Shown piece after piece: positions 1 through 64,000 of a stretch of DNA of 64,000 nt; position 1 is the first letter of the stretch, and the number at the start of each line of letters is the position of its first letter. The position numbers and the translations under genes are program-made. This DNA comes from Agathobacter sp. GTDB taxonomy: Bacteria > Bacillota > Clostridia > Lachnospirales > Lachnospiraceae. The notes under the pieces are model-generated. The model ran no database searches, was not told the DNA's origin, and saw only the letters and a program-made list of their open reading frames with translations. The DNA lies in the NCBI GenBank assembly GCA_963596435.1, contig CAVBMG010000006.1, forward strand, positions 5,938 to 69,937, read 5' to 3'.

Positions 1-1
1 T

Positions 2-202
2 AAGATAAGGAGCAGCGACAATTCCTATGTTCGCAACATTCCCGTTGTTGCGATGACAGCAGATGCTTTTGCGGAAGACATATATGCATGTCTGGAAGCA
101 GGTATGGATGAGCATATAGCCAAGCCGATACATATAGCACAGGTTTTACAGGCTTTAAGAATGGCGAAAGCCGGAACACTTCACAGAAGAGAGGATATAT
201 AA
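2..202 (+). CDS. C-terminal receiver domain of a hybrid sensor kinase/response regulator (partial, runs off window start)
   Basis: Frame 2 reads KIRSSDNSYVRNIPVVAMTADAFAEDIYACLEAGMDEHIAKPI..., matching the IP-AMTA-AF-GMD-KP REC C-terminus also seen in 6374..8935; TAA at 200-202. Confidence 0.85.
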   Translation, partial: KIRSSDNSYVRNIPVVAMTADAFAEDIYACLEAGMDEHIAKPIHIAQVLQALRMAKAGTLHRREDI

Positions 203-204
203 TA

Positions 205-1497
205 ATGAAGAAGAAAATGATTTCTATTATCACTGTTGTTTCTCTGTTGAGCTTGACTGCTTGTGGTAACACAACGAATTCGACAGCAAAGAAAGATACC
301 TTTACACCAAGGCTGGATACACAGCAGACGGACACTTTGGAAATTGCCGGATTTATGGGTAATTTTGAGGCTCTTGATCAGGCGATTAATGCATTTAATG
401 AGATTTATCCTAATGTCACATTTCTATATGATCACAATACCAGCTATATGCTGCCTGAATATCTGACGAATAATGCGGGTACAGATATATTTATGACGGC
501 AGATGCGAATATCACACGTACAGATCTGGCAGATTATAATGTACAGGACTGGTGTCTTGACCTTTCCAAAGAGGATCTGGATACAAGTGCCGTTTTGCCG
601 GATGCATTGAAGGAATGTACGATAGATGGCAAAATTATGCGTATTCCCATAGCCATGAATCCCTGTGGAATCGTAGTAAACAAAACGCTGCTCAAAGATG
701 AGGGGCTTGAGGTTCCTGCCAATTACAGCGAATTTCTTGATGTAATGGCTGCGTTAAAAGACAAAGGATATACACCTCTTCAGGGCTCTCAGAGATTCCT
801 GTATGGAGAGCTGGCAGTCAATATGGCAATGAATATTCTGTCAGATGATACAACATTAGAGAATCTGCTGGCTGGAAAAGAAGAGGCAGTTACAGCAGTT
901 CTGCCTGCATTTGAGCGTCTGGAGACGATCATCAAGGAAGGCTATACGGATTATGAGCTGAACTGTACCTATCCGGAAGATAACTATGATGGTTCTATTA
1001 TGGCATTCTTCGAGGGGCAGATGCCTTTCTATGTATGCAATTCAGAGTGTGTCAGTGGCATGAAGAAGAGAGAGTCAAAGTCAGAGAGCTACAGTGCAGA
1101 GCCATTTGAGTATGAATTTGAATATGTTCCATTGGGAGACCAAGGTGCGTACGCTTATACAGAACCGTGGTATGGCTTCTCCGTAAACAAGAACAGCGAC
1201 AGTAAAGAGCTGGCACTGGAGTTCATGAGATTTCTGCTGGTTTCTGACCGTCTGGATTCCATGGCAAGCATCAAAGGAATGCCATCAGCGGCAGTAAACG
1301 GTACTAATGAACGTTATGAAGGCATGACCAAAGCGAAGAACATTCAGGCATCTTTCAGTAATGATGGAAGTGTGCCAGGAGAAGTAAGAGAGATATTTGA
1401 ACAGGTATGCAATGATTACGGTGCAGGTACATACGCAGATACCGGGGAAGCTGCCAGGGCATATGTACAGCAATGCGCAGACATATCTCATGAATAG
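205..1497 (+). CDS. Extracellular solute-binding lipoprotein (carbohydrate-type ABC SBP family)
   Basis: Lipobox LTAC after a basic/hydrophobic signal; FNEIYPNV, DGKIMRIP, VVNKTLL, A.EFMRFL segments typical of SBP_bac_1/8. Confidence 0.8.
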   Translation: MKKKMISIITVVSLLSLTACGNTTNSTAKKDTFTPRLDTQQTDTLEIAGFMGNFEALDQAINAFNEIYPNVTFLYDHNTSYMLPEYLTNNAGTDIFMTADANITRTDLADYNVQDWCLDLSKEDLDTSAVLPDALKECTIDGKIMRIPIAMNPCGIVVNKTLLKDEGLEVPANYSEFLDVMAALKDKGYTPLQGSQRFLYGELAVNMAMNILSDDTTLENLLAGKEEAVTAVLPAFERLETIIKEGYTDYELNCTYPEDNYDGSIMAFFEGQMPFYVCNSECVSGMKKRESKSESYSAEPFEYEFEYVPLGDQGAYAYTEPWYGFSVNKNSDSKELALEFMRFLLVSDRLDSMASIKGMPSAAVNGTNERYEGMTKAKNIQASFSNDGSVPGEVREIFEQVCNDYGAGTYADTGEAARAYVQQCADISHE

Positions 1498-1520
1498 GTA
1501 GAAGGGAATTTTGGTAAATC

Positions 1521-2870
1521 ATGAAAAAGAAAATGAATCATGATAATCTGGTAGATTCAGATAAATCAGAGAATATTATAAAGACCAAAAAGATGAAGAG
1601 GTCCATGAGTCAGGAGATTCGGTGGGATAAGCTGGATAATACAGCCAATCTCTTCCCTGTTATTGCAGGGGAGAGCATGAGTAATGTCTACCGGATCAGT
1701 GTAACGCTGACCGAGCTTGTAGACCCTGAGCTTTTACAGGAAGCCCTGGATATTGTCTTGCCGAAGTTTGATGGCTTTAATCTTCGTCTGCAAAAAGGCA
1801 TTTTCTGGTATTATTTTGAGGAAAATGGCAATCCTGCTCCTAAAGTAAAAGAAGAGAATACCTATCCCTGCCGTTTTATTGTGCAGAATAAAAACAAACA
1901 TTATCTTTTTAGGGTCACATATTTTAAATATCGTATCAATCTGGAAGTATTTCATGTATTGACAGATGGTATGGGTGGCATCAACTTCCTGAAAGAACTG
2001 ACTTATCAGTATCTGCGTCTGTGTCATCCTGAGATCAGAGAAAAGGTAGGGGATGACCTGAACTGTGGCACATCCCTGAACCGTGAGGACAGCTTTATCA
2101 AAAACTACAGGAAAAGCTCATCCAAGCCATATCAGACACAGAAAGCATATCTTGTTAAGGGAGAGAAGCTTCTTCCGGGTGAGTTTGGCGTAATGCATGG
2201 ATACATGAAGATTCCTGCGTTAAAGGAAGTATGCCACAAATATGGCGTCAGCATCAATGAGTATCTTGTTGGTGTGTTTGTATACAGTGTATATCAGGAA
2301 TGTCTCAAGGGAATGCCTTCGGCTAAACCAATCCGTGTAGCAGTTCCTGTAAACTTACGTCCGTATTTTGCTTCCAACACTACGAAGAATTTCTTCGTAA
2401 TGGTATCGGCAGAGTTCCATCCTACCAAGGAAGATTACACATTTGAAGAAATATTGCAGACTGTGCATGAGAGTCTGAAAGCACAGATCAATAAGGAAAA
2501 TCTGGAGAAGCTTTTCTCTTATAATGTATCCAATGAGAAAGTATGGATTGCAAGAATCGCACCGCTTTTTCTCAAAAATCTGGCTATGAAGATTGTGTAT
2601 ACCCAATCTGCGCTGGCTAATACGACTACCATAACCAACATTGGTAATATCGGGGTGGAGGATGTATATAAGCCTTATATAGAAATGTTCCACGCGTTCC
2701 TTGCAATGTCAAAAGGACAGCATATCAAGGGAACAATCTGTTCTTATGGAGATACTCTGGTATTTACATTCAGCTATGATTTGCAGGACACCGGCATTCA
2801 GAAGGTCTTTTTCCGTAAGATTGCGGCTGACGGTATCGAAGTACAGTTAGACAGTAACAGTGGATTGTAA
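1521..2870 (+). CDS. Alcohol acetyltransferase-like CoA-dependent acyltransferase (condensation-domain fold)
   Basis: HxxxDG catalytic motif (FHVLTDGMGG), PVNLRPYF, TNIG; N-terminal LDNTANLFP. Confidence 0.75.
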   Translation: MKKKMNHDNLVDSDKSENIIKTKKMKRSMSQEIRWDKLDNTANLFPVIAGESMSNVYRISVTLTELVDPELLQEALDIVLPKFDGFNLRLQKGIFWYYFEENGNPAPKVKEENTYPCRFIVQNKNKHYLFRVTYFKYRINLEVFHVLTDGMGGINFLKELTYQYLRLCHPEIREKVGDDLNCGTSLNREDSFIKNYRKSSSKPYQTQKAYLVKGEKLLPGEFGVMHGYMKIPALKEVCHKYGVSINEYLVGVFVYSVYQECLKGMPSAKPIRVAVPVNLRPYFASNTTKNFFVMVSAEFHPTKEDYTFEEILQTVHESLKAQINKENLEKLFSYNVSNEKVWIARIAPLFLKNLAMKIVYTQSALANTTTITNIGNIGVEDVYKPYIEMFHAFLAMSKGQHIKGTICSYGDTLVFTFSYDLQDTGIQKVFFRKIAADGIEVQLDSNSGL

Positions 2871-2883
2871 GAGGGATAGAAAT

Positions 2884-3549
2884 ATGAGTAGATGCAAACA
2901 ATGTAATATTGAAATATTAGAACCGACAGAGCGATGCCCTTTGTGTAATTCTGTACTGGAGAAATCAGAGGATCTGGAGGCTATGTATCCGCAGATTCAT
3001 CAGAAGGCAAGGGCTTTTACCATGATATTAAGAGTCTACAGCTTTCTTGCCATTACCATTGAACTGATTCTGTTTACGCTGGCATTCTTTGCGAAAATCA
3101 GTTATCTGACTGTACTGATTCCAGCACTGTTTCTATTCTATATTTATATGGTGCTGCGTTTTGCAGTCATAGGAAAGAGCGGTCACAGGGCAAAAATCAT
3201 TGTTCTGGCATTTCTTGCAGTTGCGATCATGGTTGCACTGGATTATATACGCGGCTTCAATGGATGGTCTATTAATTACGTATTCCCTTCGGCAGTTATT
3301 GCAGTAGATGTAGGTATTCTGCTTCTGATTTTTATTAACAAGCGAAACTGGCAGAGCTATGTCATGCCGGAGCTGTTTATGATTCTGGTAAGTCTGGCTG
3401 GAATCCTTTTGAGAGCGCTGGATATTATTACACATCCTTTGGCTATTGTTATCGCACTGGATTTCTCTGTGCTTTTGTTCCTGGGAACGATCATCATTGG
3501 AGGACGACGCGCCAGAATGGAATTAAAGAGAAGATTTCATATCAAATAA
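2884..3549 (+). CDS. Membrane protein with N-terminal zinc ribbon (DUF6320-like)
   Basis: CKQC...CPLC followed by ~6 hydrophobic helices and C-terminal ELKRRFHI; ATG 2884 has a GAGG RBS. Confidence 0.65.
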   Translation: MSRCKQCNIEILEPTERCPLCNSVLEKSEDLEAMYPQIHQKARAFTMILRVYSFLAITIELILFTLAFFAKISYLTVLIPALFLFYIYMVLRFAVIGKSGHRAKIIVLAFLAVAIMVALDYIRGFNGWSINYVFPSAVIAVDVGILLLIFINKRNWQSYVMPELFMILVSLAGILLRALDIITHPLAIVIALDFSVLLFLGTIIIGGRRARMELKRRFHIK

Positions 3550-3571
3550 ATACAGGGTGGAGTATTAGACT

Positions 3572-4918
3572 ATGACCAAAGAAAAAGATCATGCTTTTTA
3601 TTCAAAATTATGGAGTCTGATGATTCCTATTCTGCTTCAGAATCTTATGCTGGCGCTGGTGGCAGTAGCAGATGCCTTTATGCTTGGCGGACTGGATCAG
3701 AATTATATGTCAGCGGTCTCTCTTGCAACGCAGATTCAGTTTATACAGAATATGTTTCTTTCTGCGGCAACAGCCAGCCTTGGAATTCTTGGAGCGCAAT
3801 ATTGGGGAAAAGGCGATATTACTACACTGGATGATATATTCTGCATGGCATTAAGATTATGTGGACTGGTCTCTGTTTTATTCTTCTGTGCATGCATGTT
3901 CATCCCGGATAAGCTGATGCTGATATTTACCAATGAAACAGTATTGATAGAGTATGGTGTAAGTTATCTGCGTATAGCGGGATTCTCTTATCTTCTGACG
4001 GGAATTTCACAGTGTTATCTTGTTATTATGAAGACAAGTGAACACGCCAGAACTACAGCAATCATCAGTTCTGCCACAGTATGTATCAATATTGTGCTCA
4101 ATGCAGTGCTGATATTTGGGGGCTTTGGAATGCCTGCGCTGAATGTGCGTGGAGCAGCCATAGCAACACTGATATCCAGAATTATAGAATTGACTGTATC
4201 AGTCATTGCATCATACAGACCAGGATATATACATCCATACATAGGGCGGCTTTTTAAGAGAAATAAGCAGCTTGCACAGGATTTTTGCAAGTGTGCCCTG
4301 CCACTTCTTGGAGCGTGTCTTTTCTGGGGAATAGGATTTACCTCCTATTCTTCCTTTATGGGACATCTGGGAACCGATGCGGCGGCAGCCAATTCTGTTG
4401 CGGCAGTTGTCCGTGACATTATATGCTGTTTCAGTGCGGGAATCTCCAGTGCTGCAGGAATTATGATCGGTAATGAGCTTGGAGCCGGTAATCTGGAACG
4501 TGGTAAGGCATATGGTATTCGATTATTGAAGATTTCCATTGCATGTGGTTTTGTAATGTCTCTGCTGATGGGCGTTTCTGCACCGATTATTCTGCATTTT
4601 GTGAAATTGACGCCTCAGGCAGCCACGTATCTGAAAGGAATGTTTGGTGTGATTGCCTTTTATATGATTGGGCGTTCTATTAATGATGTTACGATCAATG
4701 GTATTTTTGGAGCGGGTGGAGATACTATGTTTGATATGTACAGTCTGGCGGTCTGCATGTGGTGTCTGGCGATTCCACTGGCTGCAATCGGAACCTATGT
4801 ACTGCACTGGCCGGTAGTGGTAGTCTATGCCTGCACATGCATTGATGAAGTAGGCAAGATTCCCTGGGTTTTGCTCCATTTTAGAAAATATAAATGGGTA
4901 AAAGATTTAACGAGATAG
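3572..4918 (+). CDS. MATE family efflux transporter
   Basis: 448 aa, ~12 TM; D..MLG.L, AQYWG, NIVLN..LIFG..G.P..V.GAAIAT.ISR. Confidence 0.92.
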   Translation: MTKEKDHAFYSKLWSLMIPILLQNLMLALVAVADAFMLGGLDQNYMSAVSLATQIQFIQNMFLSAATASLGILGAQYWGKGDITTLDDIFCMALRLCGLVSVLFFCACMFIPDKLMLIFTNETVLIEYGVSYLRIAGFSYLLTGISQCYLVIMKTSEHARTTAIISSATVCINIVLNAVLIFGGFGMPALNVRGAAIATLISRIIELTVSVIASYRPGYIHPYIGRLFKRNKQLAQDFCKCALPLLGACLFWGIGFTSYSSFMGHLGTDAAAANSVAAVVRDIICCFSAGISSAAGIMIGNELGAGNLERGKAYGIRLLKISIACGFVMSLLMGVSAPIILHFVKLTPQAATYLKGMFGVIAFYMIGRSINDVTINGIFGAGGDTMFDMYSLAVCMWCLAIPLAAIGTYVLHWPVVVVYACTCIDEVGKIPWVLLHFRKYKWVKDLTR

Positions 4919-4964
4919 ATTTTGTGCTATACTGTAAGCAGATTTATATAATTTGGAGGAAATT

Positions 4965-6323
4965 ATGAGTATAAAAGAAGAAATTCATGCATTATCAGAT
5001 GAAATGATAACAAATCTTGGAAGATTGGTTGCGATTGATTCACAGCTTGGTACTCCCGCAGAAGGAATGCCTTTTGGTGAAGGACCTGCCAAGGCTCTCA
5101 GCGAAGGACTTAAAATAGCACAGGAGCTTGGTTTCCATACTGTGAATCTGGATAATTACTGTGGCTATGCGGAAATGGGAGAGGGCGAGGAAATCGTGGG
5201 TATCGCCGGACATCTGGATATTGTGCCTGTAGGCGGCGACTGGACACATGATCCTTTTAAACTGACCCGCGAGGGTGATTATGTCTATGGTCGTGGTACA
5301 ACGGATGATAAAGGCCCGGTTCTGGAAGCACTGTATGCCATGAAGCTTCTGCGTGATTCTGGCGTTAAGCTTAACAAAAGAGTACGTCTTATCATGGGAT
5401 GTAATGAAGAGACAGGTTCCAAGTGTATGGAACACTATAATGAAGTAGCAGAGGAACTTTCCTGTGGATTTACCCCGGATGCCAATTTCCCCTGTATTCA
5501 TGGAGAAAAAGGACATATGTCCATGATGGCATATTCAAAGAATACGAAGATTATTTCCATGAATGGCGGTTTTGTATCCAATGCCGTATGTGACACCTGT
5601 ACCACAGTAATCCCGGCATCAGCAGGAATGGAGGACAAGCTGGAAGAAGCACTCTCCCAGGCTGGACTGAAAGAATATAAGGTAACAGAGGAAAACGGTC
5701 AGATCAGTATCTATGCAAAGGGTATACCGGCACATGCAAGTACACCGACTCTTGGAGTCAATGCCGCAGGTGTAACCTTTGAATGCCTTGAAAAGGCTGG
5801 TTTTGAAGATGATTTTGTCAAATTCTATAATTCTCATCTTGGAACAGCCTGCGATGGTTCAGGAATTGGTCTGAAATTTGAAGATGAGTATGGTGATCTG
5901 ACATTCTGTAATGGAATTGTCAAGACTGAGGATGGAGTGATCTCCTGCACAATTGATATTAGAGTACCGGTTACATTAAAGGCACAACAGGTTCGTAAGA
6001 TGTGTGAAGGCAGACTGGAAGATGAGAATGGACGAATCGAGATCATTGAGATCGGTGATCCATTGTTCTTCCCAAGACAATCTCCACTTGTAGAAGCTCT
6101 GTATAAGGCATATGTAGATGTAACAGGCGATACAGAAAATGAACCTATGGTAATAGGTGGTGGAACCTATGCCAAATCATTGAAGAATATCATTGCATTC
6201 GGACCGGAGAAACTGGGAGTTGATTACCGTATTCACAGTGCTGACGAATATATTCTTGTATCAGGAATGGAAGAAGCAGTTCAGATCTATATGGAAGCAA
6301 TCAGAAACCTGCTTACAATCTAG
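4965..6323 (+). CDS. pepV: M20 family dipeptidase (PepV/Sapep type)
   Basis: GHLDIVP, GRGTTDDKGP, NEETGS, PDANFP..HGEKG, AHASTP, GGGTYAK, H..DEYI; GGAGG RBS before ATG 4965. Confidence 0.9.
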   Translation: MSIKEEIHALSDEMITNLGRLVAIDSQLGTPAEGMPFGEGPAKALSEGLKIAQELGFHTVNLDNYCGYAEMGEGEEIVGIAGHLDIVPVGGDWTHDPFKLTREGDYVYGRGTTDDKGPVLEALYAMKLLRDSGVKLNKRVRLIMGCNEETGSKCMEHYNEVAEELSCGFTPDANFPCIHGEKGHMSMMAYSKNTKIISMNGGFVSNAVCDTCTTVIPASAGMEDKLEEALSQAGLKEYKVTEENGQISIYAKGIPAHASTPTLGVNAAGVTFECLEKAGFEDDFVKFYNSHLGTACDGSGIGLKFEDEYGDLTFCNGIVKTEDGVISCTIDIRVPVTLKAQQVRKMCEGRLEDENGRIEIIEIGDPLFFPRQSPLVEALYKAYVDVTGDTENEPMVIGGGTYAKSLKNIIAFGPEKLGVDYRIHSADEYILVSGMEEAVQIYMEAIRNLLTI

Positions 6324-6373
6324 CAACTAACCGAAGTATTCCAGGGTAACAGCCTGAAAAAGAAAGGGTCATT

Positions 6374-8935
6374 ATGAAGCTGAAGGATAAGGACTACAGA
6401 CAGATTATATGGGGACTGCTTGCAGTAATTACCATTGTGATTGGCGGTGCGCTTGTATTTGTCAGACTATATGGAACTTTCATAGATAAAACACTCTATG
6501 CCGAGCGTCTAAGCCAAATGAGAGAAGTGACAACACAGCTCTTCTCCGGGCTGGAGGACGTGGCAAGCAACCAGTGGCATACGGCTTCTGAGCAATGCCG
6601 TGCATTAGAGCTGGATGCTCCGCAGACAATGGATGAGTTAATCAGCTTCATGAAAGACCAGTTTTATCTTGGCGATTTTGATTCTATTCAATGCAGTGTT
6701 GTAGCTGTAGATACAGAGGGAATATATTATACACAGGACGGACAACAGGGACTTTTATCACAGAGGGATTACCTGAAAGCATTACCGGAACGTATCAGTT
6801 TTGTATCCAGTTCCATGATTTCGGATGAAACGCGTATGGTATTTTTACAACAGCTTGATGAATCTGCAATAATCAGAAACGGTAATCATAAGATTGAGAT
6901 AAAATATTTTGGAATTGCACAGAATATGGAAGAATTGAATCCTTATTTTAACTGTACTGCGTATAATGGCAATAACAAGGTATATGTTATTAATTCTGAT
7001 GGATTCAAGCTGTTCAGTAGCAGTGGTGATGATATTATTAAGGGAGTGAATGTCTATCACGAACTTAATAAGCTGAAGTATCTGCATGGAAGCACCTTCA
7101 GCCTGGCAAGGCAGGAGCTGGAAGAAAACAATATTGCCTATTCTAATGCATTGCTTGATGATGAAGAGATTTACTATGCGCTCTATCATATGGATAATGC
7201 AGCATGGACATTGCTGTTTCTTGTACCGTCTGAATATGTGGCTGCCAATACAGTACATCTGGTAAATATGACAATACGTCTTGTATTGATATTTGCAGGA
7301 ATCGTACTTGTACTCTGTGTGATAGCGATTATTATGCTTATGAAATCACAGCAAAAGACAGCGCTGGAGATAGAACGAACCAATAATGAGCATCTGGAGA
7401 AGATGAACAGAGAATTGTCTGATGCTGTGGAACTGGCAAAACGGGCGACACAGGAGGCTGAAAATGCCAATAAGGCGAAGAGTGATTTCCTGTCCAATAT
7501 GAGCCATGATATACGAACTCCCATGAATGCCATTGTGGGTATTGCAAGTCTGATGGAGCACGACAAGGGAGATCCTGATAAACTGGACACTTATATTCAT
7601 AAAATACAGAAATCCAGTCAGCATCTTTTAGGGCTTATCAATGATGTGCTGGATATGAGCAAGATTGAATCCAGCGATGTTTCCCTTAACAATGAAGCTG
7701 TAAATCTTGCAGAACAGGTGGCGCAGGTGGACAGTGTTATCCGTCCACAGGCAGAGGATCGCGGACAGAAATTCATTATCCGGGTTCATGAGATCAGACA
7801 TGAATACCTGATAGGAGATTCGGTACGTCTGCGGCAGATTTTTATTAATCTGTTGTCCAATGCAGTCAAATATACCCCTTATGGTGGAACTGTTTCACTG
7901 GATCTGAAAGAAGATCCCTGTACATACGAGGGCTATGCAGCGATTCGCATTACAGTGACAGATACCGGTTATGGCATGTCACCTGAATTCATGGCCCATG
8001 TGTTTGAGCCTTTTACCCGTGCGGAGAATTCGACGACGAATAAAGTGCAGGGCACGGGACTTGGCATGGCGATTACCAAAAATATCGTTGATCTGATGGG
8101 CGGCAGCATTCAGGTACAAAGTGAACCCGGAAAAGGTACGACCTTTGATGTGGTATTGACTCTGGCAATTGACCAGGGAATAGAACAGGAGATCAACGCT
8201 AAAAGTGTATTGCTGATCTCGGAAGAGAATGCGTTGATCAAAAATATGAGCGCAGCCTTTTTGGAAACCAGTATTGACTTCCATGTTGCAGCAACAGAAG
8301 CTGATGCTATGATGTTTGTAGACAGGAAAAAAATGGATGTGATTATACTGGCAGGACATTTGCATGATCGGACACTGCCAGATACCGTGAAGCTATTGCG
8401 CGGGTCAGCCAAGGACACTGTTCTGATATTCTGCTGTGATTATGTGAAACAGGAGCAGGTACATGATGATACTGTTCTGACACAAAAAGAGGATAGTTTC
8501 GCATTAAAGGGAATGCGCTTCCTCTGTGCAGAGGATAATACACTGAATGCAGAAATTCTGGAAGCCATACTGGACATGAATCATGCCACATGTACGATAT
8601 ACCCTGATGGCGCAGAGCTGGTGAAGGCTTTTGCAGATGTAAAACCAGGGGAATATGATGCTATTTTAATGGATGTACAGATGCCTAACATGAATGGTCT
8701 GGATGCTACCAGGGCGATCCGAAAGGGCAGCAATCCACTGGGAAAGGAGATTCCCATTATAGCAATGACTGCGAATGCGTTCAGCTCGGATGTGCAGGAT
8801 TGTCTGAATGCAGGAATGGATGCACATGTCTCTAAGCCGCTTCAGATATTTATGCTGGAGAGGGCATTGAGAAGTGTTATGAATTCAAGTACGCGGGGGG
8901 GGGGACACGTGTCCGCACTAAGAAGACACGAGTAA
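6374..8935 (+). CDS. Membrane-bound hybrid sensor histidine kinase/response regulator
   Basis: Two TM around an extracellular domain; H-box FLSNMSHDIRTPMN, N-box NLLSNAVKY, DTGYG, GTGLG; degenerate REC then intact REC (AEDN, LMDVQMP, KP). Confidence 0.95.
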   Translation: MKLKDKDYRQIIWGLLAVITIVIGGALVFVRLYGTFIDKTLYAERLSQMREVTTQLFSGLEDVASNQWHTASEQCRALELDAPQTMDELISFMKDQFYLGDFDSIQCSVVAVDTEGIYYTQDGQQGLLSQRDYLKALPERISFVSSSMISDETRMVFLQQLDESAIIRNGNHKIEIKYFGIAQNMEELNPYFNCTAYNGNNKVYVINSDGFKLFSSSGDDIIKGVNVYHELNKLKYLHGSTFSLARQELEENNIAYSNALLDDEEIYYALYHMDNAAWTLLFLVPSEYVAANTVHLVNMTIRLVLIFAGIVLVLCVIAIIMLMKSQQKTALEIERTNNEHLEKMNRELSDAVELAKRATQEAENANKAKSDFLSNMSHDIRTPMNAIVGIASLMEHDKGDPDKLDTYIHKIQKSSQHLLGLINDVLDMSKIESSDVSLNNEAVNLAEQVAQVDSVIRPQAEDRGQKFIIRVHEIRHEYLIGDSVRLRQIFINLLSNAVKYTPYGGTVSLDLKEDPCTYEGYAAIRITVTDTGYGMSPEFMAHVFEPFTRAENSTTNKVQGTGLGMAITKNIVDLMGGSIQVQSEPGKGTTFDVVLTLAIDQGIEQEINAKSVLLISEENALIKNMSAAFLETSIDFHVAATEADAMMFVDRKKMDVIILAGHLHDRTLPDTVKLLRGSAKDTVLIFCCDYVKQEQVHDDTVLTQKEDSFALKGMRFLCAEDNTLNAEILEAILDMNHATCTIYPDGAELVKAFADVKPGEYDAILMDVQMPNMNGLDATRAIRKGSNPLGKEIPIIAMTANAFSSDVQDCLNAGMDAHVSKPLQIFMLERALRSVMNSSTRGGGHVSALRRHE
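8895..8904 (+). repeat. G10 homopolymer in the 3' end of the hybrid kinase gene
   Basis: acgc-GGGGGGGGGG-acacg; the longest G run I noticed in this AT-rich window. Confidence 0.9.
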
Positions 8936-8937
8936 AG

Positions 8938-9822
8938 ATGGAGTTAAGAGTGCTTCGTTATTTTCTGACTGTGGCAAAAGAACAAAGCTTTACGAAAGCG
9001 GCACAACAACTGAATATTACGCAGCCTACTCTCTCAAGACAGCTTGCCGCACTGGAAGACGAGCTGGGGGCGAAGCTCTTTATCCGTGGAAAACACAGCA
9101 TTACGCTTACGAATGAGGGGCTTTTGCTAAAAAGACGTGCATTGGAGCTGGTTGACCTTGAAGATAAGATAGTAAGTGAATTCAAAGGGAATGAGAATCT
9201 GGTAGAAGGCAGGATCACGATAGGCTGTGGTGAGTTCATGGCAATAGAGACGCTTGCGCAGATATGTGGCAGATACCGGGACAGATATCCGATGGTCCAA
9301 TTTGCACTGCATACAGGAACCGCAGACACCATATATGAGATGATGAATAAAGGACTGGTTGATATTGGATTATTTCTGGAGCCGGTCAATACACAGAATC
9401 TGGATTATATCAGAATACAGAACAGTGATCACTGGGTCGTAACCATGAGAGCGGATGATCCTTTGGCGAAGAAAGATGCCATTACAAAGGATGACCTGAT
9501 GGAGCTTCCGCTTATTCTGCCTGAGCGCTTAACAGTGCAGAGTGAGCTGGCAAACTGGTTTGGCAAGGATTTTGGCAGGATTCATGTTGCATTTACCAGT
9601 AATCTTGGCACGAATGCAGGCATTATGGCAATGCATGGACTTGGATATCCTGTATCCATTGAAGGTGCAGCAAGATATTGGGATAAGCAGATGATTGTTC
9701 AAAAAAGGCTGTCCCCGGAGATACAATCAAGCACTGTAATTGCATGGAGAAGAAATATTCCCTATTCCCTTGCAGTCAGCAAGTTTATAGAAGAGTTAAA
9801 TAACTTTGTACCTGAAAGTTAG
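8938..9822 (+). CDS. LysR family transcriptional regulator
   Basis: MELRVLRYFLTVA..SFTKAA..L.ITQPTLSRQL..LEDELG..LF.R HTH plus substrate-binding domain. Confidence 0.95.
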   Translation: MELRVLRYFLTVAKEQSFTKAAQQLNITQPTLSRQLAALEDELGAKLFIRGKHSITLTNEGLLLKRRALELVDLEDKIVSEFKGNENLVEGRITIGCGEFMAIETLAQICGRYRDRYPMVQFALHTGTADTIYEMMNKGLVDIGLFLEPVNTQNLDYIRIQNSDHWVVTMRADDPLAKKDAITKDDLMELPLILPERLTVQSELANWFGKDFGRIHVAFTSNLGTNAGIMAMHGLGYPVSIEGAARYWDKQMIVQKRLSPEIQSSTVIAWRRNIPYSLAVSKFIEELNNFVPES

Positions 9823-9850
9823 CAGGTTACAGAAAGGCATGGTTATTAAT

Positions 9851-10123
9851 ATGAAAAAGTGTATGGATTCTGAGAATCTCCACAGGAGATTGAAAAAAAT
9901 AATTGGACAGGTACAGGCAATTGACCGCATGGTAGATGAAGATATTCCATGTGAGGATATTCTGTCGCAGTTAAATGCAGCGAAATCAGCATTGAATAAA
10001 TGTGGACAGGTTGTTCTGGAGGGACACATTAATCATTGCATTAAAGATGCCATAGAAAGCGGTGACGAGGAAGAAATCAAGAACTTCACCAAGGCAATTG
10101 AACGATTTGCCAATATGCAATAA
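9851..10123 (+). CDS. csoR: CsoR/RcnR family metal-sensing repressor
   Basis: RLKKIIGQV.AI.RMV...CEDILSQL.A..SAL.....LEGHINHC; start could be 9839 or 9851. Confidence 0.9.
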   Translation: MKKCMDSENLHRRLKKIIGQVQAIDRMVDEDIPCEDILSQLNAAKSALNKCGQVVLEGHINHCIKDAIESGDEEEIKNFTKAIERFANMQ

Positions 10124-10135
10124 TGTAAAATATGA

Positions 10136-10160
10136 AAAACAGCGTTGTGCTGTTTTTTTT
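10136..10160 (+). terminator. Short intrinsic terminator after csoR
   Basis: aaaacagc-gttgt-gctgtttt followed by a T run. Confidence 0.55.
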
Positions 10161-10161
10161 A

Positions 10162-10212
10162 TTGACATGTGATACCCATAGGGGTATAGTATATCCATAC
10201 CCCTATGGGTAT
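10162..10212 (+). promoter_or_regulatory. Sigma-A promoter with two CsoR-type operators
   Basis: TTGACA (10162-67)-N17-TATAGT (10185-90); ATACCCATAGGGGTAT (10172-87) and its exact reverse complement ATACCCCTATGGGTAT (10197-212). Confidence 0.85.
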
Positions 10213-10229
10213 GGAAAGGACATTACATT

Positions 10230-12098
10230 ATGAAGAAATTAGAAGAATTGCTGGAGTGGGGAGGCATCAAAAAGGATGTCACATTGCTTGTAATTTCGGG
10301 AATGGCATTGTTGCTCAGTATATTGAAAGTGATTCCCGGGATACCGTTTGATATTGCCTGGGTAGCCATTATTCTGTGTGGAGTACCGATTATTCTGGAA
10401 GCAATCATAGGTCTGGTCACTGCTTTTGATATCAAGGCAGATGTACTGGTTTCCCTTGCGTTAATCGCTTCTATCTGTATTCATGAGGATTTCGCAGCCG
10501 GAGAGGTGGCATTCATCATGCAGCTGGGAGCTTTACTGGAAGATTTGACAGTGGCAAGAGCACAGGCTGGTATCGAGAAGCTGGTCAAACTGACTCCTCA
10601 GACTGCCAGAGTGATAGAGGGTGAAAAAGAAACAATCATACCTGCCGAACAGGTGAAGATAGGAGCATTGCTTCGTGTGCTTCCGGGAGAGACAATCCCT
10701 GTAGACGGTGTTATCATATCTGGACAGACTTCTATTAATCAGGCAGTCATGACCGGAGAATCCCTTCCTGTTGATAAAGGAGCAGGAGATGAAGTCTCAT
10801 CCGGTACAGTCAATCAGTTCGGTGCATTTGAGATGAAGGCGACTAAGGTCGGAGAAGATTCTTCCATCCAGAGGATGATTCGGCTTGTCCAGTCAGCAGA
10901 TGCAGGCAAAGCCAAAATTGTAGGACTGGCTGACAGATGGGCAACCTGGATCGTAGTAACTGCACTTACGGCTGCGATACTTACCTGGTTCATAACCAGA
11001 GAGCCAATAAGAGCCGTTACGATACTGGTAGTATTCTGTCCATGTTCGCTGGTTCTGGCTACACCTACAGCAATTATGGCTGCTATAGGAAATGCTACGA
11101 AGCACGGATTTCTGGTCAAAGAGGGAGATGCCCTGGAGAGACTTGCCAAGGTGAAAAGGGTGACTTTTGATAAGACAGGCACACTTACAGTCGGAGTTCC
11201 CAAGGTGGTGCTGGTGCAGTCCGTTGTAGATACTTATTCGGATGAGGAAATCTATGTGTTGGCAGCCAGCGCGGAGAAGAAGTCAGAACATCCTCTTGGA
11301 AAAGCTATTATCAGATGCTTTAAGAGTGATATTGGAAAAGAAATCGCAGAAACAGGAGACTTTACCATGGTTCCCGGTCAGGGTGTAAAAGCAGATATAA
11401 ACGGAAAAGTCGTCTGTGCAGGAAATAAAAAACTTATGGTAAGTGAGAAGATACAAGTTCCTGAAAAGGTGAAAGATATCGTACAAAAACAAATAGAAAA
11501 AGGCACAAGTATCATTTATATCGCAGTGGATGGAACATTATCAGGAATTGTTGCATTATCGGATTCTCTGCGTGCTGAAAGCGCACAGATGATAAAGAGA
11601 TTGGGAGAAATCGGTATTGTGCCGGTTCTGATCACAGGGGATAATAAAGAGGCTGCAAACCAGATAGCGGGAGAGGTTGGCATTACAGATGTTCATGCGA
11701 ACTGTCTGCCGGAAGATAAGCTGGAAATTATTGATACTTATCAGAAGAATCATGAGCTTGTCTGCATGATTGGGGACGGAGTCAATGATGCGCCTGCGCT
11801 TAAAATCGCTGCTGTTGGAATCGCAATGGGAGGAGTCGGAAGCGATATTGCCGTAGATGCGGCTGATATAGCACTTGTGGATGATGAAGTCAGAGAGCTT
11901 CCACACCTGTTCTCCCTGTCACACAGGATGATGACAAAGATTAAATTCAATCTGTCATTTTCCATGCTGCTTAATTTCATAGCGATCATACTGGCGATGA
12001 CAGGCATTTTGAATCCGGTAATTGGTGCGCTCGTACATAATGCAGGTTCTGTATTTGTTATTGTGAATTCTGCGTTTTTGATGAAAGATAAAGGATAA
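10230..12098 (+). CDS. Heavy-metal translocating P1B-type ATPase lacking an N-terminal metal-binding domain
   Basis: TGES, CPC, DKTGTLT, SEHP, GDGVNDAPAL; substrate not determinable by eye. Confidence 0.93.
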   Translation: MKKLEELLEWGGIKKDVTLLVISGMALLLSILKVIPGIPFDIAWVAIILCGVPIILEAIIGLVTAFDIKADVLVSLALIASICIHEDFAAGEVAFIMQLGALLEDLTVARAQAGIEKLVKLTPQTARVIEGEKETIIPAEQVKIGALLRVLPGETIPVDGVIISGQTSINQAVMTGESLPVDKGAGDEVSSGTVNQFGAFEMKATKVGEDSSIQRMIRLVQSADAGKAKIVGLADRWATWIVVTALTAAILTWFITREPIRAVTILVVFCPCSLVLATPTAIMAAIGNATKHGFLVKEGDALERLAKVKRVTFDKTGTLTVGVPKVVLVQSVVDTYSDEEIYVLAASAEKKSEHPLGKAIIRCFKSDIGKEIAETGDFTMVPGQGVKADINGKVVCAGNKKLMVSEKIQVPEKVKDIVQKQIEKGTSIIYIAVDGTLSGIVALSDSLRAESAQMIKRLGEIGIVPVLITGDNKEAANQIAGEVGITDVHANCLPEDKLEIIDTYQKNHELVCMIGDGVNDAPALKIAAVGIAMGGVGSDIAVDAADIALVDDEVRELPHLFSLSHRMMTKIKFNLSFSMLLNFIAIILAMTGILNPVIGALVHNAGSVFVIVNSAFLMKDKG

Positions 12099-12115
12099 TA
12101 TATAATTATAATATA

Positions 12116-12153
12116 AAAGCTGCTCTTTGGCTGTGATGCCAGAGAGCAGCTTT
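12116..12153. terminator. Bidirectional intrinsic terminator between convergent ATPase and AKR genes
   Basis: aaagctgctctttggc-tgtgat-gccagagagcagcttt hairpin with A/T flanks. Confidence 0.8.
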
Positions 12154-12159
12154 GACTTT

Positions 12160-12999
12160 TTACAGAATGGACATGAACCACTCAACTGTCTTGGGGTCGT
12201 AGTGGGAGAAGAAGAGGCTTTCGCCACCATCTAAGGCTTCAATAGCAGCCATATCTTCCGGTGTCAGTGTGAAATCGAAAAGGTCAAAATTCTGTTGCAT
12301 ACGATCCTTATGAACAGACTTTGGAATGATGACTACATCACTCTGGAGCAGGAAGCGAAGGGCAGTCTGCGCAGCGGTCTTGCCGTATTTTGAACCGATT
12401 TGTGTCAGAACAGGATTAGTGAACATATCCTTTCTGCCTTCTGCAAATGGTCCCCAGGATTCTATCTGACAGCCGTATTTCTGTAAATATTCTTTTGCTA
12501 CCTTCTGCTGTTGGAATACGTGAGTCTCAATCTGGTTGACAGCAGGTTTTACCTTGGCAAAGTGCTGAATATCCAGATAGCGGTCAGGACCAAAGTTGGA
12601 GACACCAATAGCGCGTATTTTGCCTGCCTGGTATAATTCCTCCATAGCACGATATGTTCCGTAATAATCACCAAATGGCTGATGAATCAGTAACAGATCC
12701 AGATAATCTGTACGAAGCTTCTCCATAGACTCCTGAATGGAAGCCTTGGCACTGTCATAACCGGCATTTGTGATCCAGACTTTGGTGGTAAGGAAGAATT
12801 CTTCTCTTGGAAGTCCGCATTCAACCAGGGCAGCACCTACACCCTCTTCGTTAAAATAAGCCTGAGCTGTATCAATGCTTCTGTAGCCTATCTCAATTGC
12901 ATCTAATACGCAGCGCTTCGTATCTTCTGGCGGTGTCTGATATACGCCATAGCCTAATTTTGGCATTTTGATTCCATTGTTCAATGTTACATATTCCAT
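12160..12999 (-). CDS. Aldo/keto reductase (2,5-DKG reductase-like)
   Basis: LNNGIKMP.LGYG, IDTAQAY, DYLDLLLIHQP, IGVSNF, IIPKS; GGAGG RBS before ATG 12999. Confidence 0.93.
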   Translation of the reverse strand: MEYVTLNNGIKMPKLGYGVYQTPPEDTKRCVLDAIEIGYRSIDTAQAYFNEEGVGAALVECGLPREEFFLTTKVWITNAGYDSAKASIQESMEKLRTDYLDLLLIHQPFGDYYGTYRAMEELYQAGKIRAIGVSNFGPDRYLDIQHFAKVKPAVNQIETHVFQQQKVAKEYLQKYGCQIESWGPFAEGRKDMFTNPVLTQIGSKYGKTAAQTALRFLLQSDVVIIPKSVHKDRMQQNFDLFDFTLTPEDMAAIEALDGGESLFFSHYDPKTVEWFMSIL

Positions 13000-13095
13000 A
13001 ATCATTACCTCCATTTTCTGAAATATAAATACTCTTTCTAACCATTACTTTACATTGGATTTGAAAGGAAGTACACTATCAATATAGAAATCCAC

Positions 13096-13112
13096 TTTTC
13101 AGAAAATGAAAA
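13096..13112. promoter_or_regulatory. Putative LysR T-N11-A dyad
   Basis: TTTTCA-GAAAA-TGAAAA between divergent AKR and LysR genes. Confidence 0.5.
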
Positions 13113-13131
13113 CTGAAAGGAGTAGAAAAAT

Positions 13132-13947
13132 ATGCTGAATCTGGAAGAATTAAAGCAATTGGTTGCTTTTGAGGATGCGGGTACATTATCAAAAGTGGCA
13201 GAGGAGTTTCATATATCAACACCATCTATCACTCGCTCCATGAAAAATCTGGAGGAATGTTTTGGTGTGACACTGTTTTATCGGAGTAAAAACAGGATTG
13301 AATTAAATGAAACAGGGCAGGTAGCGGTAGAGTATGCAAGAAAGCTTCTACAGGAAGCAGACCAGATGGTTTCGCAGGTCAGGGCTTATGAGGAAAGGCA
13401 GAAGACGATTGTGGTGAAATCCTGCGCACCGGCGCCTATGTGGGAACTGGTAAAAGAACTGGGTTCAGAGTTCCCTGGGAATACGATATCATCTGCGATT
13501 TGCCAGAATGAAGAGGTGATGCAGTATCTGGAACAGGAGGTCTGCGATATGGGGATTTTGTCTTTTCCGGTTGCTATGGAGAAGTGGGATGTGAGAGAAT
13601 ACATGAAGGAGCACTTATTTGTCTGTGTTCCTATAGGACATGAGTTAGCGGGGCATAAAGAATTGTACTTTGAGGAGCTTAACGGCTTTAACTTCCTCTT
13701 GCGTTCAGAGCTGGGGTTCTGGGATACACTCTGCCGCGAGAAAATGCCTGCTTCAAAGTTCCTGGTACAGACAGACACATCCGTGTTTGATGAACTGGTC
13801 AAGGCATCTTCGCTTCCCTGCTTCACGACAGATTACATTTCAGACCGGGAGAGCGCCTACCCCAATCGGGTATGCGTTCCGATTATGGATGCGGCGGCGA
13901 ATGTTACCTTTTATCTTGTCACGAAAAATAAGGGTGTCAGAGTATAG
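13132..13947 (+). CDS. LysR family transcriptional regulator, divergent from AKR
   Basis: GTLSKVAEEFHISTPSITRSMKNLEECFGVTLF.R HTH. Confidence 0.9.
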   Translation: MLNLEELKQLVAFEDAGTLSKVAEEFHISTPSITRSMKNLEECFGVTLFYRSKNRIELNETGQVAVEYARKLLQEADQMVSQVRAYEERQKTIVVKSCAPAPMWELVKELGSEFPGNTISSAICQNEEVMQYLEQEVCDMGILSFPVAMEKWDVREYMKEHLFVCVPIGHELAGHKELYFEELNGFNFLLRSELGFWDTLCREKMPASKFLVQTDTSVFDELVKASSLPCFTTDYISDRESAYPNRVCVPIMDAAANVTFYLVTKNKGVRV

Positions 13948-13987
13948 CACGGGCTGGACAGGGTGCGATCATATCGGAAATTTGGGA

Positions 13988-14019
13988 TTGACATATTATC
14001 AATAAATGGGTAATATAAT
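13988..14019 (+). promoter_or_regulatory. Sigma-A promoter for the putative RNA + nuclease unit
   Basis: TTGACA at 13988-93; TAATAT at 17-bp spacing (14011-16), overlapping TATAAT at 14014-19. Confidence 0.7.
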
Positions 14020-14022
14020 ATT

Positions 14023-14193
14023 AAAGACAGGCAACTTGAGTGTCTGCCAAGCGTAGAAGTAAGGTGTTGTGCCAGAGGGCAGTGCCTTATGAGCTTTATA
14101 CGGGTTGGACATTTACCACAATCTGGCTAGAAACCATAGGTTTTGAAAGAAAATGTCGAAAGCTCTGCTGTTATTGGCAGAGCTTTTCTTTTT
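14023..14193 (+). ncRNA. Putative structured non-coding RNA (two candidate pseudoknots) upstream of the nuclease gene
   Basis: Pairings read by eye: AGACA 14025-29/TGTCT 14041-45 with loop CTTG 14035-38 complementary to CAAG 14048-51; long stem 14052-69/14080-102 with loop GCCAGA 14071-76 complementary to TCTGGC 14122-27; GACATTT 14108-14/AAATGTC 14151-57 enclosing AAACC/GGTTT; ends in a terminator. Ends approximate. Confidence 0.6.
14159..14193 (+). terminator. Intrinsic terminator between the RNA and the nuclease ORF
   Basis: aaagctctgc-tgttattg-gcagagcttt followed by tcttttt, directly before the AGGAG RBS (14194-98). Confidence 0.8.
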
Positions 14194-14209
14194 AGGAGAA
14201 AATAATATT

Positions 14210-14782
14210 ATGCGAAATATTAAGGATTGTGTATATGCATTTCGTCCACTTTTGAATACTGAATATGAGATTGTATTAGGAAGAAAAGGAGTAGCTGTAA
14301 CACTAAAGATTACTTTTGATAAAAAAGACTGCTTTCATTTAATGGGATTACAATATTTGATTGATCGACCTGAGTTAAATCGAGACAGAGGAAAGATATT
14401 TGATGAAATAATAGAAGGGACGATTACGGTAGAACAACTTGAATCATCAGATTTTTATAAAAAAATAAAAGAACGTATAAATTTTTTACCATTGTTGGAA
14501 AAATTACTGGATAGTAATGATACCGTTTTCAAATATAATCGTAAAGAAAATATTTATTCTATGATAGATGCTGATTATCTAATGAAAAATAATATGGAAG
14601 ATAGAAATCTGTATTTGTTCTTATCACAGGAATTTGAAGAACACTATTTCTGCCGCTCCTTTTTCCCGGAAGAAAGAAAAGACTATACTAAAAACCAATC
14701 TTCATGGACTATGCTTTATAAAAAGAAAAAGGACTTATGTACTGGTAAAGAGATAGTATTGTATGATAAATTAAAAAAATAG
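14210..14782 (+). CDS. PBECR4-like (BECR-fold) putative ribonuclease, 190 aa
   Basis: I.F.K.DCFHLMGLQYL, S.I.ADYL, LYLFL, C.SFFP recalled as PBECR4 family features; AGGAG RBS before ATG 14210; AT-rich. Confidence 0.65.
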   Translation: MRNIKDCVYAFRPLLNTEYEIVLGRKGVAVTLKITFDKKDCFHLMGLQYLIDRPELNRDRGKIFDEIIEGTITVEQLESSDFYKKIKERINFLPLLEKLLDSNDTVFKYNRKENIYSMIDADYLMKNNMEDRNLYLFLSQEFEEHYFCRSFFPEERKDYTKNQSSWTMLYKKKKDLCTGKEIVLYDKLKK

Positions 14783-14825
14783 TAACTACTGAATAAATAA
14801 AAAGGAGACGCAGGGATAAACAGAT

Positions 14826-15539
14826 ATGATAGATAAAAATGGAATCTTGTATGGAATCGGGGTAGGACCGGGAGAGCCGGAGCTTATGACGATTAAAGCA
14901 TTGCGGATCATTCGCAGCTGTGATGTGATTATACTTCCAGCGGCGTCAAAGGAAGCATGTTATGCGTATAAAATTGCATATGAAGTGTGTCCTGAAATAG
15001 AAGAGAAAATTCTGTTGTGCATGCCTTTTCCAATGATTCAGGATGAAAAAGAGCTGGAACTGGCGCATGAGAAGAATTATCATGAGATAGAGGATTACAT
15101 GCGCAAGGGCAAATGTGTTGGAATGTTGACGATAGGAGATCCAAGTGTGTATTCGACATATTTGTATATGCATCATCGCGCTGTTAAGGCAGGTTTTCAG
15201 GCGGTTATGATCAGTGGAGTCCCTTCTTTTTGTGCATCTGCCTGCAGGCTTGGAATTTCACTCGGAGAGAAGAATGAGGAAATACATATCATTCCTGCTT
15301 CTTATGATGTAGAGGAAGCTTTAAAATACAGTGGAACCTGCATATATATGAAGTCAGGCAGGCATCTGAGGGAGCTGCTTGCAGGGCTGCGGGAGCAACA
15401 GGAGAAGGGACGCAGGCTTAGAGCATATGGCGTTGCAAACTGTGGAATGGAGAATGAGCAGGTATATCAGGGACTGGATGAACTGGAGAGAGCAGAAGGA
15501 TATCTTATAACAGTTATTATAAAGGTGGACGAAGAGTAA
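14826..15539 (+). CDS. cbiL: Precorrin-2 / cobalt-precorrin-2 C20-methyltransferase
   Basis: LYGIGVGPGEPELMTIKA, FPM, TIGDPSVYSTY, GVPSFCA, MK motif. Confidence 0.85.
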   Translation: MIDKNGILYGIGVGPGEPELMTIKALRIIRSCDVIILPAASKEACYAYKIAYEVCPEIEEKILLCMPFPMIQDEKELELAHEKNYHEIEDYMRKGKCVGMLTIGDPSVYSTYLYMHHRAVKAGFQAVMISGVPSFCASACRLGISLGEKNEEIHIIPASYDVEEALKYSGTCIYMKSGRHLRELLAGLREQQEKGRRLRAYGVANCGMENEQVYQGLDELERAEGYLITVIIKVDEE

Positions 15540-15563
15540 TTAAGGATTGACAGGGAGTTTTGT

Positions 15564-16178
15564 ATGAAAAAGACAGGAATCGTATTATTATGCGTATTAA
15601 CAGTTTCACTTTGCGGTGGATGTGGTAATTTGAAGGAAGAAACAGCATTGTCTTCCGCTGATGAACAACAGCAATCGGAAGAAAGTACTTATTTTACAGA
15701 GAGTGAAACAGAAACGAATGAAGTAAGTGAAACAGAGAGTATTCAGGATGAAATAGCTAAAATAGAGGAAAAATCCAATGAATTTGAAAATGCCGACTGG
15801 GGCAGTATGAATCAACAGGAAATGAACCAGACTACCGGAGAATGGTATCAGTTATGGGATAATGAACTTAATTCCCTGTGGGACAGATTAAGTAACGAAC
15901 TGGATGCAGATACCAAGGCAAAGGTGCTGGAAGAACAGCGCGAATGGATCAAGAGAAAAGAAGAAAGTGTAAAAGCTGCCGGTATGGAAGGCTATGGAGG
16001 AAGCCTGCAGCCGCAATTGGAAAATTCAGCTGCTGAAGAACTGACTCGCGCAAGAGTGTATGTACTTGCCGGATATTTAGCGGATGTCCGTAACGAATCA
16101 TTTGTGATTGATGCAGAGATTCAGAAGAGTATAGATGAATCAGAGTACAGTCTGGATGATGTGACAGAAGCGCAATAA
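15564..16178 (+). CDS. Lipoprotein with LprI/DUF1311-like domain
   Basis: Lipobox (GGC), acidic linker, NQQEMN...WDNELN.LW..L.....L.EEQREWIK.KE...GGSL.P. Confidence 0.7.
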   Translation: MKKTGIVLLCVLTVSLCGGCGNLKEETALSSADEQQQSEESTYFTESETETNEVSETESIQDEIAKIEEKSNEFENADWGSMNQQEMNQTTGEWYQLWDNELNSLWDRLSNELDADTKAKVLEEQREWIKRKEESVKAAGMEGYGGSLQPQLENSAAEELTRARVYVLAGYLADVRNESFVIDAEIQKSIDESEYSLDDVTEAQ

Positions 16179-16219
16179 GAGACAGACCGGTCATTGGATA
16201 TTTGACCGGTCTGTCTCTT
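16177..16219. terminator. 17-bp perfect inverted repeat at a convergent gene junction
   Basis: aagagacagaccggtca (16177-93) / tgaccggtctgtctctt (16203-19), 9-nt loop. Confidence 0.75.
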
Positions 16220-17543
16220 TCATCATTTTATAGTAGCATGGAATTAATAATGCACATGCTCCAAACCAGGCAAGTGGGCTGGCGATACACACGGATAAGT
16301 AACCAAGCACTCCAGAGAGTCCGACAGTTGCTGCGATTCGCATAATAAGTTCGATGATGCAGGCTGCAAAAGGAGCACGACCATTCTGCATACTTTGAAT
16401 GGAAGTACGGTAAACAGCCAACAGACCCAGAATAAAGTAAAAGGGTGCAACGATTGTCAAATATTTATCAGAGTAGTAATAGATCTCTGTAGTTGGATTG
16501 GAAAGGAACAGGCGTACAATAGGGTGTCGAAGCAGAAGGATTCCCACACACATGAGAAGATTAAAGGTTTCTGTCTGAATAAGGCTCGCACGTACGCCTG
16601 ATTGAATCCTGTCTTTTTTACCTGCGCCAAAATTCTGTGCGACATAGTTGGAAATGGCGGTCATCATTGCATTATTTACGAGAACTGAGAGCTGGTCAGC
16701 CTTGGAAGCAGCTGTATAGCCGGCAACTGCAGCTGTTCCCATTGAATTTACCACTGTCTGCATGGCAAGCTGTCCGATACACATGACTGACATTTGGAAT
16801 CCCATAGGAAAGCCTGTCTTCAGGTGAAGAACTATGGATTCTCTCAGATTCTGGAAATCCTCTTTGCGCAAATGTAGCACCTGAAATTTGCGAAGACCAA
16901 CCCACAGACTAAGCAAAGCAGAGAGAAACTGTGATAAAATAGTAGCCCATGCCGCACCTGAAATGCCCATTTTACAAGGAATAATAAAAAGGATATCCAA
17001 GAATATGTTCAAAATAGAGGAAAATACCAGAAAGTATAAGGGTGTTCTGCTGTCTCCCAATGCGCGTAGCATATTGGAGATCATATTGTAAAAAACAGTA
17101 GCACCTGTTCCAAGAAGTACAATGAACATGTATTCATATGCCTGCTCTGAGATATCGGAAGGAATTTTCATCCATTGTAAGAATTTGTGGGAAAGCAGAC
17201 AGCAAATGAAAGTCAGTACAATGGTAAATATGAGACTTAATAAAGTAGAAACAGCTACACTTTTTCTCATGCCTTTTTCATCTTTCGCACCGCAGCGTTG
17301 ACCAAGGCAGATACCGAATCCGCCAGTAAAACCATTGATAAAACAAAAGACAAAATAAATAATAATGCTGGTTGCACCCACAGCGGCAAGCGCATTTGCT
17401 CCCAGGGTTTTGCCGACAATCACCGAGTCAGCCAATGTATAAAAGAGCTGAAACAGGTTACCCAGAATAACAGGAATTGCAAATTTTAATAATGACCAGA
17501 ATGGATTACCAGTCGTCAGATCCATTTCTTTTGTTTTAGACAT
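16191..17543 (-). CDS. MATE family efflux transporter
   Basis: DLTTGNP, GNLFQLFY.LADS.IVG, LRALGDSRTPL, NIFLD, AQNFGAGK. Confidence 0.93.
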   Translation of the reverse strand: MSKTKEMDLTTGNPFWSLLKFAIPVILGNLFQLFYTLADSVIVGKTLGANALAAVGATSIIIYFVFCFINGFTGGFGICLGQRCGAKDEKGMRKSVAVSTLLSLIFTIVLTFICCLLSHKFLQWMKIPSDISEQAYEYMFIVLLGTGATVFYNMISNMLRALGDSRTPLYFLVFSSILNIFLDILFIIPCKMGISGAAWATILSQFLSALLSLWVGLRKFQVLHLRKEDFQNLRESIVLHLKTGFPMGFQMSVMCIGQLAMQTVVNSMGTAAVAGYTAASKADQLSVLVNNAMMTAISNYVAQNFGAGKKDRIQSGVRASLIQTETFNLLMCVGILLLRHPIVRLFLSNPTTEIYYYSDKYLTIVAPFYFILGLLAVYRTSIQSMQNGRAPFAACIIELIMRIAATVGLSGVLGYLSVCIASPLAWFGACALLIPCYYKMMKETDRSNIQ

Positions 17544-17618
17544 AGAAGCCTCCTTATTGCACTGCGATTATCCAGTGGATATAATAGAATTACTTATAAA
17601 AAGCAGGAGAATTGTACA

Positions 17619-18524
17619 ATGGCTATGAGAAAAATTCTGGTAGATGATACGAAAAGAGAGCTTACGGAACATGGAACAGACAGTTTCCCCATGACAGTCA
17701 ACCATGATGATTTGTGGACTTTTGAAGGAAAAAGTATTCCAATCCACTGGCATAATGATCTGGAAATCAGCATTCCAAGAGTCGGTGAAATGGTCTTTCA
17801 AATCTACCAGAAAAGTTATATTGTCAAACCGGGAAATGCACTTCTTATCAATCAAAATGTGCCGCATAGCTGCCAATCTCCAGATAACAAGCCTGCTCAA
17901 TGTACTACGATTATTGTCAGACCTAATTTCCTTTACGGAGATTTTGGAAGCGATGTGGAACGTAATTGTTTTCGCCCTTTTCTACAGAATTCTGCAATTC
18001 CCTGTATTGAATTATCAGGTACTGAAATATGTGATAAGGAAATCATTGACAAATTAAACTGCGTAGAAAAGGCGTTTGACCAGAAATCCTATTGTTATGA
18101 ACTACAGATCAAGGGACTTTTGTGTGAAGCATTTGCCGGGATTCTGTGTGCCCATCAGAAGGAGCTTACTACCTTTGTTCCTGCTAATCATCTGGATCTG
18201 GAGCGATTGGAACAGATGTTAGGCTATCTTAATACACATTTTGAATCTATAGTATCTCTTCAGGAAATCGCAGATCAGGTCCATCTGTCGAGAGAAGTAT
18301 GCTGTCGTCTTTTTAAAAAGATGACAGGCAAGACAATCACCGGCTATCTTGAAGAGTATCGCATCAATCAGAGTCTTTCCTTGGTGCAGAGTGGTCAGTA
18401 TTCCATGATTCAGATTGCAGCCATGACAGGTTTCAGCAATGCGAGTCGCTTTGCCCGTGCCTTTCGAAAACAATTCGGCTGCAATCCCGGAGAGTACAAT
18501 TCTCTAAAGCAACACACAGTATAG
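17619..18524 (+). CDS. AraC family regulator with N-terminal cupin domain
   Basis: PIHWHNDLE cupin; C-terminal double HTH (IAAMTGFSNASRFARAFRKQFGCNP). Confidence 0.92.
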   Translation: MAMRKILVDDTKRELTEHGTDSFPMTVNHDDLWTFEGKSIPIHWHNDLEISIPRVGEMVFQIYQKSYIVKPGNALLINQNVPHSCQSPDNKPAQCTTIIVRPNFLYGDFGSDVERNCFRPFLQNSAIPCIELSGTEICDKEIIDKLNCVEKAFDQKSYCYELQIKGLLCEAFAGILCAHQKELTTFVPANHLDLERLEQMLGYLNTHFESIVSLQEIADQVHLSREVCCRLFKKMTGKTITGYLEEYRINQSLSLVQSGQYSMIQIAAMTGFSNASRFARAFRKQFGCNPGEYNSLKQHTV

Positions 18525-18583
18525 TAGAAAGTGGCAGGAAAGGGTACTCTGGTATTGATTTATATGATACAGATATTGACTTT

Positions 18584-19912
18584 TTATAATTCACGTAATG
18601 GTCTGACGATTATGAAACTGGCAGTAATCAACACGATAGTTATGACCCACGAAATAGGAAACGCAGCATACAGGACTGGCAGTGCATGATATTGTCTGAA
18701 CACAGTACAGATCCAGATTATGCGCAAGGCACAGGTTCCAATTATCGTAATGATTGCAGGCAATAAAGAGCGACCAGTGCCCCTTAGTACGCCTGAGGGG
18801 ATTTCATACAGGCTGCATATCGGCTCAAAAAGCAGGATACACATGATACGAATACCGGCACTTTCAATAACAGAAGGTTCTGTAGAAAACAGCCCCGAAA
18901 AATGACTGCGGAATATCACGATTGGCGCAATAATCATGGCGCTGAATATGGTTGAGAAAAGAACGCATAACCAGAGTATCTTTTTACACCTTTTTCTCTG
19001 ATTGGCTGCATAATTCTGACTGGTAAAGGTCGTGGCAGTCTGCCCGAAAGCAGTGATCACATAATAAGCAAAGTATTCAAAATTCATGGCAATCGTGCTG
19101 CCTGCAATGGTGACTGCTCCGAAGCCGTTTACAGAAGCCTGTACGAATATATTGGCGAAACAAAATACTGCACCCTGAATGGCAGAGGGAACCCCTGTCT
19201 TTAAAATCTGCATCATATATTGAGAATGGATGTGCAGTTCTCTCCACGATAAATGCAAATCGGGAATCTCCTTTTGCAGACGATAGAGAACCAGCACTGC
19301 TGAAAGAATTGTAGACATATCTGTTGCAATCGCAACACCCGCAACCCCAAGATGAAATACGACAACAAAAAACAGATTAAGCAATACATTAGCAATTCCT
19401 GCAATGACCAGTGCAATAAAAGGATATCTGCTGTTGCCGTGCGCCCGGAGAATAGCAGCACCAAAATCGTATAATAGTAGAAATGGATATCCGAGCAGGT
19501 AAATCCGCAGATAAGTTTCAGCATAAAACAGGATAGTATCGGGTGTCTGTATAAGCCGGAGCAGAGGATTGGTTATACCCTGTCCTATCAGTAGTCCCAC
19601 AATACCGATAATTCCTGCAAGAGCTATAGCAGTATGTACGATCTGAGATATTTCACCCAGCTTCTTCTGACCAATCCGACTGGCTATCAGTACGTTAGCA
19701 CCAATTGCCAAACCCGAAGATAATGTAACGATCAGGGCAATGATCTCGCCATTTGTTCCCACCGCAGCCAGAGCGTCGGCATTGCCGAAATAGCCAACGA
19801 TGGAAATGTCAGCAGCATTGAACAGTTGTTGAAGCATGCTGCTTAACGCAATGGGAAGTGTAAATAAGAGTATTTTGTTCGTTAATGATCCTTGAAGCAT
19901 ATTCATATTCAT
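18584..19912 (-). CDS. MATE family efflux transporter
   Basis: LQQLFNAAD..IVG, ALAAVG, GVAGVAIAT, SQNY. Confidence 0.92.
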   Translation of the reverse strand: MNMNMLQGSLTNKILLFTLPIALSSMLQQLFNAADISIVGYFGNADALAAVGTNGEIIALIVTLSSGLAIGANVLIASRIGQKKLGEISQIVHTAIALAGIIGIVGLLIGQGITNPLLRLIQTPDTILFYAETYLRIYLLGYPFLLLYDFGAAILRAHGNSRYPFIALVIAGIANVLLNLFFVVVFHLGVAGVAIATDMSTILSAVLVLYRLQKEIPDLHLSWRELHIHSQYMMQILKTGVPSAIQGAVFCFANIFVQASVNGFGAVTIAGSTIAMNFEYFAYYVITAFGQTATTFTSQNYAANQRKRCKKILWLCVLFSTIFSAMIIAPIVIFRSHFSGLFSTEPSVIESAGIRIMCILLFEPICSLYEIPSGVLRGTGRSLLPAIITIIGTCALRIIWICTVFRQYHALPVLYAAFPISWVITIVLITASFIIVRPLREL

Positions 19913-20010
19913 TTTCAGTCCTTTCTGTGACTTGAATTATTGTACATAATTATTTACAATGTAAAAAGCGAATAATAATGATTCAATATATCGAAAAATG
20001 GAATGAAACT

Positions 20011-20871
20011 ATGGATAATAATTTGTTAAAATATCTGGCTTTTGTAAAAACAGTTGAAAAGGGAAGCTTTACCAAAGCGGCAGAGGACTTGAATTATGCA
20101 CAGTCCTCTATCAGCAAAATGATTGCAGATCTGGAAAAGGAATGGAACATTACACTTTTAGAGCGTGGAAGAAATGGAATCTGTCTTACATCTTCTGGAG
20201 AGCAGATACTTCCCAAGGTGAGAACGATTATGAATGATTTTCAGGAGCTGGAAGATTTCGTGAATCAGCTTAACGGCGTACAGACTGGAGTTGTCAGGAT
20301 TGGTACATTTGCAAGTGTGGCAATTAACTGGCTTCCCGATATATTTGCTGAATTTCAGAAGGATTATCCTGGAATAGAGTATGAAATGCTGATGGGCGAT
20401 TATGCGGAGATAGAGCACTGGATTGAGGAAGGACGTGTGGATTGTGGATTTCTGGGGCTTTCTTCCAACACGAATTTAGACACTGTTTTGTTAAAGAAAG
20501 ACGAATACAAAGTAGTACTGCCTGTCGGTCATCCACTTGCGCAAAAAGAAAGAGTAGATATTAAAGAGTTGGAGAACCAGCCTTTTTTACTGTTGGAACA
20601 CGGTGGTAAAACAGAAGTATCTGAATTGCTGGAAATGTATAATGTGCATCCACAGATACGCTTTACTACCTGGGAGGACTATGCAGTCATGTCAATGGTA
20701 GAGAGAGGCTTGGGAATCGGTATTTTACCGGATATGATCTTGCAGAGAATACCATACAAAATTGAAATCAGATCACTGGAAATACCATACTACAGGGATA
20801 TCTGCCTGGCAATGAAGAACCGGAACCGCTTAACACCTGCAACACAGAAATTTATGGAATATTTGATATGA
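20011..20871 (+). CDS. LysR family transcriptional regulator, divergent from MATE
   Basis: GSFTKAAEDLNYAQSSISKMIADLEKEW HTH; G.VRIGTF; start 20011 or 19978. Confidence 0.93.
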   Translation: MDNNLLKYLAFVKTVEKGSFTKAAEDLNYAQSSISKMIADLEKEWNITLLERGRNGICLTSSGEQILPKVRTIMNDFQELEDFVNQLNGVQTGVVRIGTFASVAINWLPDIFAEFQKDYPGIEYEMLMGDYAEIEHWIEEGRVDCGFLGLSSNTNLDTVLLKKDEYKVVLPVGHPLAQKERVDIKELENQPFLLLEHGGKTEVSELLEMYNVHPQIRFTTWEDYAVMSMVERGLGIGILPDMILQRIPYKIEIRSLEIPYYRDICLAMKNRNRLTPATQKFMEYLI

Positions 20872-21227
20872 CAAGTGTTCTTTATTCAAAAGCCTGTAAA
20901 AAGCAGATACAGGATAAAATTACGCTGCATTATCAGCCTGCACAGAGGGATGAGGTGTGGACGCAGGTTCAACTACAATATGTAGACTTCCTCAAAGACT
21001 GGCGTACAGACCTTGGAGGCGGGAAGAACTTTCATAATGGGGCAGGTGGAACCTATGACTGCATTGCCCTGATGGCATATTATGTTGTCTGTAAGTCAGT
21101 CACCAGTCTGGATGAGATTGAAGAGATGGAGGGGAATCTGTTCCTTACAGCTTTTTGCAAGTTGAAATTTGTAGATGTCAATAAACCTTTCTTCAAAAGA
21201 TTAATGTATTCTATTGTTTTGGGATAG
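20868..21227 (+). pseudogene. N-terminal fragment of an ATC-hydrolase-like (L-2-amino-thiazoline-4-carboxylate hydrolase family) protein
   Basis: 119 aa coupled to LysR (ATGA overlap); DLGG.KNFHNG.GGTYDC recalled from longer members of this family; no C-terminal Cys-rich half; ends where an opposing ORF begins. Confidence 0.5.
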
Positions 21228-21332
21228 ATTTGGCAGAAAGTTCTACATTTTATAATCAGATAACAAATCCAGGCTATCATGTAATCACCTCCATGTTATA
21301 GTATATGCATAGTTTATGGCAAATATAAAAGA

Positions 21333-21363
21333 TTGACTTTACAATCGTTGTAAAGTTTATAAT
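21333..21363 (+). promoter_or_regulatory. MerR-type promoter (19-bp spacer with dyad) for the MATE-MerR operon
   Basis: TTGACT 21333-38, N19, TATAAT 21358-63; dyad ACTTTACAA-TCG-TTGTAAAGT 21336-56. Confidence 0.85.
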
Positions 21364-21420
21364 TGACGTCGGAAGGGAGTATTGTCTGCCCAGGAGGTTC
21401 AAGGCAGGCGTAAAGGAAGA

Positions 21421-22752
21421 ATGGAAAAAGATTTAACAACCGGAAGTGTACTTAAAAATATTGTATTTTTCGCATTGCCATATTTGCTGTCCTATTTTCT
21501 ACAGACATTATATGGAATGGCAGATCTGTTCATTATTGGACAATTCAATGGTGTTGACCGTATTACGGCAGTATCTGTAGGAAGTCAGGTCATGCATATG
21601 CTGACCGTTATGATCGTTGGTCTGGCGATGGGGGCAACTGTGACTATAGGTAAGGCAATTGGTGGAAAGAGGCTGGAACAGGCATCTATAACGGTAGGAA
21701 ATACCATTACTCTGTTCATGGGAGTGTCACTTGTCATGACAGTTCTCTTACTGCTGTTGGTAAAGCCAATTGTAGCAGTGATGTCAACGCCGTCGGAGGC
21801 TGTTTCAGAAACCATTATTTATCTGACAATATGCTTTATTGGGATTCCTTTTATTACGGCATATAATATTATCAGTTCCATTTTTCGCGGGCTGGGAGAT
21901 TCTAAAAGCCCCATGTATTTTATAGCAATTGCCTGTGTTGCGAATATTATATTGGATTATTTGTTTATTGGCGGGCTTCATCTAGGGGCGGCTGGTGCAG
22001 CAATTGGAACAACTCTGTCACAGACAGTCAGCGTTATTGTGGCATTGTGTGTAGTTCTCAGACGTAAGACAGGTATCACCTTGAAAAGACAGTATTTTAA
22101 ACCGCAAATGGAAACCATGGGACAAATACTCAGAATAGGTATTCCTGTTGCACTGCAAGACGGCTTCATACAGATTGCATTTATTGTAATTACTGTCATT
22201 GCAAACAGAAGAGGCTTAAATGATGCAGCCGCAGTAGGAATTGTTGAGAAATTCATCAGTATTGTGTTCCTGGTACCATCTACCATGCTTTCTACCGTGT
22301 CAGCCCTTTCTGCGCAGAATATCGGTGCAGGCAAGCATGAGAGAGCCAGCGCAACCTTACGTTATGCGATTATGATAGCGGTAGGTTTTGGTATCGTAGT
22401 AGCGGTGATTACCCAGTTTACAGGTAAAGACATTGTAGGAATTTTTACAAAGGATGAAGCGGTCATTGTGCTCGGAGATCAGTATCTCAGATCCTATATC
22501 TGGGATTGCGTATTTGCGGGCATTCATTTCAGTTTCAGCGGGTATTTTTGTGCTTATGGTTTGTCCGGCATTTCATTTTTACATAATGTACTGTCGATTA
22601 TCTGTGTGCGTATTCCTGGAGCTTACTTTGCATCACTGTATTATCCTGATACACTGTATCCGATGGGATTTGCTGCACCGGGAGGTTCACTGCTCTCCGT
22701 CATTGTATGTGTCATTGCCTTTTGCATTGTAAGGAAAAGGAGGAAAGACTAA
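21421..22752 (+). CDS. MATE family efflux transporter
   Basis: MEKDLTTG, LQTLYGMADL, FRGLGDSKSP, NIILD, AQNIGAGK. Confidence 0.93.
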   Translation: MEKDLTTGSVLKNIVFFALPYLLSYFLQTLYGMADLFIIGQFNGVDRITAVSVGSQVMHMLTVMIVGLAMGATVTIGKAIGGKRLEQASITVGNTITLFMGVSLVMTVLLLLLVKPIVAVMSTPSEAVSETIIYLTICFIGIPFITAYNIISSIFRGLGDSKSPMYFIAIACVANIILDYLFIGGLHLGAAGAAIGTTLSQTVSVIVALCVVLRRKTGITLKRQYFKPQMETMGQILRIGIPVALQDGFIQIAFIVITVIANRRGLNDAAAVGIVEKFISIVFLVPSTMLSTVSALSAQNIGAGKHERASATLRYAIMIAVGFGIVVAVITQFTGKDIVGIFTKDEAVIVLGDQYLRSYIWDCVFAGIHFSFSGYFCAYGLSGISFLHNVLSIICVRIPGAYFASLYYPDTLYPMGFAAPGGSLLSVIVCVIAFCIVRKRRKD

Positions 22753-23580
22753 TTGGAGGATAAGAAACTATTTCAGATTGGTGATGTAGCCAAGATGTTC
22801 CATATCAGTACCGGGAGTCTGCGGCATTACGAACAGGCTGGGCTTCTGACCCCTGAATATATAGATCAGGATACGGGTTATCGTTATTATAGTGTGCGCC
22901 AGTTTGAGATTTTAAATACGATCTGTTATCTTAGGGCATTGGATATGCCTCTGAATCAGATTGAGGATTTCCTAAAGAACAGGGATATTGATGTAATAGA
23001 AGATAAGCTGATGAAGCAAAAGGAGCTGGTTGCCAGAAAACAGCGGGAACTGGCGATTATTGAACAGAAAATAGAGCATCGGTTAGATCAGCTTAAAACT
23101 GCAAGAAATTCAGAACTGGATGTAATACAAATAAAGAAAGTGCCCTCCTGTCGGCTTGTATGGCTGAAGGATTCACTGCGTCCCAAGTCCTATCTGGATC
23201 TGGAATATGCCATTCGCCGTCTGGAAGAGAATCAGACAGAATCTGTTGTATTTCTTGGAAAAGTCGGGGTTGGTATATCAAGGGAAAATCTGATGGCAGG
23301 ACGATATGAACAATATGATTCGGTTTTTCTCGTTCTGGATGAAGAAGACAGCTATAAGGGAACCGTTGAGCAGCATCCGGAAGAACTGTGCGTTTCCATG
23401 TGCTTTTGCGGCAGCCATAAAGAAGCAGGGGCGCATTATGAGAAAATGATGGAGTATATTGAGAAACACAAAATGGAAGTGACAGGTTTCTCCAGGGAAA
23501 TTACCATGATTGATTATGGAATCACCAATAATACGGATAAATTTGTCACGGAAATCCTGATTCCTATAAAATGCGCCTGA
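22753..23580 (+). CDS. MerR family regulator with GyrI-like effector domain (BmrR/BltR type)
   Basis: IGDVAK...S..SLRHYE..GLL.P......GYRYY; C-terminal FSRE....Y........VTEI.IP; TTG start. Confidence 0.9.
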   Translation: MEDKKLFQIGDVAKMFHISTGSLRHYEQAGLLTPEYIDQDTGYRYYSVRQFEILNTICYLRALDMPLNQIEDFLKNRDIDVIEDKLMKQKELVARKQRELAIIEQKIEHRLDQLKTARNSELDVIQIKKVPSCRLVWLKDSLRPKSYLDLEYAIRRLEENQTESVVFLGKVGVGISRENLMAGRYEQYDSVFLVLDEEDSYKGTVEQHPEELCVSMCFCGSHKEAGAHYEKMMEYIEKHKMEVTGFSREITMIDYGITNNTDKFVTEILIPIKCA

Positions 23581-23589
23581 CAAAGATTT

Positions 23590-24027
23590 CTATGAATGAG
23601 CGAGTTCGTAAAGTTTCTTAATGTCAGCGGGAAGCTTGTCAGGAATCATTTCTTTAAGGTGTTCCTCATTACCATTTGCAATAGCCTGGTCATAGTACCA
23701 GCACTTGAACTGAATCATAGCCATATTCTTCTCAAGCTCTCGAAGTTGTTCTTCGAGGGCTTTCTTTCTGCTCTCAAATAATTCCCTGCGGTTTGGATAG
23801 GTAGAGGGACCAGCAGCACACCAGTCCATGAACTGTTTGATATCTTTAATCTCCATGCCTGTCTTCTTGAGACATTCGATGACATGAAGGGTTTCTATTT
23901 CATTCTCAGAGAATTTACGAATGCCGGAGACACGCTCCATGCTTGGAAACAAGCCCTCTTTATCATAGTATCTGAGTGTTGAGACTGGTAAATGGAACAT
24001 TTCTGAAACTTGACCGATTGTATACAT
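23590..24027 (-). CDS. MerR family regulator (AdhR-like)
   Basis: YTIGQVS....STLRYYDKEGL, IECLKKTGM.IKDIKQF, KCWYY. Confidence 0.9.
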   Translation of the reverse strand: MYTIGQVSEMFHLPVSTLRYYDKEGLFPSMERVSGIRKFSENEIETLHVIECLKKTGMEIKDIKQFMDWCAAGPSTYPNRRELFESRKKALEEQLRELEKNMAMIQFKCWYYDQAIANGNEEHLKEMIPDKLPADIKKLYELAHS

Positions 24028-24050
24028 AGAATCCTCTTTTCTCACAAAAT

Positions 24051-24081
24051 TTAACCTGAAGTAAGGTTCAGGAATTAAACT
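24051..24081 (+). promoter_or_regulatory. Putative MerR-type promoter/operator with degenerate -35
   Basis: TTAACC-N19-TAAACT enclosing dyad CCTGAA-GTAAGG-TTCAGG (24055-72). Confidence 0.5.
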
Positions 24082-24213
24082 ATTATCAGCATAGCAAAAA
24101 GAAGGGGATATGTAAATGCATTTTTATTGAAAGCATTCCTATAAACGAATATACTTATCTTGAACTTGTGGATGTAATATGACATGGAATTAGAAAGAAC
24201 AGGAGAGACAATT

Positions 24214-24669
24214 ATGCAAATATACGTTGATGCAGACGCCTGTCCGGTGGTGGGTATCGTGGAAGGAATTGCAAAAAAATATAAGATACCGGTTACATTG
24301 CTCTGCGATACCAATCATGTGCTACATTCAGATTACAGTGATGTGGTAGTAGTTGGGGCAGGAGCGGATGCGGTAGATTATAAGTTAATCAGTCTATGCC
24401 ATAACGGCGATATTGTGGTATCTCAGGATTATGGAGTTGCGGCAATGGCACTTGGTAAAGGGGCATATGCGATCCATCAATCCGGTAAATGGTATACGGA
24501 TGACAATATTGATCAGATGCTGATGGAAAGACATCTTAACAAGAAGGCAAGGCGAAGCTCTCATAAAAATCACATCAAAGGTCCTAAAAAACGGACAGAG
24601 GAAGATGATGAGCGCTTTGCACAGTCTTTTGAAAAACTCATATTGATGGCACAGTCGAAGGAACAATAA
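24214..24669 (+). CDS. YaiI/YqxD (UPF0178, DUF188) family protein
   Basis: MQIYVDADACPV, GADAVD, GDIVVSQDYG.A; AGGAG RBS. Confidence 0.9.
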   Translation: MQIYVDADACPVVGIVEGIAKKYKIPVTLLCDTNHVLHSDYSDVVVVGAGADAVDYKLISLCHNGDIVVSQDYGVAAMALGKGAYAIHQSGKWYTDDNIDQMLMERHLNKKARRSSHKNHIKGPKKRTEEDDERFAQSFEKLILMAQSKEQ

Positions 24670-24674
24670 TATTT

Positions 24675-25661
24675 TTATTTACTCATTTTCCTGTAATCAG
24701 AGGGGAATAGCCCTGTATTCTTTTTGAAAAGGGCAGCAAATCGGCTGGGATTGCTATATCCCACAGCCGTAGCCACTTGTTCAATGGTTAAATTGGTACT
24801 TGAAAGAAGACTCTCCGCCTGGCTGAGTCTTTTTTCAGTGACATATTCGGTGACTGTGCAGTGATTGATGGCTTTGAACAGAGTTTTGAACTTGGTCTTG
24901 CCAAAGCATGCGATCCTGCATAATTTGTCTGTGGAGACGTCACCGCTGAAATGGTCATTTAAGTATTTATTCACTGTGTCGATAGCCCGTCTGTCATCCT
25001 CTGATATATAGATTCTATGGGCAGGATCCGTCTTGTGACTATTATATTCTATGATAAGGGAAATAGACTGTGATACCATACTGTCATAGAACAGCTTGGC
25101 AGCAATGCCATCCCCTTCATAATTCCATATTCGTGACAGAAGTTTCTCCATTTCCGGGAAATCCGTACACCAGTCTATGTTACGGAACAACCGGTCAAAA
25201 TCAAATTCCACATCTCCGAATTTCTCTGAGATAAATTTCTCATAATATTCACTGTAAAGCTCGATTTCAACGGTCTGAATCGGGATTTTTTTATGTATGA
25301 TGGCTTTGAAATGATAGTCAATATAGTTGAGGAAACGAACCTGTCCGGCAGGAATGCGTCTGTATGGGTCGAGTTCTTCACCGGACACGGAGTAGTAATA
25401 GCATATGCTTAACCCCTTATGCCCTGGGAAATCAGCTACAACATCATCATGAAAATAGAAATCATGAATCTTAATGGCGTACTGGTCGGCTAAACTGTAT
25501 ATCCAGAAATAACCGCCTCCGGATTCTTTGGGAACATAATAATATTCTCCCAACTGCCTGTTTTCATGAGTCCTTTTCTCAATAAATCCGCTTTCCTGAA
25601 ATAATTTATGGTATAAATTTGTGCCATTTGACGTACTCATACACATTAGCCCTTTCTTCAT
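24675..25661 (-). CDS. AraC family regulator (PchR/YbtA-like architecture)
   Basis: C-terminal TKFK..FK......EY....RL..A..LL......I..VA..VGY.NPSRFA..FKK..G; exact start uncertain. Confidence 0.85.
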   Translation of the reverse strand: MKKGLMCMSTSNGTNLYHKLFQESGFIEKRTHENRQLGEYYYVPKESGGGYFWIYSLADQYAIKIHDFYFHDDVVADFPGHKGLSICYYYSVSGEELDPYRRIPAGQVRFLNYIDYHFKAIIHKKIPIQTVEIELYSEYYEKFISEKFGDVEFDFDRLFRNIDWCTDFPEMEKLLSRIWNYEGDGIAAKLFYDSMVSQSISLIIEYNSHKTDPAHRIYISEDDRRAIDTVNKYLNDHFSGDVSTDKLCRIACFGKTKFKTLFKAINHCTVTEYVTEKRLSQAESLLSSTNLTIEQVATAVGYSNPSRFAALFKKNTGLFPSDYRKMSK

Positions 25662-25690
25662 ACACTCTAGTCATATATCTGCTGATTCTG

Positions 25691-25779
25691 TTGACTTTTG
25701 GCGTTAGCAGCAATAATATGCGAATAAGTTAGTAATAACTAACATGAAAATTGTATCATACACTTTGGTCGTAAGTCAA
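25691..25779. promoter_or_regulatory. Face-to-face promoters flanking a GTTAG-N6-CTAAC palindrome
   Basis: Plus: TTGACT 25691-96, N17, TAATAT 25714-19; minus: TTGACT 25779-74, N18, TACAAT 25755-50; GTTAGTAATAACTAAC at 25728-43. Confidence 0.65.
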
Positions 25780-25800
25780 CGGCAGATATAGGAGGAGAAA

Positions 25801-26406
25801 ATGGCTAGGAATAAGAACAAAAAAGGACTAACGGTGAAAGATCTGATTACAGCAGGTGTATTTTCGGCACTACTGCTGGTTTCAAACGCATTAGGTGGGG
25901 GATTGTTTGCGGTCAATCCGGCGCTGACCTTTTACTATCCAATTGCAGGAGCGGTTCTTGGAGGTCCGATCTTTATGCTTTTACTGGCAAAAGTACCAAA
26001 GAGAGGCGCTTTAACGATTGTGGGGGTCGTTGCCTGCATACTCGGCTTTGTAACAGGTATGCACTGGGGAATGGATCTGGGCTGCCTGATTATGCTCGCA
26101 GTTGCAGACATCCTTGCAGGAATTGGACAGTATAGAAACAAGGGACTGAATATTCTGGCGTACATGTGTTACTGTATTGGACCGGCTGGTTCTTATTTTG
26201 TATATTTTGCAGACCCGCAAGGATGGACAGCAACCATGTTGAAGAACGGCACGACACAGGATTACATAGATACCATGAATGCCACAGCCGGACCGGAGAT
26301 TTTGGTGATTATGGTACTGGGCACTTTTATTGTTGCCGCTGTCAGTGGAACAGTTGGTAATCTGCTTATGAAGAAACAGTTTGAAAAGGCAGGAGTGGCA
26401 GCATAA
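25801..26406 (+). CDS. ECF transporter S component (MptD/Trep_Strep-like)
   Basis: LTVKDLIT.GVF, MLL.AKVPKRG, GMHW, KK.FEKAG; ~6 TM. Confidence 0.85.
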   Translation: MARNKNKKGLTVKDLITAGVFSALLLVSNALGGGLFAVNPALTFYYPIAGAVLGGPIFMLLLAKVPKRGALTIVGVVACILGFVTGMHWGMDLGCLIMLAVADILAGIGQYRNKGLNILAYMCYCIGPAGSYFVYFADPQGWTATMLKNGTTQDYIDTMNATAGPEILVIMVLGTFIVAAVSGTVGNLLMKKQFEKAGVAA

Positions 26407-27101
26407 TGACTCTGCATTTTGACCCAAGAACGAAGTTAATATGCTTGATACTGGTTGTAACCAATACGATGTTTTTTCCATCACTGGAATGGGAGAGCAT
26501 ATGGATGATCTTTATCTGTTTATTTGGAATCATAAGTGGAAATGGGAAAAGGTCAATCCTGTGGGGAATGTTCTATTGTCTTACGTATTTGGGCTGGAAT
26601 CTTTTCCTGCATAGCGGGGCAGGGATTTCTCATGCTGTTGTGCTTGCCTGGCTTAGTCTGTTATTTAAGCTTTTTCCCTGTTGTATGATGTCAGGCATCA
26701 TAATCAGGACGACACAGATCAATGATTTCCTGACAGCAATGAGTCAGTCCCATGTTCCCAAACAGGTCATTATTCCAATGGCAGTGCTGCTTCGCTATAT
26801 GCCGACTCTGAAAGAAGACTGGGGATATATCAAAGATGCAATGATACTTCGCGGCGTAACACCTTCTCTTACAGGCTTTATAAAATCTCCTGTAACGACA
26901 GTGGAATGTCTGTATGTACCGTTGTTGATTACCGCATCAAAGACAGCGGATGATCTGAGCATTGCAGCGGTCACAAGAGGAATTGAGAATCCTGATTTAA
27001 GAAGCAGCATCCGAGAGCTGCGCTTTAGAGTTTACGATTATACCGCGTTGTTGTTATTTGTATCCATGACAGTGTGTACCATATATCTTGCTGGAAAGTA
27101 G
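26406..27101 (+). CDS. ECF transporter transmembrane T component
   Basis: DPRTK, LRYMPT..ED...I.DAM..RG, A..TRG coupling motifs. Confidence 0.88.
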   Translation: MTLHFDPRTKLICLILVVTNTMFFPSLEWESIWMIFICLFGIISGNGKRSILWGMFYCLTYLGWNLFLHSGAGISHAVVLAWLSLLFKLFPCCMMSGIIIRTTQINDFLTAMSQSHVPKQVIIPMAVLLRYMPTLKEDWGYIKDAMILRGVTPSLTGFIKSPVTTVECLYVPLLITASKTADDLSIAAVTRGIENPDLRSSIRELRFRVYDYTALLLFVSMTVCTIYLAGK

Positions 27102-27150
27102 TGTGTTGTACCTGAAAGTTTGCAGGTTATGGAAAGGCAGGGTTATTAAA

Positions 27151-28542
27151 TTGATAAGTCTAAGGAATGTTTCGTTTGAATATGCTGGTAATGCTGCCGG
27201 ACGATTACAAAATATAAATATCAACATAGCAGATGGAGAGTGTGTCCTGTTATGTGGGCGCTCCGGGTGTGGCAAGACTACGATCCTTCGCCTGATTAAT
27301 GGGCTGATTCCTGATTATTTTGACGGAGAATTAAAAGGCGAAGTCCTATATAATGGGGAAAATATCTCAGAAATGGAAAGGTATGAACGGGCAAAATTCG
27401 CAGGAAGCGTATTCCAGAATCCCAGGACACAGTTTTTCAATGTAGATACGGACAGCGAGATTGCCTTTGGCATGGAAAATTTAAGCCTTCCCCGCGACCT
27501 GATGCTACAGAGAATGGATGAAATCACGGAAAGACTGAAACTGAAGGCTCTTAGGGGACGCAGTATATTTGAACTTTCAGGGGGAGAGAAGCAGAGGATT
27601 GCTTTTGCCAGTGTATATGCCATGCATCCAGAGGTATATCTTCTGGATGAGCCAAGCTCTAATCTTGATGCGGATTCCATTGAAGACTTGAGAGAACAAC
27701 TCAGGGTAATCAAGGCAGAGGGTAAATCTATTCTGATATCGGAACACCGGATTTACTATCTGATGGATCTGGTTGACCGCATTATCTATCTGGATAAAGG
27801 AGAGATTCAGAGAGAATTTACGAGGGAGGAATTTCAAGATCTCTCAGAAGAAAAAAGAATTGCAATGGGGCTTCGCACGATTCATAAAAGGCAGAGTCAG
27901 GTTCCAAAGTGCCAGGGCAGTATATCCAGTCAACAGGGATTGACTTTTGATCATGTGTCTATAAAAAGAAATAAGAGAATATTACAAAATAATATTACAT
28001 TATCGGCTGCAAAAGGCGATATTATTGGAATTATCGGAGAAAATGGCGCAGGAAAGACTACTTTCTTACGGACCATCTGTGGTCTGCATAAGGATTATGA
28101 GGGGCAGATTCTAATAGATGGAAAGCCGGCAACAAAGAAGAAACTGATACAGGATTCCTATATGGTAATGCAGGATGTCAACTACGAATTATTTGCAGAC
28201 TCCGTGAAGAATGAATGCCGGCTGGGAATCAAAAAGGCAGATGAACAGCTGATTGATAGAACCTTACAGGAGCTGGCACTTGACCAGTTCAAGGAGAGGC
28301 ATCCAAACACGCTGTCTGGAGGTCAGAAACAACGTGTGGCAGTGGCAGTAAGCCAGGTATGCGGCAAGAAGCTTCTTACCTTTGATGAACCGACAAGCGG
28401 GTTGGATTATGACAGTATGATGCAGGTTGCCAATCTGATAAGAAGGCTTGCCAAAGAAGCCATTATTATGATTGTGACGCATGATGTGGAATTTCTTAAC
28501 AGTGTGTGCACACAAATCTATGAATTGAAGAGGGAGAAATAG
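27151..28542 (+). CDS. ECF-type ABC ATPase with two fused NBDs
   Basis: Two Walker A (GRSGCGKT, GENGAGKT), LSGGEKQ and LSGGQKQ, DEP; TTG start inferred. Confidence 0.92.
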   Translation: MISLRNVSFEYAGNAAGRLQNININIADGECVLLCGRSGCGKTTILRLINGLIPDYFDGELKGEVLYNGENISEMERYERAKFAGSVFQNPRTQFFNVDTDSEIAFGMENLSLPRDLMLQRMDEITERLKLKALRGRSIFELSGGEKQRIAFASVYAMHPEVYLLDEPSSNLDADSIEDLREQLRVIKAEGKSILISEHRIYYLMDLVDRIIYLDKGEIQREFTREEFQDLSEEKRIAMGLRTIHKRQSQVPKCQGSISSQQGLTFDHVSIKRNKRILQNNITLSAAKGDIIGIIGENGAGKTTFLRTICGLHKDYEGQILIDGKPATKKKLIQDSYMVMQDVNYELFADSVKNECRLGIKKADEQLIDRTLQELALDQFKERHPNTLSGGQKQRVAVAVSQVCGKKLLTFDEPTSGLDYDSMMQVANLIRRLAKEAIIMIVTHDVEFLNSVCTQIYELKREK

Positions 28543-28543
28543 C

Positions 28544-30292
28544 GTGAAAGAGAAAAAAATAAACCCAATGGGACTTTTGCTGAAATGGGCGGGCAAAGAC
28601 AGAAAGTGGATCATATTGTCTGTAGTATGCGGCTTCATCAGCGGGATTCTGGGAATCGGTGCCTATATTGGAATTTACCGGTTAATGGATGCTCTGGTGA
28701 GTGGGAGCTGTAATGGGCAGACTGTCGTGGACAATGCCATATTGATTACTACGACAGTGATTCTAAGACACATCTTTCTGGGAACTTCGGGGGTACTGTC
28801 ACATAAGGGAGCCTATGGAGCGCTCTTTACTGTTCGCTGTATGGTGACAGAGCACTTATCTAAAGTTCCTTTAGGTGCATTAAATGAAAAAAGAACCGGA
28901 GACATGAAAACGGTACTGAATGAAGATATTGAGAAACTGGAGCGAGGGCTGGCGCACAATCTACCCGAATTTGTCAGCTACTTTGTAGGACCTTTTGTCA
29001 TATTTTTCTATCTGTTGTCTGTGAATGTAGAGCTGGCGCTGATTTCACTGGTTCCGCTTTTATTTGTAATAGGAATTATGGTTCTGATGTTTGCACGCAT
29101 GATGAGGGTTATGGACAGGGCAAGCGAGTCTGCCAGAAATTTTAATTCGGTTATCATCGAGTATATTCACGGGATGAGGCTGATTAAGGCTTATAACATG
29201 GGAAGTCAGTCTTTTGTAAAGTTCAAGGCAGCAATTGATTCAGAAAATGACCTATGGAATGAAATGTCTATAAAAACAGGCCCTTTATATGCGGCTTTTA
29301 ACATTGCGCTTGAGTGCGGCATGGTGTTTCTGGTTCCCATAGGTGGAAGAATGTTTCTTAACAGTTCTATCCCAGCCAGTGTATTTCTGCTCTTTGCCTA
29401 TGTAGGTTCCATGTATCTGACTGAGATACTGCCTTTGCAACAGCTTGCCATGGAGCTTGCACAGGTATTTGCCGGAGTCGGTAAGGTAAAGGAGATTCTT
29501 GACATTCCCGTGTTCGATGGGGAGAAGCCTTTTCCTGATAAGCAGGATATTACCCTGGAAGATGTGACTTTTGCCTATGATAAGGAAAAAGAAAATGTAC
29601 TGGAGTATGCCAGTATGTCTATGAAACAGGGTGAAAAGGTAGCCATTGTAGGAAAATCCGGTGCTGGCAAAAGTACGATCATACAGCTGATATCCAGATT
29701 CTATGAAGCGGATAAGGGCAATGTCTACATAGGCGGTGAGAATGTGAAGCATATCAATTATGAAGAGCTTCTCAAGCACATTGCAATCGTATTCCAGAAT
29801 AATTTCATGACACCAGGTACGGTGCTGGAAAATATCAGAATGAGCAGCGATGCTTCTCTTGAACAGGTGCGCAAAGCAGCAAAAGAAGCACAGATTGATG
29901 ATTACATCATGTCTTTGCCGGAGCAGTATAATACGAAAATGGGTACGATAGCAGCCAGATTCTCCGGTGGAGAGAAGCAGCGTATCGCTATCGCCAGAGC
30001 TATTCTGAAAAATGCGCCTATCCTGATTCTGGATGAAGCGACCAGTGCTGCAGACCCTGAGAATCAGACGCAGATTGACAAGGCAATCGCCAACCTGTGT
30101 AAGAACAAGACAGTGCTTATCGTTGCGCACAGACTTGATGTAGTAAAGATGTGTGATAAAGTAGCAGTGGTTGAGGATAGAACAATTCGTGCTTTCGGTA
30201 CGCATGAAGAAGTCCTTGCAACAAACGAATACTACAAAAATGCATGGAATACATATAAGGAGGCACGAAAAGTCAGATATGAAATCGCATAA
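28544..30292 (+). CDS. ABC transporter TMD-NBD half, IrtA/YbtP-like
   Basis: SHK.AY, D.EKLE..LAH.LPE, IEY..G...IK; GKSGAGKS, FSGGEKQR, LDEATS..DPEN. Confidence 0.88.
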   Translation: MKEKKINPMGLLLKWAGKDRKWIILSVVCGFISGILGIGAYIGIYRLMDALVSGSCNGQTVVDNAILITTTVILRHIFLGTSGVLSHKGAYGALFTVRCMVTEHLSKVPLGALNEKRTGDMKTVLNEDIEKLERGLAHNLPEFVSYFVGPFVIFFYLLSVNVELALISLVPLLFVIGIMVLMFARMMRVMDRASESARNFNSVIIEYIHGMRLIKAYNMGSQSFVKFKAAIDSENDLWNEMSIKTGPLYAAFNIALECGMVFLVPIGGRMFLNSSIPASVFLLFAYVGSMYLTEILPLQQLAMELAQVFAGVGKVKEILDIPVFDGEKPFPDKQDITLEDVTFAYDKEKENVLEYASMSMKQGEKVAIVGKSGAGKSTIIQLISRFYEADKGNVYIGGENVKHINYEELLKHIAIVFQNNFMTPGTVLENIRMSSDASLEQVRKAAKEAQIDDYIMSLPEQYNTKMGTIAARFSGGEKQRIAIARAILKNAPILILDEATSAADPENQTQIDKAIANLCKNKTVLIVAHRLDVVKMCDKVAVVEDRTIRAFGTHEEVLATNEYYKNAWNTYKEARKVRYEIA

Positions 30293-31970
30293 TCCATTTC
30301 GCAAAAATATAAAATTTGTTCTTGGAAGCATACTCACTGTGATAGAAGGACTGATGTCCTCTGTCGTGAATTTTGCAGTATTTATACTGGTTTTCTGGTT
30401 ATTAGAAGATAATATTGACCTGAATAAAATAGATACGCTTACACTGGCAGTCGTTGTCTGCTTTGCTCTGCGTTTCCTGTTCTATGGACTTGGCTATACA
30501 CTGGGGCAGATTGGTGGTGCAGCCGTTTCCAGGCAGATCAGGCTGTTTTTGGGAGACAAGTGCAAGCGGATTCCTCTTGGCAGATTTACCTCTGGTAAAG
30601 CCGGAGCCTACATCAATATTCTGACAGAGAATGTATCTAAATACGAAAGAATCCTTACGCATAAAATGCCAAACCTGATTAAAAACGGCGTCATTGCACT
30701 GATGATTATTGTCTTTGCAGGCATATTGTATTTGCCCGCAGGGCTGATTATGCTGGTGGCGGTTGCTCTTTTTATTCCTGAGCTTATGATTTCCTTTAAA
30801 ATTGCAGATACCTATGGAGGCAGGAAAGCAGTTATCTATAATAATACTGTCAGCAGTGTGGTCAACTATATCACGGGAATCCAGACACTACGTGCCTATG
30901 GAATGACTGGTGTCAAGAATGAAGCCCTGACCAGGGACTTAAAGGAATTCAGCGATATCAATTATAATTATGAGGCGAGGGGTATTCCTGTTTCATTCTT
31001 CTTCAATATTCTGCAATGGCTGACGCTTCCGGCGATTATGATAGTCAGCAGGGAACCCTGGCTTGAGGGACAGATATCCAGTGCGGATTTCATGATGCTT
31101 TGCATGGTTCCTATCCTGCTTGCCAGGATTCTGATGAGTATGGCAATAGATATCTTCAGCTTCAAGGATATGTATATTTCCAAAGAATATATTGTGAATC
31201 TTGCAAATGAGAAGGAAGAGGTACAGAATGATGAGCCATTTATGCCGGACAACTATACTATTCAGTTCCGTAATGTCTTTTTCTCCTATGAAGAAGGAAA
31301 AGAAGTGCTGTCTCATGTCAATCTGGTGATTCCAGCCGGTAAACTTACGGCAGTAGTAGGTGATTCCGGTTCTGGTAAATCTACCATTATGAACCTTATC
31401 GGAAAATATTATGAACCCGATCAGGGTGAGATTATGATAGGAAATGTCAATATCAGAGATTATCCATCAGAAGCAGTCCTGTCCAGAATCGCGCTGGTGG
31501 ATCAGGATGTCTTTTTATTCGATGATACGGTAAGAGAGAATATCAGGCATGCAAGACCGGAGGCAACGGATCAGGAGATTGAAGAAGCGTGCAGAAAAGC
31601 TAATTGTGAAGAATTTATCAATACAATGCCAGAGGGGTACGATACCAGAATCGGCGAGAATGGAAGCTTCTTATCCGGCGGTGAAAGACAGCGTTTGTCT
31701 ATTGCAAGAGCTATTTTAAGAGACAGTCCGATCATTCTGCTGGATGAAGCCACGGCTTCTCTGGATATTGAAAATGAATTAAAGGTAAAGAGGGCAATCC
31801 AGAATCTGTTACAGGAGAACAAGACTATCGTAATGATTGCCCATACATTGCCTATTATCCGAAATGCCGATCAGATCGTTGTTGTAGATCACAGGACAGT
31901 TGCGGAAGTCGGCACTCATGATTCCCTGATTCAGAAGCAGGGAAAGTACTTTAACATGTGGAAAGTGTAA
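30279..31970 (+). CDS. ABC transporter TMD-NBD half, IrtB/YbtQ-like
   Basis: RLFLGDK..RIPLG.F; GDSGSGKS, LSGGERQR, LDEATASLD.EN; ATG 30279 overlaps the upstream gene. Confidence 0.88.
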   Translation: MKSHNPFRKNIKFVLGSILTVIEGLMSSVVNFAVFILVFWLLEDNIDLNKIDTLTLAVVVCFALRFLFYGLGYTLGQIGGAAVSRQIRLFLGDKCKRIPLGRFTSGKAGAYINILTENVSKYERILTHKMPNLIKNGVIALMIIVFAGILYLPAGLIMLVAVALFIPELMISFKIADTYGGRKAVIYNNTVSSVVNYITGIQTLRAYGMTGVKNEALTRDLKEFSDINYNYEARGIPVSFFFNILQWLTLPAIMIVSREPWLEGQISSADFMMLCMVPILLARILMSMAIDIFSFKDMYISKEYIVNLANEKEEVQNDEPFMPDNYTIQFRNVFFSYEEGKEVLSHVNLVIPAGKLTAVVGDSGSGKSTIMNLIGKYYEPDQGEIMIGNVNIRDYPSEAVLSRIALVDQDVFLFDDTVRENIRHARPEATDQEIEEACRKANCEEFINTMPEGYDTRIGENGSFLSGGERQRLSIARAILRDSPIILLDEATASLDIENELKVKRAIQNLLQENKTIVMIAHTLPIIRNADQIVVVDHRTVAEVGTHDSLIQKQGKYFNMWKV

Positions 31971-32739
31971 CGCGGCATACTTCCTGTACCCAGAGATCCG
32001 CATCCAGCAGTAATTCTTCATGTTGAAGATCATATTCACAGATATCCGGGTTGGCAAAATACTTCTGGTAACGCTGGAGGTATTTTGCTCCCATTTTTTT
32101 CGCATAAAAGACATGAATTGTAGTGCCCGGAACCTGGATATGCTCCCCAACCTTCGTGTACAAGTCTGTACAAAATTGATTTTTCATGGATTCTTTGGAA
32201 ATAAACGAGAAATCCATGCCGCTGTTTACACCCATCATATCCATAAACTTCTTCATATAGTCTGAACTGTCATTTCCCTGATTCATTTTCTTTTCAAAGA
32301 CTTTCTTCAAAAGACCGCCGCCTTTTCCTGTAATCAACGGGTAGAACATAGGCATCATAATGGCTGTCTCCAGCTTCGCCAGCCACTTAGGCGCCTGATC
32401 CATATCACTGGAGCCGATGATCGCGTGGGTAATGTGAATGTTCTGGCGGCTGACCAGAAGTGAGACGAAGGAGCCGCCCAGAGAGCATCCATAGGCAGCG
32501 TAGAGTTTACCATTCAGTCGTTTTTTAATGTATGTTTCAATCTTTTCCACCTCGTCCAATTCGGAAAGAAAGGTAGAATTTTCCGTATCATCAAATCCAC
32601 TGTAGCTGACTACCAATGTATAGAAATGCTCCTGCAGCTTCTCCAGTACATGTCCGAAATTGGTCTTCCAATAACAACAGGTTCCCGGAAACAGCATAAT
32701 ACTGGGTTTCCCGGTATCTCCAAATTCATATACCTTCAT
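31951..32739 (-). CDS. Alpha/beta hydrolase
   Basis: GCSLGG nucleophile elbow, C-terminal HEE; overlaps the ABC 3' end by 20 bp. Confidence 0.75.
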   Translation of the reverse strand: MKVYEFGDTGKPSIMLFPGTCCYWKTNFGHVLEKLQEHFYTLVVSYSGFDDTENSTFLSELDEVEKIETYIKKRLNGKLYAAYGCSLGGSFVSLLVSRQNIHITHAIIGSSDMDQAPKWLAKLETAIMMPMFYPLITGKGGGLLKKVFEKKMNQGNDSSDYMKKFMDMMGVNSGMDFSFISKESMKNQFCTDLYTKVGEHIQVPGTTIHVFYAKKMGAKYLQRYQKYFANPDICEYDLQHEELLLDADLWVQEVCRVTLSTC

Positions 32740-32763
32740 AATGTGGTATGCTCCTTTTTATTC

Positions 32764-32779
32764 ATTAGTTATAACTAAC
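32764..32779. promoter_or_regulatory. GTTAG-N6-CTAAC-like palindrome upstream of the hydrolase
   Basis: ATTAGTTATAACTAAC, with a perfect 14-bp palindromic core. Confidence 0.65.
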
Positions 32780-32887
32780 CTGAATGTTAGCACCCCGGAT
32801 TTGCAATGTCAAGTTTCTGTCTAAATGGATTATCCATGTCTATTTTGGTATGGATAAGGAACAAATGTCGTGATACTATAGTAAACG

Positions 32888-32903
32888 GTTAGAATAATCT
32901 AAC
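32888..32903. promoter_or_regulatory. GTTAG-N6-CTAAC palindrome upstream of the second AraC/ABC operon
   Basis: GTTAGAATAATCTAAC, 18 bp before the ORF start. Confidence 0.65.
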
Positions 32904-32921
32904 AAAAATTAGGTTTATTGA

Positions 32922-33920
32922 ATGGAAGTGATAACTGGTTTGAAAGTAAACGAAATTGCAAATCTTGGAAATAATGTGAAAACAATGATTAAAAATGAGG
33001 GTTGCACTGTCCTGATGATGAATGATGCGACGGGAGAAGGCATTATGACTGTATATCAGGTCATGCCGGGTGTGATGATCTGTTTCTCTGATATGCATAT
33101 GGAGAAATGCGATTCAGAGTTTGAATTGCAGAAGGATAAAAAGGTTCTGTGTATCGATCATTGCAGAGAAGGCAGAATTGAAATGGAGGTACAGCCCGGT
33201 GTGTTCAGTATCATGCAGGAGAATGAGCTGAGACTGGACAACAGGGAGAATCATAAGGGGACAACGTATTATCCTCTGCGGCATTATCATGGGGTGAGTG
33301 TATTCATGGATGTGGAGGAGACGCAGAAGGCGCTGGATACTATGTTTCATGGTTTCTCTGTGGATATCGCACAGCTGCGTATGCGGTATTGTACGCAGGA
33401 TAAGCCTTATGTTATCCGCAATGATGAAGGGTTGAGCCGTATCATATCCAGCTTCTATCAAAGAAATATGGAAAGACCTGAGATATCGGCATCCAAGGAA
33501 TATTACCAGATCAAAGTAGTGGAGATGCTGCTGTATCTTGAGGCAATGACGGTGGAGAACAGCAGGGAGATCAGACCTTACTATTATAAAACGCAGATGG
33601 AGAAGATCAAGGCGGTACATGCGCAGATCACAGGAGATCTCAAGACCAGATTCACCATAGAAGATCTGTCATCCATGTACGATATGCCTGCTACGACCAT
33701 GAAGAAATGCTTTAAAGACGTTTATGGAGATTCCATCTACTCCTATCAGAAAAGATACAGAGTCAATGTGGCGGCAAGTATGCTGATGCAGGATGCAAAC
33801 AGAGAGATACAGGATATAGCTGCCTGTGTCGGATATGAGAATCCGGGGAAATTCTCGGTTGCTTTTCGCAGTGTGATGGGGGTATCTCCGGCAGAATACA
33901 GAATCAGGAAAGAAGGGTAA
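32922..33920 (+). CDS. AraC family regulator (PchR/YbtA-like)
   Basis: IDHCREGR.E, YPLRHYHG, TTMKKCFK.VYG, VGYENPGKFS.AF. Confidence 0.9.
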   Translation: MEVITGLKVNEIANLGNNVKTMIKNEGCTVLMMNDATGEGIMTVYQVMPGVMICFSDMHMEKCDSEFELQKDKKVLCIDHCREGRIEMEVQPGVFSIMQENELRLDNRENHKGTTYYPLRHYHGVSVFMDVEETQKALDTMFHGFSVDIAQLRMRYCTQDKPYVIRNDEGLSRIISSFYQRNMERPEISASKEYYQIKVVEMLLYLEAMTVENSREIRPYYYKTQMEKIKAVHAQITGDLKTRFTIEDLSSMYDMPATTMKKCFKDVYGDSIYSYQKRYRVNVAASMLMQDANREIQDIAACVGYENPGKFSVAFRSVMGVSPAEYRIRKEG

Positions 33921-33925
33921 TTGAA

Positions 33926-35722
33926 GTGAAAAAAGAAAAAGACAGCTGGTTAGGGGTGCTGCTTAGTTATACGGATGGAAGTGGGAGAAGGATGCTCCTG
34001 TCAATTATTTTATCCATCATAAGTGTTATCAGCGGACTTATCCCATATTATTGCATATACAGGGCAATAGACCTGTATATCAGAAATATCAACAATGTTC
34101 CTATACAGGATATTGTCAGATGGTGTCTCTATGCACTGTTGTTCCATGTAATTAAGATTGTGTGTTTCTCAGCATCCACCTGGATATCGCACATTGCTGC
34201 CTATCATATTCTGGAGGGGTTGAGACTCAGGCTGACAGACCGCTTCCTCAAGGCTCCGCTGGGAGATGTGGAAGGACACAGCATTGGTGAGATCAAGAGC
34301 ATTATGGTGGAAAAGATCGAGAACATGGAACCGCCTATTGCGCATATGATTCCTGAGGGAAGCGGACATATATTATTGCCGGTAATCAGTATCATAGCGC
34401 TGATCGCTCTGGATTGGCGAATTGCTCTGGCGGCACTTGTAACGGTTCCATTATCCATGGTATTCATGATTCTTACCATGGTCATAAGCGGCAAGAGCTT
34501 TACCCAGTATGATGAATCCAATGCCCATATGAACAGTACAATTGTGGAATACATAGAGGGAATTGAAGTAATTAAGGCTTTTGGCAGAGCCGGCACTTCT
34601 TATGAGAAGTATTCTAAAGCTATTCTTGATTATAAGAAATTCGTTGTGAAATGGCTCTCATCTACGTGGATTACCATGAAAATGACATTTGCACTGTTTC
34701 CCTCCACGCTTCTTGGAACTTTGCCGGTAGGTCTGTATCTGACCATTCACGGACAGCTTACGATATCCCAGCTGGTGCTTGCAGTGATGCTGTCCATGTC
34801 CATGGTAACGTCTTTTGCCAAGATAGAAGTGTTCATGGAGAGCATTCGTGAGATGAAGTACAACATAGAGAGTATTCAGGGATTGCTTGATATGCGGGAA
34901 CTTTCTGAACCTTCCAGACGAGCGCAGATCACGAACCATGATATTCAATTAAAGAATGTTCATTTCTCCTATACAGGAGAGGCAAAAGACGAAGTACTTC
35001 ACGGGATTAACCTGGATATGCCCTCTGGAAGTTATACCGCGCTGGTCGGTCCAAGTGGCGGCGGTAAATCAACAGTTGCCAAGCTCATATCCAGATTCTG
35101 GGATGTGACTGGTGGTGAGATTACAATAGGTGGTGTAAATGTGAAGGATATGCCACTTGACCAGCTCTCAGAAATGGTCAGCTTCGTAACACAGGATAAC
35201 TTCCTGTTCCGATGCTCCATTATGGAGAATATACGTCTCGGTAATCCGTCTGCAACTGACGAACAGGTAAAAGAAGCTGCAAGAAAAGCCTGCTGTGAGG
35301 AATTTATTGAGAAGCTTCCACAGGGCTATGATACCCCTGCTGGTGAGGCAGGTAAGCGCTTATCCGGTGGAGAAAAGCAGAGAATTGCCATTGCCAGAAT
35401 CATGTTGAAGAATGCGCCGATTGTTATACTGGATGAGGCAACGGCTTTTACCGATCCTGAGAATGAGGATAAACTGCAAAGAAGTATAGAAGAATTGACC
35501 AAAGGCAAGACACTGCTTGTTATTGCACACAGATTATCTACGATAACAGATGCAGATCAGATTGTTGTCTTAAAGAATGGACGCATAGAAGCAAAAGGAA
35601 CACAGGAGCAGCTGCTTGAGAATTGCCCGTTGTATGAGAGAATGTGGCAGGCACATGTAGGCGCAAGACACTGGGCAGTTGGAGGTCAGAAAGGAGGCGA
35701 ACCGATATGTTCAAGACAGTAA
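33926..35722 (+). CDS. ABC transporter TMD-NBD half, IrtA/YbtP-like
   Basis: SHIAAY.IL..LR, E.MEPPIAH.IPE, VEYIEGIEVIK; GPSGGGKS, LSGGEKQR, DEATAF.DPEN. Confidence 0.9.
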   Translation: MKKEKDSWLGVLLSYTDGSGRRMLLSIILSIISVISGLIPYYCIYRAIDLYIRNINNVPIQDIVRWCLYALLFHVIKIVCFSASTWISHIAAYHILEGLRLRLTDRFLKAPLGDVEGHSIGEIKSIMVEKIENMEPPIAHMIPEGSGHILLPVISIIALIALDWRIALAALVTVPLSMVFMILTMVISGKSFTQYDESNAHMNSTIVEYIEGIEVIKAFGRAGTSYEKYSKAILDYKKFVVKWLSSTWITMKMTFALFPSTLLGTLPVGLYLTIHGQLTISQLVLAVMLSMSMVTSFAKIEVFMESIREMKYNIESIQGLLDMRELSEPSRRAQITNHDIQLKNVHFSYTGEAKDEVLHGINLDMPSGSYTALVGPSGGGKSTVAKLISRFWDVTGGEITIGGVNVKDMPLDQLSEMVSFVTQDNFLFRCSIMENIRLGNPSATDEQVKEAARKACCEEFIEKLPQGYDTPAGEAGKRLSGGEKQRIAIARIMLKNAPIVILDEATAFTDPENEDKLQRSIEELTKGKTLLVIAHRLSTITDADQIVVLKNGRIEAKGTQEQLLENCPLYERMWQAHVGARHWAVGGQKGGEPICSRQ

Positions 35723-37470
35723 AACGAATCATTCGCTGGTGTGGAACTTTTAAGAAGAACTTATATATTGGTTTTGTATTTTCCTTCTTCTCAGGGTGGT
35801 TCGCTGCAATGCCCGTTATATGGGCGGCATTTCTGATAGGCAGACTTGTAGAAAGTGCAGGAAGAGGAGAAACGGTCAGTACGGCATGGGTAGGCAAAAG
35901 CACAGGGATTCTGTTGCTTTTTATCTTCCTTCGATTTCTCTTTGATTATCTGAGAGCAAGATTTCAGGAGGCAATCAGCTATGAACTGATCGCCAGAGAC
36001 AGACTGGCAGTAGGAGATGCGTTAAAGAGAGTATCTCTTGGATATTTCCAGAATATGAATACCAGTACAATATTAAATTCCATCACAACAGGACTTCATA
36101 CCCTTGAGGGCATGGGAATCCGTATGATTGATAATTTCGTTGGCGGTTATCTGAACTTTGTGTGTATCCTTCTGTGGCTGACGTATATTAACTGGAAAGT
36201 TGGTCTGATTGCCATAGCAGGGGCTGTGCTGTCTCTTGTATTCCTTCTTGTCATTTCCAGATACAGTACGCAGAATGCGCCAGTCCTTGCTGAGGCGAAC
36301 AGAGATCTGACCGGGGCAACACTGGAGTATGCCAGAGGTCTTGCGGTTGTAAAATCTTTTGGCAGAGCAGGGGCTTCTATGGATGCCATGAGAAAAGCCT
36401 GCAGAGACAGTCGTGATATCAACCTGAAGATAGAGTGGGGCTATATTCCTTTTAATGCACTGCATCTTCTGGCGCTGAAGACAGCAAGTGTGGCAATTTC
36501 CGTTGCAGCTTTTTATCTTGGAATTACTGGTCAGCTTGATTTTACTTCTGTGATTCTGGTGGTGCTGCTGTCATTCCATATATTCGGATCATTAGAGCCG
36601 ATATCAGACTGTGCACATGTACTGGCAATCATAGATGACGCGTTGGATCATCTGGATGCACTGACAGGAGAATCCTTTATTGATGCAGATGGCAGACAAA
36701 TAAAGATTGACCATTATGATATCGAGTTCAGAAATGTTGACTTTTCCTATGGAGAGGGACAAAGCAGGAGACAGGTGCTTCAAAATGTCAGCTTCAAAAT
36801 CCCTCAAAATACAGTGACTGCAATCGTAGGTCCATCGGGAAGTGGCAAATCTACCATATGTAATCTGATCGCCAGATTCTATGATGTGGACCGCGGAAGT
36901 GTCAGCGTAGGGGGACACAATGTGAAAGAATTCACATGCGACAGCCTTTTATCCAATATATCCATGGTATTCCAGAATGTGTATCTGTTCCATGATACCA
37001 TAAGAAACAATATATGCTTTGGTAAGCCGGATGCGACGCAGGAAGAAATGATAGAAGCGGCGAAGAAAGCGTGCTGTCATGACTTCATCATGGCATTGCC
37101 GGATGGCTATGATACGGTGATCGGAGAGGGTGGAGGAAGCCTGTCCGGCGGTGAGAAGCAGCGTATCTCCATAGCAAGAGCGATATTAAAGGACGCGCCG
37201 ATCATCATACTGGATGAGGCGACAGCCAGTGTCGATCCTGAGAATGAACATCTCATTCAGGCAGCAATATCTGAGCTTACCAGAGGTAAAACAATCGTAA
37301 CGATTGCGCACAGACTGGCAACAATTGAACAGGCAGACCAGATTCTGGTTGTTGATGACGGACAGATCGTCCAGAGAGGAACACACAGTCAGCTTGTGCA
37401 GGTTCCGGGAAAATATAAAGATTTCGTAGACATCAGAAGTAAATCAGAGGGGTGGCACATAATAGGATAA
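35707..37470 (+). CDS. ABC transporter TMD-NBD half, IrtB/YbtQ-like
   Basis: RL.VGD.LKR.SLGYF, LEY..G..VVK; GPSGSGKS, LSGGEKQR, DEATASVDPEN; AGGAGG RBS before ATG 35707. Confidence 0.9.
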   Translation: MFKTVKRIIRWCGTFKKNLYIGFVFSFFSGWFAAMPVIWAAFLIGRLVESAGRGETVSTAWVGKSTGILLLFIFLRFLFDYLRARFQEAISYELIARDRLAVGDALKRVSLGYFQNMNTSTILNSITTGLHTLEGMGIRMIDNFVGGYLNFVCILLWLTYINWKVGLIAIAGAVLSLVFLLVISRYSTQNAPVLAEANRDLTGATLEYARGLAVVKSFGRAGASMDAMRKACRDSRDINLKIEWGYIPFNALHLLALKTASVAISVAAFYLGITGQLDFTSVILVVLLSFHIFGSLEPISDCAHVLAIIDDALDHLDALTGESFIDADGRQIKIDHYDIEFRNVDFSYGEGQSRRQVLQNVSFKIPQNTVTAIVGPSGSGKSTICNLIARFYDVDRGSVSVGGHNVKEFTCDSLLSNISMVFQNVYLFHDTIRNNICFGKPDATQEEMIEAAKKACCHDFIMALPDGYDTVIGEGGGSLSGGEKQRISIARAILKDAPIIILDEATASVDPENEHLIQAAISELTRGKTIVTIAHRLATIEQADQILVVDDGQIVQRGTHSQLVQVPGKYKDFVDIRSKSEGWHIIG

Positions 37471-37584
37471 AAAAACGATGAATTAATCATTTTAGATTGT
37501 TCTGTTTATATTTTCTTTAAAATTGCATATACTGATATTGTAAGGAAAGTAAGGAATCCATTACTGCCCAAAGGAGGTCTATAT

Positions 37585-37827
37585 ATGGAATTAGCAAAAG
37601 TAACATCAAAAGGACAGGTAACGATACCTATTGAAATTCGTAAGAAACTTGGAATCAAAAATGGTGATAAAATATTGTTTGTTGAAGAATCTGGAAGAGT
37701 GTATATGATGAATTCATCTATGGATGCATTGCGTGAAGCACAAAAGGCGTTTGAAGGTGAAGCAGACAGACTTGGATTGAGGAATGATGATGATGTAATG
37801 GCAATGATTAAAGAAATTAAGATGTAA
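37585..37827 (+). CDS. AbrB/MazE/SpoVT family DNA-binding protein (antitoxin-like)
   Basis: AKVTSKGQVTIP.EIRKKLGIKNGD.ILF; AGGAGG RBS. Confidence 0.88.
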   Translation: MELAKVTSKGQVTIPIEIRKKLGIKNGDKILFVEESGRVYMMNSSMDALREAQKAFEGEADRLGLRNDDDVMAMIKEIKM

Positions 37828-37834
37828 AGGAGCT

Positions 37835-38476
37835 GTGAGTCATATGAAATACGTAGACATGCCGCTTGCCATGTGGCTGATATTTGCAAAATCATTCAGA
37901 AACAATCTGACAACTGTCTTGGGAATCGAGCCAGCTAAGGCAAAGGAGATTACCAAAAAGGCGAAACGCAAATATAAAGAAATCATAGCCAGGATTCCTG
38001 AGTTCGAGAAGAAAGACAGATTTAAAATGAATCTGGTAAACTGTGCCATGTTTTCCGCATTTCTGCTTACACTGCCTACACTTCCAGATGTAGATGCAGC
38101 AACAGAATATTATAAAAAGTCCATGATGACAGGTCTTATGGAGTGGTTCTGCAGACAGAGCGGCAAAAGCCAATATTCTCCATCAGATATTCGTGGAATG
38201 CAGGAAACAGCAGCACTCAGAGCCGGCGATAGAAACCCTTATTCCTGGAACATGGATTTCCGGGAATATGAAGATGGAAGCGGATACGAAGCGAAATTCT
38301 ATACCTGTGGAATCTGCACACTCATGACAGAACTGGGATTAAAGCAGCTGATTCCTGCTATGTGCCGCCTTGACTATTCAATGAGCGAGGCTGGCGGTGT
38401 AACCAATTTCGTCAGGGAATACACATTAGCATCTGGCGGTCCTTACTGTGACTGTGGCTATAAGAAGAGACAATAA
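37835..38476 (+). CDS. ATC-hydrolase family protein (L-2-amino-thiazoline-4-carboxylate hydrolase-like)
   Basis: F..CGIC.L....G.....PAMC..DY.M......F.RE.TLA.GG..CDC Cys pattern. Confidence 0.75.
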   Translation: MSHMKYVDMPLAMWLIFAKSFRNNLTTVLGIEPAKAKEITKKAKRKYKEIIARIPEFEKKDRFKMNLVNCAMFSAFLLTLPTLPDVDAATEYYKKSMMTGLMEWFCRQSGKSQYSPSDIRGMQETAALRAGDRNPYSWNMDFREYEDGSGYEAKFYTCGICTLMTELGLKQLIPAMCRLDYSMSEAGGVTNFVREYTLASGGPYCDCGYKKRQ

Positions 38477-38481
38477 CGAGT

Positions 38482-39871
38482 ATGGTGAAAAAAGATAAAC
38501 AAACATATCCACGCCCACGTAAAGAAATGTTGCGCATTATGAAAAACGCAGACAAAGAAGGGCATATATTGGAAACGATCATAGAAGAGTTTGCACTGCA
38601 TCCTTTTTCCATGCCTGCACTGTGGGATTGCAGGGAATATTTCTATCGACTTGATACACAGGACTGTATAAAGAATCCGGTGCTGGTAACACACCTTGCC
38701 CTGATTTCTTCTATGGCAGGGAGACTGGATCAGGCAAAGGACTATCTGAAACTGATAGGAGAGACACCACAGCACTGGCAGCCACAGGATCTAAACCATA
38801 CGGATTTCTACAGGATTGCTCTGGAGATGGTAATGCCTTATACAAGTGATACCATGTTTCTGCGAATCGTTTTCTACTTAATTAAGGCACATGCAGTACC
38901 AGTCATGGGACTTACCCTGTCTGCCTGTCGTCCAAGTATATTAAATGGATTTCGTGATTTTACAAGATATGGACCGTATCTGGAGCGATACGGGGATATC
39001 ATTACAGATGCCGTGCAACAGCTGTATGGAAGCGGTGGGCAGAGTGTATATGAGATATTACTTGCAGAATGGTATTATCAGAATAATGACTGTTTCAACG
39101 CACTTGTACTGGTAACGGGTACGATTCCACTTATTGAGCAGAATAAGGATATGCGCTGTCTGTTTGTTGCCCTGGCTCTACAGATGAAGATTCTGCTTGT
39201 GAATGGACAGACCAGGATGGCAAAACCCCTGGTGGAGAAGATTCGTGAACGAATACATGAAACAGGCTGGGAAGAACTGACTTCCAGCTTAAATGCCCTT
39301 GCCTGCCTTGCAGCCTGCTATGACGGACGCCAGGAGGAAGTGACGCAATGGCTGGAACATACAGCACCGGATGAGAACAAAGATATCTATATGATGGATA
39401 TGTATGCTTATCTGGTGAAGATACGCTGTTATCTGCTGTCATTTACCACAAAGCCGGTGATAAAGGGCGAATGTGTGAAGAACTTGACAAAGCATTAGAG
39501 CTGGCAAGGCGGTATCATTATATTCGTTTACTTGCAGATGAGGGCAGTTGTATGGTGCAGATGCTTTCGATATATCAGCAGGAGAGAAGTGCTGACGGTT
39601 TCACAGATACAATCATGGATCTTGCAGGCGAAGTGGGCAGGCATTTCCCAAATATCTGAAATCTCCGGCAGAATATTATGAACCGCTGACCACAATGGAG
39701 AAGAACGTGTTCCGCCTGATGGCACAGGGAATGAGCAATGATGAGATTGCTGACAGACTTGGGAAAAAGACAGGGACTGTCAAATTCCACAGCAACAACA
39801 TTTTCCGAAAATTACAGGTACAGAACAGACAGCAGGCTGTCAATCGGGGAAGAGAGATCGGTCTTTTATAA
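38482..39871 (+). pseudogene. MalT-like LuxR regulator split over three frames
   Basis: Helical segment 38482-~39435; next frame ELDKALELA..Y.YIRL.ADEG (39471-); then a further frame YLKSPAEYYEPLTTMEKNVFRLMAQGMSNDEIADRLGKKTGTVKFHSNNIFRKLQVQNRQQAV (LuxR HTH) ending TAA 39869-71. Confidence 0.8.
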
Positions 39872-39965
39872 AATGTCTGACAATTTCGTGAGCTTTTCAA
39901 TTGAAAATATAAAATACTTATGTTATAATGAAATTGTGTTATAAAAAACTGGAAGGTGATCGAAC

Positions 39966-41027
39966 ATGAAACAAATATACAAAGCAGATAAAAGAGGAAA
40001 TCTTACAGAAATTCTCAAAGGAATGAAAGCACCGAAATTATTAATGCTGATGTCCAATGCGAAGCAATTTAATGAGCATGTACAAGAGCTGGAGAAGCAT
40101 TTTCCTGGAGTACCCAGTATTGGCTGTATCGGTAGCAGTTATGGCGGACAGGAAGTAGTTGCAGAAAATGGCGTAGCAGTGATTGCCATGGAGGGTAATC
40201 TCACAGTTGCAACGAATGTGTTGGAACAGGCATCCACCATGCCTATAAAATATATTGGCAGACTGGAAGCAGATATCAACAAAGTAGGAGCTTCTGAAAA
40301 GAATACCGTATGTATTGATTTTTGCACCGGCAACGATGCCTGTGTCCTGACAACAATCTACAGTGTACTTGGTCAGAAGAAGATATCTCTGGTAGGAGGA
40401 ACCGGTGACGGCGGCAAAGTCTCTGTTAATGGTAAAGTCTATGAAGACGCAGATGTGTACGCCCTGATTCGCAATAATGATGGTAAAGTGAAAGTCTATA
40501 AGGAAAACATATACAAGCAGGTTCCCGGCTGTCGTTTCATCGCATCACGTACAGACCGCAGTAAATATCTGTTAGGAGAGCTCAATGGACAGCCTGCCAA
40601 GAAAGTATATCAGGACATTCTGCATATCACGGATAAAGAGATGGATACGCAGACATTAAAGAATCCTCTCGGCAAGATGAACGGACAGGATATCTGCATT
40701 ATTTCTATCAAGGAAGTGGCGGGCAATCAGCTCATATGCTACAGACAGGTGAATGATTCTGATGTTCTTACACTGCTTGAAGCGCAGAATATTTCTGAGG
40801 TTGTAGAGAATACCATTCAGAAGATACGCAATGATTTTTCACACATATCCGGTGTATTTTCCGTCAATTGTATATTCCGTTACTTACTCTTTTCTCAAGA
40901 GCATTATTTTGATTCCTATCTGAAAACCATGGAGAAGCTGGGAGATCACGCAGGACTGATTGGGTTTGGAGAACATTACAACCAGCAGTTCGTAAACCAG
41001 ACCATGACCTGTGTTGTATTTGAATAA
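39966..41027 (+). CDS. Stand-alone FIST (FIST_N + FIST_C) sensor protein
   Basis: IGC, LVGG, ELNGQPA..VY, NCIFR, G...FGE....F.NQT. Confidence 0.85.
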   Translation: MKQIYKADKRGNLTEILKGMKAPKLLMLMSNAKQFNEHVQELEKHFPGVPSIGCIGSSYGGQEVVAENGVAVIAMEGNLTVATNVLEQASTMPIKYIGRLEADINKVGASEKNTVCIDFCTGNDACVLTTIYSVLGQKKISLVGGTGDGGKVSVNGKVYEDADVYALIRNNDGKVKVYKENIYKQVPGCRFIASRTDRSKYLLGELNGQPAKKVYQDILHITDKEMDTQTLKNPLGKMNGQDICIISIKEVAGNQLICYRQVNDSDVLTLLEAQNISEVVENTIQKIRNDFSHISGVFSVNCIFRYLLFSQEHYFDSYLKTMEKLGDHAGLIGFGEHYNQQFVNQTMTCVVFE

Positions 41028-41055
41028 GATTTTCGTAGAATGAAGGGGATAAGAT

Positions 41056-42003
41056 ATGTTTAAGAAAAAAGAAGAAAAGCCGGTTGTTACGGCTGCAGAA
41101 GTAATAGATGTACATCCTATCAGCCATGTGGCAGACAGCATTATGATATACCAGAAACAGTTGGCACAGCGTGAAGTAGAATCTCTGGATCAAATGGCAG
41201 GGGTGCAGGCAACATTTGAAGAGGCACTTCAGGAAAATGACAAACTGAGAGAACAGATGGAAGTATTGTCAGAAGTATTTGTTGATGTGGAACAGATTGC
41301 TTCACGTTTTGATAATGTAAAAAATGACATTGCAGCTTCAGTAGGTGACGCGCAAAGCAAGGTTGATAAGTTGAAGAGCAGCTCTTCTGAAGTACAGAGC
41401 AGCTTTGAAGAAATACAGAACACATTCGTAGGCGTACAGACTTCGGTACAGCAGATCAAGGATTGCATGAAACAGATCATTGCGATTGCCAATCAGACGA
41501 ATATGCTGGCACTGAATGCGGCGATAGAAGCAGCACGCGCCGGAGAGCAGGGCAAGGGCTTCGCAGTCGTAGCAGATGAGGTCAAGAAGCTGGCTGACGA
41601 AATCAAGAATCTGGTCAGCAACGTAGATAACAGTATTTCAGAGGTTGAAAGTGGTACAGAACAGCTTAATCGGAACATTGAAAGCTCCAAAGAAGCATTT
41701 AAACAGAATGTTGAAGATGTGGATGTTGCTTATGTAGTCTTTGACCAGATCATTGAGGCGGCGGATGGAGCGAAGACGGTACAGCAGGAAATAAGTCAGG
41801 TAACACAGTCTTCCGGGCAAAAGCTTGAACAGGTAAAAGACTGTTTTGAATCGGAAGAAGAGAAGATGCAGCGGGTGCTGACATATATCGAGCGTGCAAA
41901 CGAACTGGGTACAACGAAGAGTTCCATGTTTGAAGACATGAACAATTTAGTAGGACAGTTGAATCCAATCGTAAAAGAAATACAACAGAAACAATCAAGA
42001 TAG
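41056..42003 (+). CDS. Soluble methyl-accepting chemotaxis protein (signalling domain only)
   Basis: [37 protein letters not shown]; no TM segment. Confidence 0.92.
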
Positions 42004-42024
42004 ATAATAAGATAAAGATGCAGG

Positions 42025-42052
42025 AAATCCCTTAGAAATAAGGGATTTTTTG
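42025..42052 (+). terminator. Intrinsic terminator after the FIST-MCP operon
   Basis: aaatccctta-gaaa-taagggattt followed by Ts. Confidence 0.85.
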
Positions 42053-42183
42053 TTATATACAGGGTTAAAAGTTTGGTTAAAAGTTTAGTTTTTCTCAACC
42101 TTAGTTTGCTATACAAACAATGTCGAGACAGATATAATAAAGTCAGAGATTGTCATTGACATAGAGCGAAAGGATTGAAAAAT

Positions 42184-43539
42184 ATGAAGAAAGTGTGGAT
42201 TGGTCTGTCAATTACATGTATTTTGATAGGCATCTTCGGAACTGCGGTAGACCTGATAGAGGGAAATTCCCTGGAAGATACCGCTGTTGTACTCTTCGTT
42301 CTGACTTTATTCGCAGCATTCTTTGGCTGGCTTGCCTGGCTCTGGAGAATCAGATCTCCTCTAAAAAGGGCAGGAGAACAGGCGGCTATGGCGGCGAACA
42401 AGGTAAAAGAAAGCAACGATGCGTACAAAGGGCTGTCCAAATCATTAAAATTGCGTGTGTGGAAGTATCGTATTGCAGGTGCATTGATAGCTGTACTGGG
42501 TGTACGGATGTGGCCAATGGGGAACTGGAGTACCTTCTGGATATCTTTTGGAACAGTCGTGCTGATTATCGGTATTGCAATCTTTATGATGGGCTCACCG
42601 CAGGATTATAACAGTATAACTGATGCAGCCAAAATGATCGGAATGGATAGAGAACGGAAAATAGGAGAATTCTACGAAGCATATAAGGAGATACAGACTC
42701 CGCTTGGTTCTGCCTGGCTGGGATATTTCTACACTTCTCCTTATAAATCAATGATATTTGGTCCGGATGACAGGGGACAGTTCATATACTTCTATCTGAA
42801 CGGTGCAGGTAATGTTAGTTATATCGGATATTCTTTTCTGGATAACGCAATAAAAGAAAAATTGACTGAACCGGTCTATCCACCTGTGACGGATCTGGGA
42901 GCCGATACAGCAGGACATCTCTGCTACCATACGGATGTCTTTTTCTTCCAGGACTGGTTGAAGGCAAGCATTGAGAATTACGTGAAGACAGGGCAGGTAA
43001 TTCCTTTTATGGATGCTTCTCCTTCAGAGGTCTATACCTTTACCGAGGATTTCAAGCTTACCGGAGAGCACTTCGAGGTACAGGATAAGGATCAGAATAC
43101 AGTCTACATAGTAGATGGCACGATGCCTCTCATTAACCTGTATATCCATGATACGGAGGGCAATGAGATATTTAAAATGACGAAGGAGATCGGACACGCG
43201 CTGGCTACTTACCGCTTTTTCTACCGGGGCGAGCCTTACGGCGTATTGGAGAAACAGTTCACCTTCGTACGTGATACCTTCACAATGGATATTAATGAAG
43301 GCAGGCTGGAACTGACCGAATATGCAGGAACGATTGGGCATAACTTCAAGGTAACACTGAATGGTACGCTGATTGGTGCGATCATGGATGATATGGACAT
43401 CACCATTGAAAATATCGTATGGGACAATGCTTTCCTGATCGTTCATGACAGGAAGTATCTGCCGCTTATCACCGCGATGGCAGTCATGGTAACGAGAGAG
43501 CTTGCCAGGGATGAGGACGGTGGACTGACCAACCGATAA
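42184..43539 (+). CDS. Membrane protein with C-terminal LURP-one/Tubby-like domain
   Basis: 4 N-terminal TM; C-terminal beta-rich F.V.D.....VY.VDG, I.D..G.E, HNF.V..NG..IG, ending in a hydrophobic helix. Confidence 0.55.
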   Translation: MKKVWIGLSITCILIGIFGTAVDLIEGNSLEDTAVVLFVLTLFAAFFGWLAWLWRIRSPLKRAGEQAAMAANKVKESNDAYKGLSKSLKLRVWKYRIAGALIAVLGVRMWPMGNWSTFWISFGTVVLIIGIAIFMMGSPQDYNSITDAAKMIGMDRERKIGEFYEAYKEIQTPLGSAWLGYFYTSPYKSMIFGPDDRGQFIYFYLNGAGNVSYIGYSFLDNAIKEKLTEPVYPPVTDLGADTAGHLCYHTDVFFFQDWLKASIENYVKTGQVIPFMDASPSEVYTFTEDFKLTGEHFEVQDKDQNTVYIVDGTMPLINLYIHDTEGNEIFKMTKEIGHALATYRFFYRGEPYGVLEKQFTFVRDTFTMDINEGRLELTEYAGTIGHNFKVTLNGTLIGAIMDDMDITIENIVWDNAFLIVHDRKYLPLITAMAVMVTRELARDEDGGLTNR

Positions 43540-43563
43540 AGAGAAGAGAGAGAGAAGAGACAT

Positions 43564-44232
43564 ATGAAGAGAGAGAGAAGAATAGCAATTATACTTGCAA
43601 CGCTTGCGACAACAGTTCTGTGTGGCTGTGGAGGTGTTTCTGCGATAGCCTTTTCCAACGAAGAGGCAGCCAAGGACGCGCTGAATACAGCCGGGACTGT
43701 GCATTTTGATGGTGATGTAAAGGCAGTCAACCAGGGTACGGATATTCTGGCTGATGGACAGGTAGCCGGGTATATGGAAGAGACAGGTTTTTTTGATACG
43801 AAATGGACAGTCTCTATTGATGGAAACACCTGGTTCTATGCGAAATTTGTAACAGATGAGCCAATTAATGAAAATACGGATACGCTTGTTTCAGCAACGA
43901 CCTATGATTTCTATAATGCAGATGACACCTGTATCGGCTATGCGCAGGAGCAGGCAGTGAAAGGCGGAAGTGGTGGTTATTACATCTGCTATATGGATGC
44001 AGATGGTAATCCCAAAGATTATTATTCCAATGAAAAAGCAACCCAGACTTATGACAGCGAAGGGAACCTTATTGCTACAGGTACTGTTGATTTTAACGGC
44101 TTCTTTGAAAGCCAGCACTGCTATGTAGAGATCACTGCGGAAGAGGGTAGTACTATGCAGATGGATTTCATGGATAAGATGGCGATGTATCTCTACCTGT
44201 TTTCAGATTTTAACAGCGAACATCTTGACTGA
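43564..44232 (+). CDS. Hypothetical lipoprotein
   Basis: Signal peptide with LCGC lipobox; acidic, beta-rich body. Confidence 0.65.
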   Translation: MKRERRIAIILATLATTVLCGCGGVSAIAFSNEEAAKDALNTAGTVHFDGDVKAVNQGTDILADGQVAGYMEETGFFDTKWTVSIDGNTWFYAKFVTDEPINENTDTLVSATTYDFYNADDTCIGYAQEQAVKGGSGGYYICYMDADGNPKDYYSNEKATQTYDSEGNLIATGTVDFNGFFESQHCYVEITAEEGSTMQMDFMDKMAMYLYLFSDFNSEHLD

Positions 44233-44310
44233 TTCTGGGTGTAGCAGCATTGACAGCGACAGGATTTTTGACCTTGAAGAAACGTAAAGAAGAATAGTAC
44301 TATTTAGAAG

Positions 44311-44358
44311 AAAACGGCGATATTGTATAGCAGAGAAGCTATACGGTATCGCTGTTTT
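44311..44358. terminator. Long hairpin, likely intrinsic terminator
   Basis: aaaacggcgatattgtatagc-agagaa-gctatacggtatcgctgtttt. Confidence 0.75.
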
Positions 44359-44485
44359 GTGTTATATTGTGCTTTTTATAGCGTAATTATTCAAAGCTAT
44401 GCAAAGAATAAATGCATAATAAAGCATTGATGTTTTGGAAACAGTTAGGTATCATATAAATAAGAAGTACGAGAGGAGAAATGTT

Positions 44486-45442
44486 ATGAAGATGAAGAAG
44501 ATTGCAGTACTGGGGGCGGGAGCAGTCGGCTCCTATGTCATTTGGGGGCTTTCTGAGCGTGATGACATCAGTTTGGGTGTTGTTGCAGAGGGTGAGAGAG
44601 CCAACCGATTAAAGAACGGCTGTATCATCAATGGTGTGACATATCACCCGGAAGTATGGACACCACAGGAAGCACAGGGAGCAGATCTGCTGATTATAGC
44701 TTTGAAATATGGTGCATTGCCGGGCGCATTAGACAGTATCCGCACGATTACTGGAGAGAATACAGTTGTAATGAGCCTTATGAACGGTGTAGACAGTGAA
44801 GAGATCATTTCTACTGTAATAGACAGTTCTCATATCATTTATTCCCTGATAAAAGTAGCTTCTCATAAGGAAGGCGATGGTTTCTACTTTAACCCGGAGA
44901 CTACGATAGGAATTATTTTCGGAGAGCTTACCACATCATATCAGAGTGAGCGTGTACATGCAATCGAAGCCCTTTTTGAAGGCACTGGCTTACATTATCG
45001 TGCGACAGAACATATCAGAGAAGAGATGTGGAGCAAGTTCCGCCTGAATGTATGTAACAATCTTCCTCAGGCAATCCTTGGAGCGGGTGTTGGATGTTAT
45101 CAGGACAGCGTTCATATGAAAGAGATCAGCAACGGACTCAGAAGAGAGCTGGAAGCTGTCGCAGCGGCGAAAGGAATCGACATCAGCAAGGCAGATGCTT
45201 CCTCTGGTCATGGCAGTGCTGTTCCACCAACAGCCAGATACTCTACTTTACAGGATCTGGATGCAGGTCGTCACACAGAGATTGACATGTTTTCAGGCGC
45301 ACTGATGCGTATGGGTAAGGAGCTTGGTATCCCTACACCTTATAATGAATTCGCTTACCATATCATCAAAGCCATGGAAGAGAAGAATGACGGTAAATTC
45401 GATTATACCGGAAACCAGGAAGAAACGACCTGCGCTAAGTAA
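44486..45442 (+). CDS. panE: Ketopantoate reductase (ApbA/PanE family)
   Basis: GAGAVG Rossmann motif, MNG, WSKF..N, STLQDL.AGR.TEID. Confidence 0.85.
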   Translation: MKMKKIAVLGAGAVGSYVIWGLSERDDISLGVVAEGERANRLKNGCIINGVTYHPEVWTPQEAQGADLLIIALKYGALPGALDSIRTITGENTVVMSLMNGVDSEEIISTVIDSSHIIYSLIKVASHKEGDGFYFNPETTIGIIFGELTTSYQSERVHAIEALFEGTGLHYRATEHIREEMWSKFRLNVCNNLPQAILGAGVGCYQDSVHMKEISNGLRRELEAVAAAKGIDISKADASSGHGSAVPPTARYSTLQDLDAGRHTEIDMFSGALMRMGKELGIPTPYNEFAYHIIKAMEEKNDGKFDYTGNQEETTCAK

Positions 45443-45486
45443 TACGATATACGAAGAAAAACACGATACTATGGAGGAAATTTAAA

Positions 45487-46524
45487 ATGCACATCCCGGA
45501 GAATTATTTATCACCGGCAACCTGCGGTGTGATGGGAGCGGCAATGGTGCCAGTCTGGGCGCACGCTGTAAAGAAAATAAATGAGGAACTTCCTAAGGAT
45601 AAGATACCACTTCTGGGAGTGGGAGCAGCTTTCTCCTTTTTGGGTATGATGTTCAATGTACCACTTGTGGGCGGTACAACAGGACATGCAGTGGGAGGAA
45701 CATTAATTGCGCTGTTATTTGGTCCAAATGCAGCATGTATTGCGGTATCTATAGCACTGTTATTGCAGGCAATCATCTTTGGGGATGGTGGAATCCTGGC
45801 ATTTGGTGCGAATTGCTTCAATATGGCATTTGTTTTGCCGTATGTCGGTTACGCAGTATATCGCCTGATCGTAAGAATAGTAGGTGGAGACTCGGCAAAA
45901 GAAAGAGTACATTATATCGCTGCAGCAATAGGTTCTTATATTGGAATTAATGCAGCTGCACTTTGTGCTTCTGTAGAATTTGGTATTCAGCCTTTGTTAT
46001 TTAAGGATGCATCCGGTAATGCCCTTTACTGCCCATATGATCTTACTGTCTCAGTCCCTGCTATGATGATTCCCCATCTTGCTGTGGCAGGAATCGTTGA
46101 AGCAGTGTTCACCGTGGCAGTATATGCCTTTGTGAAAAAGACTTCACCGGATCTCACCTATGAAAATATTCTGACAGATAGAGAAGAAGCGAATACGACA
46201 AAGAAGCACACGCCGATATTTGCCCTGATTGCACTGCTTATCGCAGCAACGCCGCTTGGACTGTTGGCTACGGGTACAGCATGGGGAGAATGGGGTTCTG
46301 ACGAAATCGCTGATATTGTAACCAATGGTTCTGCACTTGGATACACACCGAAAGGGTTGGCAGAAGGCTGGTCATTGTCTGTGCTTATGCCTGATTATGC
46401 TGTCAGTGGAATGAATGAGGTTATTGCCTATATCTTATCGGCTTTAATCGGCGTGGCACTTCTTATCATTATATTTAAGCTGATCTCAATTCCTATGAAA
46501 GGACGAAATCATTATGCTTCCTAG
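45487..46524 (+). CDS. cbiM: Ni/Co ECF substrate component CbiM/NikM fused to a PDGLE-type domain
   Basis: N-terminal MHIPENYL metal motif, GTTGH, FGDGG..A.GAN, WGEWG, MPDY. Confidence 0.88.
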   Translation: MHIPENYLSPATCGVMGAAMVPVWAHAVKKINEELPKDKIPLLGVGAAFSFLGMMFNVPLVGGTTGHAVGGTLIALLFGPNAACIAVSIALLLQAIIFGDGGILAFGANCFNMAFVLPYVGYAVYRLIVRIVGGDSAKERVHYIAAAIGSYIGINAAALCASVEFGIQPLLFKDASGNALYCPYDLTVSVPAMMIPHLAVAGIVEAVFTVAVYAFVKKTSPDLTYENILTDREEANTTKKHTPIFALIALLIAATPLGLLATGTAWGEWGSDEIADIVTNGSALGYTPKGLAEGWSLSVLMPDYAVSGMNEVIAYILSALIGVALLIIIFKLISIPMKGRNHYAS

Positions 46525-47230
46525 TTGGATGGAAAGTGTGGATCAATATGATCCGCCAAAAGACGGCAGTAAATTTGCAGTGAAGACAATTCAGACAATT
46601 GGAAAAGCTATGTCACGTATAAAAGTCCAGAAGGGACATGAGAAGGGACGGTCTTTGCCGGCCCTTTTCAAGTTGCTTGTAACAGCAGGTGGAATCCTGT
46701 TTCTGTCCATTACACAAAATAAGTTGTGTATCATGGCATATGCGGCTATACTGTTATTATATTTGTGTACATGGCCTGCGAGGGATATTTTGAACATTAT
46801 GAAAGCAGGATGTGGCACATCTGTACTGGCACTTATTATATTGCTTCCTGCAATGATCGTACAGCCGAGTGGTATACGAAATGAACTATTGATTGTGATA
46901 AAGGTATTTTTAAGCATATCTACACTAAGTATTTTTAATCATACGACGCAGTGGAATCATATTACGGGAGCACTCAGGAAGCTGCATATCCCCGGGATTT
47001 TTATCTTTACTTTGGATATTACATTAAAGTATATTGTGCTTCTGGGGAATCTGATTACAGATCTGTTGACATCTCTGCAGCTTCGTTCTGTTGGAAAAAA
47101 TAATAAAAAGTACAGTTCCATCGGAGGCGTCATGGGTGTTACATTTGTGAGAGGTACTGAGATGAACCAGCAAATGTATGAGGCGATGCAGTGCAGAGGA
47201 TTTACGGATGATTATAGTGTGAAAAATTAA
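46514..47230 (+). CDS. cbiQ: Ni/Co ECF T component
   Basis: AL.KL.IP..F, LRS, YEAM.CRGF. Confidence 0.85.
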   Translation: MLPSWMESVDQYDPPKDGSKFAVKTIQTIGKAMSRIKVQKGHEKGRSLPALFKLLVTAGGILFLSITQNKLCIMAYAAILLLYLCTWPARDILNIMKAGCGTSVLALIILLPAMIVQPSGIRNELLIVIKVFLSISTLSIFNHTTQWNHITGALRKLHIPGIFIFTLDITLKYIVLLGNLITDLLTSLQLRSVGKNNKKYSSIGGVMGVTFVRGTEMNQQMYEAMQCRGFTDDYSVKN

Positions 47231-47296
47231 TTTTCACATGCGGCTTTGTGCCGGCAATCCCAAGCTTGCAGATTACGGAAGGACATGGTTATTAGC

Positions 47297-47950
47297 ATGA
47301 AAATAATAGAATTGTCGGATGTGACATTTGGATATGATGAAGCTGAACCACCGGTTCTGGCTCATTTCAATTTGGCAATAGAGAAGGGAACATGTATCGT
47401 TATTGAGGGTGATAATGGTTCTGGCAAGACGACACTTTTCAGAATTATCAATGGATTGTCTTTTCCTCAGAAGGGGAAGTTCCTGTTTGATGGAACTGAA
47501 ATCACGGAGAAATATTTAAAAGATAGCAGGAATGCTAAACTTTTTCATAAGCGAATCGGATATTTATTTCAGAATCCCGATGTCATGCTTTTTAATGCAA
47601 AAGTATATGATGAGATCGCTTTTGGACCCAGACAGATGGGCATGACAGAAGAGGAAGTAAAGCGCAGAACGCAAGATTGCATGAGAATATTCGATTTAGA
47701 GGCATTAGCAGATAAAGCGCCCTATCATTTGAGTGGAGGGCAGAAGAAGAAGACTGCACTTGCAGTTGTCATGTCCCTTAACCCGGAAGTCATCGTTTTG
47801 GATGAGCCTTTTGCAGGACTTGACCAGAAAAGTCAACAGATACTGACAACATTTATCGAGGATTTGAAAAAAGCCGGTAAAACGTTGCTGATAGCAACAC
47901 ATAATCCTGATGTAAAAGAAAAGCTGGCTGATGTAACGATATCACTATAG
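47297..47950 (+). CDS. cbiO: Ni/Co ECF ATPase
   Basis: GDNGSGKT, FQNPD, EIAFGP, HLSGGQKK, LDEP; start 47285 or 47297. Confidence 0.88.
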   Translation: MKIIELSDVTFGYDEAEPPVLAHFNLAIEKGTCIVIEGDNGSGKTTLFRIINGLSFPQKGKFLFDGTEITEKYLKDSRNAKLFHKRIGYLFQNPDVMLFNAKVYDEIAFGPRQMGMTEEEVKRRTQDCMRIFDLEALADKAPYHLSGGQKKKTALAVVMSLNPEVIVLDEPFAGLDQKSQQILTTFIEDLKKAGKTLLIATHNPDVKEKLADVTISL

Positions 47951-47967
47951 AAGAGGAGAGATAGACT

Positions 47968-48681
47968 ATGAAATCAAAGAGAATGAAAGCATTATTATTT
48001 ATGAGCATGGCTGTACTTGCAACCGCCTGCGGTAAGGAAGAAGTCAATACAGCAGAATCACAGACACAGATTGCGGAAGAGGCAGGTACTGAAGCCCTGC
48101 AAACACAGACTTCGGAAGAAATAACAGGTGAAGCATTTATGCCAAATGGTTTTATCGAGGAGAAAGCACAGAAAAATGAATTTGACTCTTATGAGGAAGT
48201 AATCGGTTATCTCGAAGCAGGTCAGGCATATACCTATGTGGATGTATTGGGAAGTGAGGAACCCATATTACTGGTTACAGAAGGTACATATGATAATCAG
48301 GATGGCAAAAACGATGCAGTTTCTATTTTAGCATATGTATACCTGGAGGATGAAAATGGTGTAAGCTGTGGCTCCATGATCGCATCTGAGGGTACTGCTT
48401 ATCCTATTGCCGTAAAGGATGGATTACTTTACACAGCAGGCGGACATATGATAGAAGCAGACTGTATTTCACAGGAGACTCATGCGCTGATGGTAAAATC
48501 CTATATAAGCGAAGACTTTGACGAGAATGGAACAGCACATTATACAGGATTTATCAGAAGCAGCAATCAGGTATATGAAGACGGCAAGGAAATCGATGAT
48601 GCAGACGAAGATCATCAGTATCAGGCACTTTGGGATGAATATACAGACGCAGAGATTGTGAACTTTACGGTAGTGCAGTAA
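47968..48681 (+). CDS. Hypothetical acidic lipoprotein
   Basis: LATAC lipobox; GAGGAG RBS. Confidence 0.7.
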   Translation: MKSKRMKALLFMSMAVLATACGKEEVNTAESQTQIAEEAGTEALQTQTSEEITGEAFMPNGFIEEKAQKNEFDSYEEVIGYLEAGQAYTYVDVLGSEEPILLVTEGTYDNQDGKNDAVSILAYVYLEDENGVSCGSMIASEGTAYPIAVKDGLLYTAGGHMIEADCISQETHALMVKSYISEDFDENGTAHYTGFIRSSNQVYEDGKEIDDADEDHQYQALWDEYTDAEIVNFTVVQ

Positions 48682-48714
48682 TACCTGAAGGCAGTTATTG
48701 AGGAGGGTATATAG

Positions 48715-49458
48715 ATGTTGTATGAACTGGAAAATACATCAAAAGTAAAAGAATTATTTGCCGGTTGGAATGAGACATTGATTTTTTCATGTCTTCAAAA
48801 GATTATGGGAAAGGTCTATGTCTCAGATCTGGAACAACCGAAATCGGCATTTGCATTTGTGGGATGTTTCGGCTTCTATGCCGGAATCCCGGATAGAGAA
48901 ATGGTAATGGATAAACCGGATGGTTTTGTGATCTTGACACCGCAAAATAATGAATGGGCGAAGTTAATAGAAGAATGCTACCCTTTGGCTAAAAAAGTTA
49001 CAAGATATGCTATAAAAAAAGATACAATATTTGACCAGATTAGGCTGCAAAATGAAATCAAAAAGCTTCCTGCCGGCTATGAACTGAAAAAGATAGATGC
49101 AGATATTTATGATCAATGTCTGGAAAATCCTGCAACAGAAGATTTCGTTTCGGCTTTTAAGAGCAAAGAAAAATATTTACAAATGGGCAGAGGAATGGTT
49201 ATTTTAAAAAATGGTATCATTGTAGCAGGTGCATCATCATATACTCGGTATCGTGAAGGCATAGAGATTGAAGTTGATACGATTGAGCCTGAAAGAAGAA
49301 AGCACTTAGCAACAATAGCATGTTCCGCACTCATATTAAACTGCCTGGAGGAAGGACTATACCCCAGTTGGGATGCACAAAATATGAATTCAGTTCATCT
49401 GGCAGAAAAACTGGGGTATGAATTCGATCATGAATATACAGCATATGAGGTCGTATAA
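48715..49458 (+). CDS. GNAT family acetyltransferase
   Basis: IEIEVDT....RRKHLA....ALIL.CLE.GLYPSWDA.N..S..LAEKLGY. Confidence 0.88.
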   Translation: MLYELENTSKVKELFAGWNETLIFSCLQKIMGKVYVSDLEQPKSAFAFVGCFGFYAGIPDREMVMDKPDGFVILTPQNNEWAKLIEECYPLAKKVTRYAIKKDTIFDQIRLQNEIKKLPAGYELKKIDADIYDQCLENPATEDFVSAFKSKEKYLQMGRGMVILKNGIIVAGASSYTRYREGIEIEVDTIEPERRKHLATIACSALILNCLEEGLYPSWDAQNMNSVHLAEKLGYEFDHEYTAYEVV

Positions 49459-49472
49459 AATAAATAAACTGC

Positions 49473-50108
49473 TTATTTCCGTGCAACAAGGTGTGCGCGG
49501 AAACCTTTCTGCTTCTCCATTGTAAGCACTGTGAAACCGGCTTTTTCTGCCATCGCAACAAATTCTGCAGTTTTATGTATCTTCACGTCACCATGCCCGC
49601 ACAGATTTGCCAGAGGCATTTCCAGATGATTCATCAGCCAGACCATGAAATTTGAGGAAGTATAATCTCTCAAGACCAGACGTCCACCCTTACGCAGAAC
49701 ACGATATGCACTGTTGAAGAAAGCCTGTGGATTAGGGTAATGATGGAAACTGTTCGCACAGATAACCGCATCAAAGGAACCTTCATCAAAAGGCAGATTC
49801 TCACTGTCTCCTACAATAAATTCTGTATTGGATAACTTTTTTGCCTGTGCAACATGAATCATTTCAGGCGTAAGATCAAGACCGACATAGTGCTTATCCG
49901 GGTATTTTTCATGAAGCAACTGAATCATTGGGCCGGTTCCGCAACCACAGTCGAGTACGTCATGGAATGTTTCCTTTTCCAGTTCTTCCAGAATTGGCGG
50001 ATAGTCATCCTTGCACATTTCATAGATTCCAGCGTGTCCACTGTCATAGATTTTCGCTGCCTGTGTAAATTCTTTGATAGAAAGTTCTTTATATTTTTCA
50101 GGTGTCAT
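49473..50108 (-). CDS. Class I SAM-dependent methyltransferase
   Basis: VLDCGCGTG, GLDL, GDSENLPF..SFD, RVLRKGG. Confidence 0.92.
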   Translation of the reverse strand: MTPEKYKELSIKEFTQAAKIYDSGHAGIYEMCKDDYPPILEELEKETFHDVLDCGCGTGPMIQLLHEKYPDKHYVGLDLTPEMIHVAQAKKLSNTEFIVGDSENLPFDEGSFDAVICANSFHHYPNPQAFFNSAYRVLRKGGRLVLRDYTSSNFMVWLMNHLEMPLANLCGHGDVKIHKTAEFVAMAEKAGFTVLTMEKQKGFRAHLVARK

Positions 50109-50206
50109 AGGACATTCTCCTTACATGAAATTTATAGTTAGATATTACTAACCACACATTATCACATATTTCAGGAAAAGTCAAAAAGGAAATAGCAATA
50201 TTGTGG

Positions 50207-50260
50207 TTGACATATCTACAGAAAAGGTTATAATTCAAATTGTTTGAATTATAACCTTTT
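50207..50260 (+). promoter_or_regulatory. marR promoter overlapped by an 18-bp perfect inverted repeat
   Basis: TTGACA 50207-12, N16, TATAAT 50229-34; aaaaggttataattcaaa-ttg-tttgaattataacctttt (50222-60). Confidence 0.8.
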
Positions 50261-50280
50261 TGTATGAAGGAGCTAAGAAA

Positions 50281-50709
50281 ATGGATGATACATTGCATTA
50301 TCTGATCATGGCGAATCAGATGCTGGTACAAAAGGCTTTGTTAGAGCAGCTCAAGGATACCGGACTTACTATCGGACAGCCCAAAATTCTTGATTATTTA
50401 AAAGACCATGATGGAAGCAATCAGAAAGAAATTGCTCAGGCATGTTTTCTGGAGGCTGGTTCTTTAACCATTATTCTTAATAAAATGGAAGAGAAGGGAC
50501 TGATTGAACGTAGAACTTTAAACGGAAACCGGCGAAGTTTTCATATCTTTTTGACAGAGGAAGGGAAAAAGAAACAGCAGTTGGTAGCCGATGCCTTTTT
50601 GGAAATAGAGAAAAAGGCGTTATCCAATATTTCCGAAAAGGAATATGAACAATTTATATCTGTATATCAGAAAATATATTCTAATTTACAAAGCAAAACA
50701 AATGAATGA
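50281..50709 (+). CDS. MarR family transcriptional regulator
   Basis: GLTIGQP.IL..L...DG..QKEIA, MEEKGLIER....NRR...IFLTEEG. Confidence 0.92.
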   Translation: MDDTLHYLIMANQMLVQKALLEQLKDTGLTIGQPKILDYLKDHDGSNQKEIAQACFLEAGSLTIILNKMEEKGLIERRTLNGNRRSFHIFLTEEGKKKQQLVADAFLEIEKKALSNISEKEYEQFISVYQKIYSNLQSKTNE

Positions 50710-50736
50710 AACATCAGAAAGAAGGAACAGATTAGA

Positions 50737-52008
50737 ATGAATAAATTAAAAAGATATCTTTTGTTTTTCGTAGGATTATTTATCAATGCACTTGGAGTCA
50801 GTCTTATTACAAAGGCAAGTCTTGGCACATCGCCGATTTCCTCTATTCCATATGTACTGAGCCTTAAATTCCCTCTCACACTTGGAAATTTCACAATTAT
50901 ATTCAGTATTTTACTCATACTGTTACAGATACTGATTCTGAGAAAAAACTTTAAAATGGAAAATATTCTGCAAATACCCGTTTCCATTGCATTCGGATAT
51001 TTTATCGACCTTACCATGTATATGTTTTTCTGGGTAAATCCAGAGAATTATCTGGTAAAAGTAATCGCTCTTCTTGTAGGCTGCATGATTCTGGGATTTG
51101 GTGTTTATATTGAAGTAGTAGCAGATGTGGTCATGCTGCCGGGAGAGTCCTTTGTACGTGCCATTGTACAGACCTGGAATACTAACTTTGGAACGACTAA
51201 AATTATATTTGATTCATCCATGACGATTATTGCAGGCGTTCTTTCCTTTGCTTTCTGGGGAAAGCTTAACGGAGTGCGTGAAGGTACGATCATTGCGGCA
51301 CTGCTTGTCGGATTTATCGCCAGATTATTCGGAAAACATCTCGGATTTATCAAAGCATATCTTTTCCCAGAAGAACAGAATGCAGAACAATCCAAGGCAA
51401 CAGATACAGAAGATATACAACATAAAAATGTAATAGTCATTGGCAGACAGTATGGTTCAGGTGGACACGATATTGGAAAAATGCTGGCAGACAAGCTTGG
51501 ATACGAGTTCTACGATCAGGAAATCATCAAGATGGTTGCCGGAACTACAGGAATGACGTCTGAATTTATCGGTAAGCGTGAGGAATCCATGACTAACAGT
51601 CTGATATATGATCTGGTCAATCAGATGTACCAATATGGAAATGAAAAGGAAGAAGCTCCAAAGGATAAAATCTTTGAAGCCGAATCAAAGGTTATCAGAG
51701 AATTGGCTGATAAGGGAAATTGCGTCATAATCGGAAGATGTTCTGATTATGTATTAAAAAATGACAGCCGCGTATTAAAAGTATTTTTCACAGCCCCGAT
51801 AGAAAGCAGGATAGAACGTGTCATGAAACGACTCAATATATCCTATAAAGACGCGCAAAACAAAATCCGAAAGGAAGATAAGATGCGCGCCGATAACTAT
51901 CGTTATTACACAGGCAGAATGTGGGGCGCTGCTGCGAATTTCGATATTACAATTAATACAGATCTGGGTATACCATACATTGAGAAATGTATTGATGATG
52001 CATTATAA
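50737..52008 (+). CDS. YitT/YczE-like membrane domain fused to a cytidylate-kinase-like domain
   Basis: N-terminal LGTSPISS..YV, GVREGT; C-terminal IGRQYGSGG..IG..LA..LGY.FYD, VIIGRC. Confidence 0.8.
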   Translation: MNKLKRYLLFFVGLFINALGVSLITKASLGTSPISSIPYVLSLKFPLTLGNFTIIFSILLILLQILILRKNFKMENILQIPVSIAFGYFIDLTMYMFFWVNPENYLVKVIALLVGCMILGFGVYIEVVADVVMLPGESFVRAIVQTWNTNFGTTKIIFDSSMTIIAGVLSFAFWGKLNGVREGTIIAALLVGFIARLFGKHLGFIKAYLFPEEQNAEQSKATDTEDIQHKNVIVIGRQYGSGGHDIGKMLADKLGYEFYDQEIIKMVAGTTGMTSEFIGKREESMTNSLIYDLVNQMYQYGNEKEEAPKDKIFEAESKVIRELADKGNCVIIGRCSDYVLKNDSRVLKVFFTAPIESRIERVMKRLNISYKDAQNKIRKEDKMRADNYRYYTGRMWGAAANFDITINTDLGIPYIEKCIDDAL

Positions 52009-52044
52009 AAGGATAATTCCGACGGAAAAACGGGTATATTTTAC

Positions 52045-52073
52045 TTGATTAAGAATTAGGTGCAACATATAAT
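52045..52073 (+). promoter_or_regulatory. Promoter of the three-gene DUF3990 cassette
   Basis: TTGATT-N17-TATAAT. Confidence 0.6.
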
Positions 52074-52141
52074 GTAATCAGATAATTATGCTGTGAAAAA
52101 CCAGTAGTTGAATCACTGAAAGAAGGAGGAAATATTTCATA

Positions 52142-52366
52142 ATGAGCGAGAAAACAGAAATTTTATTCATGCAGACAAGATTAATAAGACTTGCTTCAGA
52201 AGAGTGGCACTTGCCAATTGATAAGATTATTGACTTGTTCAAGAAAGTTGATGTTCTCGGATATATAGAAAAAGGTTATGGAATTTTCCACTGCGAAGGG
52301 GATGAAGCTGTCCTTGAAGACATTGCGGAGTTTCTTAATGGAAAGGGGATAAAGATTCATGCGTGA
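52142..52366 (+). CDS. Small acidic protein, DUF3791-like
   Basis: LF....VLGYI...Y..FH.EG....LEDI..FL pattern; AGGAGG RBS. Confidence 0.7.
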   Translation: MSEKTEILFMQTRLIRLASEEWHLPIDKIIDLFKKVDVLGYIEKGYGIFHCEGDEAVLEDIAEFLNGKGIKIHA

Positions 52367-52925
52367 ACCGAAAGATGGGTTAATTCTCTACCATGGAAGC
52401 TATTGTGAAGTAAAAGAGCCAGATCTTACTAAGTGTTCCAAGAGAAAAGATTTCGGACAGGGATTCTATCTGACTTCATCAAAGGAACAGGCAGAAAGCT
52501 TCTTAAAAACATCAATAGCCAAAGCGGTAGCCGCCGGTAAAATTGAAGAACGCCAAAATTTTGGTTTTATTTCATCTTTTGAGATAAAATTATCAAAAGA
52601 GCTTGAAATACATGTATTCGAAGATGCAGATATTGACTGGTTACACTGTATTGCAGCCCACAGAAAGAAAAAACTGTTCACCGAAATTGAAAGTGAAATG
52701 ACTAAGTATGATATTATTTCCGGGAAAATTGCAGATGATGCGACAAATGCTACTCTCACAGCATATCTTGGTGGTGCTTTTGGAACAGTTGGAGAGAAGG
52801 ATGCAGATGACTTCTGTATCAAGCAATTACTGCCTAATAAGCTGAAAGACCAATATTGTTTCAAAACTAATAGTGCTATTGAATGTCTTAAATTTGTGGA
52901 GAGTGAGAAAATATGGCTGAAGTAA
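52359..52925 (+). CDS. DUF3990 family protein, predicted ADP-ribosyltransferase fold
   Basis: LYHGS, DFGQGFYLT, W...I...R, D.I.G.IADD, QYCFKT. Confidence 0.8.
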   Translation: MREPKDGLILYHGSYCEVKEPDLTKCSKRKDFGQGFYLTSSKEQAESFLKTSIAKAVAAGKIEERQNFGFISSFEIKLSKELEIHVFEDADIDWLHCIAAHRKKKLFTEIESEMTKYDIISGKIADDATNATLTAYLGGAFGTVGEKDADDFCIKQLLPNKLKDQYCFKTNSAIECLKFVESEKIWLK

Positions 52926-53143
52926 CTATTTCAAAAGAAAAGCTAGATTTCACAATTGACCTTCTTATAACAATGGCGGTTGAGGAGATTGCTGAAGAGA
53001 CCGGCAAAGATAGCAAGGATGTGTTGACAGATTTCCTATGTTCCAAAACGGGTAAGGCATTATATAATAAGGACACTAGGCTATGGTGCAACGGTCCATC
53101 ATATATAACTGAACTATATATGGAGGAACTCTCCAACAAATAA
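52913..53143 (+). CDS. Small acidic protein, DUF3791-like
   Basis: F..SKT...LY...T.LW..GP.YI..LY.EE; overlaps the DUF3990 stop. Confidence 0.65.
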   Translation: MAEVTISKEKLDFTIDLLITMAVEEIAEETGKDSKDVLTDFLCSKTGKALYNKDTRLWCNGPSYITELYMEELSNK

Positions 53144-53155
53144 ATGTTTTTAGTG

Positions 53156-54517
53156 TTATTTCTCCATGCGTTTCAGTTCTGGTAAGACGGTACACAGCAT
53201 GGTGATGAAGCACAGACTGCCACCAATGACATTAGACACAGGTTCTGCCAGAAATACGCCATCTGTTCCCATATGTAAGGCATAGGGCATCAGATAAGTC
53301 AACGGTACAACAATAAATACTTTACGAAGCAGGGAGAAAAAAATCGCCTGCTTCTTTTTATTCAGAGATTTGAATACAGTCTGTCCGATGTATTGCAGAT
53401 CCATAAAGATAAATGCTGCAAAATATTGCTTTAGGGCTGGTATGGAATCCTGGATTAATGTTGTATCAGAGCTGAATACCTGGATCAAAGCGCCCGGAGC
53501 CAGAATAATCAGACTCCACATAACGGCTGTATAACCAAAGATCATAATTCCCATCACAATACCTGCCTTGCGAACACGGGAGGGGCGACCAGCTCCATAA
53601 TTGTAACTCAAAATCGGGGAAGTTCCTTCATTTATGGCATAAATTGGAGTCTCCACTAATTGACGTACACTGGAAACAATCGTCATAACAGAAATATAAA
53701 TATCGCCGCCGGTAACGGAAAGCACATTGTTACAACAGATTGTTACAAGACTGTTTGTTAACTGCATAATAAACCCGGATGTGCCAAGACTAATGATATT
53801 TTTGGCATAATCCAGACTTTGAGACAATTCATTTCTTCTAAGAAAACGTACCTTTAGTTCTGCCTTTTTGGTAAGAAAGAACAAAACGAATACCGCAGAC
53901 AGGCACTGGGAGATTACTGTTGCCATCGCAGCACCGCGCACACCAAATCCCAAAGCAAAAATAAACAATGGATCAAGCAGTAAATTCGCGACCGCACCAA
54001 TCGCAACAGAGAACATGCCAATTACAGAATAGCCCTGTGCATTGATAAATGGATTCATTCCTACTGCAAGCATTGAGGGTAGTGTACCGATCAGATAGAT
54101 CATCATATAAGGAACAGCATAAGTCAGTGCCGCTTGGGAAGCACCAAACAAAATCAAAAGCGGATGTGCAAATGTAAGTCCAATGACCATTAATATGACT
54201 GCACTGAAACATAACATGGAAAAGGAAGTATTCATGATATGTATTGCCTGCTGTTCTTCCTTTTTCCCTCTAAAAATAGAAAAAAGTGGTGCGCCACCGC
54301 TTCCAAACAGATTGGCAAATGCACTGATAATCACGATTAACGGGAAACATAGCCCTACTGCGCCAAGGGCGGCAGTTCCCACCTCTGGAATTCTGGCAAT
54401 ATAGATACGGTCTACGATATTGTAAAGAAGATTTAAAATCTGGGCTACAAGCATGGGCAGGGCTGCTCCGATAATATTTCCTGTTACTGTGCCATTTTCA
54501 AAGTCAATACGCTTCAT
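53156..54517 (-). CDS. MATE family efflux transporter (MepA-like)
   Basis: LYNIVDRIYI, N.FINAQG, NLLLDPLFIF...GVRGAA.AT.ISQ, SYNYGA. Confidence 0.93.
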   Translation of the reverse strand: MKRIDFENGTVTGNIIGAALPMLVAQILNLLYNIVDRIYIARIPEVGTAALGAVGLCFPLIVIISAFANLFGSGGAPLFSIFRGKKEEQQAIHIMNTSFSMLCFSAVILMVIGLTFAHPLLILFGASQAALTYAVPYMMIYLIGTLPSMLAVGMNPFINAQGYSVIGMFSVAIGAVANLLLDPLFIFALGFGVRGAAMATVISQCLSAVFVLFFLTKKAELKVRFLRRNELSQSLDYAKNIISLGTSGFIMQLTNSLVTICCNNVLSVTGGDIYISVMTIVSSVRQLVETPIYAINEGTSPILSYNYGAGRPSRVRKAGIVMGIMIFGYTAVMWSLIILAPGALIQVFSSDTTLIQDSIPALKQYFAAFIFMDLQYIGQTVFKSLNKKKQAIFFSLLRKVFIVVPLTYLMPYALHMGTDGVFLAEPVSNVIGGSLCFITMLCTVLPELKRMEK

Positions 54518-54606
54518 TTCCTTAGTCATCCCTTTTGATTTCTTTGCTTTCCAGTATAGCAATTATTACGATATGTGTAAATCAGGAACATGAAGTAATA
54601 TAAAAG

Positions 54607-55134
54607 TTAAATGATTGAAGTGGATATATGATTCATAACATTGACAATTAGTTCTGCCATATAGCGATTATTCTGCTTCATACCATTATCTAACCATTCA
54701 TAGATTGCAGACAGATAGCCGGCAGCAAGAAAATTTCTTGTGTAGAGAGATACCTCATCCTTCTGACTGTCATATGGAAATGATTCACGAAATAGAAGAT
54801 ACATTTCATTCACCATATGAGCATCCCGCATCATCAGAAAAAAATCATGATTTTCACGAATAAATGAAAGTAGAAGTTCCACATTATGAAGATATGTATC
54901 CATATTTCTCTCAGCGGTTGCAGGAATGGAATTGTAATAGTTCATAACATATTCTTCTTTGAATCCTTCCAGAAGGAGTGCTTCTTTAGATGGGTAAATG
55001 CGATAAAATGTACTGCGGTTATATCCGGCTGTCTGGCATATTTCAGATATCTGAATTTGTGAATATGGTTTCTGATGATATAGATTTAGAAGTGCTTTAA
55101 AGAAACATCTTTTTGAAAATTTATTGGAACGCAT
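54607..55134 (-). CDS. TetR/AcrR family regulator
   Basis: I.ISEICQTAGYNRSTFYR.Y.SKE HTH; C-terminal EWL.NGM. Confidence 0.88.
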   Translation of the reverse strand: MRSNKFSKRCFFKALLNLYHQKPYSQIQISEICQTAGYNRSTFYRIYPSKEALLLEGFKEEYVMNYYNSIPATAERNMDTYLHNVELLLSFIRENHDFFLMMRDAHMVNEMYLLFRESFPYDSQKDEVSLYTRNFLAAGYLSAIYEWLDNGMKQNNRYMAELIVNVMNHISTSII

Positions 55135-55209
55135 AACGCAACATCTCCCTGTAAAATGTTTATTTTAGAACTGACCTGCTTGAAATAAGGCAAAATAGTA
55201 ATTAAACTG

Positions 55210-55233
55210 TAAATGCAACATATGTTGCGTTTA
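55210..55233. promoter_or_regulatory. Putative TetR operator
   Basis: TAAATGCAACAT-ATGTTGCGTTTA near-perfect palindrome; a GCAACAT half-site recurs at 55138-44 next to the tetR start. Confidence 0.7.
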
Positions 55234-55266
55234 TGATTATATCATGCTTTATAAGGAGGAACAAGC

Positions 55267-56604
55267 ATGGCACTGTGGTTGATAGGGATAATAAGTATTT
55301 TATTTGGAAGTATGGAATAGTTTTTGATTAATGAAAGTCAGATAATGGCAGTATTAATTTTGCTTGCAGGAATTATTGTACTATTTATTGTGAAAAAGAA
55401 AAATGTAGAACTTTCTATCTGGCAGTTGTATCTTTTGAGAATTGTTGTTGTGCTTCATTTGGTTGGTATATTTTCAGATCGTTGGATTGTATATACAGGA
55501 CTCGGCGTATTAACTGTCGTGACGGGTATTGGATTAACCATTGCAGATATATGGAAATGCAGATCGGATAAGATCATGAAAACAGTTCTGAAAATAGTAT
55601 GTTCTGTAATTGTTATACTGCTTTCAGGAGTTATCATGGCAATCACATTCTTTCCGAAAGCCTCTTTTTCAGTATTTAAGTCTGTTATAAATGCTTATGG
55701 AAATGAAATGACAGCAGTAGCTTATGAAGATACACTGGAAAACGGTGCATATTTGGTTGCCAATATTCAGTACGATACGGTTTATCCAAATGGCTTTTTA
55801 GATGTTTATTATACTGCTGTGCCTAAGTCAGACAATCCACCTACACTGTTATTTATTCATGGTGGAGGTTATGCAAATGGGGATAAAAGCAGTGGCGACC
55901 CGAATGCCGGTGATGTAGATTACAGGGATTCATTAGCATATCGCGCATTGAATGAAGGCTATAATGTGGTACAGTTTAATTATTGCCTGATGACAGAGCA
56001 CATTTTCCCGGATGCGATTATCCAGCTTAATAGTGGTCTGAAATATCTCAAGGATAATGCTGAACGTTTGAACTTAAATATGGATGTGGTATTTCTCTCC
56101 GGTGGTTCTGCGGGTGGAAATCTGGCTGGTGTTATGGCAAACTTACAGACAAATCAGGAATACGCAGATGAAATGGGAATTACACCTGCATTAAATCCAG
56201 AGGATATCAAGGGCGTGGTATTTATCAGCGCATTACTTGATAATTCGCAGTATGGTGTGACACATAATGTTGCCATTGACTATATGTTTTATTGGGCAGG
56301 ACGTGTTTATCTGAACACAAACGAACTGGTTTATGATAAAGAGGCTTCAAGACTTTCCAATGTTATAGATAATGTGAGCGGAAATTATCCGCCATCCCTG
56401 ATTTCGGATGGGAACAGCGGAAGCTTTTTTGATCAGGCATTTGCCATGAATGCAAGATTACTGGAGCTGGGAGTAGAAACCAAACTGATTTATTACCCCA
56501 AAACAGTAGCGACATTATCCCATGGATATGAAGATCTTGGCTCTGATTATGCAAAAATTACCCAGGATCGAATGATTGAATTTATGAATGCCCATTGTGA
56601 ATAA
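55267..56604 (+). pseudogene. Membrane-anchored HSL-type esterase with an in-frame TAG at codon 18
   Basis: AAGGAGG RBS + ATG 55267 in frame with the 55324..56604 ORF; TAG at 55318-20; catalytic motifs HGGG, GGSAGG, HG intact. Confidence 0.7.
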
Positions 56605-56608
56605 ATAC

Positions 56609-56648
56609 AAAATCTCCGTCTATTTGTTGTATGGACGGAGATTTTTTT
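56609..56648. terminator. Bidirectional terminator
   Basis: aaaatctccgtc (56609-20) / gacggagatttt (56634-45) between convergent genes. Confidence 0.8.
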
Positions 56649-57060
56649 ATTCACAAGGCAATTTGTCATCCTGTTCTTTGAAGTGGATTTTTTCAGTTCC
56701 TGCTTCGATAGCTGTTTCATAATACCAGCATTTATGGTTAATAAAATCTAAAGTTTCCTGTAATTCAGTCATTTGGGCTTCCACAATGCGTTTTCTTTCT
56801 AAAAACATTTCATAGCGTTCTTTTAATGAATCATCACCCATTTGCACCCACTTGGAAAATTGTCGTATGTCCTTAATTGGCATACCTGATTTTTTCAGGC
56901 ATTCAATCACATGCAGCATTGCCATATCTGCATCAGAGAAAATACGATAACCAGAATCCTTGCGTTCCATAAATGGGAGCAGTCCCTGCTTATCATAGTA
57001 TCGTAATGTTGTTGGAGTCACATTCATAATTTCGGCAGCCTGCTTGATTGTATATGGCAT
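56647..57060 (-). CDS. MerR family regulator (AdhR-like)
   Basis: YTIKQAA....TTLRYYDKQGL....R..SGYR, IECLKKSGM.IKDI, KCWYY. Confidence 0.92.
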   Translation of the reverse strand: MPYTIKQAAEIMNVTPTTLRYYDKQGLLPFMERKDSGYRIFSDADMAMLHVIECLKKSGMPIKDIRQFSKWVQMGDDSLKERYEMFLERKRIVEAQMTELQETLDFINHKCWYYETAIEAGTEKIHFKEQDDKLPCE

Positions 57061-57095
57061 ATAAAAACCTCCTGGTAAATTTTAAAATAAGCATA

Positions 57096-57126
57096 TTGAC
57101 CTTAACCTCAAGGTTAATGTTACTAT
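57096..57126 (+). promoter_or_regulatory. MerR-type promoter (19-bp spacer with dyad) for the ADH operon
   Basis: TTGACC 57096-101, N19, TACTAT 57121-26; dyad TTAACCT-CA-AGGTTAA 57102-17. Confidence 0.85.
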
Positions 57127-57178
57127 GATGGTGAATAAAAGTCAACAATGTAAGAAGTCTGAAAGGAGACAAGCAAAT

Positions 57179-58345
57179 ATGAGTTATACATGGAATCTTC
57201 CAACTAAGGTTTTATTTGGAGCAGGAAAAGTAAGGGAACTTGCAAAAGAAAATATGCCGGGGAAAAAGGCGCTACTTGTAATTTCAAATGGAAAATCTGT
57301 AAAAGAAAACGGTGCACGTACATCAGTAGAGCAGGGACTGACAGCCGCAGGCGCAGACTATGTTATCTATGATAAAATTCAGTCAAATCCATTGGAACCG
57401 ACAATTATGGAGGGGGTATTATGTGCCCGTGAAAATGGCTGTGATTTTATCGTAGGCTTGGGTGGTGGTTCTGTATTAGATTCAGCTACGATTATTTCTG
57501 CCATTGTACCTCAGAAAGAGGGCAGAGTCTGGGATTATGTTCAGGGAGGTACAGGCGGAGGAAAAACACTGACAGAACAGCCGTTGCCTTATATTGAAAT
57601 CACAACCAGCGCCGGTACAGGAAGTGAGGTAGACTGCTGGGGCGTTGTAACAAATCCAGACACGCATGAGAAAATCGGATTTCAGGGAAGTTATCCGGAG
57701 CTGGCTATAGTTGATCCGGAGTTAATGCTGTCTGTACCTCCCCAATTTACAGCATATCAGGGATTTGATGCACTGTTTCATAGTGTGGAAGGATTTTTGT
57801 CAAAGTTCTGTAATGAAGCAGCTGAAATGGTTGAACTTACTGCCATCAGAAATATAGCAGAGTATCTGCCTCGTGCAGTGAATGATGGACAGGATATAGA
57901 AGCAAGAACAAAAGTTGCATTTGCAAATACCATGAGCGGTTATTCTATGGAAGTATGTTCCTGCGTCAGCCAACATGCTATGGAACATGCATTGTCCGGT
58001 TATCATCAGGACCTGCCTCATGGGGCAGGACTTATCATGATTTCCAGGCAGTATTTTACACGATGGATTGATGAGCATGTCTGTGATGAACGCTTTGTAG
58101 AACTGGCAAAGGCTATGGGAATCGCAGATGCAAAGAAGCCTATGGATTTTATTACTGCGTTGGAAAAACTGATGGCAGAATGTGGGGTAGATGAGTTAAA
58201 AATGAGTGATTATGGTATTCGTCAGGAAGAATTCCCACAGATGGCGAAAGATGCGAAAAACACAATGGGAGGATTGTTCTTCTGTGACCGATTTGAATTG
58301 ACAGATGAAGATGTAGTCCGTATTTATCAGAGGTCTTATCGTTAA
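57179..58345 (+). CDS. Iron-containing alcohol dehydrogenase
   Basis: PTKVLFG.G, GGGSVLD, TTSAGTGSE, DPEL, DALFH..E, H..EH.L..HG. Confidence 0.93.
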   Translation: MSYTWNLPTKVLFGAGKVRELAKENMPGKKALLVISNGKSVKENGARTSVEQGLTAAGADYVIYDKIQSNPLEPTIMEGVLCARENGCDFIVGLGGGSVLDSATIISAIVPQKEGRVWDYVQGGTGGGKTLTEQPLPYIEITTSAGTGSEVDCWGVVTNPDTHEKIGFQGSYPELAIVDPELMLSVPPQFTAYQGFDALFHSVEGFLSKFCNEAAEMVELTAIRNIAEYLPRAVNDGQDIEARTKVAFANTMSGYSMEVCSCVSQHAMEHALSGYHQDLPHGAGLIMISRQYFTRWIDEHVCDERFVELAKAMGIADAKKPMDFITALEKLMAECGVDELKMSDYGIRQEEFPQMAKDAKNTMGGLFFCDRFELTDEDVVRIYQRSYR

Positions 58346-58360
58346 GGATGGTACAAGTTT

Positions 58361-60421
58361 ATGAAAAAATATACCATAATAGCAAATCTTTTTTGGGTTT
58401 TGACACTTGTACTTGTTGGGTGTGGCATATCTGATACAGGAAATCCAAGTAGTGAAACTGTTATATCAGAAGAAAACACAGATGTAAAAAACAATACCGA
58501 TGGTACAGAGACAATGGCTGTACACAAAAATAATATTCAGGAAACTCCTTCCACAGAGTCGGAGATTGATATGAAAAATATTACGCTTGGTACTGTTCCA
58601 AATGGATATTATAGCAAAGCAACACAGCAGGGTACATTGGAAACTTTTACTTATGACACAAAAGATTATATTGGGGATGAAGAGACAATTCAAAGTCAGG
58701 CAACAGTGTATCTGCCTTATGGATATGATCAGAATGATGATGAGACAAGATATAATATTCTATATCTTCAGCATGGTGCTTATGGTAATGAAAGAACCTG
58801 GATGTATGAGTATGGTGATAGCTTCAAAAATATGATAGACAACATGATAGAAGATAAACTGATTCCACCGTTAATCATTGTTATGCCTTATCTTCCGTCT
58901 GGAAATGACTGGTATCATGATACAACTCCAATTTTCTATTCTGGTGAATTAAAAAATGATTTAATGCCAGCCGTAGAAAGTTATTATCATACTTTTGCAA
59001 CGAATACGACAGAAGCAGGCTTTGAAGAGTCACGTTCCCATCGTGCATTTGGAGGATTTTCTGCTGGTGGAACAACTACATGGCGGGTATTTCTTGAAGG
59101 AATAGATCGTTTTGAATATTTTATGCCTATGAGCGGAGGTTTGACTCTTGGAGGAGATGGCTCAACGGATGTGGAGGATGCCACTATGATTGCAGATACA
59201 GCGGCAGTTTCTGATTATGATAAACGTGAATATTATATATTTGCAGCAACAGGAACAAAGGATGTTGCATATCAGGGCTTAACAGCACAGATGGAATATA
59301 TGAAAACACTGACAGATGCATTTGATTATACAGACACGGGATTTGCAGACGGTAATCTGATGTATTATACGGTAAAAGATAATCGACATGATTATCAATA
59401 TACTTATGAGTATGTTTTTAATGGATTACAATGCCTGTTTTCATGGTATGAAGCAAGTGCAACACGTGCAAGTCTTGCTTCTGTGATAACAGCAGGCGGA
59501 TATGAGATACCATTGACAGAACTTGCACATCAGACAGGAAATGATACAGATTCCAAGGTTTGTTATACTTCCACAATCAGTTCCGATGCATTGATGAAAA
59601 TTTATGAAGCACTGGGACGAACTCCGGCAGAAGGAGACAATGTGGCAGTAAAATTACATACCGGTGAAGGAGATGGCAGCTATAATCTTGATCCTGATTT
59701 TATCAAAAAACTGGTGCAAAGTGTTGATGGAACGATTGTAGAGTGTAATACAGCTTATGGTGGAAACAGGTCAAATACAGCACTTCATATGCAGATTGCA
59801 GAGGATCATGGGTATACAGCAATCGCAAATGTAGACATTATGGATGCAGACGGTGGCATGGAGATTCCGGTAACAGGAGGAACACATTTAAAAACAGATC
59901 TGGTAGGGGCACATCTTGCCAACTATGATTTTTGCATGGTGTTGTCTCATTTTAAAGGACATGCTATGGGAGGTTTTGGAGGTGCACTGAAAAATATATC
60001 AATAGGTATTGCCTCTTCAACGGGAAAGTCACTGATTCATAGTGGTGGAACAGAAACCACCGGATTTGGCTGGAATACGCCTGCTGAGACTTTTACAGAG
60101 TCTATGGCGGAAGCTGCAAGTGCAGTTTATGATTATTTCGATGGTGGAGAAAAAATGGTATTTATCAGTGTGATGAATAATATCTCCGTAGATTGTGATT
60201 GCAATGCCAATCCGGCAAAACCGGATATGCATGATGTTGGAATTCTGGCGTCCACTGATCCGGTAGCTTTAGATCAGGCATGTGTAGATTTCTTACGTGC
60301 AGTGCCGGATGGAGCATCTATAATACGGCGAATGGAATCACGAAGTGGCGAGCATATCTTAGACCATGCAGATGAACTTGGATTTGGAAGCCGTAATTAT
60401 AAATTAGTCAGCATTGATTAA
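58361..60421 (+). CDS. Lipoprotein: esterase (alpha/beta hydrolase) fused to a DUF362 domain
   Basis: LVGC lipobox; VYLPYGY, LYLQHG, GGFSAGG; then VKLHTGE, ECNT.Y.G.R, HFKGH.MGG.GGALKN, CDC, DPVALDQA. Confidence 0.8.
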   Translation: MKKYTIIANLFWVLTLVLVGCGISDTGNPSSETVISEENTDVKNNTDGTETMAVHKNNIQETPSTESEIDMKNITLGTVPNGYYSKATQQGTLETFTYDTKDYIGDEETIQSQATVYLPYGYDQNDDETRYNILYLQHGAYGNERTWMYEYGDSFKNMIDNMIEDKLIPPLIIVMPYLPSGNDWYHDTTPIFYSGELKNDLMPAVESYYHTFATNTTEAGFEESRSHRAFGGFSAGGTTTWRVFLEGIDRFEYFMPMSGGLTLGGDGSTDVEDATMIADTAAVSDYDKREYYIFAATGTKDVAYQGLTAQMEYMKTLTDAFDYTDTGFADGNLMYYTVKDNRHDYQYTYEYVFNGLQCLFSWYEASATRASLASVITAGGYEIPLTELAHQTGNDTDSKVCYTSTISSDALMKIYEALGRTPAEGDNVAVKLHTGEGDGSYNLDPDFIKKLVQSVDGTIVECNTAYGGNRSNTALHMQIAEDHGYTAIANVDIMDADGGMEIPVTGGTHLKTDLVGAHLANYDFCMVLSHFKGHAMGGFGGALKNISIGIASSTGKSLIHSGGTETTGFGWNTPAETFTESMAEAASAVYDYFDGGEKMVFISVMNNISVDCDCNANPAKPDMHDVGILASTDPVALDQACVDFLRAVPDGASIIRRMESRSGEHILDHADELGFGSRNYKLVSID

Positions 60422-60434
60422 AAGGTGGGATGAT

Positions 60435-61163
60435 ATGTTAACTGTTTTACATAGGGAAGCCGTTTATTTCTGGTATTACTTTGATATACAGTTTCGCCAG
60501 ATATTTAAGTACTGGGTATTAGGAATTCTTATTGGTTCTGTAATTTCGGTTTTTGTAAAAGACAAAATTCATGGCTTATTTGAGCGGATGAATGGAAAAA
60601 AGATAGGAATATTTGGCGTGATTCCAGCAAGTTTACTGGGGATTGCTTCACCATTGTGTATGTATGGAACTATACCTATTGCAGCCTCATTTGCCAATAA
60701 AGGAATGAGACAGGACTGGCTTGCAGCATTTATGATGAGTTCTATTCTCTTAAATCCGCAATTAATTGTATATAGTACGGCTTTGGGTGTAGTTGCTTTG
60801 GTTGTTCGCATCATATCATGTTTTCTGTGTGGAATAATAGCAGGACTGCTTGTACATATTTTCTATCATAATAAACAATTTTTCTCTTTTGGAAAATTCA
60901 AAGAACCAATGAGTCATGATACAGATCCTAATATGTTCGTTCGCTTATTAAAAAATATATGGCGTAATATTAAGGCAACTGGAGGATATTTTTTGATTGG
61001 TATTGTTCTTTCAGCACTATTTCAGAGGTATGTGCCAACTGATAAATTTGTTGCTTTGTTCGGAAACAATGAGGGATTTGGGGTGCTTATGGCTGCAACA
61101 ATCGGAGTCCCGCTTTATGCCTGCGGTGGTGGAACTATACCACTATTGCAGGCATGGTTGTAA
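60435..61163 (+). pseudogene. DUF318/ArsP-type permease, probably C-terminally truncated
   Basis: SPLCMYGTIP and PLYACGGGTIP repeats; ORF stops 6 codons after the second motif, 10 bp from the convergent MATE stop. Confidence 0.6.
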
Positions 61164-61173
61164 ATACATTTTT

Positions 61174-62508
61174 TTAATTCAGTTTCTTTAGAACATGTCT
61201 AAGGTATATACACGCAATAAATGTGACAATTATTTCTGTAACTGGAAAAGCCATCCATACACCGGCAACCTGAAAGATTTTTCCTAAAATATACGCTGCT
61301 GGAAGGAGAATGATAACTTGTCTCGCTGCGGAAATTATCATGCTTGGAGTTCCGATAGAAAGTCCCTGTAACGCATAACAAACCATAATTGATATACAGG
61401 CGAAAATAAAACTTGTACTTGTTATACGGAGTGCTGTTATTCCCATTGCCGTCATTGTGTCGGAAGCATGAAAAGCCATCATAATCTGTCTTGGGAAGAG
61501 TTGCAGTATGATAAGTCCGATGAGTCCAATTAAAGCTGAATAGATTCCACTTAATTTGATGGACTGCTTTATACGGTCATGTTTTTTTGTTCCAAGATTA
61601 TAGGCAACAATAGAAATAAGAGCATTGTTAAGTCCGAATGCTGCCATTGATACAAAGGTATACAATTTGAAGTAAGCACCAAAAACAGCAGTAGCAGTTG
61701 TAGAAAAAGTAAGTAATATTTTGTTGATGCTAAATGACATAATACTGCTGATAAACATTGTGATTCCGGCAGGAATTCCTACAGAGCAGATATTTTTTAT
61801 GTAATACCGGTCAGGCTTTAAGTAATGCGTAGAAAAGTGTATTTCCCTATTGCATTTCAGGTTAAAAATAAAACCAAGTGTCATGGCAACGATCTGACCA
61901 ATCACAGTAGCAATGGCAGCTCCGGCAGTGCCCATAGCAGGCAGTCCAAAATAACCAAAGATGAGAATTGGATCAAGAATGATATTGATAATTGCTCCTG
62001 TTATCTGGGTTATCATTGTATAGGTTGTTCTTCCGGTTGATTGGAGCAGCTTTTCCAATACAAGCTGAAAGATTTGACCAAAAGAAAAAATGCATATAAT
62101 GGACAGGTAAGCAAATCCCATAGAGCAGATAGACTGATTTTCTGTCTGAATCCTATAAAACCATTTCACACCGAAAATCCCAAAGATTAATAGAATGAAA
62201 TAGACAATAAAACTTAAAATTAAGCCGTTGCCTGCGGTTCTATTTACAGCATCCTGCTTTTTCTCACCTAATAAACGTGAAAGCAGGGCATTGATACCTA
62301 CGCCAACACCGGTTCCTAATGCAACAATTATATTTTGGATTGGAAATGCAAGAGAAACTGCGGTAAGTGCGTCCTCGCTGTAATTGCTTACAAAAATACT
62401 GTCTACAATATTGTAGAGTGCACCGATCATCATAGAAAGAATCATAGGTGCTGCCATAGTTAAAAGTAATTTGTTTATAGGCATTGAGCCCATTTTCTGG
62501 TCATTCAT
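61174..62508 (-). CDS. MATE family efflux transporter
   Basis: ALYNIVDSIFV, AVSLAFP.Q, NIILDPILIFG.FG.P.MG.AGAAIAT. Confidence 0.93.
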   Translation of the reverse strand: MNDQKMGSMPINKLLLTMAAPMILSMMIGALYNIVDSIFVSNYSEDALTAVSLAFPIQNIIVALGTGVGVGINALLSRLLGEKKQDAVNRTAGNGLILSFIVYFILLIFGIFGVKWFYRIQTENQSICSMGFAYLSIICIFSFGQIFQLVLEKLLQSTGRTTYTMITQITGAIINIILDPILIFGYFGLPAMGTAGAAIATVIGQIVAMTLGFIFNLKCNREIHFSTHYLKPDRYYIKNICSVGIPAGITMFISSIMSFSINKILLTFSTTATAVFGAYFKLYTFVSMAAFGLNNALISIVAYNLGTKKHDRIKQSIKLSGIYSALIGLIGLIILQLFPRQIMMAFHASDTMTAMGITALRITSTSFIFACISIMVCYALQGLSIGTPSMIISAARQVIILLPAAYILGKIFQVAGVWMAFPVTEIIVTFIACIYLRHVLKKLN

Positions 62509-62587
62509 ATAAATAATTCCTCCTTTTCTTTTGCCATAATGGTAGCAGAAAACAGGGAAATAGAGAATTTGATATATAGAAACGGCG

Positions 62588-62602
62588 TTAGAAAAAAACT
62601 AA
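62588..62602. promoter_or_regulatory. Putative LysR T-N11-A dyad
   Basis: TTAG-AAAAAAA-CTAA between divergent MATE and LysR genes. Confidence 0.5.
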
Positions 62603-62653
62603 TGATAGAAAAATGAATAGATTCCTGTTATATTGAAAAACAGGAGGTGCGTT

Positions 62654-63538
62654 ATGAATTCACAACAATTGCAATGTTTTATATATGTAGCAGAAAGACT
62701 TAATTTTACAAAGGCTGCGGAAGCGCTGTTTTTGTCTGTCCCTACTGTGACACATCATATAAAAAGCCTGGAAGAAGAACTTGGAACCACACTCTTTTAC
62801 AGGAACTCCAGGGTGGTGAAACTGACAGAGCAGGGAGAAAAATTTTACTTTGATGCCAAAGATATTTTTATGCGTATGGAAGATGTAAGGAATCAATTCC
62901 AAAATTATGCAGAACAGGAAAATGTATTATTTCGTATTGGATGTATGACAGAAATTGAGTTGAAAAAATTAGAACCGGTGCTAAAACAAATAAAAGAAAT
63001 CTATCCATATATTCGTCCCAAGGTTATAGTACGGGATTTTTTTGAATTGAAAAATCTATATGAAAATCAGCAGCTTGAAGTGGTAATATCAACCTATGGA
63101 TTATCAGGACAAGGCTGTTTCAGGAAAATGTGTACCTATGAGAGCTACGCGGTTATGAATGCAGACCATCCGCTTGCGGCTGAAAAAGAACTGACTTTAA
63201 AGCAAATAGCCGGTGAGCATTTAATAACCTTGCCACCAAAGTGTATTCCTTTTCAAAAAGGCAATAAATTTCAGGAATATCTGACACTTCATGCACAGGA
63301 TCATGTACATTTGGTCAGTGAGGGAGAGGCAGAAAGTATCCTCCTTGCAAAATGCAGATATGGAATAGCTCTTTTACCGGGATTTTTCATTTCACCGCAA
63401 AAAGAAATAATATCCATTCCTATTGCAAATACGAAAAATATAGAATATGGCATTTATTACAGGAACAGGGAAAAGCATATTCAAACTTTTATAAACAGCT
63501 ATTACAATAACCTTACCGAATTGTGGATTGATTCTTGA
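62654..63538 (+). CDS. LysR family transcriptional regulator
   Basis: LNFTKAAEALFLS.PTVTHHIKSLEEELG..LF.R; AGGAGG RBS. Confidence 0.93.
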   Translation: MNSQQLQCFIYVAERLNFTKAAEALFLSVPTVTHHIKSLEEELGTTLFYRNSRVVKLTEQGEKFYFDAKDIFMRMEDVRNQFQNYAEQENVLFRIGCMTEIELKKLEPVLKQIKEIYPYIRPKVIVRDFFELKNLYENQQLEVVISTYGLSGQGCFRKMCTYESYAVMNADHPLAAEKELTLKQIAGEHLITLPPKCIPFQKGNKFQEYLTLHAQDHVHLVSEGEAESILLAKCRYGIALLPGFFISPQKEIISIPIANTKNIEYGIYYRNREKHIQTFINSYYNNLTELWIDS

Positions 63539-63710
63539 AGTTATTGCATCCGCAATTATCGGTGCATATACCTATCGAATGAAGAATCCTGATGATGTAG
63601 GCATACCAAAGTTTACAGATATCAGTATACATATCCGGTAGGGTTTGCATTGCTCCTCTCAGATGGCGGTTATGCCCCAAAATCATGGGAGGAGCAAATT
63701 ACATCAGGAA

Positions 63711-64000
63711 TTACCATGTCAGTGAGAATTCTACTAATTCTGGTGTTTCCGACTTACCAATCAGAGGTTCTTTTTTGTCCAGAGCGATAAGCTGTGCCAT
63801 TTCATCCGCAGTCAGTGCAAAATCAAACAAATTGAAATTCTCTTTGATATGCTCCGGCTTGGTGCTTCTTGGAATGATGGCAATGCCTTTTTGCATTAGA
63901 AAACGAAGAAGTATCTGTGCTGAAGTTTTACCGTATTTTTCAGTAAGTGCAAGCACCGCAGGCTCCTTAAACATTTCATTGCGATTTCCCTGACCAAGCG
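63711..64000 (-). CDS. Aldo/keto reductase, C-terminal part (runs off window end)
   Basis: KYGKTSAQILLRF......IIPRS....IKENF..FDF.LT..EM. Confidence 0.88.
   Translation of the reverse strand, partial: LGQGNRNEMFKEPAVLALTEKYGKTSAQILLRFLMQKGIAIIPRSTKPEHIKENFNLFDFALTADEMAQLIALDKKEPLIGKSETPELVEFSLTW

Follow-up and report, generated by a model that had tools for sequence, protein, structure and literature searches.

Whether a structured RNA encoded directly upstream of a predicted nuclease gene serves as the antitoxin of that nuclease, and whether such an RNA is new, are the questions raised by a locus of Agathobacter sp. in the 64,000-nt stretch of DNA analysed here (the window). The locus runs from a promoter through the RNA and an intrinsic terminator into the gene (Table 1). 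The TTGACA/TAATAT promoter of the initial annotation was recovered with a 17-nt spacer and ranked first among 9 promoter-like sites (score 10/12, scan of 13000-15500), though the match alone is weak, shuffled sequence yielding 6.5 such sites; a comparable site was detected by a loose pattern at the same position in 35 of the 36 loci that carry the same RNA (drum, see below) and an intact gene, among the matches listed. Judging from the promoter position, transcription would start near 14022-14024. The annotated terminator, ribosome-binding site and 190-aa ORF were found as well, and a 209-aa version of the ORF starting at 14153 was rejected because its start falls within the RNA and homologues begin at Met 14210.

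Table 1. Features of the window locus and of the related three-unit RNA (window positions unless a locus handle is given)
Feature	Position	Strand	Details
sigma-70/sigA-type promoter	13988..14016	+	-35 13988-13993, -10 14011-14016
P0, 5' hairpin	14028..14046	+	beyond the Rfam drum model; 7/7 pairs two-sided, 74% of cells paired
drum RNA core (Rfam RF02958)	14049..14161	+	model positions 1-112; 90.2 bits
kink-turn (k-turn) and stem P2	14050..14095	+	k-turn 14050-14058/14091-14095; P2 14059-14070/14079-14090
pseudoknot 1	14071..14127	+	P2 loop 14071-14076 with 14122-14127
short stem and pseudoknot 2	14103..14157	+	stem 14103-14105/14115-14117; its loop 14108-14112 with 14153-14157
hairpin P4	14130-14144	+	inside the pseudoknot 2 span
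intrinsic terminator	14158..14195	+	13-pair hairpin and T run
ribosome-binding site AGGAG	14194..14198	+	11 nt 5' of ATG at 14210
solo PBECR4 protein, 190 aa, predicted BECR-fold RNase	14210..14782	+	PF18813 profile
three-unit RNA before another PBECR4 clade	L010:1270-1425; L011-L018, L321-L327, L330		uncatalogued

The ORF has a GC content of 28.3% (LysR gene 46.0%, genome 41.3%), the lowest among the 58 ORFs of the window; of the line counts previously given for this bias, those of 22% and of 55% for LysR were reproduced, but that of 32% was not, being 30-33% by the present register. Its neighbours encode a LysR regulator and a tetrapyrrole methylase, in keeping with the earlier statement that no protein antitoxin flanks it, and the remaining window genes encode transporters, regulators and enzymes. 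At least six MATE-family genes, numerous AraC/MerR/LysR regulators and cobalt-transport genes were noted over 1-64000. Neither an integrase nor a transposase was found among the scanned ORFs of the window (1-64000), and the surroundings are metabolic and transport genes with no defence island. The genome holds a single copy each of the RNA and of the protein gene, and the distribution of the cassette is patchy, since 18 same-genus genomes searched, several of them incomplete, yielded no similar DNA.

The RNA proved to be already catalogued. The Rfam covariance-model search matched the drum motif (RF02958; Weinberg 2017) over the whole model, at 90.2 bits versus a gathering threshold of 43 (E = 8e-16), and together with the 3' terminator this makes the RNA a drum member and rules out the new RNA family proposed initially. 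No riboswitch family reached the gathering threshold, so the expectation that the RNA would match neither a riboswitch nor any known motif held for its first half only. That drum ends in a terminator and is associated with proteins encoded close by had already been reported, the main text of that report giving neither a protein family nor a function (Weinberg 2017, PMC5737381), and a drum k-turn is described to fold in vitro in Mg2+ (PMC8191799). A drum-core search pattern retrieved 16 viral loci, all Rfam-confirmed, and at least 119 genome loci, and a looser viral pattern returned the same 16 records.

De-duplication left 69 loci, and an alignment of the window with 63 of them, the six with visibly damaged 5' halves being excluded, supported a 39-pair structure with 85.6% of cells paired (68.8% upon shuffling and at most 43.6% upon sliding) and two-sided changes at 31 of the 39 pairs, figures that are biased in favour of these pairs as they were chosen from the same alignment. 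High pairing was found in P2 (93.8%, 8/10 pairs two-sided), P4 (95%), pseudoknot 1 (93.8%, 5/6 two-sided) and pseudoknot 2 (82%, 4/5 two-sided), and the short helix of the k-turn aligned poorly (57%). Invariant columns were partly set by the search pattern, which imposed the invariance of the short stem. The P0 hairpin extends the motif past the Rfam drum model, and an A-rich linker precedes the 3' strand of pseudoknot 2. Both pseudoknots are therefore backed by covariation, and a conserved structured leader, as foreseen by the initial annotation, is present in the homologues; the dense self-complementarity noted there is only modestly unusual in the single-sequence fold (z −2.22, equalled by 3 of 200 shuffles) and strong by covariation. 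The RNA was also correctly described as lacking tandem repeats, no repeat family having both copies within it.

The assignment of the ORF to PBECR4 was confirmed by the PF18813 profile (E = 1.3e-37, 130 bits versus a cut-off of 27), which aligned residues 4-187 with positions 2-187 of 188; PBECR4 thus spans the whole protein, and no ToxN-type Pfam family appeared at E 0.1. A Protein Atlas search returned PBECR4 only, and the profile itself retrieved 3,583 representatives clustered at 50% identity, fused forms included. His43 and Gly46 are invariant in 27 diverse homologues; among 26 drum-linked ones, His43 is kept in 26/26, Arg89 is invariant and Ser150 is conserved in at least 90%. The conservation of His43 and Ser150 fits the active-site pattern described for PBECR families, namely an N-terminal His and a C-terminal Ser/Thr, which this PBECR4 member shares with the PBECR nucleases and colicin-D-like BECR RNases (PMC5512222). 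The structure model (pLDDT 92) matched known folds weakly, with Z 4.4 for the colicin D tRNase domain (rmsd 2.7, 76 residues), 4.2 for BrnT and 3.2 for RelE, and unrelated rows scored just as high. Foldseek gave no PDB match for the model at E 0.001, and a PDB sequence search gave no solved relative; MazF and ToxN were not among the rows listed in the fold searches, an absence that is non-excluding. Characterised colicin-like BECR proteins are reported to be mostly tRNA cutters (10.64898/2026.08.28.747851).

With a probability of about 0.6, we propose that drum and PBECR4 constitute a mobile toxin-antitoxin cassette working like type III systems, with a colicin-D-like toxin. A single promoter would drive an ∼170-nt double-pseudoknot RNA composed of P0 and drum, most transcription would halt at a constitutive terminator and keep the RNA in excess, and occasional read-through would supply PBECR4, which would probably cut tRNA or other host RNA. 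Surplus drum RNA would bind and inhibit the putative toxin, and once transcription stops, upon phage infection or loss of the element, the RNA would decay and leave the nuclease active. The argument starts from the layout, which matches both type III systems and AbiF-RCd22. In ToxIN/AbiQ, CptIN and TenpIN, the same succession of promoter, RNA, terminator and nuclease occurs with no protein antitoxin, and in ToxIN, CptIN and TenpIN the RNA is described as being kept in excess by termination, the nuclease as being made by read-through and inhibition as occurring through binding; pseudoknots and A-rich linkers are common to these RNAs and drum (PMC13682666). In AbiF-RCd22, a nuclease of non-ToxN fold is likewise neutralised, in cis and in trans, by an orphan motif that precedes a terminator, but AbiF is a HEPN (Abi_2) protein accompanied by repeated abiF stem-loops, neither of which matches at the drum locus (10.1101/2025.04.15.648962). 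Compared with type III systems, PBECR4, here a predicted nuclease, stands in place of a ToxN homologue, and drum is one interlocked fold rather than tandem repeats, although the RNA of a sister clade has three repeated units. From its sequence, then, the cassette resembles type III systems yet is not a member, having no repeats and no ToxN homologue.

Linkage of the two parts is tight from both sides and supports the proposed cassette. From the RNA side, a PBECR4 match lay directly downstream on the same strand at 84 of 135 drum loci (80/119 genome and 4/16 viral) and in no other position at any of the 135 within the flanks examined, which were only ∼300 nt at 39 loci, all counts being among the matches listed. 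Seven drum matches exceeded the cut-off in 151 family genomes, each directly 5' of a same-strand PBECR4 match, and an eighth, below the cut-off, was without one. From the protein side, drum was upstream in 92 of 95 protein-selected loci, a redundant set (∼11 clusters at 90%) with 10 loci clipped by contig ends. Of the other three, one had just 40 nt upstream and two (L194 and L230) were intact genes without an adjacent RNA, which weakens the type III analogy; both kept the terminator and lost the RNA and promoter, upstream of position 1201. A transposase-like gene is inserted at the terminator edge in L194, and a different gene is joined at the terminator in L230. Class-wide (400 genomes), 11 of 15 other PBECR4 loci matched the drum model built here, and the remaining four comprised three with a shorter, related-looking RNA and one contig-edge fragment. 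The short drum-like leaders of L290, L291 and L294 are ∼110 nt, that of L290 reaching 33.8 bits on Rfam drum, below gathering. On plasmids (Enterococcus, Streptococcus), three of five loci have a drum that lacks P4.

Where at least 750 nt of downstream sequence was available, the gene was intact at 36, broken at 19 and absent at 20 of 75 genome drum loci (27, 15 and 19 of 61 after de-duplication), again among the matches listed, and some of the broken genes may be assembly errors in metagenome bins. Such an order is as expected from a costly toxin. Another argument for an RNA antitoxin is that a scan of 141 of the 186 flanking ORFs revealed no protein partner that recurs; DUF3800, considered as a partner, was absent from these ORFs as well. 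The flanks hold mostly housekeeping genes, interspersed with those of recombinases, portals, restriction and further defence functions; their mostly housekeeping nature and the position of the window copy outside a defence island speak against the proposed system, including the putative role in abortive infection suggested initially. At L170, drum is followed directly by a promoter and the start of a repeat-type leader, which suggests that cassettes may insert side by side.

The association of PBECR4 with a terminated leader was not confined to drum. Among 19 non-drum PBECR4 genes, 14 had a terminator upstream (15 of 400 control genes) and 10 both a terminator and a promoter (7 of 400), which also favours a toxin restrained by RNA; their clade-specific leaders gave no Rfam match. 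One of them, the three-unit RNA, forms strand-swapped pseudoknots, with the loop of the first unit paired to the tail of the last, and the loop of the last unit to the tail of the first. In 21 hand-picked rows it was 95.6% paired, its long-range helix reaching 100% with 4/5 pairs two-sided, and pairing of each loop with its own tail was rejected (67-68% paired versus 100% when swapped). Two-unit forms were seen at L322 and L348. The leaders of L026, L029, L031 and L037 consist of 2-3 short hairpin-plus-A-run repeats before a terminator, resembling the classical repeats of type III systems most closely and without an Rfam match, and further distinct structured leaders with terminators precede distant PBECR4 genes at L021, L022, L028, L030, L032, L033, L035, L038 and L299. 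On a tree of 60 PBECR4 proteins (midpoint root, several long branches, non-independent kin), RNA type required 12 changes, the lowest number possible, and drum with its variants formed one group (support 96/86). RNA type thus follows protein clade, which speaks for the proposed cassette, though linkage by itself generates co-phylogeny.

The invariance of His43, as in the PBECR active-site pattern, adds to the case for a nuclease toxin, and three results detract from the type III-like interpretation: the BECR fold matches are weak (best Z 4.4), none of 27 proteins had a PADLOC or NCBIfam match, and the intricacy and conservation of drum exceed the needs of known antitoxins. This intricate fold, with its k-turn and two pseudoknots, would also be explained if the RNA were an obligate cofactor, scaffold or sensor that activates or aims PBECR4 rather than inhibiting it, a role matching the near-constant presence of the RNA with intact genes and having a precedent in RAGATH-18, a motif of the same survey that proved to be a nuclease scaffold (PMC11061315). 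We regard a cofactor as unlikely: the columns that vary are base-paired and the RNA finishes in the terminator, leaving no variable unpaired guide segment; a cofactor would not persist in phage tRNA islands without its protein, and an RNA that outlasts its gene so often would be unexpected.

Equally improbable, in our estimate, is a purely cis-acting leader, i.e. an attenuator, riboswitch or autoregulatory site for the nuclease, to which the invariable 5' position of the RNA, the intervening terminator, the abutment of pseudoknot 2 on the terminator stem and the reported action of RCd22 in cis besides trans (10.1101/2025.04.15.648962) would all conform. Against it speaks, besides the Rfam result on riboswitches, the terminator itself: the homologues have a median hairpin of −20 kcal/mol with a mean pair probability above 0.8 in 43/64, and the covariation scan revealed no conserved anti-terminator helix, a weak argument given that the terminator columns align poorly and the folding model is pseudoknot-free. 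P0 matches the terminator over 8 nt, but this match lacks conservation across subtypes and was rejected as an anti-terminator. Orphan copies adjoin tRNAs, one being directly 5' of a tRNA, and skipping-rope, another RNA treated below, lies 3' of PBECR2/3 genes and is unable to attenuate these. Least probable is that the RNA is itself the effector (an sRNA or ribozyme-like RNA) and PBECR4 a non-toxic processing or binding protein, since, for all that the RNA stands alone at 20/75 bacterial loci (among the matches listed) and in phages and that drum was suspected by Weinberg 2017 of some sophisticated biochemical function (PMC5737381), a single protein family, PBECR4, goes together with several RNAs that have no relation or a distant one to each other, its gene sits behind a terminator as toxic genes do, and its nearest folds are toxins.

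In phages, drum occurs as an orphan. Three viral drums lie inside tRNA clusters, and no PBECR4 was found in five drum-bearing viral records searched, three of them at least 95% complete. As these clusters hold drum without PBECR4, the orphan copies would have to function in trans. They may be antitoxin mimics like pseudo-ToxI, in which the RNA part is similarly carried by phages without the toxin (PMC3475682); unlike pseudo-ToxI, each drum copy is a complete folded RNA and resides in a tRNA island of an uncultured phage. Taken with the arrangement in this and many other gut bacteria, the pattern suggests drum as a candidate RNA antidote to PBECR4 and hints that the spare copies of some phages disarm it. 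The viral record L048 has, 40 nt beyond its first drum, a second and weaker drum-like match (34 bits), and one tRNA call in its cluster carries a CTA anticodon. Visual inspection identified the three-unit RNA in 16 of the 27 viral loci matched by the pattern (L331-L357), 2 of which had PBECR4 downstream; tRNAs lay within 1 kb at 8 of 14 such loci scanned, and PBECR4 was absent from five records, one complete. A proviral fragment, L354, carries both RNAs within 700 nt (1336-1446 and 658-678). DUF3800-XI was seen adjacent to the three-unit RNA at L347, within a phage tRNA island, and at the bacterial locus L325:1721-1768. In annotated phage genomes, neither the protein nor the RNA was matched.

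The 2017 survey highlighted both drum and skipping-rope as intricate and widespread RNAs with no function assigned (PMC5737381), and in the literature searched, which lay outside the Weinberg supplement on these proteins and most subscription papers, nothing linked either RNA to PBECR proteins or to an antitoxin function; the passages describing PBECR nucleases as phage or polyvalent-protein effectors mention no RNA antitoxin (PMC5512222). RNA and protein are thus both catalogued, and what was not encountered in this literature is the link between the two and its widening to further PBECR families and to phage islands. Relative to drum as published, the partner is now named as PBECR4, whose gene without exception follows drum in the same orientation among the matches listed, and P0 is added. 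More tentatively, and at somewhat less than even odds, PBECR nucleases, solo and capsid-fused, may form a large RNA-neutralised toxin class unrelated to ToxN and AbiF, with drum as antitoxin of PBECR4, skipping-rope of PBECR2/3, and uncatalogued RNAs such as the three-unit RNA, which gut phages might stock in tRNA islands as decoys against tRNA-cutting defences. If this is true, RNA antitoxins act on a further toxin fold, the third beside ToxN and HEPN, a family of ∼3,600 cluster representatives (50% identity, fused forms included) is affected, and some of the orphan RNAs crowding phage tRNA islands are explained as counter-defence. With named nuclease families now tied to drum and skipping-rope, their function becomes directly and cheaply checkable.

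For skipping-rope, 12 of 14 scanned upstream ORFs at 20 loci (L358-L377) matched PBECR2/3, three of the 12 being minor-capsid fusions, one of which resides in the genome of the window. There (G000:C60:15983-16168, L366), two tandem skipping-rope copies lie behind a minor-capsid protein that ends in PBECR2.
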